A stretch of DNA of 61,379 nt, counting the filler, from an uncultured Myxococcia bacterium (GTDB taxonomy: Bacteria; CAZTWC01), in assembly GCA_964617105.1 (NCBI GenBank). It is 5 parts of 5 records of this genome, joined end to end, with 100 filler letters (N's around TTAATTAATTAA, not from the genome) between each part and the next. Parts side by side here need not be neighbours in the genome. Positions count along the whole stretch, not along the records: positions 49,377 to 61,379 come from CAZTWC010000099.1; 4 more parts are not named here. One strand, given 5' to 3'. A program made the translations under genes and the position numbers. Within the stretch, counting starts at the first letter, position 1; the number at the start of each line of letters is the position of its first letter. Positions 1 through 61,379 of this stretch are shown in pieces. The notes beneath the pieces are model-generated. The model was not told where the DNA came from. It did no database searches and saw only the letters and a list, made by a program, of their open reading frames with translations.

Positions 1-204
1 GAATCCAAAGAACTGATAAAGATTAAAAACCTCAAATTTAACCTTTTAACTGATTGTAAAAACTGCGAAACATTGCAATTTCATACTCCTTGTCCTGGCA
101 TATCTCTATATGAGCGAAAAGATATCAATAAGTGTAATAGCCTGTGCCAAGAGAGAGGGCGAATACTAAAAAAATACTATGAAAATAATTTTGCCTTCAA
201 ATAA
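1..204 (+). CDS. Radical SAM/SPASM-domain protein, C-terminal fragment (5' truncated)
   Basis: Not in ORF track. Frame 1 reads ESKELIKIKNLKFNLLTDCKNCETLQFHTPCPGISLYERKDINKCNSLCQERGRILKKYYENNFAFK*, a SPASM-like CxxC...CPG...C pattern; lies directly upstream of an HprK-like kinase. Confidence 0.7.
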   Translation, partial: ESKELIKIKNLKFNLLTDCKNCETLQFHTPCPGISLYERKDINKCNSLCQERGRILKKYYENNFAFK

Positions 205-234
205 TAATAAAATACCCGGTGTCANNNNNNNNNN

Positions 235-1083
235 TGGTTAGAAACAGTTGAGACAAAATTTAGAATAGAGATTAACGATTCAATAATTTTGCAAAAATGT
301 GTCAACTGGTTTGATAATTTTATCATTGATAATGACATATCCACTCCTCCCCCTAATAAATCAATTTTCAATATAAAAATAGAAGATAATGCCTGGCAAT
401 ATGGTACGGATAAAAAATCTCTTTTAAAAGGTAAAAAAATCCTGATTGAACATGATAATGCCAATAACCAATACAAATTCCTTTTTCCTGGATTTGGCGG
501 GAGGTATTTTCCGAACCAAAATTTGTGTGTGGCCGATTATCTGAAAATAGTTGGAGAACCATACTTTGCATTAACCCTTCTTTTGAGATTTTTGCTTTCT
601 TTAATACTTATAAAACAAAACGGCTTTGCTTTTCATTCAAGTTGTATCAATAAAAATAATGGCGCCTATCTATTTATCGGCAGGTCAGAGGCGGGCAAAT
701 CAACCATTTTGCATTTATCAGAGCATAGAGAAGCACAAGTTATTGCCGAAGAATCAAATTATATCAAACTTAATAAAAATAAATATTTGGCATTTTACCA
801 TCCTTTGGACACCTATCATAAATCAGAGAACAATTATCCTCCGGTAGAGTTAAAGGGTATTTTTCTTATCAATCAATCACCAGATAACCGGGTCCAAATC
901 TTAGACTTTAAAACCAGTATTACATCTCTTTTGGACTACATGAATTTTTCTTTACCTGATATTGAGAGTAAAACCCTGGCGATGGATAATATTGTTGATT
1001 TGGTCAATAAAGTGCCTTGTTATAAATTGTTTTTTAAAAAGGACCCCTCTTTTTGGGATGACATTGACAAATTAGGTTTGTAA
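235..1083 (+). CDS. HprK-related P-loop kinase (ScmC-like)
   Basis: FHSSC...YLFIGRSEAGKST Walker A and C-terminal VPCYKLFFKKDPSFW typical of ScmC/HprK-related proteins. The frame is open from the 10-N gap at 235; the true start is probably ATG 179 (MKIILPSNNNKIPGV), overlapping the SPASM gene. Confidence 0.75.
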   Translation, partial: WLETVETKFRIEINDSIILQKCVNWFDNFIIDNDISTPPPNKSIFNIKIEDNAWQYGTDKKSLLKGKKILIEHDNANNQYKFLFPGFGGRYFPNQNLCVADYLKIVGEPYFALTLLLRFLLSLILIKQNGFAFHSSCINKNNGAYLFIGRSEAGKSTILHLSEHREAQVIAEESNYIKLNKNKYLAFYHPLDTYHKSENNYPPVELKGIFLINQSPDNRVQILDFKTSITSLLDYMNFSLPDIESKTLAMDNIVDLVNKVPCYKLFFKKDPSFWDDIDKLGL

Positions 1084-1121
1084 TCTAACTGATGGTAATA
1101 GTTGGCAATTCACCTAGATGA

Positions 1122-1922
1122 CTATAATTTTATGCCTATTAAATGTGGGAACTCATCATCTTTACATATATAATCAATCTTAAATCCACTTATTTTTAAT
1201 TCCTGTTTTATCTCATCAATTGAGGTAAAAATATGATCGGTCAAAGTGTCACCTGGTTCAATATCTCTAAGATTATCACCAGATAATCGACTAAATATTT
1301 TTCCAGTATAAAAAGTAATTTTTTGTGTACGAGTTATCTGCGATCTTCTATTTAATATAAATGAAACCAAGATGGGAGAGGTCGGATTTAGTTTGTCATG
1401 AATTTTTTTTAAAAAATCTATCCTATTCTTTCTGCCTTGAATTAAAGAATAAGCGCCAAATCCAATTATAGCGGCACAATATTTTTGGTTATTTTCCGGA
1501 CAAGAACTTGGGGAAATCAGAGTAATTCTCGTATTACTTTTACTCTCTTTGAGTAATAAATTTCCGCAATCGACCAATTTCTGGTTGCATTCGTAAGCAT
1601 CTACTTTCATACTCAATTTATCAAGGGCAAATAATTCTCTTCCACCACCGGCTCCAATCAATAATACATTCTTAACTGTAGTGAGATAATTAGCCACGAA
1701 ATGCTTTTCCCAATCAAACAGCCCTTTTAAATTCCAATTCTTACTCGCCCACACATTTTGCCGGGCATAAATATTGTCAACATACATTTTTATTTCGTTT
1801 TGATCTAAAACGCCTAACCATATTCCAGTTAGTAATGATTTTGTAACTCTATAGATTTGTTCGAGTTTTTTTTGGCTATAATGCGCTAATATTATTTTTA
1901 AAGGATATTTTCTCATACTCAT
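1122..1922 (-). CDS. Class I SAM-dependent methyltransferase
   Basis: VLLIGAGGGRE motif I, followed by VDAYECN acidic motif II; 4-nt overlap with the upstream peptidase gene. Confidence 0.8.
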   Translation of the reverse strand: MSMRKYPLKIILAHYSQKKLEQIYRVTKSLLTGIWLGVLDQNEIKMYVDNIYARQNVWASKNWNLKGLFDWEKHFVANYLTTVKNVLLIGAGGGRELFALDKLSMKVDAYECNQKLVDCGNLLLKESKSNTRITLISPSSCPENNQKYCAAIIGFGAYSLIQGRKNRIDFLKKIHDKLNPTSPILVSFILNRRSQITRTQKITFYTGKIFSRLSGDNLRDIEPGDTLTDHIFTSIDEIKQELKISGFKIDYICKDDEFPHLIGIKL

Positions 1923-2794
1923 ATCTCTTTCAACCCATTTTCTTTGGCATATTTATCAACACCTGACAACAGTTTCTCTTCAATGCCCAGGTATTGGTAA
2001 AATGGATCAATCCAAACGGTATCGAGGCAAAGGCTATTTTTATTTGGAATTTTGCTCAAATATGCAGAACCGATAACTTTTTCATCTTTGTGTAACAGAA
2101 AAATCAGCACCTTATTGGTAAACAGATTTTCTTGCAGCCAATCTTGGTACTGCTGATCAATAATCCGTTTCCTCCGGATCTCATATTTAATAAGCAGGTG
2201 ATAGTTGGTGCTGTTAATTAAACTTACCCGAAAATTATCTGGATTATAATCAGGAAACCGATTTGCCAGATAATTATTGGTTAATATTTTTGCCCGTAAA
2301 AACAGAATCGATTTAAAGGCTGTTCTAAAAGTATCTTTGCTATAGGGATAAACATGCTTAACAAATTGATACATTCCTCGGTTGAGAAGTTGGCTTGATT
2401 TTTTATTCAGGTTTATCTTTACCGGACCTTTATGCCAAACTACCACTTTGCCAAGTAAATCTTCGCCTTTAAACCATCCATCATCACTCAGGCAATTATC
2501 ACCTTTTATTAAATACTCTGGCTGATTATTGCTGTTTTTTGAATCAATAATTCGGTGACAAGTAAGATAATAATCGGAAAAGTAGGCTACTATATCACCA
2601 TTCTGAGGTGTTTTTCCTTTATATGGTTCAATGGTCACATGATCACCAGCCCAGAAAAAAGGCAGCATACTATGGCCGTAAAAGGTGAATTTCACGGGAT
2701 AGCCCTTTTGCAACTGCTCCACCAGCATCTCGTTGATCTGTTGCTGGTGGAATAAGTGGAGGTTGCTTTTAAATTCAGGTTCTGGCATTTTCAA
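1919..2794 (-). CDS. S24/S26 (signal peptidase I-like) peptidase with C-terminal GNAT-like domain
   Basis: GHSMLPF (Ser), GDIVAY, CHRII, LIKGDN motifs; C-terminal VIGSAYL...VWIDPFYQYLGIEEKLL resembles GNAT motif A. Confidence 0.75.
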   Translation of the reverse strand: MKMPEPEFKSNLHLFHQQQINEMLVEQLQKGYPVKFTFYGHSMLPFFWAGDHVTIEPYKGKTPQNGDIVAYFSDYYLTCHRIIDSKNSNNQPEYLIKGDNCLSDDGWFKGEDLLGKVVVWHKGPVKINLNKKSSQLLNRGMYQFVKHVYPYSKDTFRTAFKSILFLRAKILTNNYLANRFPDYNPDNFRVSLINSTNYHLLIKYEIRRKRIIDQQYQDWLQENLFTNKVLIFLLHKDEKVIGSAYLSKIPNKNSLCLDTVWIDPFYQYLGIEEKLLSGVDKYAKENGLKEI

Positions 2795-2834
2795 AACAGA
2801 GTCTCAATATGGTTATTTGTGACCGCTATATAGC

Positions 2835-5800
2835 CTACTTTTTTATAACCGGCAAAGTTAACCTCTCTAAAGGATAGGTTTTTAGTTTCATTATAGGAGG
2901 TTTGATAACCGGCAACTTGGGCTTTATCTTTAGAATAAGGAACTGATTTGGCTTCAGTTGCCTATCTTTTCCATCTCTCCAACTCCAGACTCTACTGCCA
3001 CTGGTGCTGAAATTTTGATTTTTTCTAAAGGGGGTAAAGATAAAACCAACTTTTGAAACTTTTGGTTGTCCATCAAATTGTAGATCAGTTGAAACCTTGG
3101 AACCTGATGAGCCATCTCTATCTCTTTTGGGATTGAAACTCTGAAAAATATCCTTAAGCTCTTGGAGAGGATCTGAACTTACAGCCTTATCAGAAGCCAC
3201 CAGCGGCTGGCAATTGGTTTTATCTTTTATTTTTGCCAACAGAGTTACGGTATCATTTTCTTGATCCACTTCAATGAGTTCCGGATCATTTATAAGATTA
3301 CTGTAATCTGGTTCGCCACATGAGTTAATATATATATAACCGGCCTCCTCGCAGTTGAGTATCAATGGGTTTTTCCCCTCCAGCAACCTCAACGTGTAGG
3401 TGCCAACATATCTTTTGCTATTCATAAACCACTCTCTGGGATGTTGGTTGCCATCTATTTTAACATCTGCATAACCAACAAACCTATCCACGTTGAAATT
3501 ATCAAAATGGCAATAGGCGTATTCGGCAGAACCATTTTCATACGAATATGGTCCCATTTGACCTGATAAAATCGGATCTTCAGAGTCTATGATATCAAAA
3601 AGCATTTCATTAGTCTCAAAAACATTGTTGCCATTATTATCAAACCAGGCAGTCAGCCGGTTGCCATTGGCAAAAATCTTGGTTTTCTGAAATTGGGTCC
3701 CCTGAGTATAGGTGATAGGGGAGGTGGCCAGCAATTGGGGTACGCCGTTTTTAACCTTTATCAATTTGGAGCCCAAAAAGGTTACCTTGCCCTTGTTAGG
3801 GTCATCGGGAGGACCATATTGGCGAGTTTGATAAATGAGATAGAAATTATCTTTATCTAAGCGGCGGACAACAAAACCGGCAGCATCATTATCCAGGTTC
3901 CAATAACTGGCAGTGAAAATATAATCATGCCAAGTAGCATCTCCATTTACCAAATAGTTGTCCTTGGGTGTATCCAGTCCATAATTTATGCCGCCTGATC
4001 CATAATCATCATCATTTAGATCGGTTTGGGGACGAACTCCACTGCTGTTGAGCGTTGTCCATTTATCCTGGCTGAACCCGCTTAGCCAGTTATTGTAAAC
4101 TCCACTGACATCCTGATGATTGGAAGTGTTGAAATCTTCTACCAAGGCCTGTGATTTCATATAGGCGCGGCAGTATTTGAGAAAACTACTAGGTACTGAG
4201 GCACTCCAATTGTGTTCGGTTTTGTTTTGAGCCTGAACACAAAAGTAATACTTTTTAAAGAAATCATCATTGTTCACCTGGTAATCCAATACCTGGGATG
4301 AGGTAGCCACCACCTCGATCCATTTATCAGCGACTACACTATCACAGTTGTTATCCGCTCCTTCAATATATTCCAACACTTGATAACGAAATTTGTGGAT
4401 AGGAGTGCCATCCTGGTCAGAAGCAGAAGCCAGACACTGAATTATACCACCATCCTGCACCCCTGGGAAAGCGATAGCCTCCACCTGATCGGGGGGATCC
4501 AAGTCAACAGTAATAGGGGCTGAAGATTTTATGGTTTCCAGACCAGCCTGGTTTTTCGCCTTTATATTTATGTAATAGGTTTTATTATCTTCAAACTCAT
4601 TCACATCCACCGGGGTGACCTGGTATTGATTACCCACCTCGATCCAGCCGCCAGTGACATCAAAACCTCCAGAAGTAGTCCCAACCGAGTAGGAGTAACC
4701 TTCAATACCAGACAAATCTTCCCCAAAAGGATCCCAACGTGCATCAATTTTATTATGGGGCAAAGCGGTATAGATGTCGTGATGCCAATCATTGGGCAAA
4801 TCATCATCTCCAGTGACTAGCACACTACTGTTATCAGGCGGAGTTAAATCCACCACTACGCCCAGTCCCATAGTATATGGCCCGGTAAGTCCGGGAATAT
4901 CGTCGCCCCTGGCGTTATTACGGGCTTTAACTCTCATATAGTATCGATTATTGTGTTGTAAACTCAGGCCGGTGGCAGTTTTTTCCAATACATTACCAGC
5001 AGATTTCCAGGAAAGAATACTATTACCCCATTGATCTATCACCGAATAAAAATAATCCTCTATCTGGGATTCATCTTCCTTAAAATCGGACCAGGATACG
5101 TAAATAGAATCATCACTGCCGCTAAAGGGACCAGGATATTCAACCATTCCGGCTTCCGGAGGGGTTAAATCCACTAGTACCGGTTGGGCAGGATGGGAAA
5201 AATCCCCAGTGATGCCAGCCTGGTTTATGGCTTTTACATTAAAGTAATATTTACCCAAATGCTGTAATGTAATCCCCTTAGCCGTAATAGAGGATTCATC
5301 ACCAACAGAACGCCAGTTGCCGGTAATGGAAATATCGCCGGGCAAAATGCCGATTGAGTATAGATAACGTCCAATACCGGAATCTGGGTCGTTAAAATCA
5401 TTCCAGGATGCAGCCATACTGTAAATGGTACTTATATAAGGACTGTTGTTGACAACCTGGCCCTTTTGAGGCGGGGTCAGGTCAATTTTAACTCCATCGC
5501 TAATCCCTTCATCGCTCCAGAGACCGGCTTTGTTTCTTACCTTTAGTTTTAGCCAATATTCTTTTTTGTCCTCCAGGTTAAGCCCTTGAATATTAACCAC
5601 CATTGATTCTGTATTTTCAGTCCAGGTTTTTATGTCGGCGCCGTTTTTAAGCGCCAAAGTATATTGCAATTGGCTGGTACCAGATTCCGGATCAAGGCCG
5701 CTATATAAAAAACGGTAGGTTTGGATGGATTTGCTGTAATCGTCATCCTGGCCATCATAATAGGCGTAATTGTAATCCTGATCAAACAGATCATCTAAAA

Positions 5801-8800
5801 CCTGTGGAGTAGGGGGTGGAGTAAAATCGGTGGTTATCCCCTCAGAAACTCCGGCATCGCTAAAAGAAGTGGCCTGGTTTACTGCATATACGTGGAAATA
5901 ATAGGTGGTATAATGTACCAGATTGAGGTCATTACGTACAACGCTGGTAATCAAACCCGTTGAGGTCAAAGGAACCAGGTCTGCAGCCCCTGAAGTGTTT
6001 GGTTCCGAACTGGTGCCAATAGAATACCTATACTCGGCTATACCGGAATCGGAATCTTGAGATATGCTCCAGGAAGCAGATAATCTGTTACTGGAACCGA
6101 CAAAATTGCTGTCAACAAATACCTCGGGGGTGGTGGGCGGTGTCAAATCAATGGTATAGCCATCGCCAACTCCCGCATCCCCGGCCTGGCCGGCTCCATT
6201 TATTGCCCAAACATGAAAGTAGTAAGTAACACCGTGTTGCAAATTCAACCCCGGGACAGAAACCGACTGAGCCATACCCACAGAAGTTGAAGCAACCACA
6301 TTGCCGGACTGGGGTGAACCAGGTGTAGCCGAGGTACCAATGGAGTATTTGTATTCCACAATTCCTGATTCCGGGTCACTCGAGTTGGACCACTTAGCAT
6401 CAGCCAGATAACTGACATTGATAAATTCGGGTCCATCATCAACCTCTGGCTTGGAGGGAGCGGTTAAATCCACCAGAATACCATTAGAAGAGGAGATACT
6501 GCCAATATTTCCCGCCTTATCAACTCCTCTGACCGAAAAATAGTAATTTCTTCCAGCTTCCAAAGGCGGGTCGAAACTAATGTCAACCGAAGTGGCGTTT
6601 GCATTTGAGGTCCATCCCTTGATATCATGGCTACCTTCTGTGGTTCCTACTGCGTACTGGTAATAATCTAATCCGCTTTGAAGATCTATTATTTGGATCC
6701 ACCAGGCCTTTAGATTATCTGCCTTTGAAGTGTATTGCCCTTCATCTGTAACAACAGTCGGTCCAGGCTCCTGGGTGTCAACTATCATAGGTCCAATTTT
6801 CATCGCCTCTCCGGTAACATCTGCATTACTGACTGCTTTTACCCAAAAATAAACCTGGTCATTATTATTATAATCATTTGACGATAAAGTGATATTGTTG
6901 GTTTGGTTATTGGACTTATAAAAGCCGGGCAAAGGTGGTTCGATAGAGTTTATTTGAAAGGCATACAGATAATTTTTTAGTCCTGATGGTCCGATTTTTT
7001 CCTGCCAATCTATAGTAATATCTTGATTGGCGGTAAAAAAATTGCTCGATATATTAATCTGAAGAATGGTCGGTATAAATGAATCAACATTTACCTGGCA
7101 CTCTTCTGACCAGTTTGAGGAGGAGCCAATAATATCTTGTCCCTTGACCTGGTACTTGTTAATACCGTTATCGCTAATCCCATTTTTAGCAAAAATCACC
7201 TGTTTGAGACTGTAGTCCGATTCAACCCAATTGCCGTTGGCCGGAGAGCCGGAAAAATCACCTGTAAAAATAGCCTGCACACTCTGACCGTCTGGATCCT
7301 GGACATATGAGTATAGGGTCTGCACAGCGGAACTATACCACGTTTCGGTTGAGCAAGGCCACATAACTGTTGGCTTATCTGGCGGAGTGTTAGAAATCAT
7401 CACTTCGGCACTGCCGCTTACCCCGATTTTCCCCTGATAAAGCGGGGTAACAGAAACTTTTATTTTATCCAGATATTTAGTATTGGCTGCCGACAGGGTA
7501 TCACTGGTTATTGGCAAGATGGTATATTGGCCGCCATCGGGACTTTTCTCCCAGGTAATACTGTAAGAATCTGCCTTTTGAGCGCCAGAGTAAAAAACTT
7601 TTAGATCATCGCCTGTAAAAGGTGATGAGGGCGTTATCCACACTAAAGGCGCTATGTAGTTAATTAGGATTCCATTGCTGGTACCCACCTGACTCCACTT
7701 GCCGGCTCGGTTTTTGGCTTTTACAGAAATATAGTATTTGGTTTCATCAGTCATCTGCAGGCTGGTGAGGGAAAAAGATGTATCTGTGGTAGATGTCCAA
7801 TCTTTCAGATTCGTGCGTTGAATATTGTCTGCAATACCGGTTCCTACTGCATACTGGTATTCCTTTACACCGCTCTCTGAATCAGAAGAGGACCAGGAAG
7901 CATTAAGATAGGAATTGTCGTGCTGAATATCACCGTCATCTGTAACTGCCGGGGTTGAGGGACTGGTGGTATCCACCATGATTTTTTGGCTGAGCATCGA
8001 GTTTTCAAGGCCACTATTATTGACTGCCCTTACACAAAAACGGTAATTACCCCCATTGTCAAGGTTAAGAATAAAAGTGTGACTCCGATCACCACTGCTC
8101 TTATTGGTCCAGCCTACCTGGTCGGAACAGGATGTCCATTTACCCAGGGCGACCTGGTATTTATTGATTCCAGAGTGAGGCTCTAAGGCTGCTTCCCACT
8201 CAATTTTCAATCGATCATTTTGTTGAGTATAATAAACCCCACCTTCAGAACCGTGATATTCAGCCCAATCCACGACAAAATCAGCCGGGGCCGAAGCATC
8301 AATACCCAGTTGTCTATCTGCTGACCAGGAACTCCAGCCATCACGGGCATCTTGGGCCGCCACCTTCCAGGTGTATTGAAAGCTGCTATCCGGCAACTCT
8401 GGCCAGGTGAAGCAAGAATTGCCAGTGCCGGCAACCTCACCCCCGTTAACAGTGTTCCCATTGGCATTAAAAACTGCCCATACCGAATCCTGGTCTGGAT
8501 CACTCACCTGAGCACAAAGGGTAGGAGTGTTGTCTGAACTCCAGCCATTCTCGGGAGTTATGGCGGAGGGAGAATTAGGGGGGATATTTGGAAGAGTATA
8601 ACTAACTCTTATTTTGTGTTCACGCATATAGAAACCTCGCAAGGAGGCTATACTTGAATACCATTCACCCTCATCGGGATGCCAACCCAGGCCAAACCAG
8701 TTATCGTTTAAAAGCCCCTGCAGCCTGGTGGCGGCATACCCGCCCAGATCCCTGTAATTAACAGCGGTATAATTGCCAGTGCCGTTTGCCGCTGCCTCGT

Positions 8801-10322
8801 CGGGCGTCCAACTGGCGTATAAATGACCATCCTTGGCATCGTAGTATTTATCATTTTTGCTTAGATTATCAGGATAATAGTTAATCTCCCTGGAATAAAG
8901 AGCGACACTCCCAGATAAGAGTCCCCAAAACATACTTACCGGTTGGGAACGGAATTTTACTTCCACATTGTCGATAAAGGCATTGTCTTGAATTGAAGAA
9001 GTATCAAACTTGGTTATGTTGGCCCACACTTCACCGCCATAACCATAATTCCAGGTATCGATATAACAGTCCAGGTATTGAGATTGGGGATTATACCAAC
9101 TCTCCCAAAACACCACGAATGCATCATAAGTGCAGAACCATCCACACCCGAACAAATCTATATTACCACCTACCTGCCAACCACTGTAGGAAGGTATCTC
9201 CAAAGTGGGATCAACTACCACTGGGAACTGTCGCTTAGCATCCAACAACCAATCGGCATTTACCACCGTATTTATAATATAATTATATTCATCCAGCCGT
9301 TGAACAGTATATTTCCCCATTGTCCAGTTGTAACGATGAACCTGTTCAAAAATCTTCGGCGGCATAATTGCATAAACCGTTTGCCCCTGCTGATCGATAA
9401 ATTCAATAAAATCGGATTCTATTATGGTCTGCTGCTCTTTAATCTCCTTTCCATTCGTCCTCACCAAAAGTTGAGTTTTAAATCTGGATTCAAACACCAT
9501 TTTACCCCCTTTGGTTATTCCCCGGGGGAGGCTCTTTACCAAATAGTTGTCTTTAAGCAAGTTGTAGTCAGCATTGATCTCCTGGTCCACCTGGTCATAA
9601 ATCTCTCTAAATACCAGGCGATTTATCTCAGGTAGCGGCGTTGATAGTATCTCTCCTCTTACCCTGCCTGCCTTTTGTTGGCGGATAACCTGATCCTTAT
9701 CATCCAGAATCTGAAGACGGCTAGATCCCCACTTAACTTTAGGTTTTTCCCTCTTTTGAGTTACAACCAAATGATCTGAACCGGAAAACTCTTTAAAATA
9801 ACTCTTTAAGCCATTTTCTAAATTGACATATTGGTATTCCTTTTGATTTTTTTGTGATGACAATATTGGTTTTATGAATGGCTTTATCTCTTTCCAATTA
9901 CCTTCATCATCCTGAAAATAGGTGGGGCCAGCACTTAGAAATGCAACCCGCTTACCGCCCGGTAATTTTTCGATTTTGGTGCGGTCGTCAAGGATGCCAA
10001 AACGTTCTAATGATTTAATTTTAGGTAAAGAAATATTTGCTAATCCAGATGGTGTTTGTGAAGATAATGCTCTCTGATCCAATAAACTTTTTTGATTATT
10101 TAGTCGAGAATAGTACCCCTCCGGAGTAGGCGGTTTGTATCTCTTCTCCCTGGCAAATTTCTCTTTGATTTCTGGTGTAATATTCTGTTGGTTGAAATCG
10201 GAACTGGAGGATGAATCATCCTCTGGCCTGGTTGGTGCGCAACTAAAGCCCATGGTCATTACCACCAACAGAAGAACAAAATAATAAAACCAACCTTTTG
10301 TGGACCATATTTTCATAGTCAT
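2835..10322 (-). CDS. 2495-aa secreted lipoprotein/adhesin-like protein with about 10 FN3-like repeats
   Basis: Lipoprotein signal ending MGFSC; PVVVDPT and DNRLRE-like KFDTSSI region; repeated W..x.D.ESGI..Y.Y.IGT modules; C-terminal lectin/TSP_C-like DNDAAGFVVR..FYLI segment. Confidence 0.75.
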   Translation of the reverse strand: MTMKIWSTKGWFYYFVLLLVVMTMGFSCAPTRPEDDSSSSSDFNQQNITPEIKEKFAREKRYKPPTPEGYYSRLNNQKSLLDQRALSSQTPSGLANISLPKIKSLERFGILDDRTKIEKLPGGKRVAFLSAGPTYFQDDEGNWKEIKPFIKPILSSQKNQKEYQYVNLENGLKSYFKEFSGSDHLVVTQKREKPKVKWGSSRLQILDDKDQVIRQQKAGRVRGEILSTPLPEINRLVFREIYDQVDQEINADYNLLKDNYLVKSLPRGITKGGKMVFESRFKTQLLVRTNGKEIKEQQTIIESDFIEFIDQQGQTVYAIMPPKIFEQVHRYNWTMGKYTVQRLDEYNYIINTVVNADWLLDAKRQFPVVVDPTLEIPSYSGWQVGGNIDLFGCGWFCTYDAFVVFWESWYNPQSQYLDCYIDTWNYGYGGEVWANITKFDTSSIQDNAFIDNVEVKFRSQPVSMFWGLLSGSVALYSREINYYPDNLSKNDKYYDAKDGHLYASWTPDEAAANGTGNYTAVNYRDLGGYAATRLQGLLNDNWFGLGWHPDEGEWYSSIASLRGFYMREHKIRVSYTLPNIPPNSPSAITPENGWSSDNTPTLCAQVSDPDQDSVWAVFNANGNTVNGGEVAGTGNSCFTWPELPDSSFQYTWKVAAQDARDGWSSWSADRQLGIDASAPADFVVDWAEYHGSEGGVYYTQQNDRLKIEWEAALEPHSGINKYQVALGKWTSCSDQVGWTNKSSGDRSHTFILNLDNGGNYRFCVRAVNNSGLENSMLSQKIMVDTTSPSTPAVTDDGDIQHDNSYLNASWSSSDSESGVKEYQYAVGTGIADNIQRTNLKDWTSTTDTSFSLTSLQMTDETKYYISVKAKNRAGKWSQVGTSNGILINYIAPLVWITPSSPFTGDDLKVFYSGAQKADSYSITWEKSPDGGQYTILPITSDTLSAANTKYLDKIKVSVTPLYQGKIGVSGSAEVMISNTPPDKPTVMWPCSTETWYSSAVQTLYSYVQDPDGQSVQAIFTGDFSGSPANGNWVESDYSLKQVIFAKNGISDNGINKYQVKGQDIIGSSSNWSEECQVNVDSFIPTILQINISSNFFTANQDITIDWQEKIGPSGLKNYLYAFQINSIEPPLPGFYKSNNQTNNITLSSNDYNNNDQVYFWVKAVSNADVTGEAMKIGPMIVDTQEPGPTVVTDEGQYTSKADNLKAWWIQIIDLQSGLDYYQYAVGTTEGSHDIKGWTSNANATSVDISFDPPLEAGRNYYFSVRGVDKAGNIGSISSSNGILVDLTAPSKPEVDDGPEFINVSYLADAKWSNSSDPESGIVEYKYSIGTSATPGSPQSGNVVASTSVGMAQSVSVPGLNLQHGVTYYFHVWAINGAGQAGDAGVGDGYTIDLTPPTTPEVFVDSNFVGSSNRLSASWSISQDSDSGIAEYRYSIGTSSEPNTSGAADLVPLTSTGLITSVVRNDLNLVHYTTYYFHVYAVNQATSFSDAGVSEGITTDFTPPPTPQVLDDLFDQDYNYAYYDGQDDDYSKSIQTYRFLYSGLDPESGTSQLQYTLALKNGADIKTWTENTESMVVNIQGLNLEDKKEYWLKLKVRNKAGLWSDEGISDGVKIDLTPPQKGQVVNNSPYISTIYSMAASWNDFNDPDSGIGRYLYSIGILPGDISITGNWRSVGDESSITAKGITLQHLGKYYFNVKAINQAGITGDFSHPAQPVLVDLTPPEAGMVEYPGPFSGSDDSIYVSWSDFKEDESQIEDYFYSVIDQWGNSILSWKSAGNVLEKTATGLSLQHNNRYYMRVKARNNARGDDIPGLTGPYTMGLGVVVDLTPPDNSSVLVTGDDDLPNDWHHDIYTALPHNKIDARWDPFGEDLSGIEGYSYSVGTTSGGFDVTGGWIEVGNQYQVTPVDVNEFEDNKTYYINIKAKNQAGLETIKSSAPITVDLDPPDQVEAIAFPGVQDGGIIQCLASASDQDGTPIHKFRYQVLEYIEGADNNCDSVVADKWIEVVATSSQVLDYQVNNDDFFKKYYFCVQAQNKTEHNWSASVPSSFLKYCRAYMKSQALVEDFNTSNHQDVSGVYNNWLSGFSQDKWTTLNSSGVRPQTDLNDDDYGSGGINYGLDTPKDNYLVNGDATWHDYIFTASYWNLDNDAAGFVVRRLDKDNFYLIYQTRQYGPPDDPNKGKVTFLGSKLIKVKNGVPQLLATSPITYTQGTQFQKTKIFANGNRLTAWFDNNGNNVFETNEMLFDIIDSEDPILSGQMGPYSYENGSAEYAYCHFDNFNVDRFVGYADVKIDGNQHPREWFMNSKRYVGTYTLRLLEGKNPLILNCEEAGYIYINSCGEPDYSNLINDPELIEVDQENDTVTLLAKIKDKTNCQPLVASDKAVSSDPLQELKDIFQSFNPKRDRDGSSGSKVSTDLQFDGQPKVSKVGFIFTPFRKNQNFSTSGSRVWSWRDGKDRQLKPNQFLILKIKPKLPVIKPPIMKLKTYPLERLTLPVIKK

Positions 10323-10335
10323 AACCTTTTCCCTC

Positions 10336-12420
10336 TCAATTACAACTCAAACTACTATTATTAACCGAAAAATTCCCGGTATATCCCTCGATACCAAATT
10401 CTGGATTGTAAGGAACAATCTTCAACCGAACCTGATTATAACACCTGTCGTTCAGGTCAAAGGCGGAATCCCATATAATAGAATTCTGAATTCCCGTTAA
10501 GGTAGCCTGGAAATCGTGAATCTTGCCATTTTTAATAGCAGCCGGCACCATGGTTTCCGGAACCAGGGGGTCATGTTTATAAAGGTAATATACCGCTAAA
10601 CTGCATAACGTAGGCTCAGCAGATTTCAAAGTAAATTTTATCTCTACATCTCCCTGTTGTAGACCGGCGGGAGAAGATATGTTACTAATCTCAACTTTGG
10701 GTTTAGAGTTATCCACAATAAAAGGCTCTGATATTTGTTCCTCCCCTTTGAATATATCTGAAGGTATGGCCCGAATAACTACCCTGGCCAAATAATCACC
10801 AATATCTTTCTGGCTGTCCCAGAGAAAATAGTGGTCAACCCCCTGGGGAGAGGATGCCAATTTATCCATTGAGGGACTTAAATCTGCCAAAGTAAGGGCT
10901 GATAAACTGCGCCCTTCCAGCAAAGGAACATAGGCGTAACTAAGATCTAAATCAACTGGGTCTTTTTCTGCATCTTTAATGGTGAATTTATACATCATAT
11001 CACCTTTCAGAGTGCCGGAGGGACCTATCAATATTATCTCTGGAGCGGTATTTATATTGTTCAAGATAAAACTGCCAGTGGTGGCAGACAACCCGGTACT
11101 CTGCAGATTGAAAGGAGTAATTCTTAAAAACACCTCATTATAGAGACTAAATCCCAAATCCTTGAAACTATCCCATATATAGTTGTGCTCATCTCCCTGG
11201 GCCGAAGTAGATAAATTGCTGTTACCGTCACCACCCTCGGCCATTGAGCAGGGAAAATAAGTTTTATTGTCCAAACTGTATTCAACCAAAATATTCATAG
11301 GAGTATGCTTACTTTCCACCAGAGTATAATCCACTTCCACCAGGCCCCGCTGATCTTGCTGGATGGGCTCGATGCTAACATAGGGGATGGATGAGCCGCT
11401 GTTGTCTACATAAAACAGATTCGATTCTGTGGGGGCACCGGTTGAGATATCGCTGGGAATTATTCTCACCTGAATACCTACTTTATTGGAGAGACCCAGG
11501 TCGGCAACGCTGTCCCAGGTAAAAAAGTGCTCAACCCCAGTGGGAGAGGATAGTAAATTGGCAATACCAACCAGTTGGGGATTATCAACCTTAGCGGCAG
11601 TTAAAGGAAGATAAAAACTGCCGCTCTGAGTCTTGTATTGGATTTGAATCTTCAAAGGATCGCTCTGTTGATCTTTAATGGTATATCTCAACACTACATT
11701 ACCCGACTCTATATTGGTTGGGGTATTGATGGATAACACCTCTGGGAGGGTGTTATTTCCGCTGTTATCCACAATAAATGGGCCCATGATATCGCTATTA
11801 TTTTCATTAAAATCGTTGGCAAAATCTTTAACCATAAAGCGTACAAATACATTTTCATCCCGAATTCCGGTGAGTTGGTCTTCACTGTCCCATAAATATT
11901 TCCCCGGCTCTCCCAGGGGTGAGGTTGTAAGGTTGACTATGGGCTGGCTGGCAGCAGCGGCAGTGCATTGAGCATAGGAGAAGGTGGTATACTTCATCTC
12001 AGGTTTGACTTCTGCTGTATTTGATTCCACATCTTTAACCAGGTAATCGAGTAGAATATCTCCAGAGGCGATATTGTTTTCCAGAGGCTCAATAACCACC
12101 TGGGGAGTCTGGTTAGTCTGATTATTAACCACAAAGGGCGCGCTAACTTTTTCCAAACCAGCGGCCTGGTCGCTGGGAGTTATTTTTATAGTCACATTCT
12201 CAAAGCGGATTTGACCCAGGTCAATAAGGCTGTCCCAAACTAAAGAAAATATAGCCCCTTTTTGGTTGGCCTGCAGGCCGGACACCCCATCCCCTTTACC
12301 CTGAACTAGCGTACAGGGTTGGTAGTTGTTTCCATCCGTAGAGTAATCTACGGTAATAGAGCATTGATCTTGGTCGTCATCCAGAAGAATATAAACGATC
12401 TTTACCTCTTCCCGCTGGCT
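10336..12420 (-). CDS. Repeat-rich extracellular protein (at least 6 Ig-like WDS..DLG repeats), 5' truncated at contig end
   Basis: ORF 10336..12285 stays open upstream to the contig edge (SQREEVKIVYILLDDDQDQC...); WDSLIDLG, WDSEDQLT, WDSVADLG, WDSFKDLG, WDSQKDIG and WDSAFDLN recur at about 115-aa spacing. Confidence 0.75.
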   Translation of the reverse strand, partial: SQREEVKIVYILLDDDQDQCSITVDYSTDGNNYQPCTLVQGKGDGVSGLQANQKGAIFSLVWDSLIDLGQIRFENVTIKITPSDQAAGLEKVSAPFVVNNQTNQTPQVVIEPLENNIASGDILLDYLVKDVESNTAEVKPEMKYTTFSYAQCTAAAASQPIVNLTTSPLGEPGKYLWDSEDQLTGIRDENVFVRFMVKDFANDFNENNSDIMGPFIVDNSGNNTLPEVLSINTPTNIESGNVVLRYTIKDQQSDPLKIQIQYKTQSGSFYLPLTAAKVDNPQLVGIANLLSSPTGVEHFFTWDSVADLGLSNKVGIQVRIIPSDISTGAPTESNLFYVDNSGSSIPYVSIEPIQQDQRGLVEVDYTLVESKHTPMNILVEYSLDNKTYFPCSMAEGGDGNSNLSTSAQGDEHNYIWDSFKDLGFSLYNEVFLRITPFNLQSTGLSATTGSFILNNINTAPEIILIGPSGTLKGDMMYKFTIKDAEKDPVDLDLSYAYVPLLEGRSLSALTLADLSPSMDKLASSPQGVDHYFLWDSQKDIGDYLARVVIRAIPSDIFKGEEQISEPFIVDNSKPKVEISNISSPAGLQQGDVEIKFTLKSAEPTLCSLAVYYLYKHDPLVPETMVPAAIKNGKIHDFQATLTGIQNSIIWDSAFDLNDRCYNQVRLKIVPYNPEFGIEGYTGNFSVNNSSLSCN

Positions 12421-12520
12421 NNNNNNNNNNNNNNNNNNNNNNNNNNNNNNNNNNNNNNNNNNNNTTAATTAATTAANNNNNNNNNNNNNNNNNNNNNNNN
12501 NNNNNNNNNNNNNNNNNNNN
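12421..12520. other. Artificial contig-joining spacer
   Basis: 100-nt N run with central TTAATTAATTAA (stops in all six frames). Confidence 0.98.
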
Positions 12521-12521
12521 A

Positions 12522-12617
12522 TATAGAGCCAAGGAGAAAGGGCGGAACCGGACTATCAACTTCCAGAGTTTGACCAGGGCCGAAGTTGCCCGGTTGCGGG
12601 AGGAGAAAAAGGATTAG
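12522..12617 (+). CDS. GGDEF (diguanylate cyclase) protein, C-terminal fragment
   Basis: Reads YRAKEKGRNRTINFQSLTRAEVARLREEKKD*, matching the (AL)YxAKxxGRN end of GGDEF domains; not in ORF track. Confidence 0.65.
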   Translation, partial: YRAKEKGRNRTINFQSLTRAEVARLREEKKD

Positions 12618-12633
12618 AGCCCCCAGGGCGTGA

Positions 12634-12662
12634 TTGACATTATTATTGATAAATGATAAAAT
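12634..12662 (+). promoter_or_regulatory. sigma70 promoter of glyQS
   Basis: TTGACA (12634-12639)-N17-TAAAAT (12657-12662), with extended -10 TG. Confidence 0.7.
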
Positions 12663-12671
12663 TCTCCGATT

Positions 12672-13544
12672 ATGGAATTTCAACAAGTAATATTAAATTT
12701 ACAGCAGTTTTGGGCACAGCAAGGTTGCATTATATATCAACCTTACGATATCGAAATGGGAGCGGGTACCTTTAGCCCGGCAACCTTTTTACGGGTATTG
12801 GGTCCTGAACCGTGGAGAGTGGCTTATGTAGAGCCATCCAGACGGCCTACAGATGGCAGGTACGGTGAAAATCCCAACCGGTTGCAGCACTACTACCAGT
12901 TTCAGGTGGTCTTGAAGCCGTCTCCTGTGAATGTGCAAAAATTATATCTGGAAAGTCTGCAGGCTTTGGATATCGATTTTATGGATCACGATATCCGTTT
13001 TGTAGAAGATGACTGGGAATCTCCTACTCTGGGGGCCTGGGGACTGGGCTGGGAGGTTTGGTTGGATGGGATGGAGATAACCCAGTTTACCTACTTTCAA
13101 CAGGCCGGCGGCCTTGATTTAAAACCGGTGAGTGTGGAGTTGACCTACGGATTGGAGCGGATATGCATGTACTTACAAAACCAGGACAATGTATATGATC
13201 TCAATTGGGGTGGGCAAATAAAATATGGTGAGATCCACCACCGAGATGAGGTGGAGTTCTCCAAATACAACTTTGAAAAAGCGGATTGCCAGATGCTCTT
13301 CCAACTTTTTAACAGTTACGAGAAGGAGTGTTTGCGTTTGCTGGAAGAGGAGTTGGTGATTCCGGCCTATGATTATTGTTTGAAAACATCTCATACTTTC
13401 AATTTGTTGGATGCCAGGGGAGCCATTAGCGTGACCGAGCGACAGAACTATATTTTACGGGTCAGAGAGATGGCTAAGGGGTGTGCGCATGGGTATTTAG
13501 AGTTACGAGAAAAGTCAAAATGGCAACATCAGAGTCAGAAATAA
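12672..13544 (+). CDS. glyQ: Glycine--tRNA ligase alpha subunit
   Basis: [36 protein letters not shown] and [12 protein letters not shown] signatures. Confidence 0.98.
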
Positions 13545-15718
13545 AAACCGGAGAATTTCTCTTTGAGATCGGCTGCGAAGAGATGCCCAGTGAGTTTATG
13601 CTGCGGGCTCTGCAGGATATGACCGACATTTTTAGCCGGCAATGCCGGCTAAATCGCTTGATTATTGGAGAGAAAGAGGGAAAAGCGAGTAATCTGACAG
13701 ATGAAGTGGCCAATTCGATAAAAGTATTTGGTACCCCCAGGCGGATGGTACTCTACGCCAGGCTACCTATACAACAAGAAGATGAAAACAACCTGGTAAT
13801 AGGTCCGGCAGCCAAGGTGGCTTTTGATGAGCAAGGAAAACCTACCAAAGCGGGTATGGGGTTCGCCCGTTCCCGGGGGGTTAAACCAGAAGATTTGAAA
13901 ATAATAGAGGGCAAGAAGGGGGAGCATGTGGCTGCCCAGGTTTTTAAGCCCGGCCGGAAAACAGTGGATATCTTGCCGGATATTCTATCGTTGATATTGA
14001 GAAAACTCCACTTTAGAAAACGGATGCGTTGGGCTGATTTTAGCGAAGATTTTGCCCGGCCTGTTCACTGGCTCCTGGCCCTGTTTGGTAGCCAGGTGAT
14101 TAAGATGAAGTTCAATGGAGTGGAAAGCGCAAACCGTTCACGAGGTCATTACTTTATGGCGCCGGAAGAGTTTCCGGTTACCGGTTTGACCGACTATCTG
14201 GATAGTTGTCAAAAACGCTTTGTCGCAGTAGATCACCGGCTGCGAGGGGAAAAAATCAGGGATATGGCTGCCAAATTGGCTTCTCAAAATAATGGGGCCC
14301 AGGTTGCCATTGACCATGAAGACACCCTTTGGCAAACGATTAATTTTTTGTTGGAATATCCACATCCTTTGCAGGGAGAGTTTGACCAGCAATACCTCAA
14401 ACTTCCCAGGGAGGTATTAATCTCGGTGATGAAGACCCACCAGAAATATATCCCGGTTAAAGATGGTGCAGATAATTTGATCAACCGCTTTATCTTTTTC
14501 AGCAACAATATACCCCGTGATGATCAGGTAGTGATCAATGGTAACCAGCGGGTGATTAGAGCCCGGTTAGAAGATGCCGTTTTTTATTATCACCAGGATT
14601 TGAAATTACCCCTTAGCCAATTGGTTGAAGGGCTCAAAGGGGTGGTTTTCCATCGCCAGTTGGGCACCAGCTACGCTAAAATGGAACGTTTCAAATCTCT
14701 GGCTCAAATTTTGTGTGCTAAACTTTTTTCCGGCCAGCACCAGTTGGCAGGCGAGGTAGAGAATACCGCGTTACTGTGCAAGGCGGATCTGCTCTCCGGT
14801 ATGGTGGGTGAGTTTCCTGAATTACAGGGGATTATGGGTAGAGAGTATCATCTCCATCAAGGCGGAGAGGAAGCGGTGGCCAAAGGGATATTCGAGCACT
14901 ATCTGCCGCGATTTGCAGGAGATGATTTGGCAGAGAATCACCCCGGAGCCCTGGTGGGTATCGCCGACCGGCTGGATACTATAACCGCTATAATCGGCAT
15001 CGGTAAAAGCCCCACCGGACAGGCGGACCCTTTTGCTTTGAGGAGACAGTGCCTGGCAGTGATCAGAACAATGCGCCATCATCAATATCATCTCTCTCTG
15101 GGGCAGATGATCCTTTGGGCGGTAGAGAGACTGCAAAAGGAGATTAAACCAAAATTGACACAGGAAAAGTGGATTGAGGCGGTGCATGGTTTTTTTCAAA
15201 CCCGTTTTATTGGCGATATGCAAAATATGGGTTATCCTACCGATATAATTAAGGCGGTGATGAAAGCTTTAAATCGCCCGGGTCATATTGAGAGCAGGGA
15301 TGATGATCTGATTCACCTGTTTAAAAAAATTGAGATTTTAGATAACTATAGGCGCAAGTGTCCAGATTTTGCCGACTTGGCAGTGGCTTTTAAACGAGTA
15401 ATGAACATTATTAAGGGGGAGAAACCTGGTTTGTTTTTAAGGGAACGGTTGCAGGAAAAGGAGGAAAAAGAATTGGCGGACCGCTTTTTGGAAGCCAGGC
15501 AGGTGGTTAGATCCTGGTTGGACCAGGAGATGTTTAAGGAGGCGCTGGAGGTGATAGTTACTCTCAAGCCAGCGGTGGATGATTTTTTTGATCATGTAAT
15601 GGTTATGGACGAAAATATTGAATTAAAGAATAATAGGCTGGCATTACTGCAATCCATTGGGGAGTTGTTTATGCAAATAGCCGATTTTTCTGTTTTACAG
15701 ATATCAACCCCTTCATAA
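13520..15718 (+). CDS. glyS: Glycine--tRNA ligase beta subunit
   Basis: [32 protein letters not shown] and DPFALRR motifs; ATG 13520 is more plausible than the track's GTG 13481. Confidence 0.96.
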
Positions 15719-15747
15719 ATCCGGGGGAGACAAAAGGAGTTAAAGTT

Positions 15748-18402
15748 ATGAAAAAGAGTGTTTATTTTTTTGGCAATGGTGTAGCTGAAGGTAATGCAGG
15801 TATGAAAACCTTATTAGGTGGCAAAGGCGCAAATTTGGCCGAGATGACCAGTATGGAGATTCCGGTGCCGGCCGGATTTACCATTACCACCAAGGTATGT
15901 ACCGATTTTTACAAAAATAACCGGCAGTATGATCCTGGGTTGAAAGAAGATGTGCTGGCCAATTTGCGCAAAGTGGAAGAGGCCATGGGCGAGAGAAGGT
16001 TCGGCGATCCTAAAAATCCGCTGCTGCTATCGGTGCGTTCCGGGGCAAAAATCAGTATGCCAGGCATGATGGACACCGTGCTTAATATCGGGCTCAACGA
16101 TGAAACTATCCAGGGGATAATTGACAAGAACAATGATGAAAGGTTCGCGTACGACAGTTACCGCCGGTTTATTCAGATGTTCAGCAACGTGGTTAAGGGG
16201 CTGGATTCTGAATATATGGAGCACGAACTGGAAAAAATGCGGGAAGAGAGGGGAGTTGAATTTGATAACCAACTCTCTGCCGCTGATATGAAAAAATTAG
16301 TGGAGAAGTACAAAGCCATATACCGGGATAAATTGGGCGAGGATTTCCCCACTGATCCTATGGAGCAACTGTGGGCCGGCATCGATGCGGTGTTTTTGAG
16401 TTGGAATGTTAAACGGGCGGTGGAATACCGGCGTATCCACAAACTTCCCGATAATATGGGAACTGCGGTAAATGTGCAGACTATGGTATTCGGCAATATG
16501 GGTGAAGATTGCGCTACCGGCGTTGCTTTTACCCGGGACCCGGCCAACGGCGAGAAAAGATTTTTCGGCGAGTTTTTGGTCAATGCCCAGGGTGAGGATG
16601 TGGTGGCAGGAATTAGAACTCCCCAACCAGTGAACAAGAGCAGTGAAAATGAATTACCCTCCATGGAAGAGATAATGCCCTCTATCTATAAGGAATTGGA
16701 GGCTATTTATCTGAAGTTGGAGGATCACTATAAAGAGATGCAGGATATCGAGTTTACCATAGAGAATAACAAACTCTGGATGCTGCAAACCAGGACCGGT
16801 AAACGTACCGGGCAAGCAGCGGTGAAAATAGCGGTAGATATGGAAAAAGAGGGGATGATTGACCGTGAAACTGCTATTTTACGGGTGGAACCGGAGCAGT
16901 TGGACCAGTTTCTTCACCCTCAGGTGGACCCCAAGGCGCCCAAGTCCAAGATTTGTTCCGGTTTGGCTGCATCTCCGGGCGCAGCCTGCGGCAAAATAGT
17001 TTTTACTGCAGACGAGGCCGAGCAAGCCGGGGCCAGCGAGAAGGTGATATTGGTCAGGTTGGAAACTTCGCCTGACGATATTCACGGCATGAACGTGGCC
17101 CAGGGAATCCTTACCGCCCGCGGCGGAATGACCTCTCACGCTGCAGTGGTGGCCAGGGGCATGGGTAAATGCTGCGTGGCCGGCTGCAGCGCCCTTAAGG
17201 TTGATTACGAAAACCAGCAGTTCTCGGTGGGAAACCAAGTGTTCAAAAAGGGTGAATATATCACCTTAAACGGAACCAAGGGCGAAGTGTATAAAGGCCA
17301 GGTGCCCATGATTGAGGTAGGCTTTACCGATGAGTACTATGAGTTTATGAACTGGGTGGATGAATATAAGCGTCTCAAAGTGAGGACCAATGCCGATACT
17401 CCCAAAGACAGCCAGGTGGCCCGGGAATTCGGCGCCCAGGGAATCGGCCTTTGCCGCACCGAGCATATGTTTTTTGAGAAAGATCGGATTGCGGCGGTCC
17501 GCAAGATGATTTTGGCCGATGACCTGGAGAGTCGTCGTCAGGCTTTGGAAATTCTCAAACCCATGCAGAAAAACGACTTCAAAGGCATATTTAAAGCCAT
17601 GGACGGATTTCCAGTTAATATCCGCTTGTTGGATCCGCCTTTGCACGAGTTTTTGCCCCAAACCGATGATGAGTTGAGAGAGTTGGCATCTGAAATGGGG
17701 GTTGATTTTAAAACTTTGCAAGACAAGAACGACACTCTGCACGAGTTTAATCCCATGCTGGGACACCGGGGTTGCAGGTTGGGTGTGACCTATCCGGAAA
17801 TTTACGATATGCAGGCCGCCGCCATCATGGAGGCGCTCTGTGAAGTGCAGAAAGAGGACAATGTCAAGGTGGTTGCCGAGATAATGATCCCTCTGGTTGC
17901 GGTTGACAAAGAATTGAGTTTTTTACGTAAAAGAGTGGTTGATATTGCTGAGCAGATTAAAAAAGACTATGGGGTGGATGCCGAGTATTGTGTGGGCACC
18001 ATGATCGAATTGCCCAGGGCTGCCCTGACAGCCGACCAGATCGCTTGTCATGCCGACTTTTTTTCCTTTGGCACCAATGACTTGACCCAGACTGCCTTTG
18101 GCCTCAGCCGCGATGATGCTGGAAGATTTTTGCCCGAGTACGTAGGGAAAAAAGTACTGCCCGAAGATCCTTTTGTCAGTATAGATATCGATGGCGTTGG
18201 CCAGTTGATGGAGATCGCTGTCAGCAAAGGGCGTTCGGTCAAATCGGATCTCAAAGTGGGGATCTGCGGTGAGCATGGTGGTGAGCCGATTTCGGTGAAA
18301 TTCTGTCACCGCATCAACCTCAACTACGTTTCCTGCTCTCCTTATAGGGTGCCTATCGCTAGATTGGCTGCCGCGCATGCAGTTTTGGAAGAGAAAAAGT
18401 AA
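15748..18402 (+). CDS. ppdK: Pyruvate, phosphate dikinase
   Basis: LLGGKGANLAEM, PLLLSVRSGA, GGMTSHAAVVARG (phospho-His), GICGEHGG. Confidence 0.98.
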   Translation: MKKSVYFFGNGVAEGNAGMKTLLGGKGANLAEMTSMEIPVPAGFTITTKVCTDFYKNNRQYDPGLKEDVLANLRKVEEAMGERRFGDPKNPLLLSVRSGAKISMPGMMDTVLNIGLNDETIQGIIDKNNDERFAYDSYRRFIQMFSNVVKGLDSEYMEHELEKMREERGVEFDNQLSAADMKKLVEKYKAIYRDKLGEDFPTDPMEQLWAGIDAVFLSWNVKRAVEYRRIHKLPDNMGTAVNVQTMVFGNMGEDCATGVAFTRDPANGEKRFFGEFLVNAQGEDVVAGIRTPQPVNKSSENELPSMEEIMPSIYKELEAIYLKLEDHYKEMQDIEFTIENNKLWMLQTRTGKRTGQAAVKIAVDMEKEGMIDRETAILRVEPEQLDQFLHPQVDPKAPKSKICSGLAASPGAACGKIVFTADEAEQAGASEKVILVRLETSPDDIHGMNVAQGILTARGGMTSHAAVVARGMGKCCVAGCSALKVDYENQQFSVGNQVFKKGEYITLNGTKGEVYKGQVPMIEVGFTDEYYEFMNWVDEYKRLKVRTNADTPKDSQVAREFGAQGIGLCRTEHMFFEKDRIAAVRKMILADDLESRRQALEILKPMQKNDFKGIFKAMDGFPVNIRLLDPPLHEFLPQTDDELRELASEMGVDFKTLQDKNDTLHEFNPMLGHRGCRLGVTYPEIYDMQAAAIMEALCEVQKEDNVKVVAEIMIPLVAVDKELSFLRKRVVDIAEQIKKDYGVDAEYCVGTMIELPRAALTADQIACHADFFSFGTNDLTQTAFGLSRDDAGRFLPEYVGKKVLPEDPFVSIDIDGVGQLMEIAVSKGRSVKSDLKVGICGEHGGEPISVKFCHRINLNYVSCSPYRVPIARLAAAHAVLEEKK

Positions 18403-18410
18403 TAACTATT

Positions 18411-18504
18411 TAACTGGTAAAGAGTCTGCCCATAGATTTTTTACCACCTAACATCAGTAACTGGCTCGCGGACCGAGGTAGTTGCTGATGTTAGGTACCA
18501 GTTA
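18411..18504. repeat. Nested long inverted repeat downstream of ppdK
   Basis: ACCTAACATCAGTAACT (18446-18462) / AGTTGCTGATGTTAGGT (18480-18496), inner CTCG/CGAG, outer TAACTGGTA (18411-18419) / TACCAGTTA (18496-18504). Confidence 0.7.
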
Positions 18505-18527
18505 ATCTATCATTCAGCAGGACTTCA

Positions 18528-19694
18528 ATGTCACGATTTAATATCTATTACGACCGAGATATACTTAAATTTATCGGTATTATCGATGAATACTCCGATA
18601 TGAGTAGTGCAATTGAACTGATAAAGAGGGAGAAGATCCGTCATCTGGATTTGGAAAATGTAATTTATATAAACTCCTTTGGAGTTCGCTCTTGGATAAA
18701 TCTGGTCAGTTCTTTGGAGCAGACCATGATTCTTCATCGTTGTTCTCCAATAATGGTGGAGCAATTCGCTGCTATTGAAGAAACCATGAAAAATTGTGCG
18801 GTAAAGTCAATAATTATAGAGAATTATTGTACCCACTGTGATTGTGAGGCCATAGAGTTCCTGGAATTCAATCAGTTGACCCGGGAGAAATTTGATTATC
18901 AATCGCCGGTATGTCCAAAGTGCGGAGAAAATATGGAGCCTGAGGATGACCTGCTGGATTATTTGGAAGAACAATTCGAAGTTAAGGAGATGGAGAAAAG
19001 TCATTTTGGCCGTTGCGAAGAGAGAAAACCCCTCAACATCACCGTCAAAATAAAGGATAGCGATGGCAGATCTCAGGAATATTACACCAGGGATATTTCT
19101 CGCACCGGAATATTCATCTATTCGGAAAACCCCATGCCAACCGGCCAGGAGGTAGACTTAGAATTTAAGTTGCCATATTTTGACGGTGTCCATATTATCA
19201 GGGGGTTGATTATCTGGCATAACACCGAGAATCAACTTACCGGGTTTGGGGTCGAGTTTGTCGAATCTTCCGAAAGTTTGCGTGCCTCCATTGAAGAGTA
19301 TATCCGTCTCTTTTATCAGTATCACTCTCCAATTAAGAACAAAAAATCACTTTTAGTGGTGGATGACGACGTCGCCATTACCGATATGCTGAAACTTTTA
19401 CTCACCAATAGGGGATACAAAATATTTATTGCGGCTAACGGATTAGAGGCATACAAACTATTAACCCAGATAAACGTGGGTATGATTATAACCAACCAGC
19501 AGATGCCCAAAATGGGAGGCCTCGATTTTCTTAGAAAAACCAAACTCCTATATCCCCATTTGCCGGTAATAGTGATCTCCGCTATGGATTTGGATGACCT
19601 GGGATTTTTAAAAACTTTTGATAGGTGGCGATACATAAAAAAACCCTTTGACTACAATGAAATTATTGTGGCGGTCAACAAGATGATCGGATGA
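18528..19694 (+). CDS. STAS-like/Zn-ribbon + PilZ + atypical receiver-domain protein
   Basis: YINSFGVRSW STAS-like part, CTHCDC...CPKCG, PilZ RCEER and DISRTG, REC domain LVVDDD...IITNQQMPKMGG...KKPF. Confidence 0.8.
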   Translation: MSRFNIYYDRDILKFIGIIDEYSDMSSAIELIKREKIRHLDLENVIYINSFGVRSWINLVSSLEQTMILHRCSPIMVEQFAAIEETMKNCAVKSIIIENYCTHCDCEAIEFLEFNQLTREKFDYQSPVCPKCGENMEPEDDLLDYLEEQFEVKEMEKSHFGRCEERKPLNITVKIKDSDGRSQEYYTRDISRTGIFIYSENPMPTGQEVDLEFKLPYFDGVHIIRGLIIWHNTENQLTGFGVEFVESSESLRASIEEYIRLFYQYHSPIKNKKSLLVVDDDVAITDMLKLLLTNRGYKIFIAANGLEAYKLLTQINVGMIITNQQMPKMGGLDFLRKTKLLYPHLPVIVISAMDLDDLGFLKTFDRWRYIKKPFDYNEIIVAVNKMIG

Positions 19695-19708
19695 GGTCTT
19701 AACAAAAA

Positions 19709-21058
19709 ATGAAAAATTTACGGCTTTGTAGTTTAATCCTACCCGCCCTGGTATTACTGTTCAACTGTTCTAACCAATTCAAAATACCCCCGCCGGTGGG
19801 ACAATTTCATTTTCCCACTGGTATTACCATAGATAGAAAAGGTGATTTGCTTTTTGTGGCTTCGGCTAACTTTGACCTCAACTATCGAGGAGGTACAGTA
19901 AAAGTTGTTGATCTGGCGCTTTTAGATCGGCGTATAAAGGAGGTGGAGGAGTCTAAACGGATGGATGAGGGGGGACTATATTACCGCTCTACCATCTTGG
20001 AAGATTCAACCGTTGAAGTAGAATCGTTTGCCGGTTTTTTAGAGCAGAGTTATAACGGAGACTACCTCTATTTGCCAGTGCGGCAGGAGAATTTACTATA
20101 CCGGATTAAGGTGGATCATCAAGCATCACCTCACCTGATATGCAACTCAGACTCTAAGGATAAAAAATGTCAAAAACCGGTCTCGGAAAAGGTGACCCCC
20201 TATTCCCGCCGGCTTTTTTTAAATGAGGGGGAAGAGGATGTTGAACAGATAGGTTTTGTTGATCCCATAGGGGTGAAGGTGGGATGCCTGGATGGACGGA
20301 CTTCCAAACTAACGCCTCAGGGATATCAATATGAGTGTAATGGTGGAGATTCCCAGGAATATATTTTTATCTCCGGTTTGTTGGCCAATCGGGTGTTAGG
20401 GATTAATAGCCAAAAATTTTTGCAGCCTGGGGAGATGTTATATTTGAATCTTTTTTCTTCCCTGGGAGCCAATAACCTGGAAGTTGATGCCCAGGGAAAC
20501 TTATATGTAGCCAGCCGTTTTTACAACTACTTGCTGATGTTTGATCTGAAATCCTCTTTTTTACAGAGGCCACCAATGGGAGATATCATTGAGATAGCCT
20601 ATGGATACAACCAGAACACCTCTTTTAGAGATATTATTATTCATCCAGATGGCCGGCTTTTTGCGGTCAGTTCATTTCCCGATGCCCTGATGGCGGTCAA
20701 AATACCTTTCCAGCCTGAACAGACCGGTGCAGACAAAAGGTATCAGGTGTTGGGTGCGGTGGCTTTAAATGGAGAACCTTCACAACTTGCTTTATATTTG
20801 CGGCAAGAGAAGCAGGGTGCAAATGATCTTCTCTATGTTTCAGTTTTTAGACAGGATCAGGTTTTGGTAATTGATGCCAATACTTACCAGGTAGTCAATA
20901 TAATCGAAGAGGTAGGAGACGGTCCCTTTGACCTGACCGTTGACTATCAGCACAAAAAATTGTATGTCAGCAATTTTGAAGATTCTACCATCAGCATAAT
21001 AGATATCAGCCCAAAAAGTGGGGCAGAACACAAATTGGTAGCTAAAATCAGCAATTAA
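19709..21058 (+). CDS. YncE/NHL-like beta-propeller lipoprotein
   Basis: Signal ending LLFNC; FHFPTGI, LFVASANFDL, VGDGPFDL and LYVSNF blade motifs. Confidence 0.7.
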   Translation: MKNLRLCSLILPALVLLFNCSNQFKIPPPVGQFHFPTGITIDRKGDLLFVASANFDLNYRGGTVKVVDLALLDRRIKEVEESKRMDEGGLYYRSTILEDSTVEVESFAGFLEQSYNGDYLYLPVRQENLLYRIKVDHQASPHLICNSDSKDKKCQKPVSEKVTPYSRRLFLNEGEEDVEQIGFVDPIGVKVGCLDGRTSKLTPQGYQYECNGGDSQEYIFISGLLANRVLGINSQKFLQPGEMLYLNLFSSLGANNLEVDAQGNLYVASRFYNYLLMFDLKSSFLQRPPMGDIIEIAYGYNQNTSFRDIIIHPDGRLFAVSSFPDALMAVKIPFQPEQTGADKRYQVLGAVALNGEPSQLALYLRQEKQGANDLLYVSVFRQDQVLVIDANTYQVVNIIEEVGDGPFDLTVDYQHKKLYVSNFEDSTISIIDISPKSGAEHKLVAKISN

Positions 21059-21073
21059 ACTGGATCTTAAATT

Positions 21074-23689
21074 ATGTTTTACTGGACCAAGTTAATTCTC
21101 GGAACGTCATTTTTGGCTTTGTTTCTCCTGGCCGGTTGCGAGCAATCGGTACTAACCGGAGGTGGAATGATGGAGGTGCCGGGGGATCTGGGTATTTTAT
21201 CTTTTTCTCAGGGAGTTCAAGATGGAGATATTCAGGCAGACCAGCAAGAAACATACGCTTTTATTACCAATAATAACAACAGTCAACTCAGGGTAATCAA
21301 CCTGACCAAAAGTGAGTATTTGCGAGAGCATGGTACGGGCTATTATCCTCTCAGTATACCCTTGCTGATCAAACCCGATATACTGGAGGTTTATCAAAGT
21401 GAGTGGGAACAGTTAAATAGATTATTGGTTCTTAGCGCCGGTGAACCTTATCTTCAAATTATCGATGCCTGGCGGCTGGTAACCAGGGGATACTTTAGCC
21501 CCCAACATTTGAGCCGTAAACTAAAATTGACCTGTTTGGATTCCCAGGATATAGCCAGCCCGGGAAATATTGCTCTTGGTAAAGAGCCCGGCAGCGGCCG
21601 TCCTCTGGCCTATATCGGACTAAGTTGTGGACAGGTGGCAGTGGTAGATATTTTGGAAGAGAAACAGTTGGGACATTTTTGCCAATTGGGATTACCAACC
21701 GCTCTTACCGTGTCTAAAGAACAACTATTTATCGCCCACGGGGATAAAGGTCAATTGGCCAAGATAAACTTAAAAAAGGCTAATTATCAGTGTAAGGATC
21801 AACAGGACTGGCTTTCTAAAATTGAGGTGGGGAGCCAGGTGAGGACGATGTATACAGTGGGGAAAAATAGCATTTACCTGCAGTTGCAAGAGAGCAATAA
21901 GTTGTTGGTTTTTGATGCGTTGGCGGGAAAATTTTTAAAAAGGAAAGGCAAAATAGTGAGTATCGAATTGCCGGGCTGGAACCAGGATCTGGTTTATGCC
22001 GGTATGAGCAGGTTCAGGGTGGATAAATACCTGGATCGGGAGATGCTCAGCGGACAGTGGAATTTTATGGAACTCAGGCCCGCGGTGCTGATAAGCAACA
22101 GTAATGGCAATCTTTATGTGGTGGATCCAATCAACCATCGTCTGGTGGACAAAACCCTGATTGCGGAAATTGGTGAGCCCCAACTTCATTTAAAGGGAAA
22201 GTTGGTGCCTGTGCCTCCAGATGATAATGCCCAAGACGGCACTAAGCCGGGCATCTCTCCTGAACAAGAATGGCATAAGCGACTGCAAATAAAAGAGATA
22301 GAGATAGCCAGTCCCTCTTTGGTGCTGGATGAGATATGGAATATCACTTACAATGGCGCGATCCCCTTTTCTCAACTGTCTGAAGACGCCATTTCCATTA
22401 GCGGAAAAGTGATCACTTTTGAGGGTAAATCGTTGGCTCAGGAGATAAACCTGTCTGGTTTTCTTCAGGTTGGGGATGTGGTACAAATTAAAAACCTGGG
22501 CCAGAAAAACAAGGAATGCAAAAAAGAGAAGAATGATTATCCAGTGGCTGCAGTGAGTCACAACCAGATCGTATTAGCAGACGCCCCTACAGCCGCCTGT
22601 CTGCCGAAAAAAATGGATTTGGCCTTTCGGGTGGAGGGTGCTTTTGCTGTCAATGGCTCACGGAGCGGTTTTCAGGGAAGAGCCCAGTTGAATCAACCTT
22701 ATAAAGGGGAGATATTCCACTTTATCATTGCCAGTCAGGGTGATGGTTCAAATAAACAACAATTGGCTACTGCGGGGATATCTTTCCGGCTGACCACCTT
22801 CCTCGCCAATTATAGTCAGGTCGAGTTAACAAGTTTTGCGGGTGAAACTGTGCGGATGAAGGAGGAACGGAAGGCGGGCCAGGAAGAGATAACCTCTGCT
22901 GTTGATCTCGATTTTTCAGAGTTGATTAAGGTGGAGGTAGATGATTCAGCCCAGTTGGAGGATGAGGAGTGGAAGCTGATATACGAAGGGGTATTTCCAG
23001 GTACCAGGCGTGAGGGAAAATTGAGCGCCGATGGGTCATTAAAGATCGAGGGCGATCCTATTAAGGGCAACTTGTTTCCCATAAAAAAAGGCGATAAGGT
23101 GGTGATTTTTGGCGGTTTTTCTTCTAAACCAACCAAAAAATGCCAGGATTATCTCTCTTTGGTTGAGGAGAACAAAGAGGTGGGAGGTAAAAAATTGGAG
23201 AGGGCTGAGTTTGCTATTGCCGAGTTTAGCGAAGATAAAGGGATGATTGATAGTCTTAAATTAGATTTAGACTCAACCACATCTCTGGATCTCACCTGCT
23301 TTACCGATTGGAGTGGTTTTGAAAACCAGAGCAAGACCCCTAAAGACCGCAGGGTTTACTTTGATATATTGCCTCCGGATAACTATCTATTGGTGGGCAC
23401 TGTTAGTGGGTACGTGGGCAGGATGGCTGAAGGCAAATCTCCGGCGGATTGGCCTTTTAAAATCGAAATAGACAGTGACAAGTGGGGTCTGGAGAAGGGA
23501 CCGGCCCGGGGCAGTTATTTTAAAATGATAGGCAGCAGTAATATGGATAAGGCCCATTATTACCTGGGTGAAAACGGTATGCCCGGGCGGCTGTTTTTAA
23601 CCGGAGATGATCTTTATATCATTTATCCTTTTGGCGAGATTCTACAGAGATTTAACCTCAAGACCCTCCAAACCCAATCCTGGAATTAG
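21074..23689 (+). CDS. Large lipoprotein, beta-propeller N-terminus with a duplicated C-terminal domain
   Basis: Lipobox LAGC; internal duplication DEIWNITYNGAIP...VNGSRSGFQGR and DEEWKLIYEGVFP...VGTVSGYVGR. Confidence 0.65.
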   Translation: MFYWTKLILGTSFLALFLLAGCEQSVLTGGGMMEVPGDLGILSFSQGVQDGDIQADQQETYAFITNNNNSQLRVINLTKSEYLREHGTGYYPLSIPLLIKPDILEVYQSEWEQLNRLLVLSAGEPYLQIIDAWRLVTRGYFSPQHLSRKLKLTCLDSQDIASPGNIALGKEPGSGRPLAYIGLSCGQVAVVDILEEKQLGHFCQLGLPTALTVSKEQLFIAHGDKGQLAKINLKKANYQCKDQQDWLSKIEVGSQVRTMYTVGKNSIYLQLQESNKLLVFDALAGKFLKRKGKIVSIELPGWNQDLVYAGMSRFRVDKYLDREMLSGQWNFMELRPAVLISNSNGNLYVVDPINHRLVDKTLIAEIGEPQLHLKGKLVPVPPDDNAQDGTKPGISPEQEWHKRLQIKEIEIASPSLVLDEIWNITYNGAIPFSQLSEDAISISGKVITFEGKSLAQEINLSGFLQVGDVVQIKNLGQKNKECKKEKNDYPVAAVSHNQIVLADAPTAACLPKKMDLAFRVEGAFAVNGSRSGFQGRAQLNQPYKGEIFHFIIASQGDGSNKQQLATAGISFRLTTFLANYSQVELTSFAGETVRMKEERKAGQEEITSAVDLDFSELIKVEVDDSAQLEDEEWKLIYEGVFPGTRREGKLSADGSLKIEGDPIKGNLFPIKKGDKVVIFGGFSSKPTKKCQDYLSLVEENKEVGGKKLERAEFAIAEFSEDKGMIDSLKLDLDSTTSLDLTCFTDWSGFENQSKTPKDRRVYFDILPPDNYLLVGTVSGYVGRMAEGKSPADWPFKIEIDSDKWGLEKGPARGSYFKMIGSSNMDKAHYYLGENGMPGRLFLTGDDLYIIYPFGEILQRFNLKTLQTQSWN

Positions 23690-23704
23690 GGTTCTTTTGC
23701 CGCT

Positions 23705-24767
23705 ATGGCGTATACTATAAGATTCAGAATTCGTAGCCAACTTTTATTGGCTTTTCTTCTTCCCTTTTTGCTGATCATTTTTGCGATCGGTCTTTTTACC
23801 TATCTTTTAACCCGGAATAGCCTGGAAGAAGAGTTGGGCCAGCGTTTGGTTCTGGCTGCACAATCGGTGGTGACCCTGGGCCGTCTTTACACTGCTGTCC
23901 AGTTGCGTCCAGGTGATGAAAATACCCGGCTCTATCGAAATCTGCAGAAAAAACTGGTCAGTATGCAAAAAAACACGGGAATTCAGCGATTTATAATTTT
24001 TGATCGGCAACAGAAAGTGTTGGTAGACGGGGCCGGAAAAATGCCCATAGGTTTTAAGTATTTAAAATTGGAGTTTGACCGCCATGAATTGAAAAAGGTT
24101 TTTAATGGTCACCTGGCCGCCAGTATACTGTTTAACGGTGAGGACGGCAAAAAATATAAGACCGGATATGCGCCCATAAAAGACAGGCAAGGGAAAATAA
24201 TCGGCGCCATAGGGGCTGACGGAAGCGCCCGTTTTTTCATCACCCTGGAGAAATTTGCCGGCAGTTTCTTTTTTTGGGGAGCTCTGGGGATGATGGCGGT
24301 GATGCTAATCACCATGATTATCTCTGCTGCCCTGGTTAAGCCGATAAATAAGTTGGTTAAATCTGTCCAGGCTATTGGCCACGGTAATTTTCAACAGACC
24401 TTAAAGGTGAACAGCAGCAACGAGATCGGTTTTTTGGCTCAGCGCTTCGAAGAGATGAGGAGTAATATCCTGGAGCGGGACCAGAGAATGCAGATGATGC
24501 TGTCTGGAATAGCCCACGAGGTGCGTAATCCTCTTGGAGGCATGGAACTTTTTGGTGGGATGCTGGCAGAGGAGATTAAGGCAGACGGGGAAGATAAACT
24601 CAAGTATTTAGCCCGGATCACCCGAGAGATGGACTACTTGAAAAAGGTAGTTAACCAGTTTCTAGATTTTGCCCGCCACCTCCAGTTGGAAACCAGTAAG
24701 GTTGAATGTGACCAACTCCTGGAGGAGGTGATTTTTTTGATGGCGGCTGATGCTGATTTAAAAGGAA
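23705..24767 (+). CDS. HAMP-domain sensor histidine kinase (3' truncated)
   Basis: Two TM segments, HAMP (PINKL...NEIGFLAQRFEEM), H-box IAHEVRNPL; runs into the gap. Confidence 0.9.
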
Positions 24768-24867
24768 NNNNNNNNNNNNNNNNNNNNNNNNNNNNNNNNN
24801 NNNNNNNNNNNTTAATTAATTAANNNNNNNNNNNNNNNNNNNNNNNNNNNNNNNNNNNNNNNNNNNN
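24768..24867. other. Artificial contig-joining spacer
   Basis: 100-nt N run with TTAATTAATTAA. Confidence 0.98.
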
Positions 24868-25195
24868 AGATATAGAACTCAAGCCTCAGGTTCCGGTCAA
24901 CCTGAGGCTTGGGTTCTATATCTAATATAGTTTTTTTACTCCGGTCTTTTTTTCTTCTATTCCACTGATCTTTTCGCGCCGGCCGCCGTTTATTGGTGTA
25001 ATCATTTTTGCCACGGTAATTTTTGTATCCTTTGTATGCCATGTCATCCATATATCTGAAATAGGCTTTATTGGCAACATAAGATTGAAAGATGCTTGCA
25101 AAAAACATAAGGTAAATGTAAAATATTTTAACAAATTAAATTAAAATGTGATTTTTCTTTTAATTCCACCAATTCCACCAATTTTTGAGGTAAAC

Positions 25196-25999
25196 ATGGC
25201 TAAGATCAAGAACAAAACCATTTTGATAACCGGAGCGGCCAGAGGTATAGGTTTTTACTTGGCCAGGGAGTTGGCTGTTAATGGAAATACTCTGGTGTTA
25301 ATCGATATCAGGACCGATGATTTGGAGCGAGCCTCCAGTCAATTAAAATCTACCTCTGCTCACATTCACCATTTTCAGGTTGATGTATCTGACCGACAGC
25401 AGGTGGAGGAAATTGCGGGTCAGATAGAGAAAGAAGTGGGGGCTGTGGATATCCTGGTTAACAATGCCGGAGTAGGGCATCACGGAGAATTGGCTGATAC
25501 CGACTTTGAAACCTGGGAAAAATTAATAGATGTTAATTTGATGGGGAGTCTGAACCACATATACACTTTTTTACCCGCCATGATCAAAAGAGGGCAGGGC
25601 CACATTGTCAATGTATCTTCCGGCCAGGCTTTTTTCAGGTTACCCACCTGGGGTGCGTATGCATCTATTAAATTGGCTTTGGGCAGCATCTCGGAGATAC
25701 TTTACTACGAGTTGAAAAAGTATAATATTATGGTCACCACTGTCTATCCCTACATGGTGGATACCGGCTTTTACAATAACGTGGATACTCATTCCCTGGG
25801 CGCCAAACTTTCTATAAAACTTCTGCCCCTTTATTCTCAAAAACCGCAGACAGTGGCTAAAATAATTGCCAAGGCTATTGCCAAACAGAAAAAAGTTGAA
25901 ATGGTTCACTTTTTTAACTACCTGGGTTTTCTATCCCGTGCCATTCCGCCGGTGGGAAATGTGGTAAGCAGAATAATGGCGGCTATGCTTGGAAAATAG
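25196..25999 (+). CDS. Short-chain dehydrogenase/reductase
   Basis: TGAARGIG, NNAG and YASIK (YxxxK); ATG 25196 is preceded by GAGG. Confidence 0.92.
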   Translation: MAKIKNKTILITGAARGIGFYLARELAVNGNTLVLIDIRTDDLERASSQLKSTSAHIHHFQVDVSDRQQVEEIAGQIEKEVGAVDILVNNAGVGHHGELADTDFETWEKLIDVNLMGSLNHIYTFLPAMIKRGQGHIVNVSSGQAFFRLPTWGAYASIKLALGSISEILYYELKKYNIMVTTVYPYMVDTGFYNNVDTHSLGAKLSIKLLPLYSQKPQTVAKIIAKAIAKQKKVEMVHFFNYLGFLSRAIPPVGNVVSRIMAAMLGK

Positions 26000-26011
26000 G
26001 TTCCTTTTACG

Positions 26012-26504
26012 ATGGAACTACCTTCTTTACTAATAGACATAATAATTTTGTTGGTGGTGCTGGCGGGGATGATCTTCGACTTACGCTCCAGGAAGATTTA
26101 CAATTGGCTGACCATGCCGGCTATGGTTGGTGGAATATTGCTCAATGGACTGTTATATGGTTTTTTGTTTTTTAATCTTTGCCATGTTTTATATTTGGGG
26201 AGAGGGTCTGGGACCAGGCGATGTGAAATTAATGGGCGCAGTGGGTGCTTTTTTAGGATGGCCGGGCGCTATAACCGCTCTGGCCTTAACCGCTATTTCT
26301 GGGGGATTTTTTGCTATTTTGCTCTTGGCAATAAAGGGTAAATTGCTGTCCACTATAAAGAGGGCGGTTTTGCTTTTAGTCTTTACGTTTTCACCTCAGC
26401 GGCGCCAAAAACTCTGGCAACAATCGGAAAAAATCTATTTACCTTATGGACCGGCTATTTTTTTAGGAACCATGTTGACTGTGGTGGGGAAACATTTTGG
26501 TTGA
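26012..26504 (+). pseudogene. cpaA: Prepilin peptidase CpaA/TadV (A24 family), split across two frames
   Basis: The first frame has FDLRSRKIYNWLT (first catalytic Asp). The second has LGPGDVKLMGAVGAFLG and LPYGPAIFLG. The switch falls in the T-rich tract near 26160-26175. Confidence 0.75.
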
Positions 26505-26529
26505 CAATTTTGTCTAATCATATTAAACT
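26501..26529 (+). promoter_or_regulatory. sigma70 promoter upstream of cpaC
   Basis: TTGACA (26501-26506)-N17-TAAACT (26524-26529). Confidence 0.55.
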
Positions 26530-26576
26530 GTTAAGTCCCAAAGAGTTTTCACGAAGTTATTAAGAAACGGAAAATT

Positions 26577-28049
26577 ATGAAAAGAAATATTCACTATTTG
26601 TCAATGGTTGCCGCGATTTTGTTTTTACTGATTATTGTGGTTGAGCCGGCCGATTCCAGGCGCAGGTTTGGCGAAAATTCTTCCGGCACTATCTATTTGG
26701 TGGGAGGCCGACAAAAAGTATTAAAAATAAAAGGGATACAAAAGGTGGCTATCGGCAACCCCAGCGTGGCTGATGTAAAGCCCCTGGGAACTAACCAGGT
26801 TCTGGTCACCGGGGTTGGCGTGGGAAAAACCACCTTAATTATATGGAAAAAGAGCGGGGAACAGGAATCCTTTTATATAAAGGTATCGGCCCGGGATCCA
26901 AAGTCGTTACAGGCGGAAATTTCGAAAATGTTAGGTGACCGGGAGGGGATCAGCATCAGGTTGGTGGGTGAAAAGGTAGTGATGGATGGGCACGCCCTTA
27001 CTACCGAAGACTATTTAAGGTCCAGAGAAATCGCCAAAATTTACAATCAGGTGGTTTCTTTTGTCAAACTCAGCTCCGATGCCAAACGGGTAGTGGCAGA
27101 GCAACTGAATAATATCCTTCATCAGGCCGGTTTGATAAATGTGGTGGCTACAGTTTATGGCACCAAAATATTTCTTGAAGGCACGGTTAGCTCAAAAGAT
27201 GAGTTGAAACGGGCAGAATTGATTACTACCGCTATGGGTGAAAAGGTGGAGAACCTCCTTAAGATTGGAGAAAAATTGCTGGTGGCCATAGAGGTCAATT
27301 TTGTTGAGGTAAAGCGCAGTTCTCTGGATAAAATAGGCGTCAAACTGCTACCCAATGTAGCTGGGGACGGTTCTATTGGATTTACCATGGTGGAATCGTT
27401 GGTAGGAGCTGGCAGCCAGAACCAGCAAAATCTCGATATAACTGCCGGGGCCGCTGGAAAAATCGGCCTGGATATGATTTTCAATAAGGGGTATGCCCGG
27501 ATCCTGTCCCGCCCGAAACTGGTCTGTGCCTCTGGCGGCAAAGCCAAGTTTCATGCCGGCGGAGAGGTGCCCATTCCCATGATTACCGGGAACTCCGCCA
27601 CTGTAGAGTACAAAGAGTTTGGGGTTATTCTAAATGTCGTTCCTACGGCGGACCATATGGGCAATATCACCGTCAAAATCGAAGTGGAAGTTTCTGATGT
27701 AGACCGCTCATTGGCGGTGACCGCATCGGTGGGGACATTTCACGGTTTTTCCATCACCAAAGGCGAAACAATCATGACTCTAAAGCACGGAGAAACCATA
27801 ATAATTTCTGGATTATTTAACAATACCGAACAAAAAGATGTTGGTAAATTTCCCGGATTAGGCCATATCCCCATTTTAGGAGAGTTTTTCAAGTCCAGAG
27901 AGTTTGCAGCCAAGAAATCGGAATTAGCGATTTTTGTTACCCCGCGGATAGTTTCACCAAAAAGTGAATATTTAGAAACAACCCTGGATAATATTAAGAA
28001 AAGGTATAAGAAGGCTGATGAAGAGGTACACTTCAGCATATTCGATTAG
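26577..28049 (+). CDS. cpaC: Tad/Flp pilus secretin CpaC/RcpA
   Basis: VAIGNPSVADV...GKTTLIIW pilus-formation N domain, BON-like region, secretin motifs FHAGGEVPIP, PGLGHIPILGEFFKS and FVTPRIV. Confidence 0.88.
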   Translation: MKRNIHYLSMVAAILFLLIIVVEPADSRRRFGENSSGTIYLVGGRQKVLKIKGIQKVAIGNPSVADVKPLGTNQVLVTGVGVGKTTLIIWKKSGEQESFYIKVSARDPKSLQAEISKMLGDREGISIRLVGEKVVMDGHALTTEDYLRSREIAKIYNQVVSFVKLSSDAKRVVAEQLNNILHQAGLINVVATVYGTKIFLEGTVSSKDELKRAELITTAMGEKVENLLKIGEKLLVAIEVNFVEVKRSSLDKIGVKLLPNVAGDGSIGFTMVESLVGAGSQNQQNLDITAGAAGKIGLDMIFNKGYARILSRPKLVCASGGKAKFHAGGEVPIPMITGNSATVEYKEFGVILNVVPTADHMGNITVKIEVEVSDVDRSLAVTASVGTFHGFSITKGETIMTLKHGETIIISGLFNNTEQKDVGKFPGLGHIPILGEFFKSREFAAKKSELAIFVTPRIVSPKSEYLETTLDNIKKRYKKADEEVHFSIFD

Positions 28050-28052
28050 GCG

Positions 28053-28130
28053 GGCGACGATTGCGGCGCATCTGCGGCCGACGCCGCAGGTGATCCCTGT
28101 GGGAAAGGTGATCCCTTTAGGGACGTTGCC
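28053..28130. repeat. GC-rich multi-hairpin intergenic element between convergent genes
   Basis: Closing stem GGCGACG/CGTTGCC, hairpin CTGCGGC-CGAC-GCCGCAG, direct repeat AGGTGATCCCT x2 (28088, 28106), each leading into a small TCCC/GGGA hairpin. Confidence 0.55.
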
Positions 28131-28144
28131 ATTGGATGGTCTAA

Positions 28145-28459
28145 CTAACAGGTGGGTGGAAGTTGGTAAACAGTTAAATCCTGGCAACTAAGTTTTTCTA
28201 TTTGCTCAGGGCATTTGTCTGGATTGTTGATAAAAAATCTGGTGCCGGTTTTTTCACCACAGGGATTCTCTTTATCTCGGTGTTTATTCAGGCAGTTGGT
28301 AATGGCATCGTCCTGGTATTGGTCTTCTATATGATTACAGGCAACCACTTTTTGGCAATATAATAAAAAAATATCTTCACAGGTATATTTGATCGGATCG
28401 CAATGACAAAATAAAAAAGCTGAAAGCGAGACACAAGTGGCCAGTAATAATTTTTTCAT
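28145..28459 (-). CDS. Small Cys-rich secreted protein/lipoprotein
   Basis: MKK + hydrophobic signal followed by many spaced Cys. Confidence 0.6.
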   Translation of the reverse strand: MKKLLLATCVSLSAFLFCHCDPIKYTCEDIFLLYCQKVVACNHIEDQYQDDAITNCLNKHRDKENPCGEKTGTRFFINNPDKCPEQIEKLSCQDLTVYQLPPTC

Positions 28460-28603
28460 GATTTATTATCTTATCTGAAATAATAATGAAATAACTATGC
28501 AACAGTATAGCAAATATTTCTGGAAATCAACCACTTTTAGGTGTAGTATACTTTTCTAAATCAATTTATTGATTAAATAAAAAGAGAATACCATGGGGTA
28601 ACA

Positions 28604-29077
28604 ATGAACTCTAAAAGCGCTGAAATATTGCAGGATTTTTTTACTAATAACCAGGTGGCCATAGAAGCCACCAGGCCTATAAAAAAGGGAACTCAGATCG
28701 AGTTAGTTCTATTGGATGATCCACAAGGAGCCTATCATTTTATCAAGGAAGGTACAATGGCTCTGGTGAAAGAGGGGAAGGCCAACAAGCCGGATTTTAC
28801 CATGACCTTTCCGCCCCGGGCGATAGAAAATATTACTGCACTGCAGACTGATAATATTGCTGAATTTGGAATAACTTTTTTTAAACACATGTTGGAAGAA
28901 GATCCAGACCTGCAAGTTAAAGTGAAAATTCAAACCGGGATTATTGGTCTAACTACACATGGCTATTTGAAGGTGCTGGCCTTAGGGGGAGTGAAAGTTA
29001 TGACCTGGTTGGCCAGAAAAGGGGTTAGCGGTCTGGGTGGAATAAAAAAAGCCATCAATTATCTGCGAGGAAATTAA
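28604..29077 (+). CDS. SCP2-like (sterol-carrier fold) protein
   Basis: VKEGKANKPDFTMTF motif resembles SCP2 family; co-oriented with tatD. Confidence 0.5.
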   Translation: MNSKSAEILQDFFTNNQVAIEATRPIKKGTQIELVLLDDPQGAYHFIKEGTMALVKEGKANKPDFTMTFPPRAIENITALQTDNIAEFGITFFKHMLEEDPDLQVKVKIQTGIIGLTTHGYLKVLALGGVKVMTWLARKGVSGLGGIKKAINYLRGN

Positions 29078-29079
29078 AA

Positions 29080-29871
29080 GTGGAACTGATTGACAGCCAC
29101 GCCCATTTGACTTGCCGGGAACTATCAGACCTGCATACAGAGGTGCTTCAGCGGGCCCATGAGGCTGGAATAAAAACTATCATTAATATAGGTTCCGGCG
29201 AAGAGATGGCTGGTAATTTTAAAGTTCTTAAAATGTCAGAAGAAAAGATAGGTGGATGCCGGGTTTATCCAACCTGCGGTGTCCATCCCCACGATGCGAA
29301 AATTCTGGACCGGGAAAATCAAATTGCTCTGGAGGAATTATTTAGGAAAAATAAAAATATTGTGGCTGTAGGGGAGGCGGGTTTGGATTTCCACTACAAT
29401 TTTTCTGACCCGGAAAAACAAAAACAGGCTTTTATTTTCCAGGTAGAATTGGCAATAGAGTACTCTCTTCCTCTAATTGTTCACTCCCGTGAAGCCTGGT
29501 CAGAGACTATGGATATTTTAAGGCGCTTTCGGAATAAACTTGGTGCCATTATAGTTCACTGCTTTGGCGGAAATGATCATAAAGCCGAAGATTTGTTGGA
29601 GATGGATGCCTATATTGGAATTAATGGTATAATAACTTTTAAAACTGCGGAGCGTTTACGGCAAATAGTATCTGATTATCCTTTATCAAGAGTAATACTG
29701 GAGACAGACTGCCCCTACCTGGCGCCAGTACCGTTTCGCGGAAAAACCAATGAACCCTCATACCTGGTCCATACAGCCAGGAAAGTGGCGGAAATTACCG
29801 GCAACAGCCTTGAGACTATTGCCAAAATAACTAGTGATAATGTATATAGAGTATTTGCCTTGGCGGGCTAA
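29080..29871 (+). CDS. tatD: TatD family metal-dependent DNase
   Basis: IDSHAH, GVHPH, VGEAGLD, HSREA, HCF, ETDCPYLAP. Confidence 0.95.
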   Translation: MELIDSHAHLTCRELSDLHTEVLQRAHEAGIKTIINIGSGEEMAGNFKVLKMSEEKIGGCRVYPTCGVHPHDAKILDRENQIALEELFRKNKNIVAVGEAGLDFHYNFSDPEKQKQAFIFQVELAIEYSLPLIVHSREAWSETMDILRRFRNKLGAIIVHCFGGNDHKAEDLLEMDAYIGINGIITFKTAERLRQIVSDYPLSRVILETDCPYLAPVPFRGKTNEPSYLVHTARKVAEITGNSLETIAKITSDNVYRVFALAG

Positions 29872-29898
29872 GGACCCTAAGAACTGGATAATAAAAAA

Positions 29899-30444
29899 AT
29901 GGAGGTATGGATGAGTATCAAACAAACAATTAAGACGGCCGCACCCAAAACCAGGCTAAATATAACCAGGTACTTGCTGCTTTTGGTTATTACCTTAGCA
30001 TGCGTGTTAACCGTATCAGGCTGTATGAAAAAATATTTACCTGGAACTACAATCGTTGATAACAAGGAAACCAGGATAATATTTGAACTGGTACACCATT
30101 ATCAGCACGCGGTTAAAACTAAAGATTTACCCCAACTTATGGCTTTTATTTCCAAGGATTTTTATGAAGATAATGGCACAACCATTGGTGATGATGACTA
30201 TACTTACCAAACTTTGGAGAAGAAATGGGCGGATATTTTTAAAAAAACGCATGCCATCAAACTGAATATCGATATTAAAGACATTAAAATCGAATCGGAG
30301 AACAAAGCGGCGGTAGAATACTTTTACAACCTGAAATTTCAATTGGAGTTAGAAACTGGTTTCTATTGGAAATCCAGAGAGGACGTGGATCGTATAGTAT
30401 TGAAAAAAGAGCAGGATAAATGGAAGATAGTTTCCGGGCTATAA
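29899..30444 (+). CDS. NTF2-like lipoprotein
   Basis: Lipobox VSGC; SKDFYED and C-terminal WKIVSGL typical of the NTF2-like fold. Confidence 0.6.
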   Translation: MEVWMSIKQTIKTAAPKTRLNITRYLLLLVITLACVLTVSGCMKKYLPGTTIVDNKETRIIFELVHHYQHAVKTKDLPQLMAFISKDFYEDNGTTIGDDDYTYQTLEKKWADIFKKTHAIKLNIDIKDIKIESENKAAVEYFYNLKFQLELETGFYWKSREDVDRIVLKKEQDKWKIVSGL

Positions 30445-30460
30445 AGGGGACTATGCTGAG

Positions 30461-31087
30461 ATGAAATTATTTTCCGGATGGGGGCGAATATTCTTGCTGC
30501 CCCTATTCTTGCTACCCCTATTTTGGACCTGTGCTGCCGGCCAAAAGGATGGTACCTCTTTCCCTCTAAATTTTCCCAATAACCTTCGTGTTAAGATGGA
30601 TAAAAGCAAAGGACGTATCCATCTATTAGATTACGGTATCTCCTTTTTATATCCTGACCAAGCCTGGAAGCTAACAGAAGAGGGGGAGAGCGGAGTGATT
30701 TTACACCTGGTTCAAAAGGAGAGACACGCTGACCTGGTGTTAAAGTATATATCGGGTCCATCTTCTGATTTGGCGGATACGGTTCAACGGGTAAAGGAAC
30801 TCTTTAGCAACCGACCCCAACTGGACAATGTTTATATTCCCATCGACAAAGAGATTTTATTAGCCAACCGGGTTTTAGCCCGCTTGATAGTGGTGGAGTA
30901 CAATGCTCCGGTTAAATTCATTGAAAATAAAAGGATATCAGAATTAAAATTGAAAAACCGAGCAGTTTTTTTAATCTTTTTATATCGATTGGGAAAGTAT
31001 ATTTTTACTTTGAACTCCTATAGCAATACTTTTGATAAAAGTAAAAGAGATTTTGACCAGATAATAGACTCTTTGAGGTTTGAATAA
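30461..31087 (+). CDS. Secreted hypothetical protein (PsbP/DcrB-like)
   Basis: Signal peptide; GISFLYPDQAW and FDQIIDSLRF ends typical of PsbP-like folds. Confidence 0.5.
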   Translation: MKLFSGWGRIFLLPLFLLPLFWTCAAGQKDGTSFPLNFPNNLRVKMDKSKGRIHLLDYGISFLYPDQAWKLTEEGESGVILHLVQKERHADLVLKYISGPSSDLADTVQRVKELFSNRPQLDNVYIPIDKEILLANRVLARLIVVEYNAPVKFIENKRISELKLKNRAVFLIFLYRLGKYIFTLNSYSNTFDKSKRDFDQIIDSLRFE

Positions 31088-31145
31088 ATTTCGTCTAAAG
31101 CGATTGTAAATTACTCGGCAATGAATTACCGGGAATTCTTTTCTT

Positions 31146-31745
31146 ATGAAACAATATTTTTTATTGGTGGCTGCGGGAATAATTTTTATCCAGTTTTTTC
31201 TTTTAGCAGGATGCAAAGGGGAGTTGGTGCCTAAAAAGTCTGGAGTCAACAATATAGGTGAATCAAAAAAAAATCGGGGCGTAGTTTTGTCGCCTGAGTC
31301 TAATCTTCAACAGGCAGGATTAGAAATAACCACTCAAAGTGGTCGTTTGATTAATTTTCAGGTGGAAGTGGCTTACCAAGATAAAGATCGCCGCCAGGGT
31401 TTGATGTTTAGGAAAAATTTGGGGCCGGACCAGGGTATGTTGTTTATTTTTCCCTTTGCTCACCATCTATCATTTTGGATGAAAAATACCCATTTACCCC
31501 TGGATATTATTTTTATTGATCAACAGTGCCGAATCGTTAATGTTGAGGCTAATAACCAACCCTATTCAAAGGAACCGATACTAAGCCAGAAAGACGCAAT
31601 AATGGTGCTGGAGATCAATGGAGGACAGTCGGCAGAGTATGGCCTGGCGCCTGGTGACATGGTTAAAATAACGCGGTTCAAAGGAGAAAGGGAGTCTGAA
31701 TCGCAAAAAAAGTGGGAAAAACTTATGCCGGAACAGTGTGGGTAG
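31146..31745 (+). CDS. DUF192 family lipoprotein
   Basis: LAGC lipobox; VEVA...RRQGLMFR, GMLFIF, FWMKNTHLPLDIIF, VLEINGG. Confidence 0.92.
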   Translation: MKQYFLLVAAGIIFIQFFLLAGCKGELVPKKSGVNNIGESKKNRGVVLSPESNLQQAGLEITTQSGRLINFQVEVAYQDKDRRQGLMFRKNLGPDQGMLFIFPFAHHLSFWMKNTHLPLDIIFIDQQCRIVNVEANNQPYSKEPILSQKDAIMVLEINGGQSAEYGLAPGDMVKITRFKGERESESQKKWEKLMPEQCG

Positions 31746-31762
31746 AATTTATTTTTTTATGA

Positions 31763-32152
31763 TTAGGACTGGGGAAAGAGTTTTTCAAACATTATGTCAC
31801 CCAAATTCTGTACCATCAAATTTTCGATGTCCTTTTCAAATTGCAAAGTGCTGGAGTCATCGTCAAACTTGAATCTTACTCCGATCAGTTGATCAGGAGG
31901 CTGGCCGAGTATGCGGGAAACAATTCCTTTTAGTTGGTATTGGTTCTCGTTGGGAAAGGAGATAGTGATATCCAATTCCTGGTTTTCCTGCAAATTATGG
32001 TTGAGAATAAAAAGTGCTCCTGATTTGCTGATATTTTTTATTTTTGCCCTAAAAGAGCACTCCGGGTTATGACAAATTATTTCACTTTGTAAGGGTGCCC
32101 GGGCAGCCCGGCGGGCTCTGGGAACTTGTTCGGTTTTCTTCTTACCTTTCAT
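31763..32152 (-). CDS. Stand-alone PilZ-domain protein
   Basis: RRAAR (RxxxR) and NISKSG (D/NxSxxG) c-di-GMP motifs, GVRF. Confidence 0.85.
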   Translation of the reverse strand: MKGKKKTEQVPRARRAARAPLQSEIICHNPECSFRAKIKNISKSGALFILNHNLQENQELDITISFPNENQYQLKGIVSRILGQPPDQLIGVRFKFDDDSSTLQFEKDIENLMVQNLGDIMFEKLFPQS

Positions 32153-32181
32153 GTTATATTAATTAACACGACCTTAACGTT

Positions 32182-34581
32182 TTGGCAAAAAAAATATTTA
32201 AAAATGTATTAGATAAAATTAAACCTGCTAACATCTGGTGTTTTATCTACCTCTCGATGGCAATAGTTTTGACTTTTATCCCCCTGTTTAATGACTGGGG
32301 ATATGAATTTTCTTTGGTTATGACCTTACTTACCGCTCTTACCACCCCGTTCATAGTTCCAAAGTCATCGTTAAATGAATTGCTGATAACTCCGCGAAAA
32401 TATAAGGGAAAACTGGCCGCTAATACTTGTGAGACCTTCATTGGGAATGCTATAATAATCATTATCAAAAGGGTAAGGGCAATTTTGTTAAAAGGAGGTT
32501 TTCTCCTTTTGTGTTCGCAGGTAGTTATTATCTTATACGGCCTGGTTAAAGGTACCTGCAGTTATGTTGACGGCCTGCTATTTTTCATATTAATGCCTGT
32601 ATTAACTCTTGTTTATTCCGCCAGTTTAGTTGAAATGTTAAACCAATTTATAAGAAAAAGAAAATTGGCCATTATACTATATTTTGGAGTTTTTATTATC
32701 TCCCTAGGTTGGGAATTAGAGCGTCTTTATAGCCAGCCAATAATAAACATCTACAATCATTTTATTGGCTATTTTCCTGGCTCGCTTTACGATGAGATGA
32801 TAACAGTTGGATGGCCGTTTCTCTTTTTCAGAATTAACACTATATTGTTTAGCGTGATTATGATAGTCCTGGCCGCCTGGAAACTCAGTGAAAGCCGCCG
32901 AAGGGGAGGGAAGAATTTCGATTGGTCCTGGAAATTAAAAACCTTAGTGGGAATTATAATAGTTGCAATCTTTTGTTACAACTATTTTGGAGATCATTTA
33001 GGCTTTGCCCATACTAGACAGTTTATTCAAAGAAGTCTTGGCGCCAGGATAGATACTGAGCATTTCATTATATATTATCAGAAAAATACTCTGAACATCC
33101 AGCAGAAGAAACAATTAGAGATAGACCATGAATTGAACTGGCGTTTTTTGGCAAAATATTTTCAGGAGAAACCTTTAGGCAAGATAAATTCCTATATTTT
33201 TCCTTCAGACCGGGAGAAGAAAAGGCTTATGGGGGCAGGCAATACCATGGTTGCTAAACCGTGGCTCAAAGAAATTTATTTGAGTTATGGTGAATTCCCT
33301 CATCCATTGTTGATGCACGAAATGGCTCACATATTTGCTGGAAATTTTGGTGCCGGACTGTTGAAACTAAGCGGTCGGGCCATCTCTTTGAATATGGGAT
33401 TGGTGGAGGGTGCTGCTGTTAGTGCAGATTGGGATTCTGGGGAATTGACTCCCCATCAGTGGTCTGCCGCCATGAAGCGTATGGATATAATGCCCGATAT
33501 GTCCCAGGCGCTTAAACCATTTCGTTTTTGGACTCTTTCTGCCAGTCGAGTTTATACTGTAAGCGGCTCTTTTGTCCGGTTTTTAATCGATAAATACGGA
33601 ATTGAGAGGTTCAAGCAAACATACTTGCAAGGTTCTTTGGAAAAAATTTATCCAGTAACTGAAACAGAGTTAATTAAGCAGTGGAGCGATTTTTTATCCA
33701 CCATCTCCCTTTCAGAACGAGATATTTCACTGGCTAAATACAAGTTTAGGCGGAAGGCCATATTTAAACGTCGTTGTCCCCACCAGGTGGCAGAAATAAT
33801 CGATAAAATCAACCGTAGCAATTGCCGGACTCATTATACTGTTTGCGCTCGACTTTATGCTGCCTGCCAGGATTATCAGCCCGATAATCCTGCTTTTTTT
33901 TACCATGTTGCCCACTTAAAATTAAGCAATAATAAACTTGAAGGTTTAATACCATCTATTGAAGAATACACTGCAAATAATAATCCACAGGGAAGGTTGG
34001 CAGAACTGCTTCAGGAGTTGGTTGCTGACATCTTGTTAATTTCAGGTGAACTAAAGCAGGCCGAGAAAAAATATTTATCCCTGGTAGATAAGGTTAATTC
34101 AAAGGACGATATGATTAGAATATTGATTAAAATCGACGGGTTACGCAGGGGAGGGGGTTATTTGTCAGTAATAAAGGAATATTTTTACCCGTATTTTAGG
34201 CCAAATAATAAAGTGCTGTTATCCCGGTTGAAGCAATTTGCTCTAACAAATCCCATTGCGGGTTATATGTTATCAACAATGTATAATAATGTGCAAAAAC
34301 AAGCAGATAAACTGTATTATCTAATGCAAAGTGTTAATACAGTATGGTCTTCCAAGACGCAGTTTTACGATGGCACAAAGGTCCAAGAACAAAATGATTT
34401 AATTCGAGAGGTGGTGATTTTTAAGGCGATTCGGGCGGCGTTTATTCTGGAAAACTATTCGCAAGTTGAGCAGTTGGCTAATATGTTGCTAAAAAAAGGA
34501 GATTTGACAAAAGGGATGGAAAACCGGCTTAACCGGTGGATCTGGCGGGCCCGGATGTGTGTGAGTGACGTTGGAAGGTAA
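32182..34581 (+). CDS. Multi-TM membrane protein with gluzincin-like metallopeptidase domain and TPR-like tail
   Basis: About 7 TM helices, then TEHFIIYY, HEMAH (HExxH) and downstream GLVEGAA. Confidence 0.7.
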   Translation: MAKKIFKNVLDKIKPANIWCFIYLSMAIVLTFIPLFNDWGYEFSLVMTLLTALTTPFIVPKSSLNELLITPRKYKGKLAANTCETFIGNAIIIIIKRVRAILLKGGFLLLCSQVVIILYGLVKGTCSYVDGLLFFILMPVLTLVYSASLVEMLNQFIRKRKLAIILYFGVFIISLGWELERLYSQPIINIYNHFIGYFPGSLYDEMITVGWPFLFFRINTILFSVIMIVLAAWKLSESRRRGGKNFDWSWKLKTLVGIIIVAIFCYNYFGDHLGFAHTRQFIQRSLGARIDTEHFIIYYQKNTLNIQQKKQLEIDHELNWRFLAKYFQEKPLGKINSYIFPSDREKKRLMGAGNTMVAKPWLKEIYLSYGEFPHPLLMHEMAHIFAGNFGAGLLKLSGRAISLNMGLVEGAAVSADWDSGELTPHQWSAAMKRMDIMPDMSQALKPFRFWTLSASRVYTVSGSFVRFLIDKYGIERFKQTYLQGSLEKIYPVTETELIKQWSDFLSTISLSERDISLAKYKFRRKAIFKRRCPHQVAEIIDKINRSNCRTHYTVCARLYAACQDYQPDNPAFFYHVAHLKLSNNKLEGLIPSIEEYTANNNPQGRLAELLQELVADILLISGELKQAEKKYLSLVDKVNSKDDMIRILIKIDGLRRGGGYLSVIKEYFYPYFRPNNKVLLSRLKQFALTNPIAGYMLSTMYNNVQKQADKLYYLMQSVNTVWSSKTQFYDGTKVQEQNDLIREVVIFKAIRAAFILENYSQVEQLANMLLKKGDLTKGMENRLNRWIWRARMCVSDVGR

Positions 34582-34586
34582 GGGAG

Positions 34587-34934
34587 TTATATAGTTATTA
34601 CCTTTTGGTAATTAGTTATAGCCTCGACTGTGTCTTGCATGTTAGTAACAGTCCCGATTTTTAATTGGTCTTGGCGCTGATAATAATCCAGGCAGGTACC
34701 ACAAGATAGAATCTGGCAACCGTGTATTTCCAGTTTATGTAGTATTTCAAGAGTGGTTGATTCTGTTGTTGTCAAAAATATGGCATTGTTGAGGAAAATG
34801 ATTTTATCAGGAAAAACATTTACTTTAAAGAATGATTTAAAGAAATTGTTTAATAGGGTATTGCTCAAGTCTGGTTCGCCTTCGCCAAAACCTGCTGATT
34901 TAATCAGTATGAGTAGGTTTTGATTAGTTGGCAT
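34587..34934 (-). CDS. DsrE/YedF-like sulfurtransferase-family protein
   Basis: GFGEGEPDL, IIFLNNAIFL, ILSCGTCLDYY and GTVTNM, matching the YedF C-terminal domain. Confidence 0.8.
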   Translation of the reverse strand: MPTNQNLLILIKSAGFGEGEPDLSNTLLNNFFKSFFKVNVFPDKIIFLNNAIFLTTTESTTLEILHKLEIHGCQILSCGTCLDYYQRQDQLKIGTVTNMQDTVEAITNYQKVITI

Positions 34935-35046
34935 TTGTGTCTCCTTGTGGGTAAAGATGGCGAATTTTGATGTTGCTGAATGTGGTCGGGAGAATCATAG
35001 CAGTAAAGGTTGGATACTGCAAGAGATAATAGTTGGATCCGATAAG

Positions 35047-35095
35047 ATATATTATGTAAACTTAGCATTTTTTATGTTAAGTTTACATAATATAT
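35047..35095. repeat. AT-rich 22-bp-stem palindrome
   Basis: ATATATTATGTAAACTTA-GCAT / TTTTT / ATGT-TAAGTTTACATAATATAT; the 18-bp outer arms are perfect. Confidence 0.85.
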
Positions 35096-35283
35096 TGGGG
35101 GTTTGGGGGTGGTTGAGTTTATTGGCAACCGAATATCAGGCAGCCTTTTTCCAGGTTAACGGTGATGAAGGCCCTAAGTATTGATCGGTTCGCTCTTCGG
35201 TAATTGTTGCCTTGTAAAAAACATCAAAACATGTTAAATTTACCTTGTAAAAAAACAATTACCCGCAAAGATAGAAGGTTTTC

Positions 35284-36588
35284 ATGAAGAGAGATATTGA
35301 TCTGACGCTGACTGCATGGAAAGGAAAAGCCGCCAAAAAGCCTTTAATCATCAGGGGTGCCCGGCAGGTTGGCAAGACCTATTCCATTAGTGATTTTGGT
35401 AACTGTCATTTTGAAACATTCATTCGGCTCGATTTTGAGCGGGATCGATCTCTACACAAAATATTTGATGGTGATTTAGCCACCAATAGACTAATCATGG
35501 AAATTGAGATCGCCGCAAAAAAAAAGATATCTCCAGGCAAAACCCTGCTTTTTCTGGACGAGATTCAGGAATGTGAAAGAGCGCTTCTAAGTTTACGTTA
35601 TTTTTATGAGGAGATACCAGAACTTCACGTGATTGCGGCAGGTTCCATGCTTGAATTTGCACTTGGCAATGTCTCTTTCCCGGTGGGCAGGGTCTCATTT
35701 GCCTGGATGTACCCCCTGGCTTTCCATGAATTTTTGATCTCATCAGGACAAGAGTTATTGGCGGAAACATTACCAACCATTTCTGATTTTAAACCGGTCA
35801 GCAAAAGTATACATGGTAAAATTATCGAACAACTCCGTATTTATCTTCTCACGGGGGGTATGCCAGAAGCGGTTAAACGGTACTGCTTGAACGCATCACT
35901 ACAAGATTGTTTTAGCGTGCATGATGATATTTACCAATCGTATCTTCAATCGCTAGTAAAGTATCGTAGACGTGCCGATGTAGAAAGCCTTGACCACTTG
36001 ATGAGATCTGTTCCGAAACACATAGGAAAACAGTTAAAATATACCCATCTGGATCGGGATCGAAGAATTGAAAAAACAAAAACATCCCTTCAAATTCTCG
36101 AACGGGCCTTGATTATTCATCTTGTCAAATCATCAAGTGCCCTAGGTTTTCCTCTGCAAGCCGATGCGTCAGCCAAAGTCATGAAGCCACTTTTTTTGGA
36201 TGTGGGACTGATGCAACATATCTGCGGAATAAATCCACAGCATCTGCTCAGGGAAAAAGATCTTTCCAATATCTATAGAGGTTCGGTAACAGAACAATTT
36301 GTAGGTCAAGAGTTGCTTGCCGCTGGAGGATCTGAAAACGGCAAAATGTTTTATTGGTCGAGGCCGCAAAAGAGCAGTTCAGCGGAAGTTGATTACCTTT
36401 ATATAAAAGATGGAGAGATATTACCCCTTGAAGTTAAAAGCGGTCCGGCTGGAAAATTGAGAAGCCTACACCTTTTTTTAAATGAACATCCCCACGTCAA
36501 ACGCGGATATGTCATGTCTCCAATGGCTTATGATAAACAGCAGGTGGATAAAATAATATTTATTCCAGTTTATACAAGATTTGCATAA
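35284..36588 (+). CDS. AAA_14 ATPase with DUF4143 C-terminal domain
   Basis: GARQVGKT, LFLDEIQ, AAGS, TGGMPE, FLDVGL, EVDY...LEVKSG. Confidence 0.9.
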   Translation: MKRDIDLTLTAWKGKAAKKPLIIRGARQVGKTYSISDFGNCHFETFIRLDFERDRSLHKIFDGDLATNRLIMEIEIAAKKKISPGKTLLFLDEIQECERALLSLRYFYEEIPELHVIAAGSMLEFALGNVSFPVGRVSFAWMYPLAFHEFLISSGQELLAETLPTISDFKPVSKSIHGKIIEQLRIYLLTGGMPEAVKRYCLNASLQDCFSVHDDIYQSYLQSLVKYRRRADVESLDHLMRSVPKHIGKQLKYTHLDRDRRIEKTKTSLQILERALIIHLVKSSSALGFPLQADASAKVMKPLFLDVGLMQHICGINPQHLLREKDLSNIYRGSVTEQFVGQELLAAGGSENGKMFYWSRPQKSSSAEVDYLYIKDGEILPLEVKSGPAGKLRSLHLFLNEHPHVKRGYVMSPMAYDKQQVDKIIFIPVYTRFA

Positions 36589-36645
36589 ACACATCTCGAA
36601 ATGACATTTTTGTGTTGGAACTTATCATGTTTACATCTATTGCAA

Positions 36646-37029
36646 CTATATTATACCTATTTTTTCTAGACTTATTAACATATAGTTAACCAAAGCACCC
36701 ATCAAAATTGCATATATCAGCACAAAACCAAAAATGCTTATTGCAACTTTGCTTCCCCTTTCCTTTACTATGACCAGTATGGCATTTATACAGGGCACCA
36801 GGAAGGTTATAATCAAAAGATTAACGATTATTTGAATATGGTTAAAAAGTCCTTTTTCTACAAATTCTGTTAACAGGGCAACACCGGCTTCTCTTCTAAT
36901 AATCGACATCAAAAATACGTTAACACTCTCCTTGGGCAGGCCGACAAAATCTGAAAGTATTGGTTTGGCCAGATTTTCTATCAGGGCAATCCCGCCTATT
37001 TCATCAATAACGAAAACCGCAAACGCAGC
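36646..37029 (-). CDS. feoB: Ferrous iron transporter FeoB, C-terminal fragment
   Basis: Open to the contig edge (AAFAVFVIDEIGG...GLPKE...); RREAG and FLVPCINAILVIVKERG motifs. Confidence 0.8.
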   Translation of the reverse strand, partial: AAFAVFVIDEIGGIALIENLAKPILSDFVGLPKESVNVFLMSIIRREAGVALLTEFVEKGLFNHIQIIVNLLIITFLVPCINAILVIVKERGSKVAISIFGFVLIYAILMGALVNYMLISLEKIGII

Positions 37030-37129
37030 NNNNNNNNNNNNNNNNNNNNNNNNNNNNNNNNNNNNNNNNNNNNTTAATTAATTAANNNNNNNNNNNNNNN
37101 NNNNNNNNNNNNNNNNNNNNNNNNNNNNN
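37030..37129. other. Artificial contig-joining spacer
   Basis: 100-nt N run with TTAATTAATTAA. Confidence 0.98.
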
Positions 37130-37130
37130 C

Positions 37131-37331
37131 CCCAAATACGAAAAATCCACCATTGCCTGTGCCTGTGGTAATGTGATAGAAACCAGGTCAACCAGGAAAG
37201 ATTACCGGGTGGAAATTTGTTCTCAATGCCATCCTTTTTTTACCGGCAAACAAAAACTGGTTGATTCTGCCGGTAGAGTAGATCGATTTAAAAGAAAATA
37301 CTCTAACTATTTAGACAACAAAAAGAAATAG
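37131..37331 (+). CDS. rpmE: 50S ribosomal protein L31 (Zn-binding type), 5' truncated
   Basis: Not in ORF track; reads [57 protein letters not shown]...*. Confidence 0.95.
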
Positions 37332-37511
37332 ACTTATCCATCCTTAATGCCCGACCGGAGCTTTAAGATCAGTACATTAGTTTGCTATTCATGGCAAACT
37401 AATGGCGGAGACATTTATCGTTATAACGTCAATTGGCTCCAATCTATAACTACCGCAGTATTCACATCAAATGCTGGTTTTAATTAATCGGCTTTTATCT
37501 TTGGATCAAAA

Positions 37512-38573
37512 ATGTATTTAAATTCCGGAAAAGCAGAAGAAAACATCAAGGTTGGCGGACAGGCGGTCATAGAAGGGGTAATGATGCGTTCACCCCACAG
37601 CATGGTGATTTCGGTTCGCAAGCCGGATTCATCTATTGTGGTCAGGGATGATCAATGGCGTTCTCTGTGGGAAAAATTTAAAGTGTTCAGATTACCCTTT
37701 TTAAGGGGAACGGTTATTTTGGTTGAAACATTGGTCAATGGGATTCAGGCTCTTACCTTTTCGGCCGATCAGGCGGCTGAAGATGAGCAGGAAGGAGATA
37801 ATCAACTGGGTCCGGTTGCCATGACTCTGACCGTGGTTTTTGCCTTTGCCATGGGGCTGGTTTTGTTTGTGGTTTTGCCACATCTGTTTACCTGGCTGCT
37901 CTCTTCTGCTTTAGGCCGGGAACTAAATACCGATAATATACTTTTCCACTTTATTGATACTCTGTTCAAGTTAGGTATTTTTATTCTATATATCTATTTG
38001 ATTAGTCTGATGAAGGATATACAGCGGGTATTTATGTATCATGGCGCTGAACATAAATCCATCTATACATACGAAGCAGGGATGGAGTTAAACGTAAACA
38101 ACGCCCGCGGCTTTTCTACTCTTCACCCCCGTTGCGGCACCTCTTTTTTGATCTTGGTGTTGCTGATCAGTTTTGTTCTCTTTGGGATAATTTTTCCTTT
38201 TGTTCCACCCCTGGCGGAAAGTAAATTGCTCAATCATTTACTGTTGATAGGTATCAAAATTCCGTTGATGTTGCCAGTGGCCGGTATTTCTTATGAAATC
38301 ATCAAACTAAGTGGTAAAAAGCAGGATAATTTATTTTTTAAATTACTCTCCTGGCCAGGCATGATGGTGCAGAAACTAACTACCAAAGAACCCACCGACA
38401 ATCAACTAGAAATCGCCCTGTGTGCTTTGAGAAAATCACTTTGGCACGAGAGCAGGTGGCAGGAAAATTCGGAGCAAAACCCCAGGGAGATAAATATTTA
38501 CAAAGACTTTAACGAATTTTTAACCAAAGATCCTTCGGAAGTCAGCCAGGAGGCACAGGGGCTAGAAAATTAA
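37512..38573 (+). CDS. DUF1385 membrane protein (YqhQ-like)
   Basis: VGGQAVIEGVMMR, YHGAEHK, HPRCGTSF, TTKEP. Confidence 0.92.
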   Translation: MYLNSGKAEENIKVGGQAVIEGVMMRSPHSMVISVRKPDSSIVVRDDQWRSLWEKFKVFRLPFLRGTVILVETLVNGIQALTFSADQAAEDEQEGDNQLGPVAMTLTVVFAFAMGLVLFVVLPHLFTWLLSSALGRELNTDNILFHFIDTLFKLGIFILYIYLISLMKDIQRVFMYHGAEHKSIYTYEAGMELNVNNARGFSTLHPRCGTSFLILVLLISFVLFGIIFPFVPPLAESKLLNHLLLIGIKIPLMLPVAGISYEIIKLSGKKQDNLFFKLLSWPGMMVQKLTTKEPTDNQLEIALCALRKSLWHESRWQENSEQNPREINIYKDFNEFLTKDPSEVSQEAQGLEN

Positions 38574-38594
38574 AGTTCAGATGGAAATTAAAAC

Positions 38595-39632
38595 ATGAAG
38601 ATGGTTGAGAATAAACTGATTGAACTGAAAGAGAAATTCAGGGATATTACCGAACAATTGAGTAAGCCGGAAGTAATTACCAACCTGGAGTTATACACTG
38701 AGTTAAATAAAAAGTATAGTTGGCTGTCAGAGGTGGTTGAAAAGGATAAAGAGTTATGTTTCTTGAGGAGCGAATGGGAAGATAACAAGGAGTTGCTTAA
38801 TGACCCCGACCCCGAGGTGGCGGAATTGGGTCAGGAGGAGGATGAGAGGCTTAGTAGCCAAATTGAACAGTCGGAAAATGAGTTGCTTATTCTGTTGGTG
38901 CCTCCCGACCCAGTGGATAATAAAAATGCCTATTTAGAGATCAGGGCTGGTACCGGAGGTGAGGAGGCGGCTCTTTTTGCCGCGGATTTACTTCGCATGT
39001 ATAGGCGTTATGCAGAAAAGAAAAGGTGGATAGTGGAGGTGGTTAACCAGAGTTTAACTGGTATAGGCGGATTTAAAGAGATTATAGTTTCCATTTCCGG
39101 TAAAGGGGTCTATGGGGCTTTGAAATACGAGAGTGGCATTCACCGGGTTCAACGGGTGCCCTCTACTGAGAGTTCAGGACGGCTCCATACTTCGGCCGTA
39201 ACCGTGGCAATAATGCCGGAAGCGGAGGATGTGGAGATAAAAATAGCAGAGAGAGATCTTCGGGTTGATGTATATCGTTCTTCGGGGCCGGGCGGACAAA
39301 GCGTAAATACCACCGATTCGGCAGTAAGACTTACCCATTTACCCACCGGATTGGTGGTGACTTGCCAGGATGAGAAGTCGCAACACAAAAACAAGGCGAA
39401 AGCTTTGAAGGTTCTAAAGGCCCGCTTGCTGCAGTTGAAAATTAACCAGCAAGAGGAGGAGAGGAGACAGTTACGAAAAAACCAGGTAAAAAGCGGTGAT
39501 CGTTCCGAAAAGATCAGAACCTACAACTATCCTCAGGCGCGTCTCAGCGATCACCGGATCAATCTCACTCTGTATAAATTACCGATGATTTTAGATGGCG
39601 ATTTGGATGGAGTTATCGAGGCGGTTAATACT
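38595..39632 (+). CDS. prfA: Peptide chain release factor 1 (3' end lost in a 10-N gap)
   Basis: EIRAGTGGEEA, HRVQRVPST (PxT), SGPGGQSVN, RSEKIRTYN. Confidence 0.97.
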
Positions 39633-39654
39633 NNNNNNNNNNCGAGATGCGAAA

Positions 39655-40530
39655 ATGGACAAGGAAAGCACTCACACAATATCCGTCTTGCTAGAGAAGG
39701 GTACCAACTATCTTTTCAATTTTCAAAAGGATTCTCCTGAAATGGCGGCTGAATTGCTGCTTTGCCATCAACTTTCTATAAAACGTATAGATCTCTATTG
39801 TCGGGCTCAGGAATTAGTAGATTCAAAAGATCGGCTTGAATTTTTTAATTTGATTGAAAAGAGGGCGGCTGGTGAACCGCTTCAATATCTTCTGGGCAAG
39901 TGGGATTTTTGGGATTTTGAGTTAGAGGTAAACCACCAGGTATTGATCCCCCGTCCAGAGACAGAATTGATAGTGGAGCATATACTGAAACTCTATCCTT
40001 CCCAGCAAGAAAAAAAAACCTTTTTAGATGTAGGGACAGGCAGCGGTTGTTTGGCTATAGCCCTGGCCAGGGAGTATCCGCAAGCCCAGGTGATGGCCAT
40101 AGACAAACAAAGATCTGCTCTTAAGGTGGCTCAAAAAAATATTATCCGCCTTAATTTGCATAAACGGATTAACCTGGTTTGCGCCCACCTGCTTACAGGT
40201 CTGCGTCCAGAGCAGCGATTTGATTGCATAGTAAGCAATCCACCCTATATTGCCGAATCAGAATATGCTGGTTTGTCAAAAGAGGTAAAGTCTGAACCCG
40301 AGGCGGCGCTCAAAGCTGGAGAGGATGGGACTACTCTGATTGCGGAACTTTTGGAAAATGCACCCCGGCTATTGAACCGGGGCGGGTGGCTACTAATTGA
40401 GCATAGTCCGTGGCAAAAAGAGAAATTGGCCGAATTGGTGAAAAAGAATTGCCGGTTGTCGGCTCCTGAATTCATTAAAGATTACCATGGGCGCCACCGA
40501 TTATTGGTGATTGCCAGGATGGATACTTAG
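39655..40530 (+). CDS. prmC: Release factor glutamine methyltransferase
   Basis: GEPLQY, LIPRPETE, LDVGTGSG, SNPPY; follows prfA. Confidence 0.95.
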   Translation: MDKESTHTISVLLEKGTNYLFNFQKDSPEMAAELLLCHQLSIKRIDLYCRAQELVDSKDRLEFFNLIEKRAAGEPLQYLLGKWDFWDFELEVNHQVLIPRPETELIVEHILKLYPSQQEKKTFLDVGTGSGCLAIALAREYPQAQVMAIDKQRSALKVAQKNIIRLNLHKRINLVCAHLLTGLRPEQRFDCIVSNPPYIAESEYAGLSKEVKSEPEAALKAGEDGTTLIAELLENAPRLLNRGGWLLIEHSPWQKEKLAELVKKNCRLSAPEFIKDYHGRHRLLVIARMDT

Positions 40531-40601
40531 AGCCACTAAGAACGAAAAGAATTCCCGGGATTTTAATGCCTGGTTAAACTGTCGAAATGTAGGAGAGAAA
40601 G

Positions 40602-41864
40602 ATGGACGCAATAGCGGTCAGGGGAGGTAAACGCCTCTCCGGTAGAGTAAAAATATCTGGGGCAAAAAACGCAGTTCTGCCGCAAATTTTTGCCACTCTT
40701 CTAACCCGGGGCACTTTCACCTTGAAAAACGTTCCCCCTTTGCGGGATGTGAACACCGCCTTAAAAGTGTTGGCCACGATGGGCGCCACCTATCAAAAGG
40801 GTCCTGAGATCACCATCGATACCAGTGGAATCAACTCCTTCACTGCTCCTTACGACCTGGTAAGTACAATGCGGGCCTCGGTTTTGGCGCTGGGTCCTTT
40901 GATTGCCAGGTATGGAGAAGCCAGAGTATCTTTGCCAGGTGGTTGTGCCATTGGATTGAGGCCGGTAGATCAACACTTAAAGAGTTTTAAGAAAATGGGT
41001 GCCCTGGTGGAGATTGAGCGCGGTTATATCACTTTAAAGACAAAAAGGTTAAAAGGATGTGAAATTCATCTGGATATGCCCACGGTTACCGGTACGGAAA
41101 ACATTCTAATGGCAGCGGTACTGGCCAAGGGGCGTACTACTATAATCAATGCGGCCATGGAGCCGGAGGTGGTGGACCTGGCGGATATGCTGTCTAAGAT
41201 GGGTGCCAATATCAGTGGTGCCGGCAGTTCGGTAATAACTGTAGAAGGGGTTGAGCATTTGGAGCCGGTAGATTATACTACTATTCCGGATCGCATCGAA
41301 GCTGGAACCTATATGGTGGCTGCGGCCCTGACTGGCGGAGATGTTGAGATTCAAAATGTGATTCCAGCCCATTTGGGAGGAGTTATTACTAAGTTGAGGG
41401 AGTTTGGACAAAAAGTTACAGTTAATGAAAATAGTATCATGGTACAAGGCCAACGGCCTATCCAGGCAGCCAATATAACCACCTGGCCCTATCCTGGTTT
41501 TCCCACCGATTTACAGGCCCAATTCGTTACTTTAGCAGCCATAGCCGAGGGAACCAGTTTTATTCGGGAAACAGTATTTGAAAACCGTTTTATGCACGTC
41601 TATGAGTTGAACCGGATGGGGGCGGATATTAAAATTAATAACAACACTGCGGAGATCAAAGGCGTTGAGTTTCTTCAGGGGGCCAGGGTGATGGCTTCTG
41701 ATTTACGGGCTAGTGCTTCCCTGGTGCTGGCAGGCCTGGTTGCCAAAGGCGACCGGGAGGAGAATACCATTATTTCCAGAGTATATCATATCGACAGAGG
41801 GTACGTGGAAATTGAGAAAAAGTTATCAAATTTAGGGGCTGAGATAAAAAGGCTTGACAGGTAA
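40602..41864 (+). CDS. murA: UDP-N-acetylglucosamine 1-carboxyvinyltransferase
   Basis: [14 protein letters not shown] (Cys form), [21 protein letters not shown]. Confidence 0.98.
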
Positions 41865-41881
41865 TAAATATCTTTTATAAT
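41854..41881 (+). promoter_or_regulatory. sigma70 promoter of rpsU-dnaG-rpoD
   Basis: TTGACA (41854-41859)-N16-TATAAT (41876-41881). Confidence 0.75.
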
Positions 41882-41929
41882 CAGACGGTTTATCTAATTG
41901 GTAGTTCTTAAGGAGGTGAGTAGTATAAT

Positions 41930-42124
41930 ATGCCAGGAGTCAAAATAAGAGAAGGCGAATCTTTTGAAAACGCCATACGCCGGTTTAAAAAACAATGTGA
42001 AAAGACAGGTATTCTTTCGGAAATAAGGAAGAGAGAATATTATGAAAAACCTAGTGTGAAGCGTAAGAAAAAGGCTCTAGCCGCCAAAAAAAGAGCTATT
42101 AAGAAGCAAAGAAAATTCACCTAA
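41930..42124 (+). CDS. rpsU: 30S ribosomal protein S21
   Basis: [12 protein letters not shown]...[12 protein letters not shown]; strong AGGAGG RBS. Confidence 0.97.
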
Positions 42125-42127
42125 AAA

Positions 42128-42163
42128 TTTATGTGCCCTCTGAAAAATTCAAGGGCACATAAA
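42128..42163. terminator. Hairpin between rpsU and dnaG (possible attenuator/terminator)
   Basis: TTTATGTGCCCT...AGGGCACATAAA stem; on + it is followed by an A run rather than a U tract, so it is atypical. Confidence 0.45.
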
Positions 42164-42191
42164 AAAAGATTTTTTAAAACTGGAGTGCAAG

Positions 42192-44123
42192 ATTAATAGC
42201 CAAGAACGCCTAGAAATTATTCGGGAGGTTAAAACCCGGGTCAACATAGTTGAGGTAATTTCCCGGTCTGTCAGTTTAAAAAAATCTGGCCAACAGAATT
42301 ATAAGGGGCTTTGTCCTTTTCACCAGGAAAGGGACGGCTCCTTTTATGTTTCACCCACCAGAAAACAGTTCCACTGCTTTGGCTGTGGTAAACAGGGTGA
42401 TGTTTTTACTTTTCTCCAGGAGATGGAGGGTAAGACTTTTAATGAGGTTTTGGAGGAGTTAGCACTTTCGGTGGGAGTAAAGATCCCATCAAGTCATTTC
42501 AATCGGGAAAATGCTCCTAAAAAAAGGGAAACCCGCCAAAATCTCTTTCAGGTCAACCAATGGGCTCAAGAGTTTTTTCAATCGGTTTTACATAAGTGGC
42601 CGGTGGGAAAAGAGGGTTTGGCATATCTAAAGAAAAGGGGGATATTACCAGCCACAATCAGCAAATTTAATTTAGGGATGAGTCCTTTTCAGGCCGATGC
42701 TTTGTTCATCCACCTAAGAGAAAAATTGGCAAAAAGAAAAATTTCCCTTGATACCTTGGAAAAACTAGGCTTATGTACCTACTATCAAGCGGGGGGAACT
42801 TCAGGTTTATCGACTGGCAATACGCCATCCCAGGGAAAATGGTATGACCGTTTCAAAGGCAAGTTGATCATACCCATACATACCCAGAATGGCCAGGTTG
42901 CTGGTTTTGCAGTGCGGCAAATGGGACCGTCTGCTAATAAATGGGAACCTAAGTATATAAATTCACCCCAAAATGAGATCTATACCAAGGGGGATTTACT
43001 CTATGGCTTTTATCAGGCAAAAGGAGCGATATTAAAAGAAAAAAAACTATATCTGGTAGAGGGTTATTTTGATTGTATCAAGATGCATCAAAATAATCTG
43101 GGCAACACTGTGGCTATCTGTGGAACCCAGTTGAGTTCAGGACACAAAAAACTCTTCAATCGTTTTTCCACCAGGGTGTGGCCGATTTTAGATGGAGATA
43201 CCAGTGGTCAAAAAGCGGCTTTCAATATTTCTCTCGACCTGTTCAGAGAAAGTTTTGATGGTAAAGTGGTGCAATTACCAGCGGGAGAAGACCCCGATTC
43301 TTTGATTGCCAGGTCGGGAATATCAGCCTTTCAAAGGTTGATAAACAATGCTTTACCATTTTTTGAATATATTATTAATTATGAATACAGCCAGGGGGGA
43401 GGAACCAGTGAGGGGAAAGTCCGCAGCCTGGATAAACTGCTGAAATTAATTGGAAAAATATCCAATTCAAACCAGCGTAGATATTATATTAAAACTATTG
43501 CCAGCAGGTATGACCTCAGCGAAAACCAGGCGTTGGAAGAGTTGAACCGGATATTTCATTCCGGAGCACCACCCGGAGAATCAGCTAGGAGAATAACAAA
43601 AAAACAGGCAGCACCGGAGAGTCGAGAATCCCGTCACTATGAACAGGCAGAAATTTCTCTGTTGGCTTTGATATTGGTTCATGGGGAATTACTGAAAGTC
43701 TGCGAGCATGGCCAGATGTTGTCTTTATTGCAGAAATCGGAAATTGGGGAAGTGGTGAAAATAGTCCTGAAAGAGGAAGTAAAATATCCAGACTTGGATA
43801 AGTTGGATTTTAGGGAGGAGTTATTAGAAAAAGTTGAAAAAATATGTGCACAGGTAAGTCAATATAACCGCAGTCAAATTAAGCAAGATTATGCTATTTG
43901 CGTAAAACAGATGGTGATCAACAAGGCAGAGAAAAAATGCAAACAATATCAAAGAGAGATCGAAGAATTGGGCGAATGGAGTATTAGTGATGAATCGTTG
44001 ATACTTAATACGTGCAAATTGAAAACCGATCTAAGAAAAAAAATACAAGGTTTGCTTAGGCAAGATTCTCTGGATTTTTTAATTGCCTCTGGAATTATCT
44101 CGAAAGAAGACGCTCACAATTAG
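42192..44123 (+). CDS. dnaG: DNA primase (N-terminal CHC2 zinc finger lies upstream of the track's ATG 42423)
   Basis: In-frame upstream GLCPFHQE...FHCFGCG; PKYINSP, LVEGYFD, LDGDTSG, DPD Toprim motifs. Start tentatively placed at ATT 42192. Confidence 0.93.
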   Translation: MNSQERLEIIREVKTRVNIVEVISRSVSLKKSGQQNYKGLCPFHQERDGSFYVSPTRKQFHCFGCGKQGDVFTFLQEMEGKTFNEVLEELALSVGVKIPSSHFNRENAPKKRETRQNLFQVNQWAQEFFQSVLHKWPVGKEGLAYLKKRGILPATISKFNLGMSPFQADALFIHLREKLAKRKISLDTLEKLGLCTYYQAGGTSGLSTGNTPSQGKWYDRFKGKLIIPIHTQNGQVAGFAVRQMGPSANKWEPKYINSPQNEIYTKGDLLYGFYQAKGAILKEKKLYLVEGYFDCIKMHQNNLGNTVAICGTQLSSGHKKLFNRFSTRVWPILDGDTSGQKAAFNISLDLFRESFDGKVVQLPAGEDPDSLIARSGISAFQRLINNALPFFEYIINYEYSQGGGTSEGKVRSLDKLLKLIGKISNSNQRRYYIKTIASRYDLSENQALEELNRIFHSGAPPGESARRITKKQAAPESRESRHYEQAEISLLALILVHGELLKVCEHGQMLSLLQKSEIGEVVKIVLKEEVKYPDLDKLDFREELLEKVEKICAQVSQYNRSQIKQDYAICVKQMVINKAEKKCKQYQREIEELGEWSISDESLILNTCKLKTDLRKKIQGLLRQDSLDFLIASGIISKEDAHN

Positions 44124-44144
44124 AACCTAAGGAGTGAGGAGAAT

Positions 44145-45974
44145 ATGGCTTCTAAAAAGAACGAGTCACGCGATAAAAAAGATAAAAATCAAAATTCCGG
44201 GATAAATTTGGAAAACCTGGAAAAATTTGTTACCGACCGAAGACAAATAAAAAAATTGATCACTCAGGGCAAGGATCGGGGATACTTGACCTACGAAGAG
44301 GTCAATAACTATTTGCCGCCTCGCGTTATCACCTCAGAGCAGGTCGATGATGTGATGGTGATGTTCAATGAGTTGCAGATAGAGATTGTAGACAATGCAT
44401 CTCAATACAAGCCTCCAAAAGTAAAACCAGACTATGATTATCGTGAAGAGGATGAAGAAGATGTAGATTCCTCGCCATATAATAAAGCAAGTGATCCGGT
44501 GAGGATGTATTTGCGGAAAATGGGGACGGTATCTCTGCTAACCAGGGAAGGTGAGGTGGTTATCGCCAAGAAAATCGAAGATGGCGAGAAAGAGATCATG
44601 AAAACTGTAGTCAGTATCCCTATGGCGTTAAAAGAGATAGTTGTTCTGGGTGAAAAATTAAAGAGAGGGTTAATCAAAGCCAGAGAGTTGATAAATGACT
44701 TTGATGAGGATGAGGGGCATGATTATGAAGAAGATGAGATCTCTAAAAAAATTGTCAGAATAATAGAAAAGGTAAAGAAACTGGCCAGGGAAAACAAGCG
44801 ACTTGACCAGATGCTTGGCTCTAGACGGCGGTTGACCAAGGAGACCAGGGAAAAATATAAAAAAGTTCTGAATAGAAATCGGCAAGAGGTTGAGAATTGC
44901 TTTCAAGAGATTAGGCTCAACAAATACCAAATGGATAAAATAATTTCCAAAGTAGTAGAGGTGATTAATTTTACGGAACATTTAGAGAATGAAATAGAAG
45001 GGGTGAGGAAGCAATATGCCATCCCCAAAAAAACAAACCAGGATGAGATAAAAAAACTCCGGACCGATAAAACCAAGGCGCTTAATTTGGTTAAAAAATT
45101 AAAAATTCAACCGGGACAGTTATCTGAATTTGTAAAGTGTTATACTACCAATAAGAGGAAAAGAAAGCAGATCGAAATTGATATTGAACAAAAAATTGAG
45201 GCGCTGAAAAAAAGTTATAAAATGGTTCGTTACCATGAGTATAAGGTTGATAAAGCCAAAAATGAACTAGTGGAGGCAAACTTGAGGTTGGTAGTTAGTA
45301 TTGCCAAGAAATATACCAACCGGGGGCTTCAGTTTTTGGATTTGATCCAGGAGGGAAATATCGGCTTGATGAAAGCGGTTGACAAGTTTGAATACCGGCG
45401 GGGATATAAATTTTCCACCTATGCTACCTGGTGGATTCGTCAGGCCATAACCCGGGCAATTGCTGACCAGGCTAGAACCATCAGAATACCGGTGCACATG
45501 ATCGAAACCATTAACAAATTAATCCGCACCTCCAGGGGTCTGGTGCAGGAGATGGGCCGGGAGCCGAGTCCGGATGAGATAGCGGATAAAATGGAATTAC
45601 CGGTGGATAAAGTTCGAAAAGTTTTAAAAATAGCCAAAGAACCCATCTCCCTGGAAACTCCCATTGGTGAAGAGGAGGACAGCCATTTGGGAGATTTTAT
45701 TGAAGACAAAGGAACTGTTTCACCATCCGAAGCGGTTATTTTCAATAGTTTGGCCGAACAGACCAGGCACGTTTTGGGCAGCCTGACTCCCAGGGAGGAG
45801 AAAGTTTTACGGATGAGATTTGGTATAGGTGAAAAATCTGACCACACCCTCGAAGAGGTTGGGCAGGATTTTAATGTTACCAGGGAAAGGATCCGTCAGA
45901 TAGAGGCTAAGGCTTTGCGCAAATTGAGGCATCCTTCCAGGAATAAGAAGTTAAAAAGTTTTATGGATAGTTAA
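44145..45974 (+). CDS. rpoD: RNA polymerase primary sigma factor
   Basis: [44 protein letters not shown]. Confidence 0.98.
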
Positions 45975-46020
45975 CGGTCAACGATAGGGAATTTTTATCG
46001 TTCTTGATAGTTGATTTGCC

Positions 46021-46049
46021 TTGATAATTTTTGTTTTATAACATATAAT
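46021..46049 (+). promoter_or_regulatory. sigma70 promoter of tRNA-Ile2
   Basis: TTGATA (46021-46026)-N17-TATAAT (46044-46049). Confidence 0.6.
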
Positions 46050-46069
46050 TTTGTAACTATATTTTTTAT

Positions 46070-46145
46070 GGGCCCATAGCTCAGCTGGAAGAGCCACCGG
46101 CTCATAACCGGTAGGTCCTAGGTTCGAGCCCTAGTGGGCCCACCA
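46070..46145 (+). tRNA. ileX: tRNA with CAT anticodon, most likely tRNA-Ile2 (lysidine)
   Basis: Acceptor GGGCCCA/TGGGCCC, discriminator A, CCA end, anticodon arm ACCGG-CTCATAA-CCGGT, GGTTCGA T-loop. C4:G69/C5:G68 and the position after rpoD fit Ile2 rather than Met. Confidence 0.88.
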
Positions 46146-46169
46146 TCTCAAAGTAAGAGGGTCGTACTA

Positions 46170-46889
46170 TTGATTGAACAGATTCGAAATCTGGCAAAAT
46201 TACAAGAAATTGATACCATAATTGAGCAGTGTAAAACCAGGATAGCGGAGATTAATAACCTGGCAGAAGCGCAAAGAATTGAGTCTGGCAAGATAAATGA
46301 AGAGATAGAAAATGTCGAAAATGTAATTATTCGAGTATCCAAGGAACAACACCAGTTTGAATCCAATTTAAAGTTGGAAGAGAATAAATACCGTAAGTGG
46401 GAAAAACGGTTACCGGAATTGAAAAACACTAGAGAATATCAGGTGTTGACGCGAGAGTTAGATTTTTTGAAAAAGGAACGGGCCGAGTGCGAAGAAAATA
46501 TTTTGCAAAAAATGGGTGACCTGGAGGGGCTGAAGGAAGAGAAAAAAGATCTTCAGGCAAAATTAACCGATATTGAGTCGCAGTCAGAAGTAAAAGGTGT
46601 AAAAATCCTGAAAGAGAAGCAAGAGTTAGAGCGACAAGTTGAAGATATAGAAGGACATAAAGAGGGATACGCGAAAAATATTCGGCCCGATTTAATGAGC
46701 CGGTATAAAAGAATTGCCAAAATCCGTCAGGGTTTGGCAGTGGTAGGAGTTTGGGACGAGAAATGTACTGGCTGTAACATGCGGGTTCCTCCCCAACTCT
46801 ATAACAAAGTTCAACGTCTTGAAAGCATTGAGGTCTGCCCATATTGCCAGAGGATGCTATTTTTCCCCCCAATTTTGGAGGATAATTGA
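46170..46889 (+). CDS. Coiled-coil protein with C4-type zinc ribbon (DUF164-like)
   Basis: LAKLQEID, long coiled coil, CTGCNM...CPYCQRML. TTG 46170 follows AGAGG; the track start overlaps the tRNA. Confidence 0.9.
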   Translation: MIEQIRNLAKLQEIDTIIEQCKTRIAEINNLAEAQRIESGKINEEIENVENVIIRVSKEQHQFESNLKLEENKYRKWEKRLPELKNTREYQVLTRELDFLKKERAECEENILQKMGDLEGLKEEKKDLQAKLTDIESQSEVKGVKILKEKQELERQVEDIEGHKEGYAKNIRPDLMSRYKRIAKIRQGLAVVGVWDEKCTGCNMRVPPQLYNKVQRLESIEVCPYCQRMLFFPPILEDN

Positions 46890-46965
46890 GCGGGATTAAC
46901 TCAGCTGGTAGAGTGTCAGCTTCCCAAGCTGAATGTCGCGGGTTCGAACCCCGTATCCCGCTCCA
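46890..46965 (+). tRNA. tRNA-Gly(CCC)
   Basis: Acceptor GCGGGAT/ATCCCGC, T discriminator, CCA, anticodon arm TCAGC-TTCCCAA-GCTGA, GGTTCGAA T-loop. Confidence 0.95.
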
Positions 46966-47034
46966 TTTTTCATTTCATCGCCAGAATCTAGAACATTAGA
47001 TCTTATTTTTTAATTCATTCATGGTAATTTCAGG

Positions 47035-49276
47035 GTGCGCAAGCGGTCTATTATTATATTATTGGTTGTTCACTTTCTGATTATTATATCTCTATTTCTG
47101 TTTCTTAATTCAGACTATTTCTATCATAAAGCACTAAAAAATATCAGCGAATTTTTGGTCACCAAATACGGTATTAAGGTCGATTGCCAGCGGCTGAATT
47201 TCTCCCTTTTCCCTTTTACTATGCATCTGGACCAGGTTAAGGTCGATTATCCCCATATCCCCCTATCAGCCAGCACCAAAGAGATAGAGATCCGGATTCA
47301 AATTCTCCCTTTACTATTTGGACGGGCAAATATATCCCGGGTCCATATCTCTCAGCCCTTTCTGGAGTTTAGCCTGATAAACCCGGCAGCAAAGAGCGGG
47401 AAAGGCCAGGAGAGCGAAGATGAGGGAAAACAAAAACAGCAGATCACGCCCGAAGAGTTGTTTGAACAAGTGGCCAAGGGGTTGCGCATGGCGTTGGATG
47501 GTCGAAAAAGTTTGGATGAGTTACCCCTGGAGATTGGATTGGTAGAGATTCGGGATTTAGGGGTTGTCTTGAAGGTGAAGGAAGATACCAGGGTGGCAAT
47601 AAAAAACGCTGATATTTCTCTTCAAGGATTGACAGAGCAGATTACCAGGGTCAGGTTGACCATGCCCAGGTTGGAAATTTTTGCCGGTAAATTGACCAAA
47701 AAGATATCTTCCAATATAGCCGTTAAAATGAGTGAAAACTCAATGGTCCTGGAAGAGTTTATGATAAAAAGTGATGATGAGAAATTATCTTTGAAGGTAT
47801 TACTTCACAGGTTAGAAAAAAAATCAGCCTCAAAAGCAGAAGATATCACCCTGGAGGGGAAAGTTGAGGTTGAACTACCCCTTAATAATATCAATAAATA
47901 TTCACCCTCAATCCCAAAAATGGAGGGGAGGCTAAAAACTGATGTGGAGTTTAACGGCGCTCTTCCCAATATAAATGCCAAATTGGGACTTGATGTAAAT
48001 GGGCTGTCTATTGATGAATACCGGGTGGGAGATATCAAAGGGGATATATCACTTAACTCTGAAAAACTAATAATAAATTCCCTGGAGGTTTTAGCCGCCG
48101 GTGGAAAAGTCAATGTTGACGGTCATATTGATTTGAACCGGGGATATAATGGCGTTCTTAAAGTCAAACTGGAGAAATTTGGGCTGCTTAACCTATTGCG
48201 CAACCTGACCGTAACCCATAATTATGTGGATCTAAAGGTCTCGGGACTTATTGAGTGCAATACTATTTTACCAGAAGTGCTATTTAAAGGCAGCAGTCAA
48301 TTGGTTGTAGAAGAACTGGAGGTTTATCCCCGTCCAATTGAATTAGCCGGAGATAAAAATAAAATAGTGGCAATTAAAAAATCGGAATTTAAGTTCGACT
48401 TTGACTTGGATCCAGAGGGAATTAATATCAAAAACGGTAAAATCGATTTGATGTCCGGTCAGGGAAATATTGATGTAAAGGGCGATGTGTTTTTTACGGT
48501 GGAAAAGGGGCTGAACCTGGAAGCTAAAACCCAGAATTTGATGCTGGATAATTTTCCAATTCTCGATTATCAATTTAAAGGTAAAGCCTCTGCCCAAACC
48601 CTGCTTAAAGGCCCCTATCTGCTTTTGAACATTATTGGCGAGTTGTCGGTAAAAGATTTTTCTTTTCAAAATGTGGATTTAACCTCTCTAGATTTAGCCT
48701 ATACCTGGAAGGGAGAGGAGGAGGGCTCAATGTTCTCTTTCAGAGAGTTGAAATCTTTTTCTGCAGGCGGCACCAGGCTATTGGCCAGTGGAGATATAGA
48801 TCTGAGACAGGAGCCACTTCTGGACATAAAATTTTTAGCCGATAAGTTGAATATGGAAGATGTGATTGTTGCTCTTCCAGACACGGTTTCCGGCAAGGGA
48901 GAGTTGCGGCAATATATTAAGGGCAGCGGCCGGGCCCAGGGTAGTTTGAAGATCGGCAAGGATATTACCGATATCAAGATTTCGGCCGACTTAAATGCCT
49001 TGACTCTGGCTACTCAAAATTATTCAGGCGGAAAATTAGCAATTAGTTATAAGCAACCAATTTTGCATATACATAAATTGTCACTTTATGAAGATAAAAA
49101 GGGAGATGCCAATATTTTGGCCAAGGGTAGGGTTAATACCTCCAGCGGCAATATAGACCTGGATTTGGGCACCCGCAATTAAAATTTATCTATGCTGGAT
49201 CTACCCGGACTCCCACAGGAGTTGAAAGGAGACTTACAATTAACCATGAAGATTGGCGGTAAACTTGATGCACCCA
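47035..49276 (+). CDS. AsmA/TamB-like (translocation/assembly module) protein, with in-frame TAA at 49180-49182 and truncated at contig end
   Basis: N-terminal TM anchor, ILPLLFGR AsmA-type motif, repeated beta-rich G.L..P segments; the same frame continues NLSMLDLPG...GGKLDAP after the stop. Confidence 0.75.
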
Positions 49277-49376
49277 NNNNNNNNNNNNNNNNNNNNNNNN
49301 NNNNNNNNNNNNNNNNNNNNTTAATTAATTAANNNNNNNNNNNNNNNNNNNNNNNNNNNNNNNNNNNNNNNNNNNN
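49277..49376. other. Artificial contig-joining spacer
   Basis: 100-nt N run with TTAATTAATTAA. Confidence 0.98.
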
Positions 49377-49734
49377 TCTCTCCCCAGAAAAAGACCGGTA
49401 TATGAAAGTGATAGAAAATGGCATTAGCCGCCCCAAACACGCTATTTGGGTGCATGGCGCTTTTATAGTTATGAAGACTGATATCTTTGGAATTACCCTC
49501 GACAAAAACTGCTGCCAGATCATATTGGCGCAACTTGGCAAGTTCTTTTTTAAATTGCGTTTGTCTTTGAAGCAGGGTGGCTACAAAGTCATCGAGAGTT
49601 TTTCGCTCAAAGGCAACTTTATCTTCCAATCCTTCAAGCGAATAATCGCCAGCAACCAGTTTTTTCCGAACTATTTTGATGCCTCTTGAAAAGGTGAGAG
49701 GCATTTTTTCTCGGGTATCTATAACAATATTCAT
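49377..49734 (-). CDS. ERCC4/XPF-family nuclease (3' truncated)
   Basis: IVIDTREK, LVAGDYS, VAFERKTLDDF (GDxnERKx3D); ATG 49734. Confidence 0.9.
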
Positions 49735-49744
49735 CAGCAAACCT

Positions 49745-50233
49745 TTAGTAGAGGGGAATATCGTCAAAGTCTGTGCCATCAGTTGCAGCATCATTGTGGT
49801 TACTTTTGCCAGAATCTTTCAGTAATTTCTGGAAATAGATATTTTGGTTATCACCATTGTATCTAAGGCTGATCTCCAGTTTTACATCGAGAAGTTCATT
49901 AAGACGGTGGTTAAGGTCAGAGAGTTTTTGCATCTGAACACCAACAATTTTCAGATCGCGTTTCAGCCACTCAAAATTTTTCTTAGTAACTAGCATATTG
50001 CGGTGCCAGACAGTGGAGCCAGTATGTCTTGGCCCCAACACTCTCAACAGCCAGCAGAGCATAGGATTGTTATTTTGAGATGCTTTCAATAATGCTTTTT
50101 CCACAATCACCTGGTATTTACCGGCCGGTAAATTTTCTGATTGGCTGCCTTCTGCTTCTTCGGCCTGCTCGTAGATTTCTTCATATTGTTCTAAATCAAA
50201 CGCCGCAGAATCGTTATTATAAAAATCGCTCAT
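49745..50233 (-). CDS. DUF669 family phage-type single-stranded DNA-binding protein
   Basis: LPAGKYQVIVEKA...NNPML OB-fold pattern and acidic tail DFDDIPLY; ATG 50233 follows GGAGG. Confidence 0.8.
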   Translation of the reverse strand: MSDFYNNDSAAFDLEQYEEIYEQAEEAEGSQSENLPAGKYQVIVEKALLKASQNNNPMLCWLLRVLGPRHTGSTVWHRNMLVTKKNFEWLKRDLKIVGVQMQKLSDLNHRLNELLDVKLEISLRYNGDNQNIYFQKLLKDSGKSNHNDAATDGTDFDDIPLY

Positions 50234-50267
50234 AATTTCCTCCAAAGTTGGTAAAAAGTGTTTTAAG

Positions 50268-51035
50268 TTAGGCTGTCTGGCCCGTATTACCCGATTTGTC
50301 GGCCCCTGGTTCTGGTTGCCTATATTCTCCCTTAAAAGCATCTACCAGGGCGGTATAGTCAAGTTCCATCACCCCGGGCAGCCTATTGGTCCTATCGCCG
50401 GCGGTGTAATCGGGACTGGGCTGGGAGCGAATTATTCGCCGCATCTTCTTGGTGCCGTCAGACAGAGTCTCATACTGGACATCCAGAAACAGGATGATGT
50501 CAGCCATGCCCAGGACGAACTTACGGGGCCGGTCTTTCAAGGAGGGCAACATCTTGTGAACAGTGCCGGTGCGGGTCTGGACCTCCTTGGTATCTGCGTG
50601 GGAGATCATCACCAGGCCATAGGGCAGAATACTAATCTTGGTGATCACTCGCTCGAACTCGCTCTGCACCATGGCGTAAGCCCGACCATAGGGCATATCC
50701 GCTTCGTGCTGGATCTTGTGCTTGTCAAGGATATACTGCCGGCACATCTCCCAGAGGTTGTCCATAGTGTCGATAATAATAGTCTTGAATGAGTGTTTGC
50801 CCTCGGCCATCTCCTTGCAAACGCCCAAAAAAGTCTCCCAGGAGTGGACGTCCACTTTGAACACGCTCAGGGCATTGTGGCCCGACTCTGTGGCAATGAA
50901 CAAGGCGTCGGGAAATTGGCTAGCCAGGGTCGATTTACCCACCTTGGGAAGTCCCCACAGAAGCAGGGAGTAGTCACAGAGATTGTTTTTAACAGTGGTT
51001 TTTTGCTTTGGTAAAAGAGTCATTTTGTCCTCCAT
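50268..51035 (-). CDS. AAA_24 / Sak4-like ATPase (ssDNA annealing)
   Basis: WGLPKVGKST, IATESG, TIIIDT, VMISH, TAGDRT. Confidence 0.85.
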   Translation of the reverse strand: MEDKMTLLPKQKTTVKNNLCDYSLLLWGLPKVGKSTLASQFPDALFIATESGHNALSVFKVDVHSWETFLGVCKEMAEGKHSFKTIIIDTMDNLWEMCRQYILDKHKIQHEADMPYGRAYAMVQSEFERVITKISILPYGLVMISHADTKEVQTRTGTVHKMLPSLKDRPRKFVLGMADIILFLDVQYETLSDGTKKMRRIIRSQPSPDYTAGDRTNRLPGVMELDYTALVDAFKGEYRQPEPGADKSGNTGQTA

Positions 51036-51081
51036 GAAAAAGGGATAAATAATAAAAGATTGCGTTGATTAGGCATAAGAC

Positions 51082-52131
51082 CTAAAAAATAGTCTCTGTA
51101 GATACGGTAGCAGTAGAAGTCAATTCACTGTGAGCCGCCCGGTGCTGAAAGAGATTGGCAATCACGTTCTTACTGCCATTGGATCGGCACAGGGGAAAAT
51201 AAATGCACGGTTTGTTGTATCGGAAGCAGAAGTCGGTATTCCGGTACCAGAGATCATCCCGGCGGGCCGAAAGGAGCCGCTGGGTCACCTGCCACAGGTC
51301 TGATAATGTTGCCTCGATATCGTCGGGGGAGATGAACAGGATCTCTCGGTGGAACAGTTGCCCATCCTCGTATTTGGCCATAAGCCGCTTCTGGAAATCT
51401 TTATCACTCTCCGGTATTTTGCGTTTAGCAGAGGTCTTGCCGGTCTTGGATTTGGCAATCAGTTCCGCCCGCCGCGCCTGGTATTGCTCTTTGGTCTCAC
51501 CCTGGTTTTGCCGCAACATGGCCTTCTGCACCACGTTGTAAATTACGCCAGAGATGGGGATGTTTAATTCCTGAGAGATATAGTGACAGTAAAGGTGGAT
51601 CTGTTTATCCAGCGGCAGCCTCTCGAGATAGTCACCGGAAATTGCGCTGGCACTCTTGTGCTCCAGTAGGAAGTACTCACCAGTGGATTTGTCCTGGATC
51701 ACGCCATCCACCTTGCCGGCCATCTGGAAACTTCGGGATCTGCACCCGGTGGCGGGATTGATAATAGGCCCAGAGAACTCCCGCTCAATTGCAACTACAT
51801 TAAAATTTTCCCGGGGATAGTGGCGGACATAGGCTTTGAACATGGCTCCCACCAGGTGCCAACGCCGCTTCTGTTCCAGGTCGAAAAAGCGATCAGAAAA
51901 ATGGTTATCTATTTCCTTTATAATAGAAGCGATAGCAGCAGCGTCCCGCGGCTTGCCGGCCATATCCAGTTTGTAGAGGCTCTCCAACGCACTATGGAAA
52001 GCATGGCCGATCGATAAACTGCCATCCGATTCAATTGGCACCAACTCCAGGACATACCGCCAGTGATATTTACGCGGACAGTTTAAAAAGTCCCGGGCAC
52101 TGGAAAAGGTAAGTCTAGATCTGGTCATCAA
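51082..52131 (-). CDS. PD-(D/E)XK exonuclease, Cas4/AddB-like with 4-Cys Fe-S staple
   Basis: FLNCPRKY, GHAFH, ERE, GKVDG, EHKS, QIHLY, C-terminal CFRYNKPCIYFPLC. Confidence 0.87.
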   Translation of the reverse strand: MMTRSRLTFSSARDFLNCPRKYHWRYVLELVPIESDGSLSIGHAFHSALESLYKLDMAGKPRDAAAIASIIKEIDNHFSDRFFDLEQKRRWHLVGAMFKAYVRHYPRENFNVVAIEREFSGPIINPATGCRSRSFQMAGKVDGVIQDKSTGEYFLLEHKSASAISGDYLERLPLDKQIHLYCHYISQELNIPISGVIYNVVQKAMLRQNQGETKEQYQARRAELIAKSKTGKTSAKRKIPESDKDFQKRLMAKYEDGQLFHREILFISPDDIEATLSDLWQVTQRLLSARRDDLWYRNTDFCFRYNKPCIYFPLCRSNGSKNVIANLFQHRAAHSELTSTATVSTETIF

Positions 52132-52459
52132 GGCTATCCTCCTTTATTTTACTGTTAGTCTCTTTGCTATCAGTTTCCTTGCTGTCAGGATTTTCTACCA
52201 GGTGAGCCGCCCGCAGCAGGTAGTGGGCCGCCTCCCGCAACTCCTCGGCCAGGTTAACTGGAGCGATCCTGGCCACCCGGATATCATCCCTATCCCACCA
52301 GATCACCCGGCTCAGTTTGCCCAGGCCAAAAGCAATGCAAAAAACCGGACTCTTCCAGGGATAGTCCATCCCCATGATGCGGGCCTGGCGGAAAGACTCA
52401 CTCTCGGCAAAGAGCATTTTTTTAATTTGATCGTCCATAGAATTGTCTCCCCTACTCAT
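52115..52459 (-). CDS. Hypothetical protein
   Basis: ORF overlapping both neighbours in the leftward operon. Confidence 0.55.
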   Translation of the reverse strand: MSRGDNSMDDQIKKMLFAESESFRQARIMGMDYPWKSPVFCIAFGLGKLSRVIWWDRDDIRVARIAPVNLAEELREAAHYLLRAAHLVENPDSKETDSKETNSKIKEDSLDDQI

Positions 52460-52739
52460 TATTATTACCCCTCCATGTTCGGCTCACTTGAAAATTGTTC
52501 TCTGGGAATTGCCGTTGTAATAAATTTGTAAATATTCTGGCAATAGCCTTGCCAATATTTGTTGATGCATCCAGGGTTACCAACCTGCCCTGCTTTTCAA
52601 ATTTAATGGGGTTATCCAACTTCAACTGAGTCGCACCATGAATACCTTCGGCGCCAATTACCGCTAATAGCAGGGTCTCTTTTATCGCATTGACAGAAAG
52701 ACTTTTATCAAACTGATAGGTGTATATCTTGCTTTCCAT
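52452..52739 (-). CDS. Hypothetical protein, first gene of the leftward operon
   Basis: RBS (GAGGGAAG) upstream; 8-nt overlap with the next gene; LLAVIGAEGIHG motif. Confidence 0.7.
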   Translation of the reverse strand: MESKIYTYQFDKSLSVNAIKETLLLAVIGAEGIHGATQLKLDNPIKFEKQGRLVTLDASTNIGKAIARIFTNLLQRQFPENNFQVSRTWRGNNNE

Positions 52740-52784
52740 AAAACTTCCCTCATTAGAATTTGCCGCAATTTCTTTTGCTCTTAT

Positions 52785-52818
52785 TATCTAATACGCAAAG
52801 GAGTTCAAAACCGTCTAA
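52785..52818 (-). promoter_or_regulatory. Conserved bipartite motif, copy L (putative promoter for the element's sigma factor)
   Basis: Minus strand TTAGACGGTT-TTGAACTC-CTTTGCGTATTAGATA, 45 nt upstream of ATG 52739; matches copy R at 58110-58143. Confidence 0.7.
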
Positions 52819-52882
52819 ATTTTTTTCCAGAAATTTCCCAGAGTGTTAAAACCTTGATAACAGGACAAGATTAAATTATGCA

Positions 52883-52911
52883 TTGACAGAACATTTGTTC
52901 GGTATTAAAAT
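52883..52911 (+). promoter_or_regulatory. lexA promoter with an SOS box in the spacer
   Basis: TTGACA (52883-52888)-N17-TAAAAT (52906-52911); GAACATTTGTTC (GAAC-N4-GTTC) at 52889-52900. Confidence 0.85.
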
Positions 52912-52954
52912 TAGGCTTGAATTAACACCATTATTCTGATTGTTGGAGACAAAG

Positions 52955-53614
52955 ATGAAAAGAACAAAACTGGGCGAAGAGGAAGAGCAAACACTGACTG
53001 CTTCCCAGAAAAGAGTTTTCAATACCATTGTCGATCTTTACAAACAATATGGCATGGCCCCTACTGGACGGGAGATCAGCAAAGAACTGGACCTGAAACC
53101 AACCAGTGTCCACGAGCAATTGCTGCGTCTGGAGAGAAAGGGGTATATCAAGCGGAACAAAAATAAGGCCAGATCGATTCAAATATTAAAGACCATTCCC
53201 ATCGAGGCCAGCAGAGGCACTCTTGTTCCAGTGCCAATTATCGGTGAAATTGCTGCTGGTCAACCAATATTTGCCCACGAGAGATTTATCGGAGAGATAT
53301 TTGTTGATTCCCGGGCTGTTCCCAAGGGGAAGTTATTTGCTTTGAAGGTTAAAGGGGACAGCATGATCGGGGCTGGTATCAATCCCGGTGACCTGGTAGT
53401 GGTCAAGCAGCAGCCAGTAGCTGAAAAAGGGGAGCTCGTTGCCGCCCTGATGGGTGATGAAGCCACGGTAAAACGGCTGAAGATACTAACTGACAAGGTG
53501 ATCTTGCAACCGGAAAACCCTGCCCACGATCCAATTGATGTTACCGCCCGGGAAGATTTCCGCATCCTGGGCAAAGTGGTGACCTGGCTCTCACCGGGCG
53601 TGAGCCAGGATTAA
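52955..53614 (+). CDS. lexA: LexA-family transcriptional repressor
   Basis: wHTH (LTASQ...PTGREI...LERKGYI...ARSI), cleavage site IAAG, VKGDSM (Ser), TVKRL (Lys); ATG 52955 follows GGAG. Confidence 0.93.
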   Translation: MKRTKLGEEEEQTLTASQKRVFNTIVDLYKQYGMAPTGREISKELDLKPTSVHEQLLRLERKGYIKRNKNKARSIQILKTIPIEASRGTLVPVPIIGEIAAGQPIFAHERFIGEIFVDSRAVPKGKLFALKVKGDSMIGAGINPGDLVVVKQQPVAEKGELVAALMGDEATVKRLKILTDKVILQPENPAHDPIDVTAREDFRILGKVVTWLSPGVSQD

Positions 53615-53653
53615 CTTCTTTTTTTCAACCCCAGACTGCTAAGGAAGGGCGCC

Positions 53654-56455
53654 ATGGATATATCTGTTCTTAATTCAAGAGGTGTTGAGCGGGATTTGAT
53701 AGAGATATGGCAAGAAGCTGGAATTACAAAGTTGCTTCCCGTTCAAAAAAAGGCTGTATTAGAACATGGACTGCTCGATGGCAGGAATATCGTGGTATCT
53801 GCGCCAACCTCCTCTGGCAAAACTTTTATTGGCGAGATGGCCGCCTTGAGGATGGCGCTCCACAGAAGGACTTTTTACCTGGTTCCCCAAAAAGCCCTGG
53901 CCGAAGAAAAATACGAAGAATTTTGCTCCCGCTACCAGAAACTTGGTGTCAGAGTGGTTATCTCATCCCGGGACAGGAAAGAATTTGAAGAGCAAATATC
54001 GCTTCGCCAGTTTGATCTGGCCATTGTGGTTTTTGAGAAGATGCAGAGTTTGCTGGTCAGTGATCCAACCCTATTAAGGGATGCCGGCCTGGTAGTAATA
54101 GACGAATTGCAGATGATGGGTGATGAGGAGCGGGGGCCAAATCTTGAACTTTTGCTCACCAAAATACTACATAGTCCTGAGCGGCCCCAGGTAATTGGCC
54201 TTTCGGCCGTGCTTGACAGCGGAGAAGATATTGCCCGCTGGATGAATGCTGAGTTCTGCCGTATAACCAGGCGGCCAGTTGAATTGCGCAAAGGGATATT
54301 GCTTGATGGCACTTTTAGATACATTGAGCACAACAGTAAAAAAGAGGGTTCGGTTAATATGGCCCCAGTCTCAACTGGTATGGACGCCTATGATATTATT
54401 GTTCGCCAGGCCAGGATATTTGCCCGGGCTGGTGAGCAGAGCCTGGTATTTTTGCGGTCAAAGAAAAACTCTATCAAAATGGCCAACCGAATGGCCAAAT
54501 ATCCCCTTTCCCCTCTCAATGAAGGGATGCTGCAGGAGTTGTCGATTATTGAGGAGAGTTCCTTGAAAAGTCAACTTCGCAATTGCCTCAAATCAGGGGT
54601 GGCCTTTCACAATGCAGACCTTGATCGGCCCTTGCGGACCTTTGTGGAAAAACATTTTAAAAACGGCAATATCAAGGTGCTGTGCTCTACCACCACATTG
54701 GCCATGGGCCTTAATTTGCCCGCGCAAAATGTTTTAATCGATCCTGTGAAGTATGTCCTGGACAGAAAACTGAAACGCTGGTTTCCCCGCAACCTCGCTG
54801 CCGGCGAATTTGAAAACATTGGTGGCCGGGCCGGCCGCCTGGGCCTGAACCGCTATGGCAATGCCATCCTGGTGGCTACCAGTAAATTTGAGGCCAAACG
54901 ATTCTACCTGAACATCATCAAAGGAGAGCTGGAGGGGATAAAACCATCGCTTAGCAATAATGGGCTGGAAGGTCATGTGCTGAACCTGATTGCTTCGGGG
55001 ATATGCAGCACTATCCAAGAGTTGGAACAAACGCTAATCTGGTCATTCACCGGCATGCTCTATTGGCGTGGAAACGGCCGGGAAACAATTTTCAAAAAAA
55101 AATTACACTACGCTGTCAAACGATGTCTGGATGGTGGGCTAATCAATGTTGACCACCAAAGTTTTGTTCCCACCGATATTGGATACGCCGCCGCGGTGCA
55201 CGGAATATCAATAAACTCGGCAATTGGGCTGGAAGATATCGCCACTGCCAATACTGAAGTTGCTCAATCGGTTTCTACCCTGGAAATACTACTATGGTTA
55301 TGCCAATGCGAGGATGGAAGCCGCATGCCAGTATCACTGTCAAAAAAGGAAATCTCCCGTAAAAACTATCTGCAAATGCTCCAGGGTTTATATGATGTTA
55401 TAAATCCCGAGTCAGCCAGACGGATTAATCAGCGATATCCAGTCAGGCGGCTGTTGACTTACAACGACCACAAGGCAATAAAAAAGGCTATGCTCCTTTG
55501 CGGATGGATGCGAGGTGAAGATATCCGCTCTCTGGAAACCAAATACAGCACCTACTCAGGGGCCATAGTGAATCTAGCCCAGCAGGTCTCCTGGTTGGCA
55601 GATGTATTTTGTGAAATCACCGACATTTGCGATTGGAACCAGGAACTAATCAGTGACAAGATGAAGAAATTGTCCCGCCGGCTCTTTTACGGCCTGCCTG
55701 AAAAATGCATCCCACTAACTCCTTTGACTACAGTTAAAGGGCTGGGCCGTATCCGTATCCAGGCTCTTGTAAACGCCGGGTTCGATAGCATAGAAAAAAT
55801 TGCTCAGGTAGAATCCTTTGACTTGGAGAGGTTCCTAACCAGACCCCTGGCTGAAAATCTGGTTGCTTTTACCCGGGATTTTGTAGGAGATGGATTTAGC
55901 AACACTAAAAAGGTAACAATAGACAAAGGAACCTCTATTGGCAGGAGTGAAAAGGTTCCGCCGAAGATAAAGGACTACACTGTTAGCCATCCCATTGAGC
56001 CGTCACCATCTCCAATGATATCTGAGCAAGATGAAAATTATGGCCAGCAGGTCAACAGTGGTTCAATCCAAAATGAAGTTCGCCTCGAGTTGGTGGGCAC
56101 GATTTGGAAAAACCGCTTTCTGGTCAAACTAAACGGTTCCAACCTCTGGTTTACTGGAGCCAATTTTATCAACTTGTTAAAATTTGCGGCCCAAAGATGC
56201 CTCTACTCTCCCGGCTGGGTAGATGCCGCCTCATTGACCAGTTCCGGCAATTACCACCAGGTGATCCGCCGGTTGCGCAAATCCTTTTCAAAGGACTATG
56301 CCCGTTTACTTATCGAAGGTGATGGCGCCAGGCGATACCGGTTGACAGTAAATCCCCAACAAATCATTTTTCATACCGAAACCATTCTATCCAGTTTGAA
56401 CCAGACCGGCATCAAACATCTTATCAGCGAAGTCATGGCAAAAATGTCAGCCTGA
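53654..56455 (+). CDS. Hel308/Ski2-like SF2 helicase with an extra C-terminal OmpR/PhoB-like winged-helix domain
   Basis: APTSSGKT, DELQ, GLSA, GVAFHNADL, STTTLAMGLNLPA, GRAGR, HhH VKGLGRIRIQAL; after a linker, ...VIRRLRKSF...LIEGDGARRYRL. Confidence 0.85.
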   Translation: MDISVLNSRGVERDLIEIWQEAGITKLLPVQKKAVLEHGLLDGRNIVVSAPTSSGKTFIGEMAALRMALHRRTFYLVPQKALAEEKYEEFCSRYQKLGVRVVISSRDRKEFEEQISLRQFDLAIVVFEKMQSLLVSDPTLLRDAGLVVIDELQMMGDEERGPNLELLLTKILHSPERPQVIGLSAVLDSGEDIARWMNAEFCRITRRPVELRKGILLDGTFRYIEHNSKKEGSVNMAPVSTGMDAYDIIVRQARIFARAGEQSLVFLRSKKNSIKMANRMAKYPLSPLNEGMLQELSIIEESSLKSQLRNCLKSGVAFHNADLDRPLRTFVEKHFKNGNIKVLCSTTTLAMGLNLPAQNVLIDPVKYVLDRKLKRWFPRNLAAGEFENIGGRAGRLGLNRYGNAILVATSKFEAKRFYLNIIKGELEGIKPSLSNNGLEGHVLNLIASGICSTIQELEQTLIWSFTGMLYWRGNGRETIFKKKLHYAVKRCLDGGLINVDHQSFVPTDIGYAAAVHGISINSAIGLEDIATANTEVAQSVSTLEILLWLCQCEDGSRMPVSLSKKEISRKNYLQMLQGLYDVINPESARRINQRYPVRRLLTYNDHKAIKKAMLLCGWMRGEDIRSLETKYSTYSGAIVNLAQQVSWLADVFCEITDICDWNQELISDKMKKLSRRLFYGLPEKCIPLTPLTTVKGLGRIRIQALVNAGFDSIEKIAQVESFDLERFLTRPLAENLVAFTRDFVGDGFSNTKKVTIDKGTSIGRSEKVPPKIKDYTVSHPIEPSPSPMISEQDENYGQQVNSGSIQNEVRLELVGTIWKNRFLVKLNGSNLWFTGANFINLLKFAAQRCLYSPGWVDAASLTSSGNYHQVIRRLRKSFSKDYARLLIEGDGARRYRLTVNPQQIIFHTETILSSLNQTGIKHLISEVMAKMSA

Positions 56456-56628
56456 ACCCTCCATCCGCATTGTTTATCATCAAATCAATTTTCCTTGAAC
56501 ATGGCGGCCGATTCTTCTAATTCGCTCCATCTCTACCACTTTAATCAAGAAGTTCACTAATCACAAAGAGACAAGTGAGCCTGCAGCGGATATATGCCAG
56601 GCCCTACAGCAATAAAAACTCCTTACTG

Positions 56629-56983
56629 AAACTTTGTTAGTACCTCGTTAGGTTGATTTGCCTGCCTTTGCGAAATTTTACATCGATCAATCTTTGATAT
56701 TACTGGCCGGTTAGTACTAACAAAGTTTATTTCCTTGCTGCTCACGGGAAATAGCGTCACCCTAACAATCCTAACAAAGTTTCTGGTTAGTACTTGTTAG
56801 ACCGAATAAGATATTTTCACATAACTCAAACCTTCAACTTGCATTGAGTGAAAGTCAGAGTTTTTTCTAGCTGACGACCCTCCTCCCAAGCATTTTGCCC
56901 CCTTTTTATCTCTTTGTAATCATTGCCAAAATACTGACCACAACAATTGTTAGTCCCTTTGTTAGTACGCGGTTATTCCTAAC
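56629..56983. repeat. Array of 11 GTTAG/CTAAC boxes
   Basis: GTTAG at 56636, 56647, 56710, 56786, 56796, 56949, 56961; CTAAC at 56717, 56762, 56771, 56979; 15-bp inverted repeat 56629-56643/56714-56728. Confidence 0.85.
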
Positions 56984-57055
56984 AATGATTTTTGTTTATA
57001 CCATTTTTTCAGACAGAAGAGGTTAACGGCAAATTCCAATTTAGAGGAGAAGAAA

Positions 57056-57391
57056 ATGGACGGTTCAAAAAAGGAGATAAACATTCAGGATATTCCTGAT
57101 AACTGGCAAAGACTTTTTATTGGTATGCAGCGAATCAACTTTGGCCGCATCGAAGGTCTGGAGATCAAGGGAGGGGAACCGCTATTTGAGCCCCCGCCAA
57201 TAGTTAAAGAGGACTTGGCCCTGGAAAAAGAGGAGTTTACCAGTCACCACCATAACTCAACCGGTTTTGTCTTGAAAAAAATGCAACGCCGCCTGTGGGA
57301 GTGGTGCCAGCAGGCAGGAGATATTACTATTGAAAAAATAACCGTAGCCAATGGCATGCCCATGCATGTCACCATTTGGCGCTCTTTATAA
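57056..57391 (+). CDS. Hypothetical protein preceding the sigma gene
   Basis: Good RBS (GAGGAG); MQRINFGRIEGLEIKGGEP motif. Confidence 0.75.
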   Translation: MDGSKKEINIQDIPDNWQRLFIGMQRINFGRIEGLEIKGGEPLFEPPPIVKEDLALEKEEFTSHHHNSTGFVLKKMQRRLWEWCQQAGDITIEKITVANGMPMHVTIWRSL

Positions 57392-57397
57392 ACAATC

Positions 57398-57591
57398 GCG
57401 GGCTGGAGGTAATCCTGTAAAGGAGCCGCCGCCTGCACAAAAAATTTTATCAACACCAGACAACGGCTGGCTCGAAAAACGGGAGGTCGCTGTGGGTGTC
57501 GCTTGAAAAAGTGCACTTGCAGGACTCCCTATTTTTTTGAGCGGCATCTTCAGCAGTCTTCCGCAGGGCCTGGCCCAACGGAGGACTCGAG
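57398..57591 (+). ncRNA. Putative structured cis-regulatory leader of the sigma gene
   Basis: GTAA-tetraloop hairpin (57413-57424) inside a GCGGGC/GCCTGC stem; long G-U-rich stem 57482-57510/57533-57562; anti-SD AGTCTTCCG complementary to CGGAGGACT. Confidence 0.55.
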
Positions 57592-58113
57592 ATGTCGCGA
57601 AACAACTACAAAGGGATTGATAGTGATATTGTAAAAATCGTAAGAGGTTATGTTAAAAACGTCATAGAAAAAAGATTCTTCCCAGAACATTTTCAAGATG
57701 ATCTAGAGCAAGAATGTATATTTGCAGTTATGGCCAAATTTAAAAAATTTAACCCAAAGGTCGGCTCGAGGAGTTTTTTTATCCGTATGGTGACAAAAAA
57801 TACTGTCATATCTGTTTGGCGTAAAGAAATCTCTTTAAAACAAGGAGCAAAAAATAGACTTATCTCCCTTAACCAGAATTTTGCCAATAGTTCTGAATGC
57901 TTGCTGGATGCCATGCCAGGCAAGGATATTTCTACTCTTTTTCAACTAGAACTCGAAGAAATTCTGCAAAATATTCCCCTTCAAGCATTGGAGGTGATCC
58001 AACTTTCAGTTGATGGTTTTTCCAAGGAAGAGATCGCTAAACGAGTTGGAGTGTCGAGGGCGACTGTATTTAATCGCCTGAAACTCGCCAGGAATTTAAT
58101 AAAAAATAATTAG
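57592..58113 (+). CDS. ECF-like sigma-70 family factor
   Basis: Region 2-like DDLEQE...KFNPKVGSRSFFIRMVTKN and region 4 HTH SKEEIAKRVGVSRATVFNRL; 173 aa; GGAGG RBS. Confidence 0.82.
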   Translation: MSRNNYKGIDSDIVKIVRGYVKNVIEKRFFPEHFQDDLEQECIFAVMAKFKKFNPKVGSRSFFIRMVTKNTVISVWRKEISLKQGAKNRLISLNQNFANSSECLLDAMPGKDISTLFQLELEEILQNIPLQALEVIQLSVDGFSKEEIAKRVGVSRATVFNRLKLARNLIKNN

Positions 58114-58143
58114 ACGGTTCTAGTCTGCTTTGCGTATTAGATA
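58110..58143 (+). promoter_or_regulatory. Conserved bipartite motif, copy R (putative promoter for the element's sigma factor)
   Basis: TTAGACGGTT-CTAGTCTG-CTTTGCGTATTAGATA, overlapping the sigma stop codon, 32 nt upstream of ORF 58176. Confidence 0.7.
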
Positions 58144-58175
58144 GTAGAGGAATATTTTTTTTATAGGGGAAAAAA

Positions 58176-58382
58176 TTGAAAAAGATAGATCAGACTGATT
58201 GTCGAACACTGGAAGAAATCGCCGCTATCCTCGCCAGCGGCTACCTGCGCCTGCTGGCCAAACAAAACCAAAAAATTGTCATTGATCAGCATCCCATACC
58301 GGATTCTAATAAAAACCCGATGTCAACCCAGAAACAACTTGATTCCCCGGAGATGCGGAGCAATGGTCACAGAGCCGGTTAA
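58176..58382 (+). CDS. Small hypothetical protein upstream of DUF2924
   Basis: LEEIAAILASGYLRL helix; first gene of the rightward operon. Confidence 0.6.
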   Translation: MKKIDQTDCRTLEEIAAILASGYLRLLAKQNQKIVIDQHPIPDSNKNPMSTQKQLDSPEMRSNGHRAG

Positions 58383-58416
58383 CTGGCAACAGCAATTGTA
58401 AATTAGGGAGAAATTA

Positions 58417-58956
58417 ATGGCGTCATCACTCGCATTAGTAAAACAAATAGAGGATCTAAAAACCATGACCGCCCGGGAACTGCGCCAAGAGTATATAAAG
58501 GTATTTGGCGAGGAGTCACGGTCTAACCACCGGGAGTTTCTCTGGCGCCGGATAGCCTGGCGACTCCAGGAACTCACCCATGGTGGTTTGTCACAAAGGG
58601 CAAAACTCCGGGCCGGTGAGTTGGCAAACGAGGCAGATCTCCGTATTACGCCTCCGGAGGGTACATTTGAGACTGAAGTCAATGGAAAAAATCAAGGCCA
58701 TCACCATCACAACAACTACAACCAGAGCCCTGCCAAAACCAGCCTGTCCGGTTTGGACCCCAGGTTACCGGCAGTAGGAACAGTGTTAACCCGACACTAC
58801 AAAGGAAAGGTAATAGTAGTGAAAATATTGGATAAGGGATTCGAGTTCGAGGAGCAGGAATACCGCTCCCTGTCCACTGTAGCCAAGGTCGCCACCGGTG
58901 TCAGTTGGAATGGGTACAAGTTTTTTAACCTGCAAAAAAGAGATAAAAGAGACTAA
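58417..58956 (+). CDS. DUF2924 domain protein
   Basis: IAWRLQE..GGLS, PAVGTVLTRHYKG, YRSLSTVAKVATGVSWNGYKFF. Confidence 0.88.
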   Translation: MASSLALVKQIEDLKTMTARELRQEYIKVFGEESRSNHREFLWRRIAWRLQELTHGGLSQRAKLRAGELANEADLRITPPEGTFETEVNGKNQGHHHHNNYNQSPAKTSLSGLDPRLPAVGTVLTRHYKGKVIVVKILDKGFEFEEQEYRSLSTVAKVATGVSWNGYKFFNLQKRDKRD

Positions 58957-58967
58957 GAAATATTTTG

Positions 58968-60965
58968 ATGAGGACCAGGAAAGAACACAACCGAAAAACG
59001 AACCGGCAAGAAAAAGAGGTACTTCGATGCGCCATCTACGTCCGCAAGAGCACCACCGAGAACCTGGATATGGACTTCAACTCCCTGGATGCCCAACGGG
59101 AGGCCTGCGAGGCTTATATCAAGAGCCAGAGGCACGAAGGTTGGGAACTGGTACCCGAAGAATATTCAGACGGTGGATTCTCTGGTGGTAACCTGGAGCG
59201 ACCAGGACTGAAGAAACTCCTTGTCCACATTGAGGCTGGTCTGATCGACATTATTGTCTGTTACAAACTGGATCGTCTTTCCCGCTCACTGCTGGACTTC
59301 GCTCAACTTATCAGACTATTTGAGGGTTATGGTGTCTCCTTTGTCAGCGTAACCCAGGCGTTTTCCACTAAAACATCCATGGGGCGCTTAACCCTGAATA
59401 TGCTTCTATCCTTTGCCCAATTCGAGCGGGACCTAATCTCGGAGAGAACGTCAGACAAGATGAGCGCCGCCCGTCGCAAAGGTAAATGGACCGGTGGCAC
59501 CCCGGTTTTGGGTTACGACGTGGCTAAAGAGGGCGGTAAAATCATTGTAAATTCAGAGGAGGCCAGGCAGGTCAGAGCAATTTATGATCTGTATTTATCC
59601 CATAGATCACTTACCCAGACCGCCAGGGAACTAAATCAGCGCGGTTGGTGCACCAAGACCTGGAGAACCAAAAAGGGTCACATCCACCAGGGGAAAAGAT
59701 TCAGCAAAACTAACCTGTCAGCCTTGCTGAGCAACGTTCTTTACGTTGGCAAGATCTCTCTGCGGGGAGAGGTTTTTGAGGGTGAGCACCAGGCTATCAT
59801 TGACGAGGAGGTTTTCGAGCAGGTGCAGGCAGTTTTGAAGTTGAACCGCACCTGGGGTTGGAGCAGTGATTGTGGCTATGGCAATAATGGTGACTGTGAC
59901 AGTGGTGGCGGCAGTGGCAGCCAAAAAAATGGTCCCCAGCCTCGACCCAGACCCAGAATCAAACATGGTGCGCTACTTGGCGGTTTGCTCTTCTGCCAGA
60001 GTTGCAACACTGCCATGACCCTCAGTTCAACTACCAAGAAAAATAAGCGCTACCGTTATTATGTCTGCACCCGGGCGCAAAAAGAGGGTTACCAGAGTTG
60101 CTCCTCTCCAACTAAATCGCTGCCGGCAGCGGATATCGAAAAATTTGTAGTCAACAAAATTGGGGAGATCGGCAAGAACAAAGATTTGCTAAAGGAGACC
60201 TGTCATCAGGCTAAGCAGGAACAAAAACGGAGGATTACTCACCTGGAGAAAGAGGCTCAGTATCTGGAAAAGGATCTCCGGCGAGTTAATCGAAAAATGG
60301 GAGCAATGGCTGGGAAAATTGACAACAGTAGCTGCAGTGGCGGCATTAGCAACAATGGCGGCGGTGACGGCTGTGGCGGCGGTGACGGCTGTGGCGGCGG
60401 TGCAACCAGGTATAGCAGTGGCAACATGAGCAGGGGGCGCGATGATAATATTCCTGGTAATTCTGAGTCTATAACTGTAGCGGTGCCAACAACGACTGCG
60501 GTGTCTCACCTGACTGATCTGCAAGAGCAAATGGCAAATTTACAGCGCCAGCGGTTAGAAATCCAGGAGCAACTGCAACACCTGCGGGCAGGGGAGAAGA
60601 AAATAAATCCAAATGCCCTCGGAAAGGCCTTGCGACAGTTCACACCAATTTGGGATGTTCTAACGCCCCGAGAACGAAGTCGGCTCCTGAATTTACTGAT
60701 AACCAGAGTCAGTTTTGATGGTCAGTCTAAAAAAATATTTATCACCTTCAGTCCAGAGGGGATGGAACTTTTTGCAAATGCAAATACAAATGCAAATGTT
60801 AATTCTAATACCAATGCTGCTGCTAATGCTAATCCCAATATAGGTACTGCTGCAAATACAAATACAAATACAAATGACACCGCCGTTAATAAGTCCAAAA
60901 TAAAAACAGGGGATAACAGGAACAGGAACAGGAGGAACAACAGTGGGACAAACAGTGGAACATAA
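58968..60965 (+). CDS. Large serine recombinase (resolvase + recombinase + Zn-ribbon domains)
   Basis: CAIYVRKST (catalytic Ser), DGGFSGGNLERPGL, KLDRLSRS, FAQFERDLISER, LLFCQSC...YYVC, coiled coil. Confidence 0.95.
   Translation: MRTRKEHNRKTNRQEKEVLRCAIYVRKSTTENLDMDFNSLDAQREACEAYIKSQRHEGWELVPEEYSDGGFSGGNLERPGLKKLLVHIEAGLIDIIVCYKLDRLSRSLLDFAQLIRLFEGYGVSFVSVTQAFSTKTSMGRLTLNMLLSFAQFERDLISERTSDKMSAARRKGKWTGGTPVLGYDVAKEGGKIIVNSEEARQVRAIYDLYLSHRSLTQTARELNQRGWCTKTWRTKKGHIHQGKRFSKTNLSALLSNVLYVGKISLRGEVFEGEHQAIIDEEVFEQVQAVLKLNRTWGWSSDCGYGNNGDCDSGGGSGSQKNGPQPRPRPRIKHGALLGGLLFCQSCNTAMTLSSTTKKNKRYRYYVCTRAQKEGYQSCSSPTKSLPAADIEKFVVNKIGEIGKNKDLLKETCHQAKQEQKRRITHLEKEAQYLEKDLRRVNRKMGAMAGKIDNSSCSGGISNNGGGDGCGGGDGCGGGATRYSSGNMSRGRDDNIPGNSESITVAVPTTTAVSHLTDLQEQMANLQRQRLEIQEQLQHLRAGEKKINPNALGKALRQFTPIWDVLTPRERSRLLNLLITRVSFDGQSKKIFITFSPEGMELFANANTNANVNSNTNAAANANPNIGTAANTNTNTNDTAVNKSKIKTGDNRNRNRRNNSGTNSGT
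60357..60402 (+). repeat. 18-bp tandem repeat inside the recombinase (about 2.5 copies)
   Basis: GGCGGCGGTGACGGCTGT x2 plus GGCGGCGGTG, encoding GGGDGC repeats. Confidence 0.9.
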
Positions 60966-61379
60966 CGGATACCAGGGAGTTCATGACAACAATGAAGAGC
61001 GTGAAGACCTTAAAGATCATCAGCATCACCCCCATCCCCAAGAAGTTTCTCCTGAAATAAATCCGGAGTTCACCATTGCCTGCGAAATCGACTTTGAAAC
61101 CGGTCGTAACGGGAGGAAAAAGATCGAGGATAACGATGCCAAGGCCCAAAAAATGGTTGCCGCCAGCCGTGGTCGCATCCCCCGGATCTCCAAACTCATG
61201 GCCCTGGCAATTCACTTCGAGAGCCTGATAAAAGGCCAGGAGGTTCAGGACTATGCCGATATCGCCAGGTTGGGCGGAGTGTCCCGGGCCAGGGTAACTC
61301 AGATCATGAACCTGCTCTTACTGGCGCCGGATATCCAGGAAAAACTGTTGTTTCTACCTCGAGTCTATAAGGGCAGGGA
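60943..61379 (+). CDS. Recombinase-associated HTH protein (ParB-HTH-like), 3' truncated
   Basis: Not in ORF track. GTG 60943 follows GGAGG; reads ...GRIPRISKLMALAIHFESLIKGQEVQDYADIARLGGVSRARVTQIMNLLLLAPDIQEKLLFLP... Confidence 0.75.
   Translation, partial: MGQTVEHNGYQGVHDNNEEREDLKDHQHHPHPQEVSPEINPEFTIACEIDFETGRNGRKKIEDNDAKAQKMVAASRGRIPRISKLMALAIHFESLIKGQEVQDYADIARLGGVSRARVTQIMNLLLLAPDIQEKLLFLPRVYKGR

Follow-up and report, generated by a model that had tools for sequence, protein, structure and literature searches.

Introduction

Phage-encoded sigma factors with promoters of their own are already known. ECF promoters typically combine a -35 element containing AAC with a -10 element containing CGT, and autoregulation is usual for ECF sigmas. 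In the DNA-damage cascades of PBSX (Xre/Xpf), C. perfringens (UviA) and the pyocins (PrtR/PrtN), a repressor controls a dedicated sigma factor or activator of a mobile or defective element, and GIL01 is reportedly counted among such cascades.

The lytic phages phiEco32, 7-11 and Kuravirus carry ECF-type sigma factors (PMC7881722, citing Savalia 2008 and Guzina & Djordjevic 2016, 2017), and that source treats phage ECF sigmas as outliers among the ECF groups. These podophages use their two-domain sigma in a temporal programme, directing the host RNA polymerase to phage promoters that have a -35/-10 pattern of their own (PMC7881722). Wolbachia phage WO has a 'sigma-70 subunit' gene in its replication module; the portions of the report drawn on here give no promoter for this sigma (Kent et al. 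2011, PMC3173496), and we found none in the literature.

Here we describe an element that lies within the window, by which we mean the whole 61,379-nucleotide stretch of DNA that was analysed. It encodes an ECF-like sigma factor and two copies of a bipartite motif that we propose is the cognate promoter of that sigma. The predicted system resembles the phiEco32 type in that a phage two-domain sigma would redirect host RNA polymerase to phage promoters with a -35/-10 pattern of their own. It differs in that the element is temperate or integrative and encodes a LexA-like repressor alongside the sigma, the predicted targets are recombination and integration modules, and the putative promoter overlaps the end of the sigma gene.

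The element shares with the SigW, SigE and SigH regulons a two-domain sigma and a bipartite promoter-like site of fixed spacing. The ECF likeness of the motif remarked on in the first-pass annotation is partial: C-G-T-A in the -10 block of the window resembles the CGT-type -10, and the -35 block carries GAC, or GTC in some relatives, and not AAC. The element further differs from these regulons in its mobile-element context, in having no autoregulatory copy of the motif and in having no recognisable anti-sigma factor. It is alike in logic to the PBSX, UviA and pyocin cascades, with a self-cleaving or SOS-linked repressor placed upstream of a dedicated transcription factor, a control step that is predicted for the window. 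However, its sigma is ECF-like and of a separate family, and the targets within the 12 kb are recombination and integration genes, not late or lysis genes.

Results

The element carries two divergent phage modules

The window is a chain of contigs, and a run of N with a six-frame stop linker (49277-49377) precedes the element, a separate contig of about 12 kb (49378-61379) that is cut at both ends. It is best explained as part of a temperate phage or of an integrative element. An Rfam search of the contig returned no match at E up to 0.1.

The first-pass annotation spoke of two 'effector operons'. Their gene content is instead that of a phage recombination module and an integration module. The leftward operon, on the minus strand, begins with a 95-residue ORF (orf95; 52452-52739) and continues with a 114-residue ORF with no assigned function (orf114; 52115-52459). 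Domain matches identify the genes behind these as a PD-(D/E)XK exonuclease (51082-52131), an AAA_24/Sak4-like single-strand annealing protein (50268-51035), a DUF669 SSB-like protein (49745-50341) and an ERCC4-domain nuclease (49378-49794) that is truncated by the contig start. The rightward operon, on the plus strand, begins with a small conserved ORF of 68 residues (orf68; 58176-58382), followed by a DUF2924 protein (58417-58956; domain match), a large serine recombinase with Resolvase, Recombinase and Zn_ribbon_recom domains (58965-60965) and a second recombinase-like ORF (60943-61377) truncated by the end of the contig and window. Homologues of orf95 occur in related elements, where they are the commonest gene directly after the sigma gene; its Atlas neighbours are unnamed, mostly viral clusters.

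Two copies of an asymmetric bipartite motif head the modules

Each operon is headed by one copy of a 34-nt motif. As the first-pass annotation had placed them, copy L lies at 52785-52818 on the minus strand and points leftwards into the orf95/exonuclease/Sak4 operon, and copy R lies at 58110-58143 on the plus strand and points rightwards into the orf68/DUF2924/serine recombinase operon. Its description of the motif was also reproduced: a 10-nt block, an 8-nt spacer and a 16-nt block, with both blocks identical between the copies (26/26 positions) and a variable spacer (3/8), giving 29/34 identical positions overall. Outside the motif, identity between the copies falls to near chance (12/25 upstream, 9/32 downstream). 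Re-measurement returned the same distances to the first ORFs, 45 nt from copy L (52740-52784, before an ATG at 52739 on the minus strand) and 32 nt from copy R (58144-58175, before a TTG at 58176), with a ribosome-binding site at each ORF. The overlap of copy R with the end of the sigma gene likewise stood, the stop codon (58111-58113) lying inside the copy.

With up to three mismatches allowed, a scan of all 61,379 bases of the window found the pattern at copies L and R only, and 100 dinucleotide-preserving shuffles contained no match. Relaxing the scan to 9 mismatches in 26 added six further places, which is chance level, as ten shuffles gave 4-18. The first-pass annotation had proposed scanning other contigs for the motif; an exact-pattern scan of public genome, viral and metagenome contig collections found no match. 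The presence of only two copies in the available DNA would suit a match without function, arising by chance or left by a recent duplication. A duplication remnant, however, would not keep perfect blocks around a diverged centre, chance produced no match in the shuffles, and elements with proteins only 25-45% identical show the pattern at the same pair of gene positions (below). We regard this explanation as hardly credible.

The motif shows no dyad symmetry beyond that of shuffled sequence (233 and 490 of 500 shuffles reach the best register). Its two blocks are unlike each other and form no direct or inverted half-site pattern. We rejected a LexA/SOS operator, since the motif is not palindromic and the lexA-like gene has a separate palindrome in its own promoter. 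A housekeeping sigma-70 promoter was also rejected: neither copy was called on its own strand in 49378-61379 (at least 9/12 hexamer matches, 16-18 nt spacing), and the single call that overlaps the motif (52760-52787, plus strand) faces the opposite way and is at chance level. A sigma-54-type promoter was set aside as well, the spacing of G-G and G-C pairs in the motif being unfit as judged by eye.

The sigma factor has distant relatives in phages and prophages

The gene that ends in copy R (57592-58113, plus strand) encodes P0001, a 173-residue protein with sigma-2 and sigma-4 domains. It matches Pfam Sigma70_r2, r4_2 and Sigma70_ECF, and scores 57.5 bits against TIGR02937 (cut-off 42.9). The profile of its family matches the solved SigW, SigE and SigH structures across their full length. 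The AF2 model (mean pLDDT 84.9) shows two helical domains, and its best Foldseek matches are ECF sigmas in RNA polymerase complexes. The protein is thus a genuine two-domain ECF-like sigma.

Sequence searches found no close relatives of the sigma or of the element's helicase. A word-indexed protein search with the sigma returned only itself, on three contigs, and tblastn against a collection of 50,697 phage records found no sequence relative. Footprinting therefore relied on distant relatives. A locus search with a profile built from a 10-sequence subset (A2), the fuller profile (A1) being too diverse, yielded 119 public phage or prophage loci (39 viral, 80 genomic), which together with the window form 58 groups. 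The hosts are Alphaproteobacteria, Planctomycetota, Desulfobacterota and other groups, and the elements are temperate phages or prophages. We found no described promoter for this sigma family in the literature, nor any account of DUF2924/serine-recombinase/sigma modules.

Through the family profile, the phage WO sigma falls into the same distant family (loci L024-L031, L035, L036 and L038; L024 is 96% identical to a WOVitA phage record). As a further likeness to the window, the WO sigma gene is followed by an AAA_24 (Sak4-like) gene. Unlike these shared features, the WO sigma itself is only about 20-25% identical to that of the window, and the motif sequence is different. A bipartite match (28/36 identical, inverted) to the copy at the WO sigma stop lies upstream of the sigma gene, at 1.15 kb in L024 and 1.3 kb in L031, and heads a leftward ORF. 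This WO motif pair, in AT-rich DNA, is put forward tentatively.

The two blocks evolve in concert across the family

In many relatives, one copy of the motif lies at the sigma stop codon and heads the orf95/Sak4 recombination module, and the other heads an operon of small ORFs, DUF2924 and serine recombinase. Each lineage has its own version of the motif with a common geometry, G-A/T-C, 18 nt, GTA. Of 24 loci tested, 14 (10 of 18 non-redundant groups) have the pattern G-[A/T/G]-C, 18 nt, GTA at the sigma stop codon or overlapping it. In 11/57 representatives the sigma-stop region has a best 36-nt match of at least 27 positions elsewhere in the locus, compared with 4/171 control windows; in 40/57 the best match was at most 24, so that a second copy is undetectable in the available DNA.

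The position of the second copy is far from random. In 14 of the 29 DUF2924-bearing representatives, the best match, taken with no score threshold, lies within 600 nt upstream of DUF2924 and on the same strand (chance about 0.025 per locus; binomial P about 2e-15). It stands 113-530 nt upstream of DUF2924, and small ORFs similar to orf68 follow it in L008, L017 and L037. The orf95-side copy stands 36-254 nt before the orf95 homologue. Thirteen of the 29 loci have no such DUF2924-facing best match; among them are the window and L032, in which the sigma-adjacent region itself is directly upstream of DUF2924.

We aligned 22 sites from 11 elements with one fixed geometry. Comparing the two copies of one element gives an identity of 0.86 for the -35 block, 0.41 for the spacer and 0.85 for the -10 block, against 0.57, 0.27 and 0.53 for comparisons across elements; the triplet columns are fixed by construction, as sites were picked as best matches and anchored on the triplets. 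Within an element, both blocks thus change in step and the spacer drifts. The specificity of the two sites shifts jointly, as expected of a trans-acting factor encoded by the element itself.

The sites are therefore asymmetric and bipartite, with fixed block spacing and an unconstrained centre, and in the window and its relatives they lie upstream of genes and point into them, as ECF promoters do. We estimate the probability that the motif is the cognate promoter of the element's own sigma at roughly 0.7. The first-pass annotation had reached this reading from the window, and it fits all the comparative evidence: the ECF-like sigma, the asymmetric motif, the family-wide geometry and the concerted blocks.

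Concerted evolution of the copies requires only some element-encoded specificity factor, and that factor might instead be another DNA-binding protein, such as orf111, the 68-residue protein or DUF2924, which would activate or repress both operons together with a host sigma, the adjacency of the sigma gene being incidental. One such candidate is orf111 (57056-57391, plus strand), a conserved partner gene just upstream of the sigma gene that is linked to the motif as tightly as sigma is: in 23 non-redundant groups of loci, a homologue precedes the sigma gene by about 200 nt (alignment A3 comprises 22 sequences, including that of the window). It has no family match in Pfam, PHROG or NCBIfam, its Atlas neighbours are unnamed, mostly viral clusters, and a predicted complex with the sigma scored 0.00 and 0.00, which speaks neither for nor against binding. 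On the other hand, the blocks are unlike each other and show no half-site pattern, and their fixed distance of about two helical turns around a free centre is the pattern of -35/-10 recognition. Moreover, the gene of a dedicated sigma directly adjoins the motif and often overlaps it, and the sigma-70 scan (9/12 threshold) made no call for the motif on its own strand, leaving a host-sigma arrangement of this kind doubtful.

A LexA-like repressor probably governs the sigma circuit

The central segment contains a LexA-like repressor gene (52940-53614, plus strand; LexA_DNA_bind and Peptidase_S24 domains), whose true start is probably the ATG at 52955, behind GGAGA. Upstream of it is a strong sigma-70-type promoter (52883-52911, plus strand; 11/12 consensus positions), the sole strong plus-strand promoter of this type in the segment. 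The promoter's spacer holds a 12-nt perfect palindrome with 5-nt arms and a 2-nt gap, a probable operator; the palindromes at this promoter differ among relatives. The next gene encodes a Hel308-like DEAD/DEAH helicase of 933 residues (53654-56455, plus strand; domain matches), and no intrinsic terminator was called on the plus strand from the helicase to the sigma gene.

A gap of 600 nt separates the helicase from orf111 and sigma. It contains a repeat array (56628-57002) of about eight copies of a 10-12-nt repeat in both orientations, a candidate operator array or origin to which we assign no function. Given this gap and its array, the sigma gene may be under separate control. The most frequent 8-mer of this region occurs five times in the window and in L091, four times in two loci and at most three times in the other 19 of 23 groups, with controls mostly at 2-3; the array is not a general feature of the sigma family.

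We infer from these comparisons the binding of sigma to the motif, the position at which transcription would start and the LexA-like control of sigma expression. In the proposed scheme, the sigma-4 domain would contact block 1 (core G-A-C) as the -35 element and sigma-2 would contact block 2 (core C-G-T-A) as the -10 element, and the eight variable bases would form the non-contacted part of the spacer. The promoter circuit probably lies downstream of the LexA-like protein. This self-cleaving repressor would shut its own sigma-70-type promoter through the palindrome in the spacer; upon its inactivation the lexA-like, Hel308, orf111 and sigma genes would be transcribed, and the sigma would then activate transcription of the recombination-replication module from copy L and of the integration-excision module from copy R, turning both on together. 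The element occurs in marine samples; among the sequencing runs that contain it, no RNA run is listed.

The window has no copy of the motif upstream of its sigma gene, even at up to 9/26 mismatches, so the usual ECF autoregulation is absent here. Where the two copies are direct, as in some relatives, the DUF2924-facing one precedes the sigma gene in the same orientation and could serve autoregulation by read-through.

The orientation of the central segment

The first-pass annotation offered as its alternative that the two copies bound an invertible segment. Several features of the layout invite this idea: inverted copies flank a discrete cassette (52819-58109), two serine recombinase genes adjoin copy R, and the gene order of the window equals that of L047 and L103 with the cassette flipped. 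The sigma-to-DUF2924 adjacency seen in the window is also rare (2/33 classifiable representatives); in relatives, sigma adjoins the orf95 copy and the repressor side adjoins the DUF2924 copy.

A programmed, reversible inversion by the element's serine recombinases nevertheless fits the motif poorly. Its sites should be inverted half-sites around an identical crossover, but the motif lacks dyad symmetry, and conservation is lowest (3/8 in the window, 0.41 family-wide) at its centre, the place at which a serine recombinase would cut. In most relatives the copies are direct repeats, and a recombination event between them would remove the recombinase and sigma genes: L015, L048, L051, L108, L114 and L116 have direct paired copies, L047 and L103 have inverted ones, and DUF2924 is on the sigma strand in 23/29 loci and on the opposite strand in 6/29. 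Both orientations were looked for in contigs of four runs from two studies, where contigs X1 and X2 bridge copy L and X1, X2 and X6 bridge copy R; these contain only the orientation of the window and no strand-changing joint is listed, with the proviso that contigs drop minority forms. Symmetry, centre, direct copies and contigs together make a programmed switch very unlikely. What survives of the alternative is the match to the flipped L047/L103 layout, and from this comparison of gene orders we give an even chance to a single flip of the segment between the inverted promoter copies in the lineage of the window.

A further possibility, which we consider improbable, is that the promoter copies double as crossover points at which the lexA-like/helicase/orf111/sigma cassette flips through the Sak4/exonuclease system or the serine recombinases. 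If this were true, the element would have two wirings. In the assembled form, the sigma and read-through from the repressor operon would feed the integration operon, and in the other form they would feed the recombination module, as in relatives. The phage sigma promoters would then also be sites of module shuffling across the phage family.

Discussion

The cognate-promoter reading adds a concrete promoter model for an uncharacterised family of sigma factors, a family to which, by profile match, the sigma of Wolbachia phage WO appears to belong. That sigma gene is already mentioned in the literature (PMC3173496), in which we found no target for it. The mutually divergent pairs of sigma and promoter could serve as orthogonal expression parts.

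For the biology of these elements, the model predicts that a single element-encoded sigma turns on the integration-excision and the recombination-replication genes together. Given that the putative promoter overlaps the 3' end of its sigma gene, a second prediction is that the two move together as one linked cassette. If the segment between the copies did flip in the lineage of the window, such promoters would in addition act as breakpoints in phage mosaicism.

A paired motif heads the recombination and integration operons

The phage-like element (49378–61379) carries two copies of a 34-nt motif, copy L at 52785–52818 on the minus strand and copy R at 58110–58143 on the plus strand, and our re-scan of the window placed both exactly where the first-pass annotation had put them. 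At up to 3 mismatches these are the sole matches in the window, and 0 of 100 shuffles has a match; at a tolerance of 9 mismatches in 26, the extra places in the window are at chance level only. Copies L and R agree at 29 of 34 positions: the 10-nt and 16-nt blocks are fully alike, as had been claimed, and the 8-nt spacer between them agrees at 3 positions. The flanks are near chance, with 12 identical positions in the 25 nt upstream and 9 in the 32 nt downstream. We measured 45 nt from the end of copy L to the ATG of a 95-aa ORF (orf95; 52739, minus strand) and 32 nt from the end of copy R to the TTG of a 68-aa ORF (orf68; 58176), and found that the sigma stop codon (58111–58113) falls within copy R, all in agreement with the earlier description. 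The observation of a paired motif is real.

Leftward from copy L run orf95, orf114, a PD-(D/E)XK exonuclease, a Sak4-like AAA_24 protein, a DUF669 SSB-like protein and an ERCC4 nuclease. Rightward between the copies lie a LexA-like repressor, a Hel308-like helicase, a 600-nt gap with a repeat array, orf111 and sigma, and rightward from copy R follow orf68, DUF2924, a large serine recombinase and a second recombinase-like ORF. The flanking genes had been labelled effector operons; by gene content they are recombination and integration modules, and the 12 kb hold the early, recombination and integration genes of a temperate phage or similar integrative element. Positions 49277–49377 are an N run with a central linker carrying stops in all six frames, and the sigma protein is recorded from a contig 12,003 bases long; the element is therefore a 12-kb contig truncated at both ends. 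The window is a concatenation of contigs, and the element is therefore not physically joined to the preceding rpoD/dnaG contig, whose RpoD has at most 57% identity to genomes named as Desulfobacterota-, Bdellovibrionota- or Myxococcota-type. Two studies contribute the eight metagenome runs, marine or seawater, that contain the element.

Two repeat regions were seen in the element. The array ahead of orf111 and sigma, within the 600-nt gap (56628–57002), holds about 8 copies of a 10–12-nt repeat in both orientations, including a perfect 12-nt palindrome, and may serve as an operator array or an origin; arrays resembling it occur in only a few relatives (L091, L079 and L042). The second, a hexanucleotide-based tract at 60773–60876 within the 3′ part of the serine recombinase gene, varies in length among runs (one 6-nt insertion; joints skipping 55 and 85 nt).

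Sigma belongs to a recognisable ECF-like family

The sigma protein has Sigma70_r2, r4_2 and Sigma70_ECF matches and scores above the curated cut-off of TIGR02937, and the profile of its family matches the solved SigW, SigE and SigH across the full length. Its AlphaFold model (mean pLDDT 84.9) has two helical domains with a disordered linker between them, and the top Foldseek matches of the model are ECF sigmas in RNA polymerase initiation complexes. No close relative was found among 1.8 billion representative proteins, the best match being 31% identical; sigma falls in a recognisable family of 170–200-aa proteins with a conserved N-terminus.

A 10-sequence profile of this family (A2) retrieved 119 loci, 39 from IMG/VR and 80 from named genomes, which with the window form 58 groups at 80% identity or more. 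Hosts named in the locus records include Rickettsiales, Holosporaceae, Magnetococcales, Micavibrio, Kiloniella and Bartonella, and further Planctomycetota, Desulfobacterota and Acidobacteriota. One group of 19 loci (L008 with, for example, L051, L060, L072 and L082) is a single element type (80% identity or more across 1.5 kb or more) found in assemblies with names as different as Bartonella, Kiloniella, Amylibacter, and Cellvibrionaceae and Anaplasmataceae MAGs; this spread could reflect a broad-host-range element, mis-binning or a contaminant. Gene order was read by tblastn with the window's proteins. The orf111–sigma pair is kept in 23 non-redundant groups, and the first recognisable gene past sigma is an orf95 homologue in 26 of 57 representatives, the exonuclease in 3, Sak4 in 2, and DUF2924 or orf68 in only 2 (L032 and the window), with none detected in the other 24.

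The bipartite signal varies with the element that carries it

The DNA just past the sigma genes carries a bipartite signal with the geometry found in the window. Of the 24 loci tested, 14 (10 of the 18 non-redundant groups) have G-[A/T/G]-C, 18 nt and GTA at or over the sigma stop codon; by our own arithmetic, the chance of this in any stretch of 120 nt is about 7%. Each element's own version of the signal recurs elsewhere in the same locus. The best 36-nt ungapped match scores at least 27 in 11 of 57 representatives versus 4 of 171 control windows, and at most 24 in 40 representatives. With no threshold applied, 14 of 29 DUF2924-bearing representatives have their best match no more than 600 nt upstream of that gene and on its strand (chance about 0.025 per locus; binomial P about 2e-15); window and L032 apart, it is absent there in the remaining 13. 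Given these 13 loci and the 40 low scores, a second copy can be shown for just some members of the family in the locus DNA compared.

In 11 elements, 22 sites can be aligned in a single register. Identity in the −35 block, the spacer and the −10 block is 0.86, 0.41 and 0.85 between copies of the same element, whereas between elements it is 0.57, 0.27 and 0.53, the anchor triplets being fixed by site picking and the central dip not. The two blocks are thus kept alike between the copies of one element and shift in concert from element to element, as an element-encoded specificity factor would predict. This comparative evidence supports the first-pass proposal that the motif is the cognate promoter of sigma, which we regard as its probable identity. 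The motif has no dyad symmetry beyond that of shuffles, so in appearance it matches neither a recombinase site nor the operator of a dimeric repressor. A sigma-70 promoter scan called neither copy on its own strand, and Rfam gave no match on the element's contig.

Further copies occur in some relatives. L088 has tandem copies of its motif 170 nt apart (1843 and 2012), both upstream of the orf95 homologue, and L077 has a 35/36 direct repeat over the sigma 3′ end and −35 block (5312 and 5565, 253 nt apart) that looks like a local duplication. In L021 (11793) and L097 (12939) another copy lies 4.3 kb downstream of sigma; a 420-aa ORF begins 415 nt beyond that of L021. Judging from the extra copies of the L021/L097 lineage, the predicted regulon can extend past the two operons of the window.

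An active inversion switch is improbable

The first-pass alternative was that the copies are recombination sites bounding an invertible segment. We consider an active programmed switch very improbable. The synteny break versus relatives does fall exactly at the motif copies, but the sites are asymmetric, their centre is the least conserved part, and the two copies are direct repeats in most relatives (23 of 29 loci have DUF2924 and sigma on one strand). Moreover, Logan contigs bridge both copies solely in the window's orientation, copy L by contigs spanning 51786–52950 in runs X1 and X2 and copy R by contigs at 57174–58175 (X1, X2) and 57790–58478 (X6), with no strand-changing joint listed, although a minority form may escape contigs.

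That the two promoter copies recombined once in the past and so flipped the segment between them is about an even bet. In L047 and L103, DUF2924 and the recombinase run leftward from one copy, orf111 and sigma run rightward, and the other copy faces rightward into orf95/Sak4; the copies are inverted and 4.4 and 3.8 kb apart, respectively, and reversing the middle segment of this layout gives the order of the window. The L008 group, too, has a LexA-like gene pointing away from a motif copy, which there leads into DUF2924 and not orf95.

Relation to known phage sigmas and proposed regulation

The principle of a phage ECF sigma is already known: redirection of host polymerase by phage-encoded ECF-type sigmas is established for phiEco32-like phages (PMC7881722), and the present element encodes an ECF-like sigma. 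Those loci of the family that are AT-rich belong to Wolbachia phage WO, L024 having 96% identity to a WOVitA record. In the part of Kent et al. 2011 cited here (PMC3173496), a 'sigma-70 subunit' is placed in the WO replication module and its targets are not named, and a passage of the Wolbachia Cappable-seq paper allows that unidentified ECF sigmas may exist (PMC12558409). We found no description in the literature of a promoter of this sigma family. In L024 (7277–7313, minus; 8465–8501, plus), and likewise in L031, an inverted bipartite match flanks the sigma-like gene; one copy heads an AAA_24 gene and the other a leftward 156-aa ORF with an N-terminus RuvC-like by eye. The two WO copies are identical at 28 of 36 positions, a tentative match in AT-rich DNA.

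The lexA-like gene of the element has a separate palindrome inside a sigma-70-type promoter (11 of 12 consensus positions) at 52883–52911, the only strong promoter of that type on that strand, and no terminator was called between the helicase and sigma. LexA-like genes of relatives have different palindromes at the same place; L008, L014, L045 and the window each have their own, which points to repressors specific to each element and away from reliance on the SOS box of the host. Contigs of X1 and X6 match the window to 52935, just ahead of the lexA-like start, and then diverge, suggesting a co-occurring variant with a different repressor-side module.

The anatomy, the family-wide pattern and the fold of sigma are observed; beyond them we infer a scheme that begins with a repressor step, in which inactivation of the LexA-like protein would open the lexA-like/helicase/orf111/sigma transcription unit. 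Sigma would then bind the motif and direct RNA polymerase to copies L and R, setting the transcription start sites there, and the recombination-replication and integration-excision modules would thereby be turned on together.
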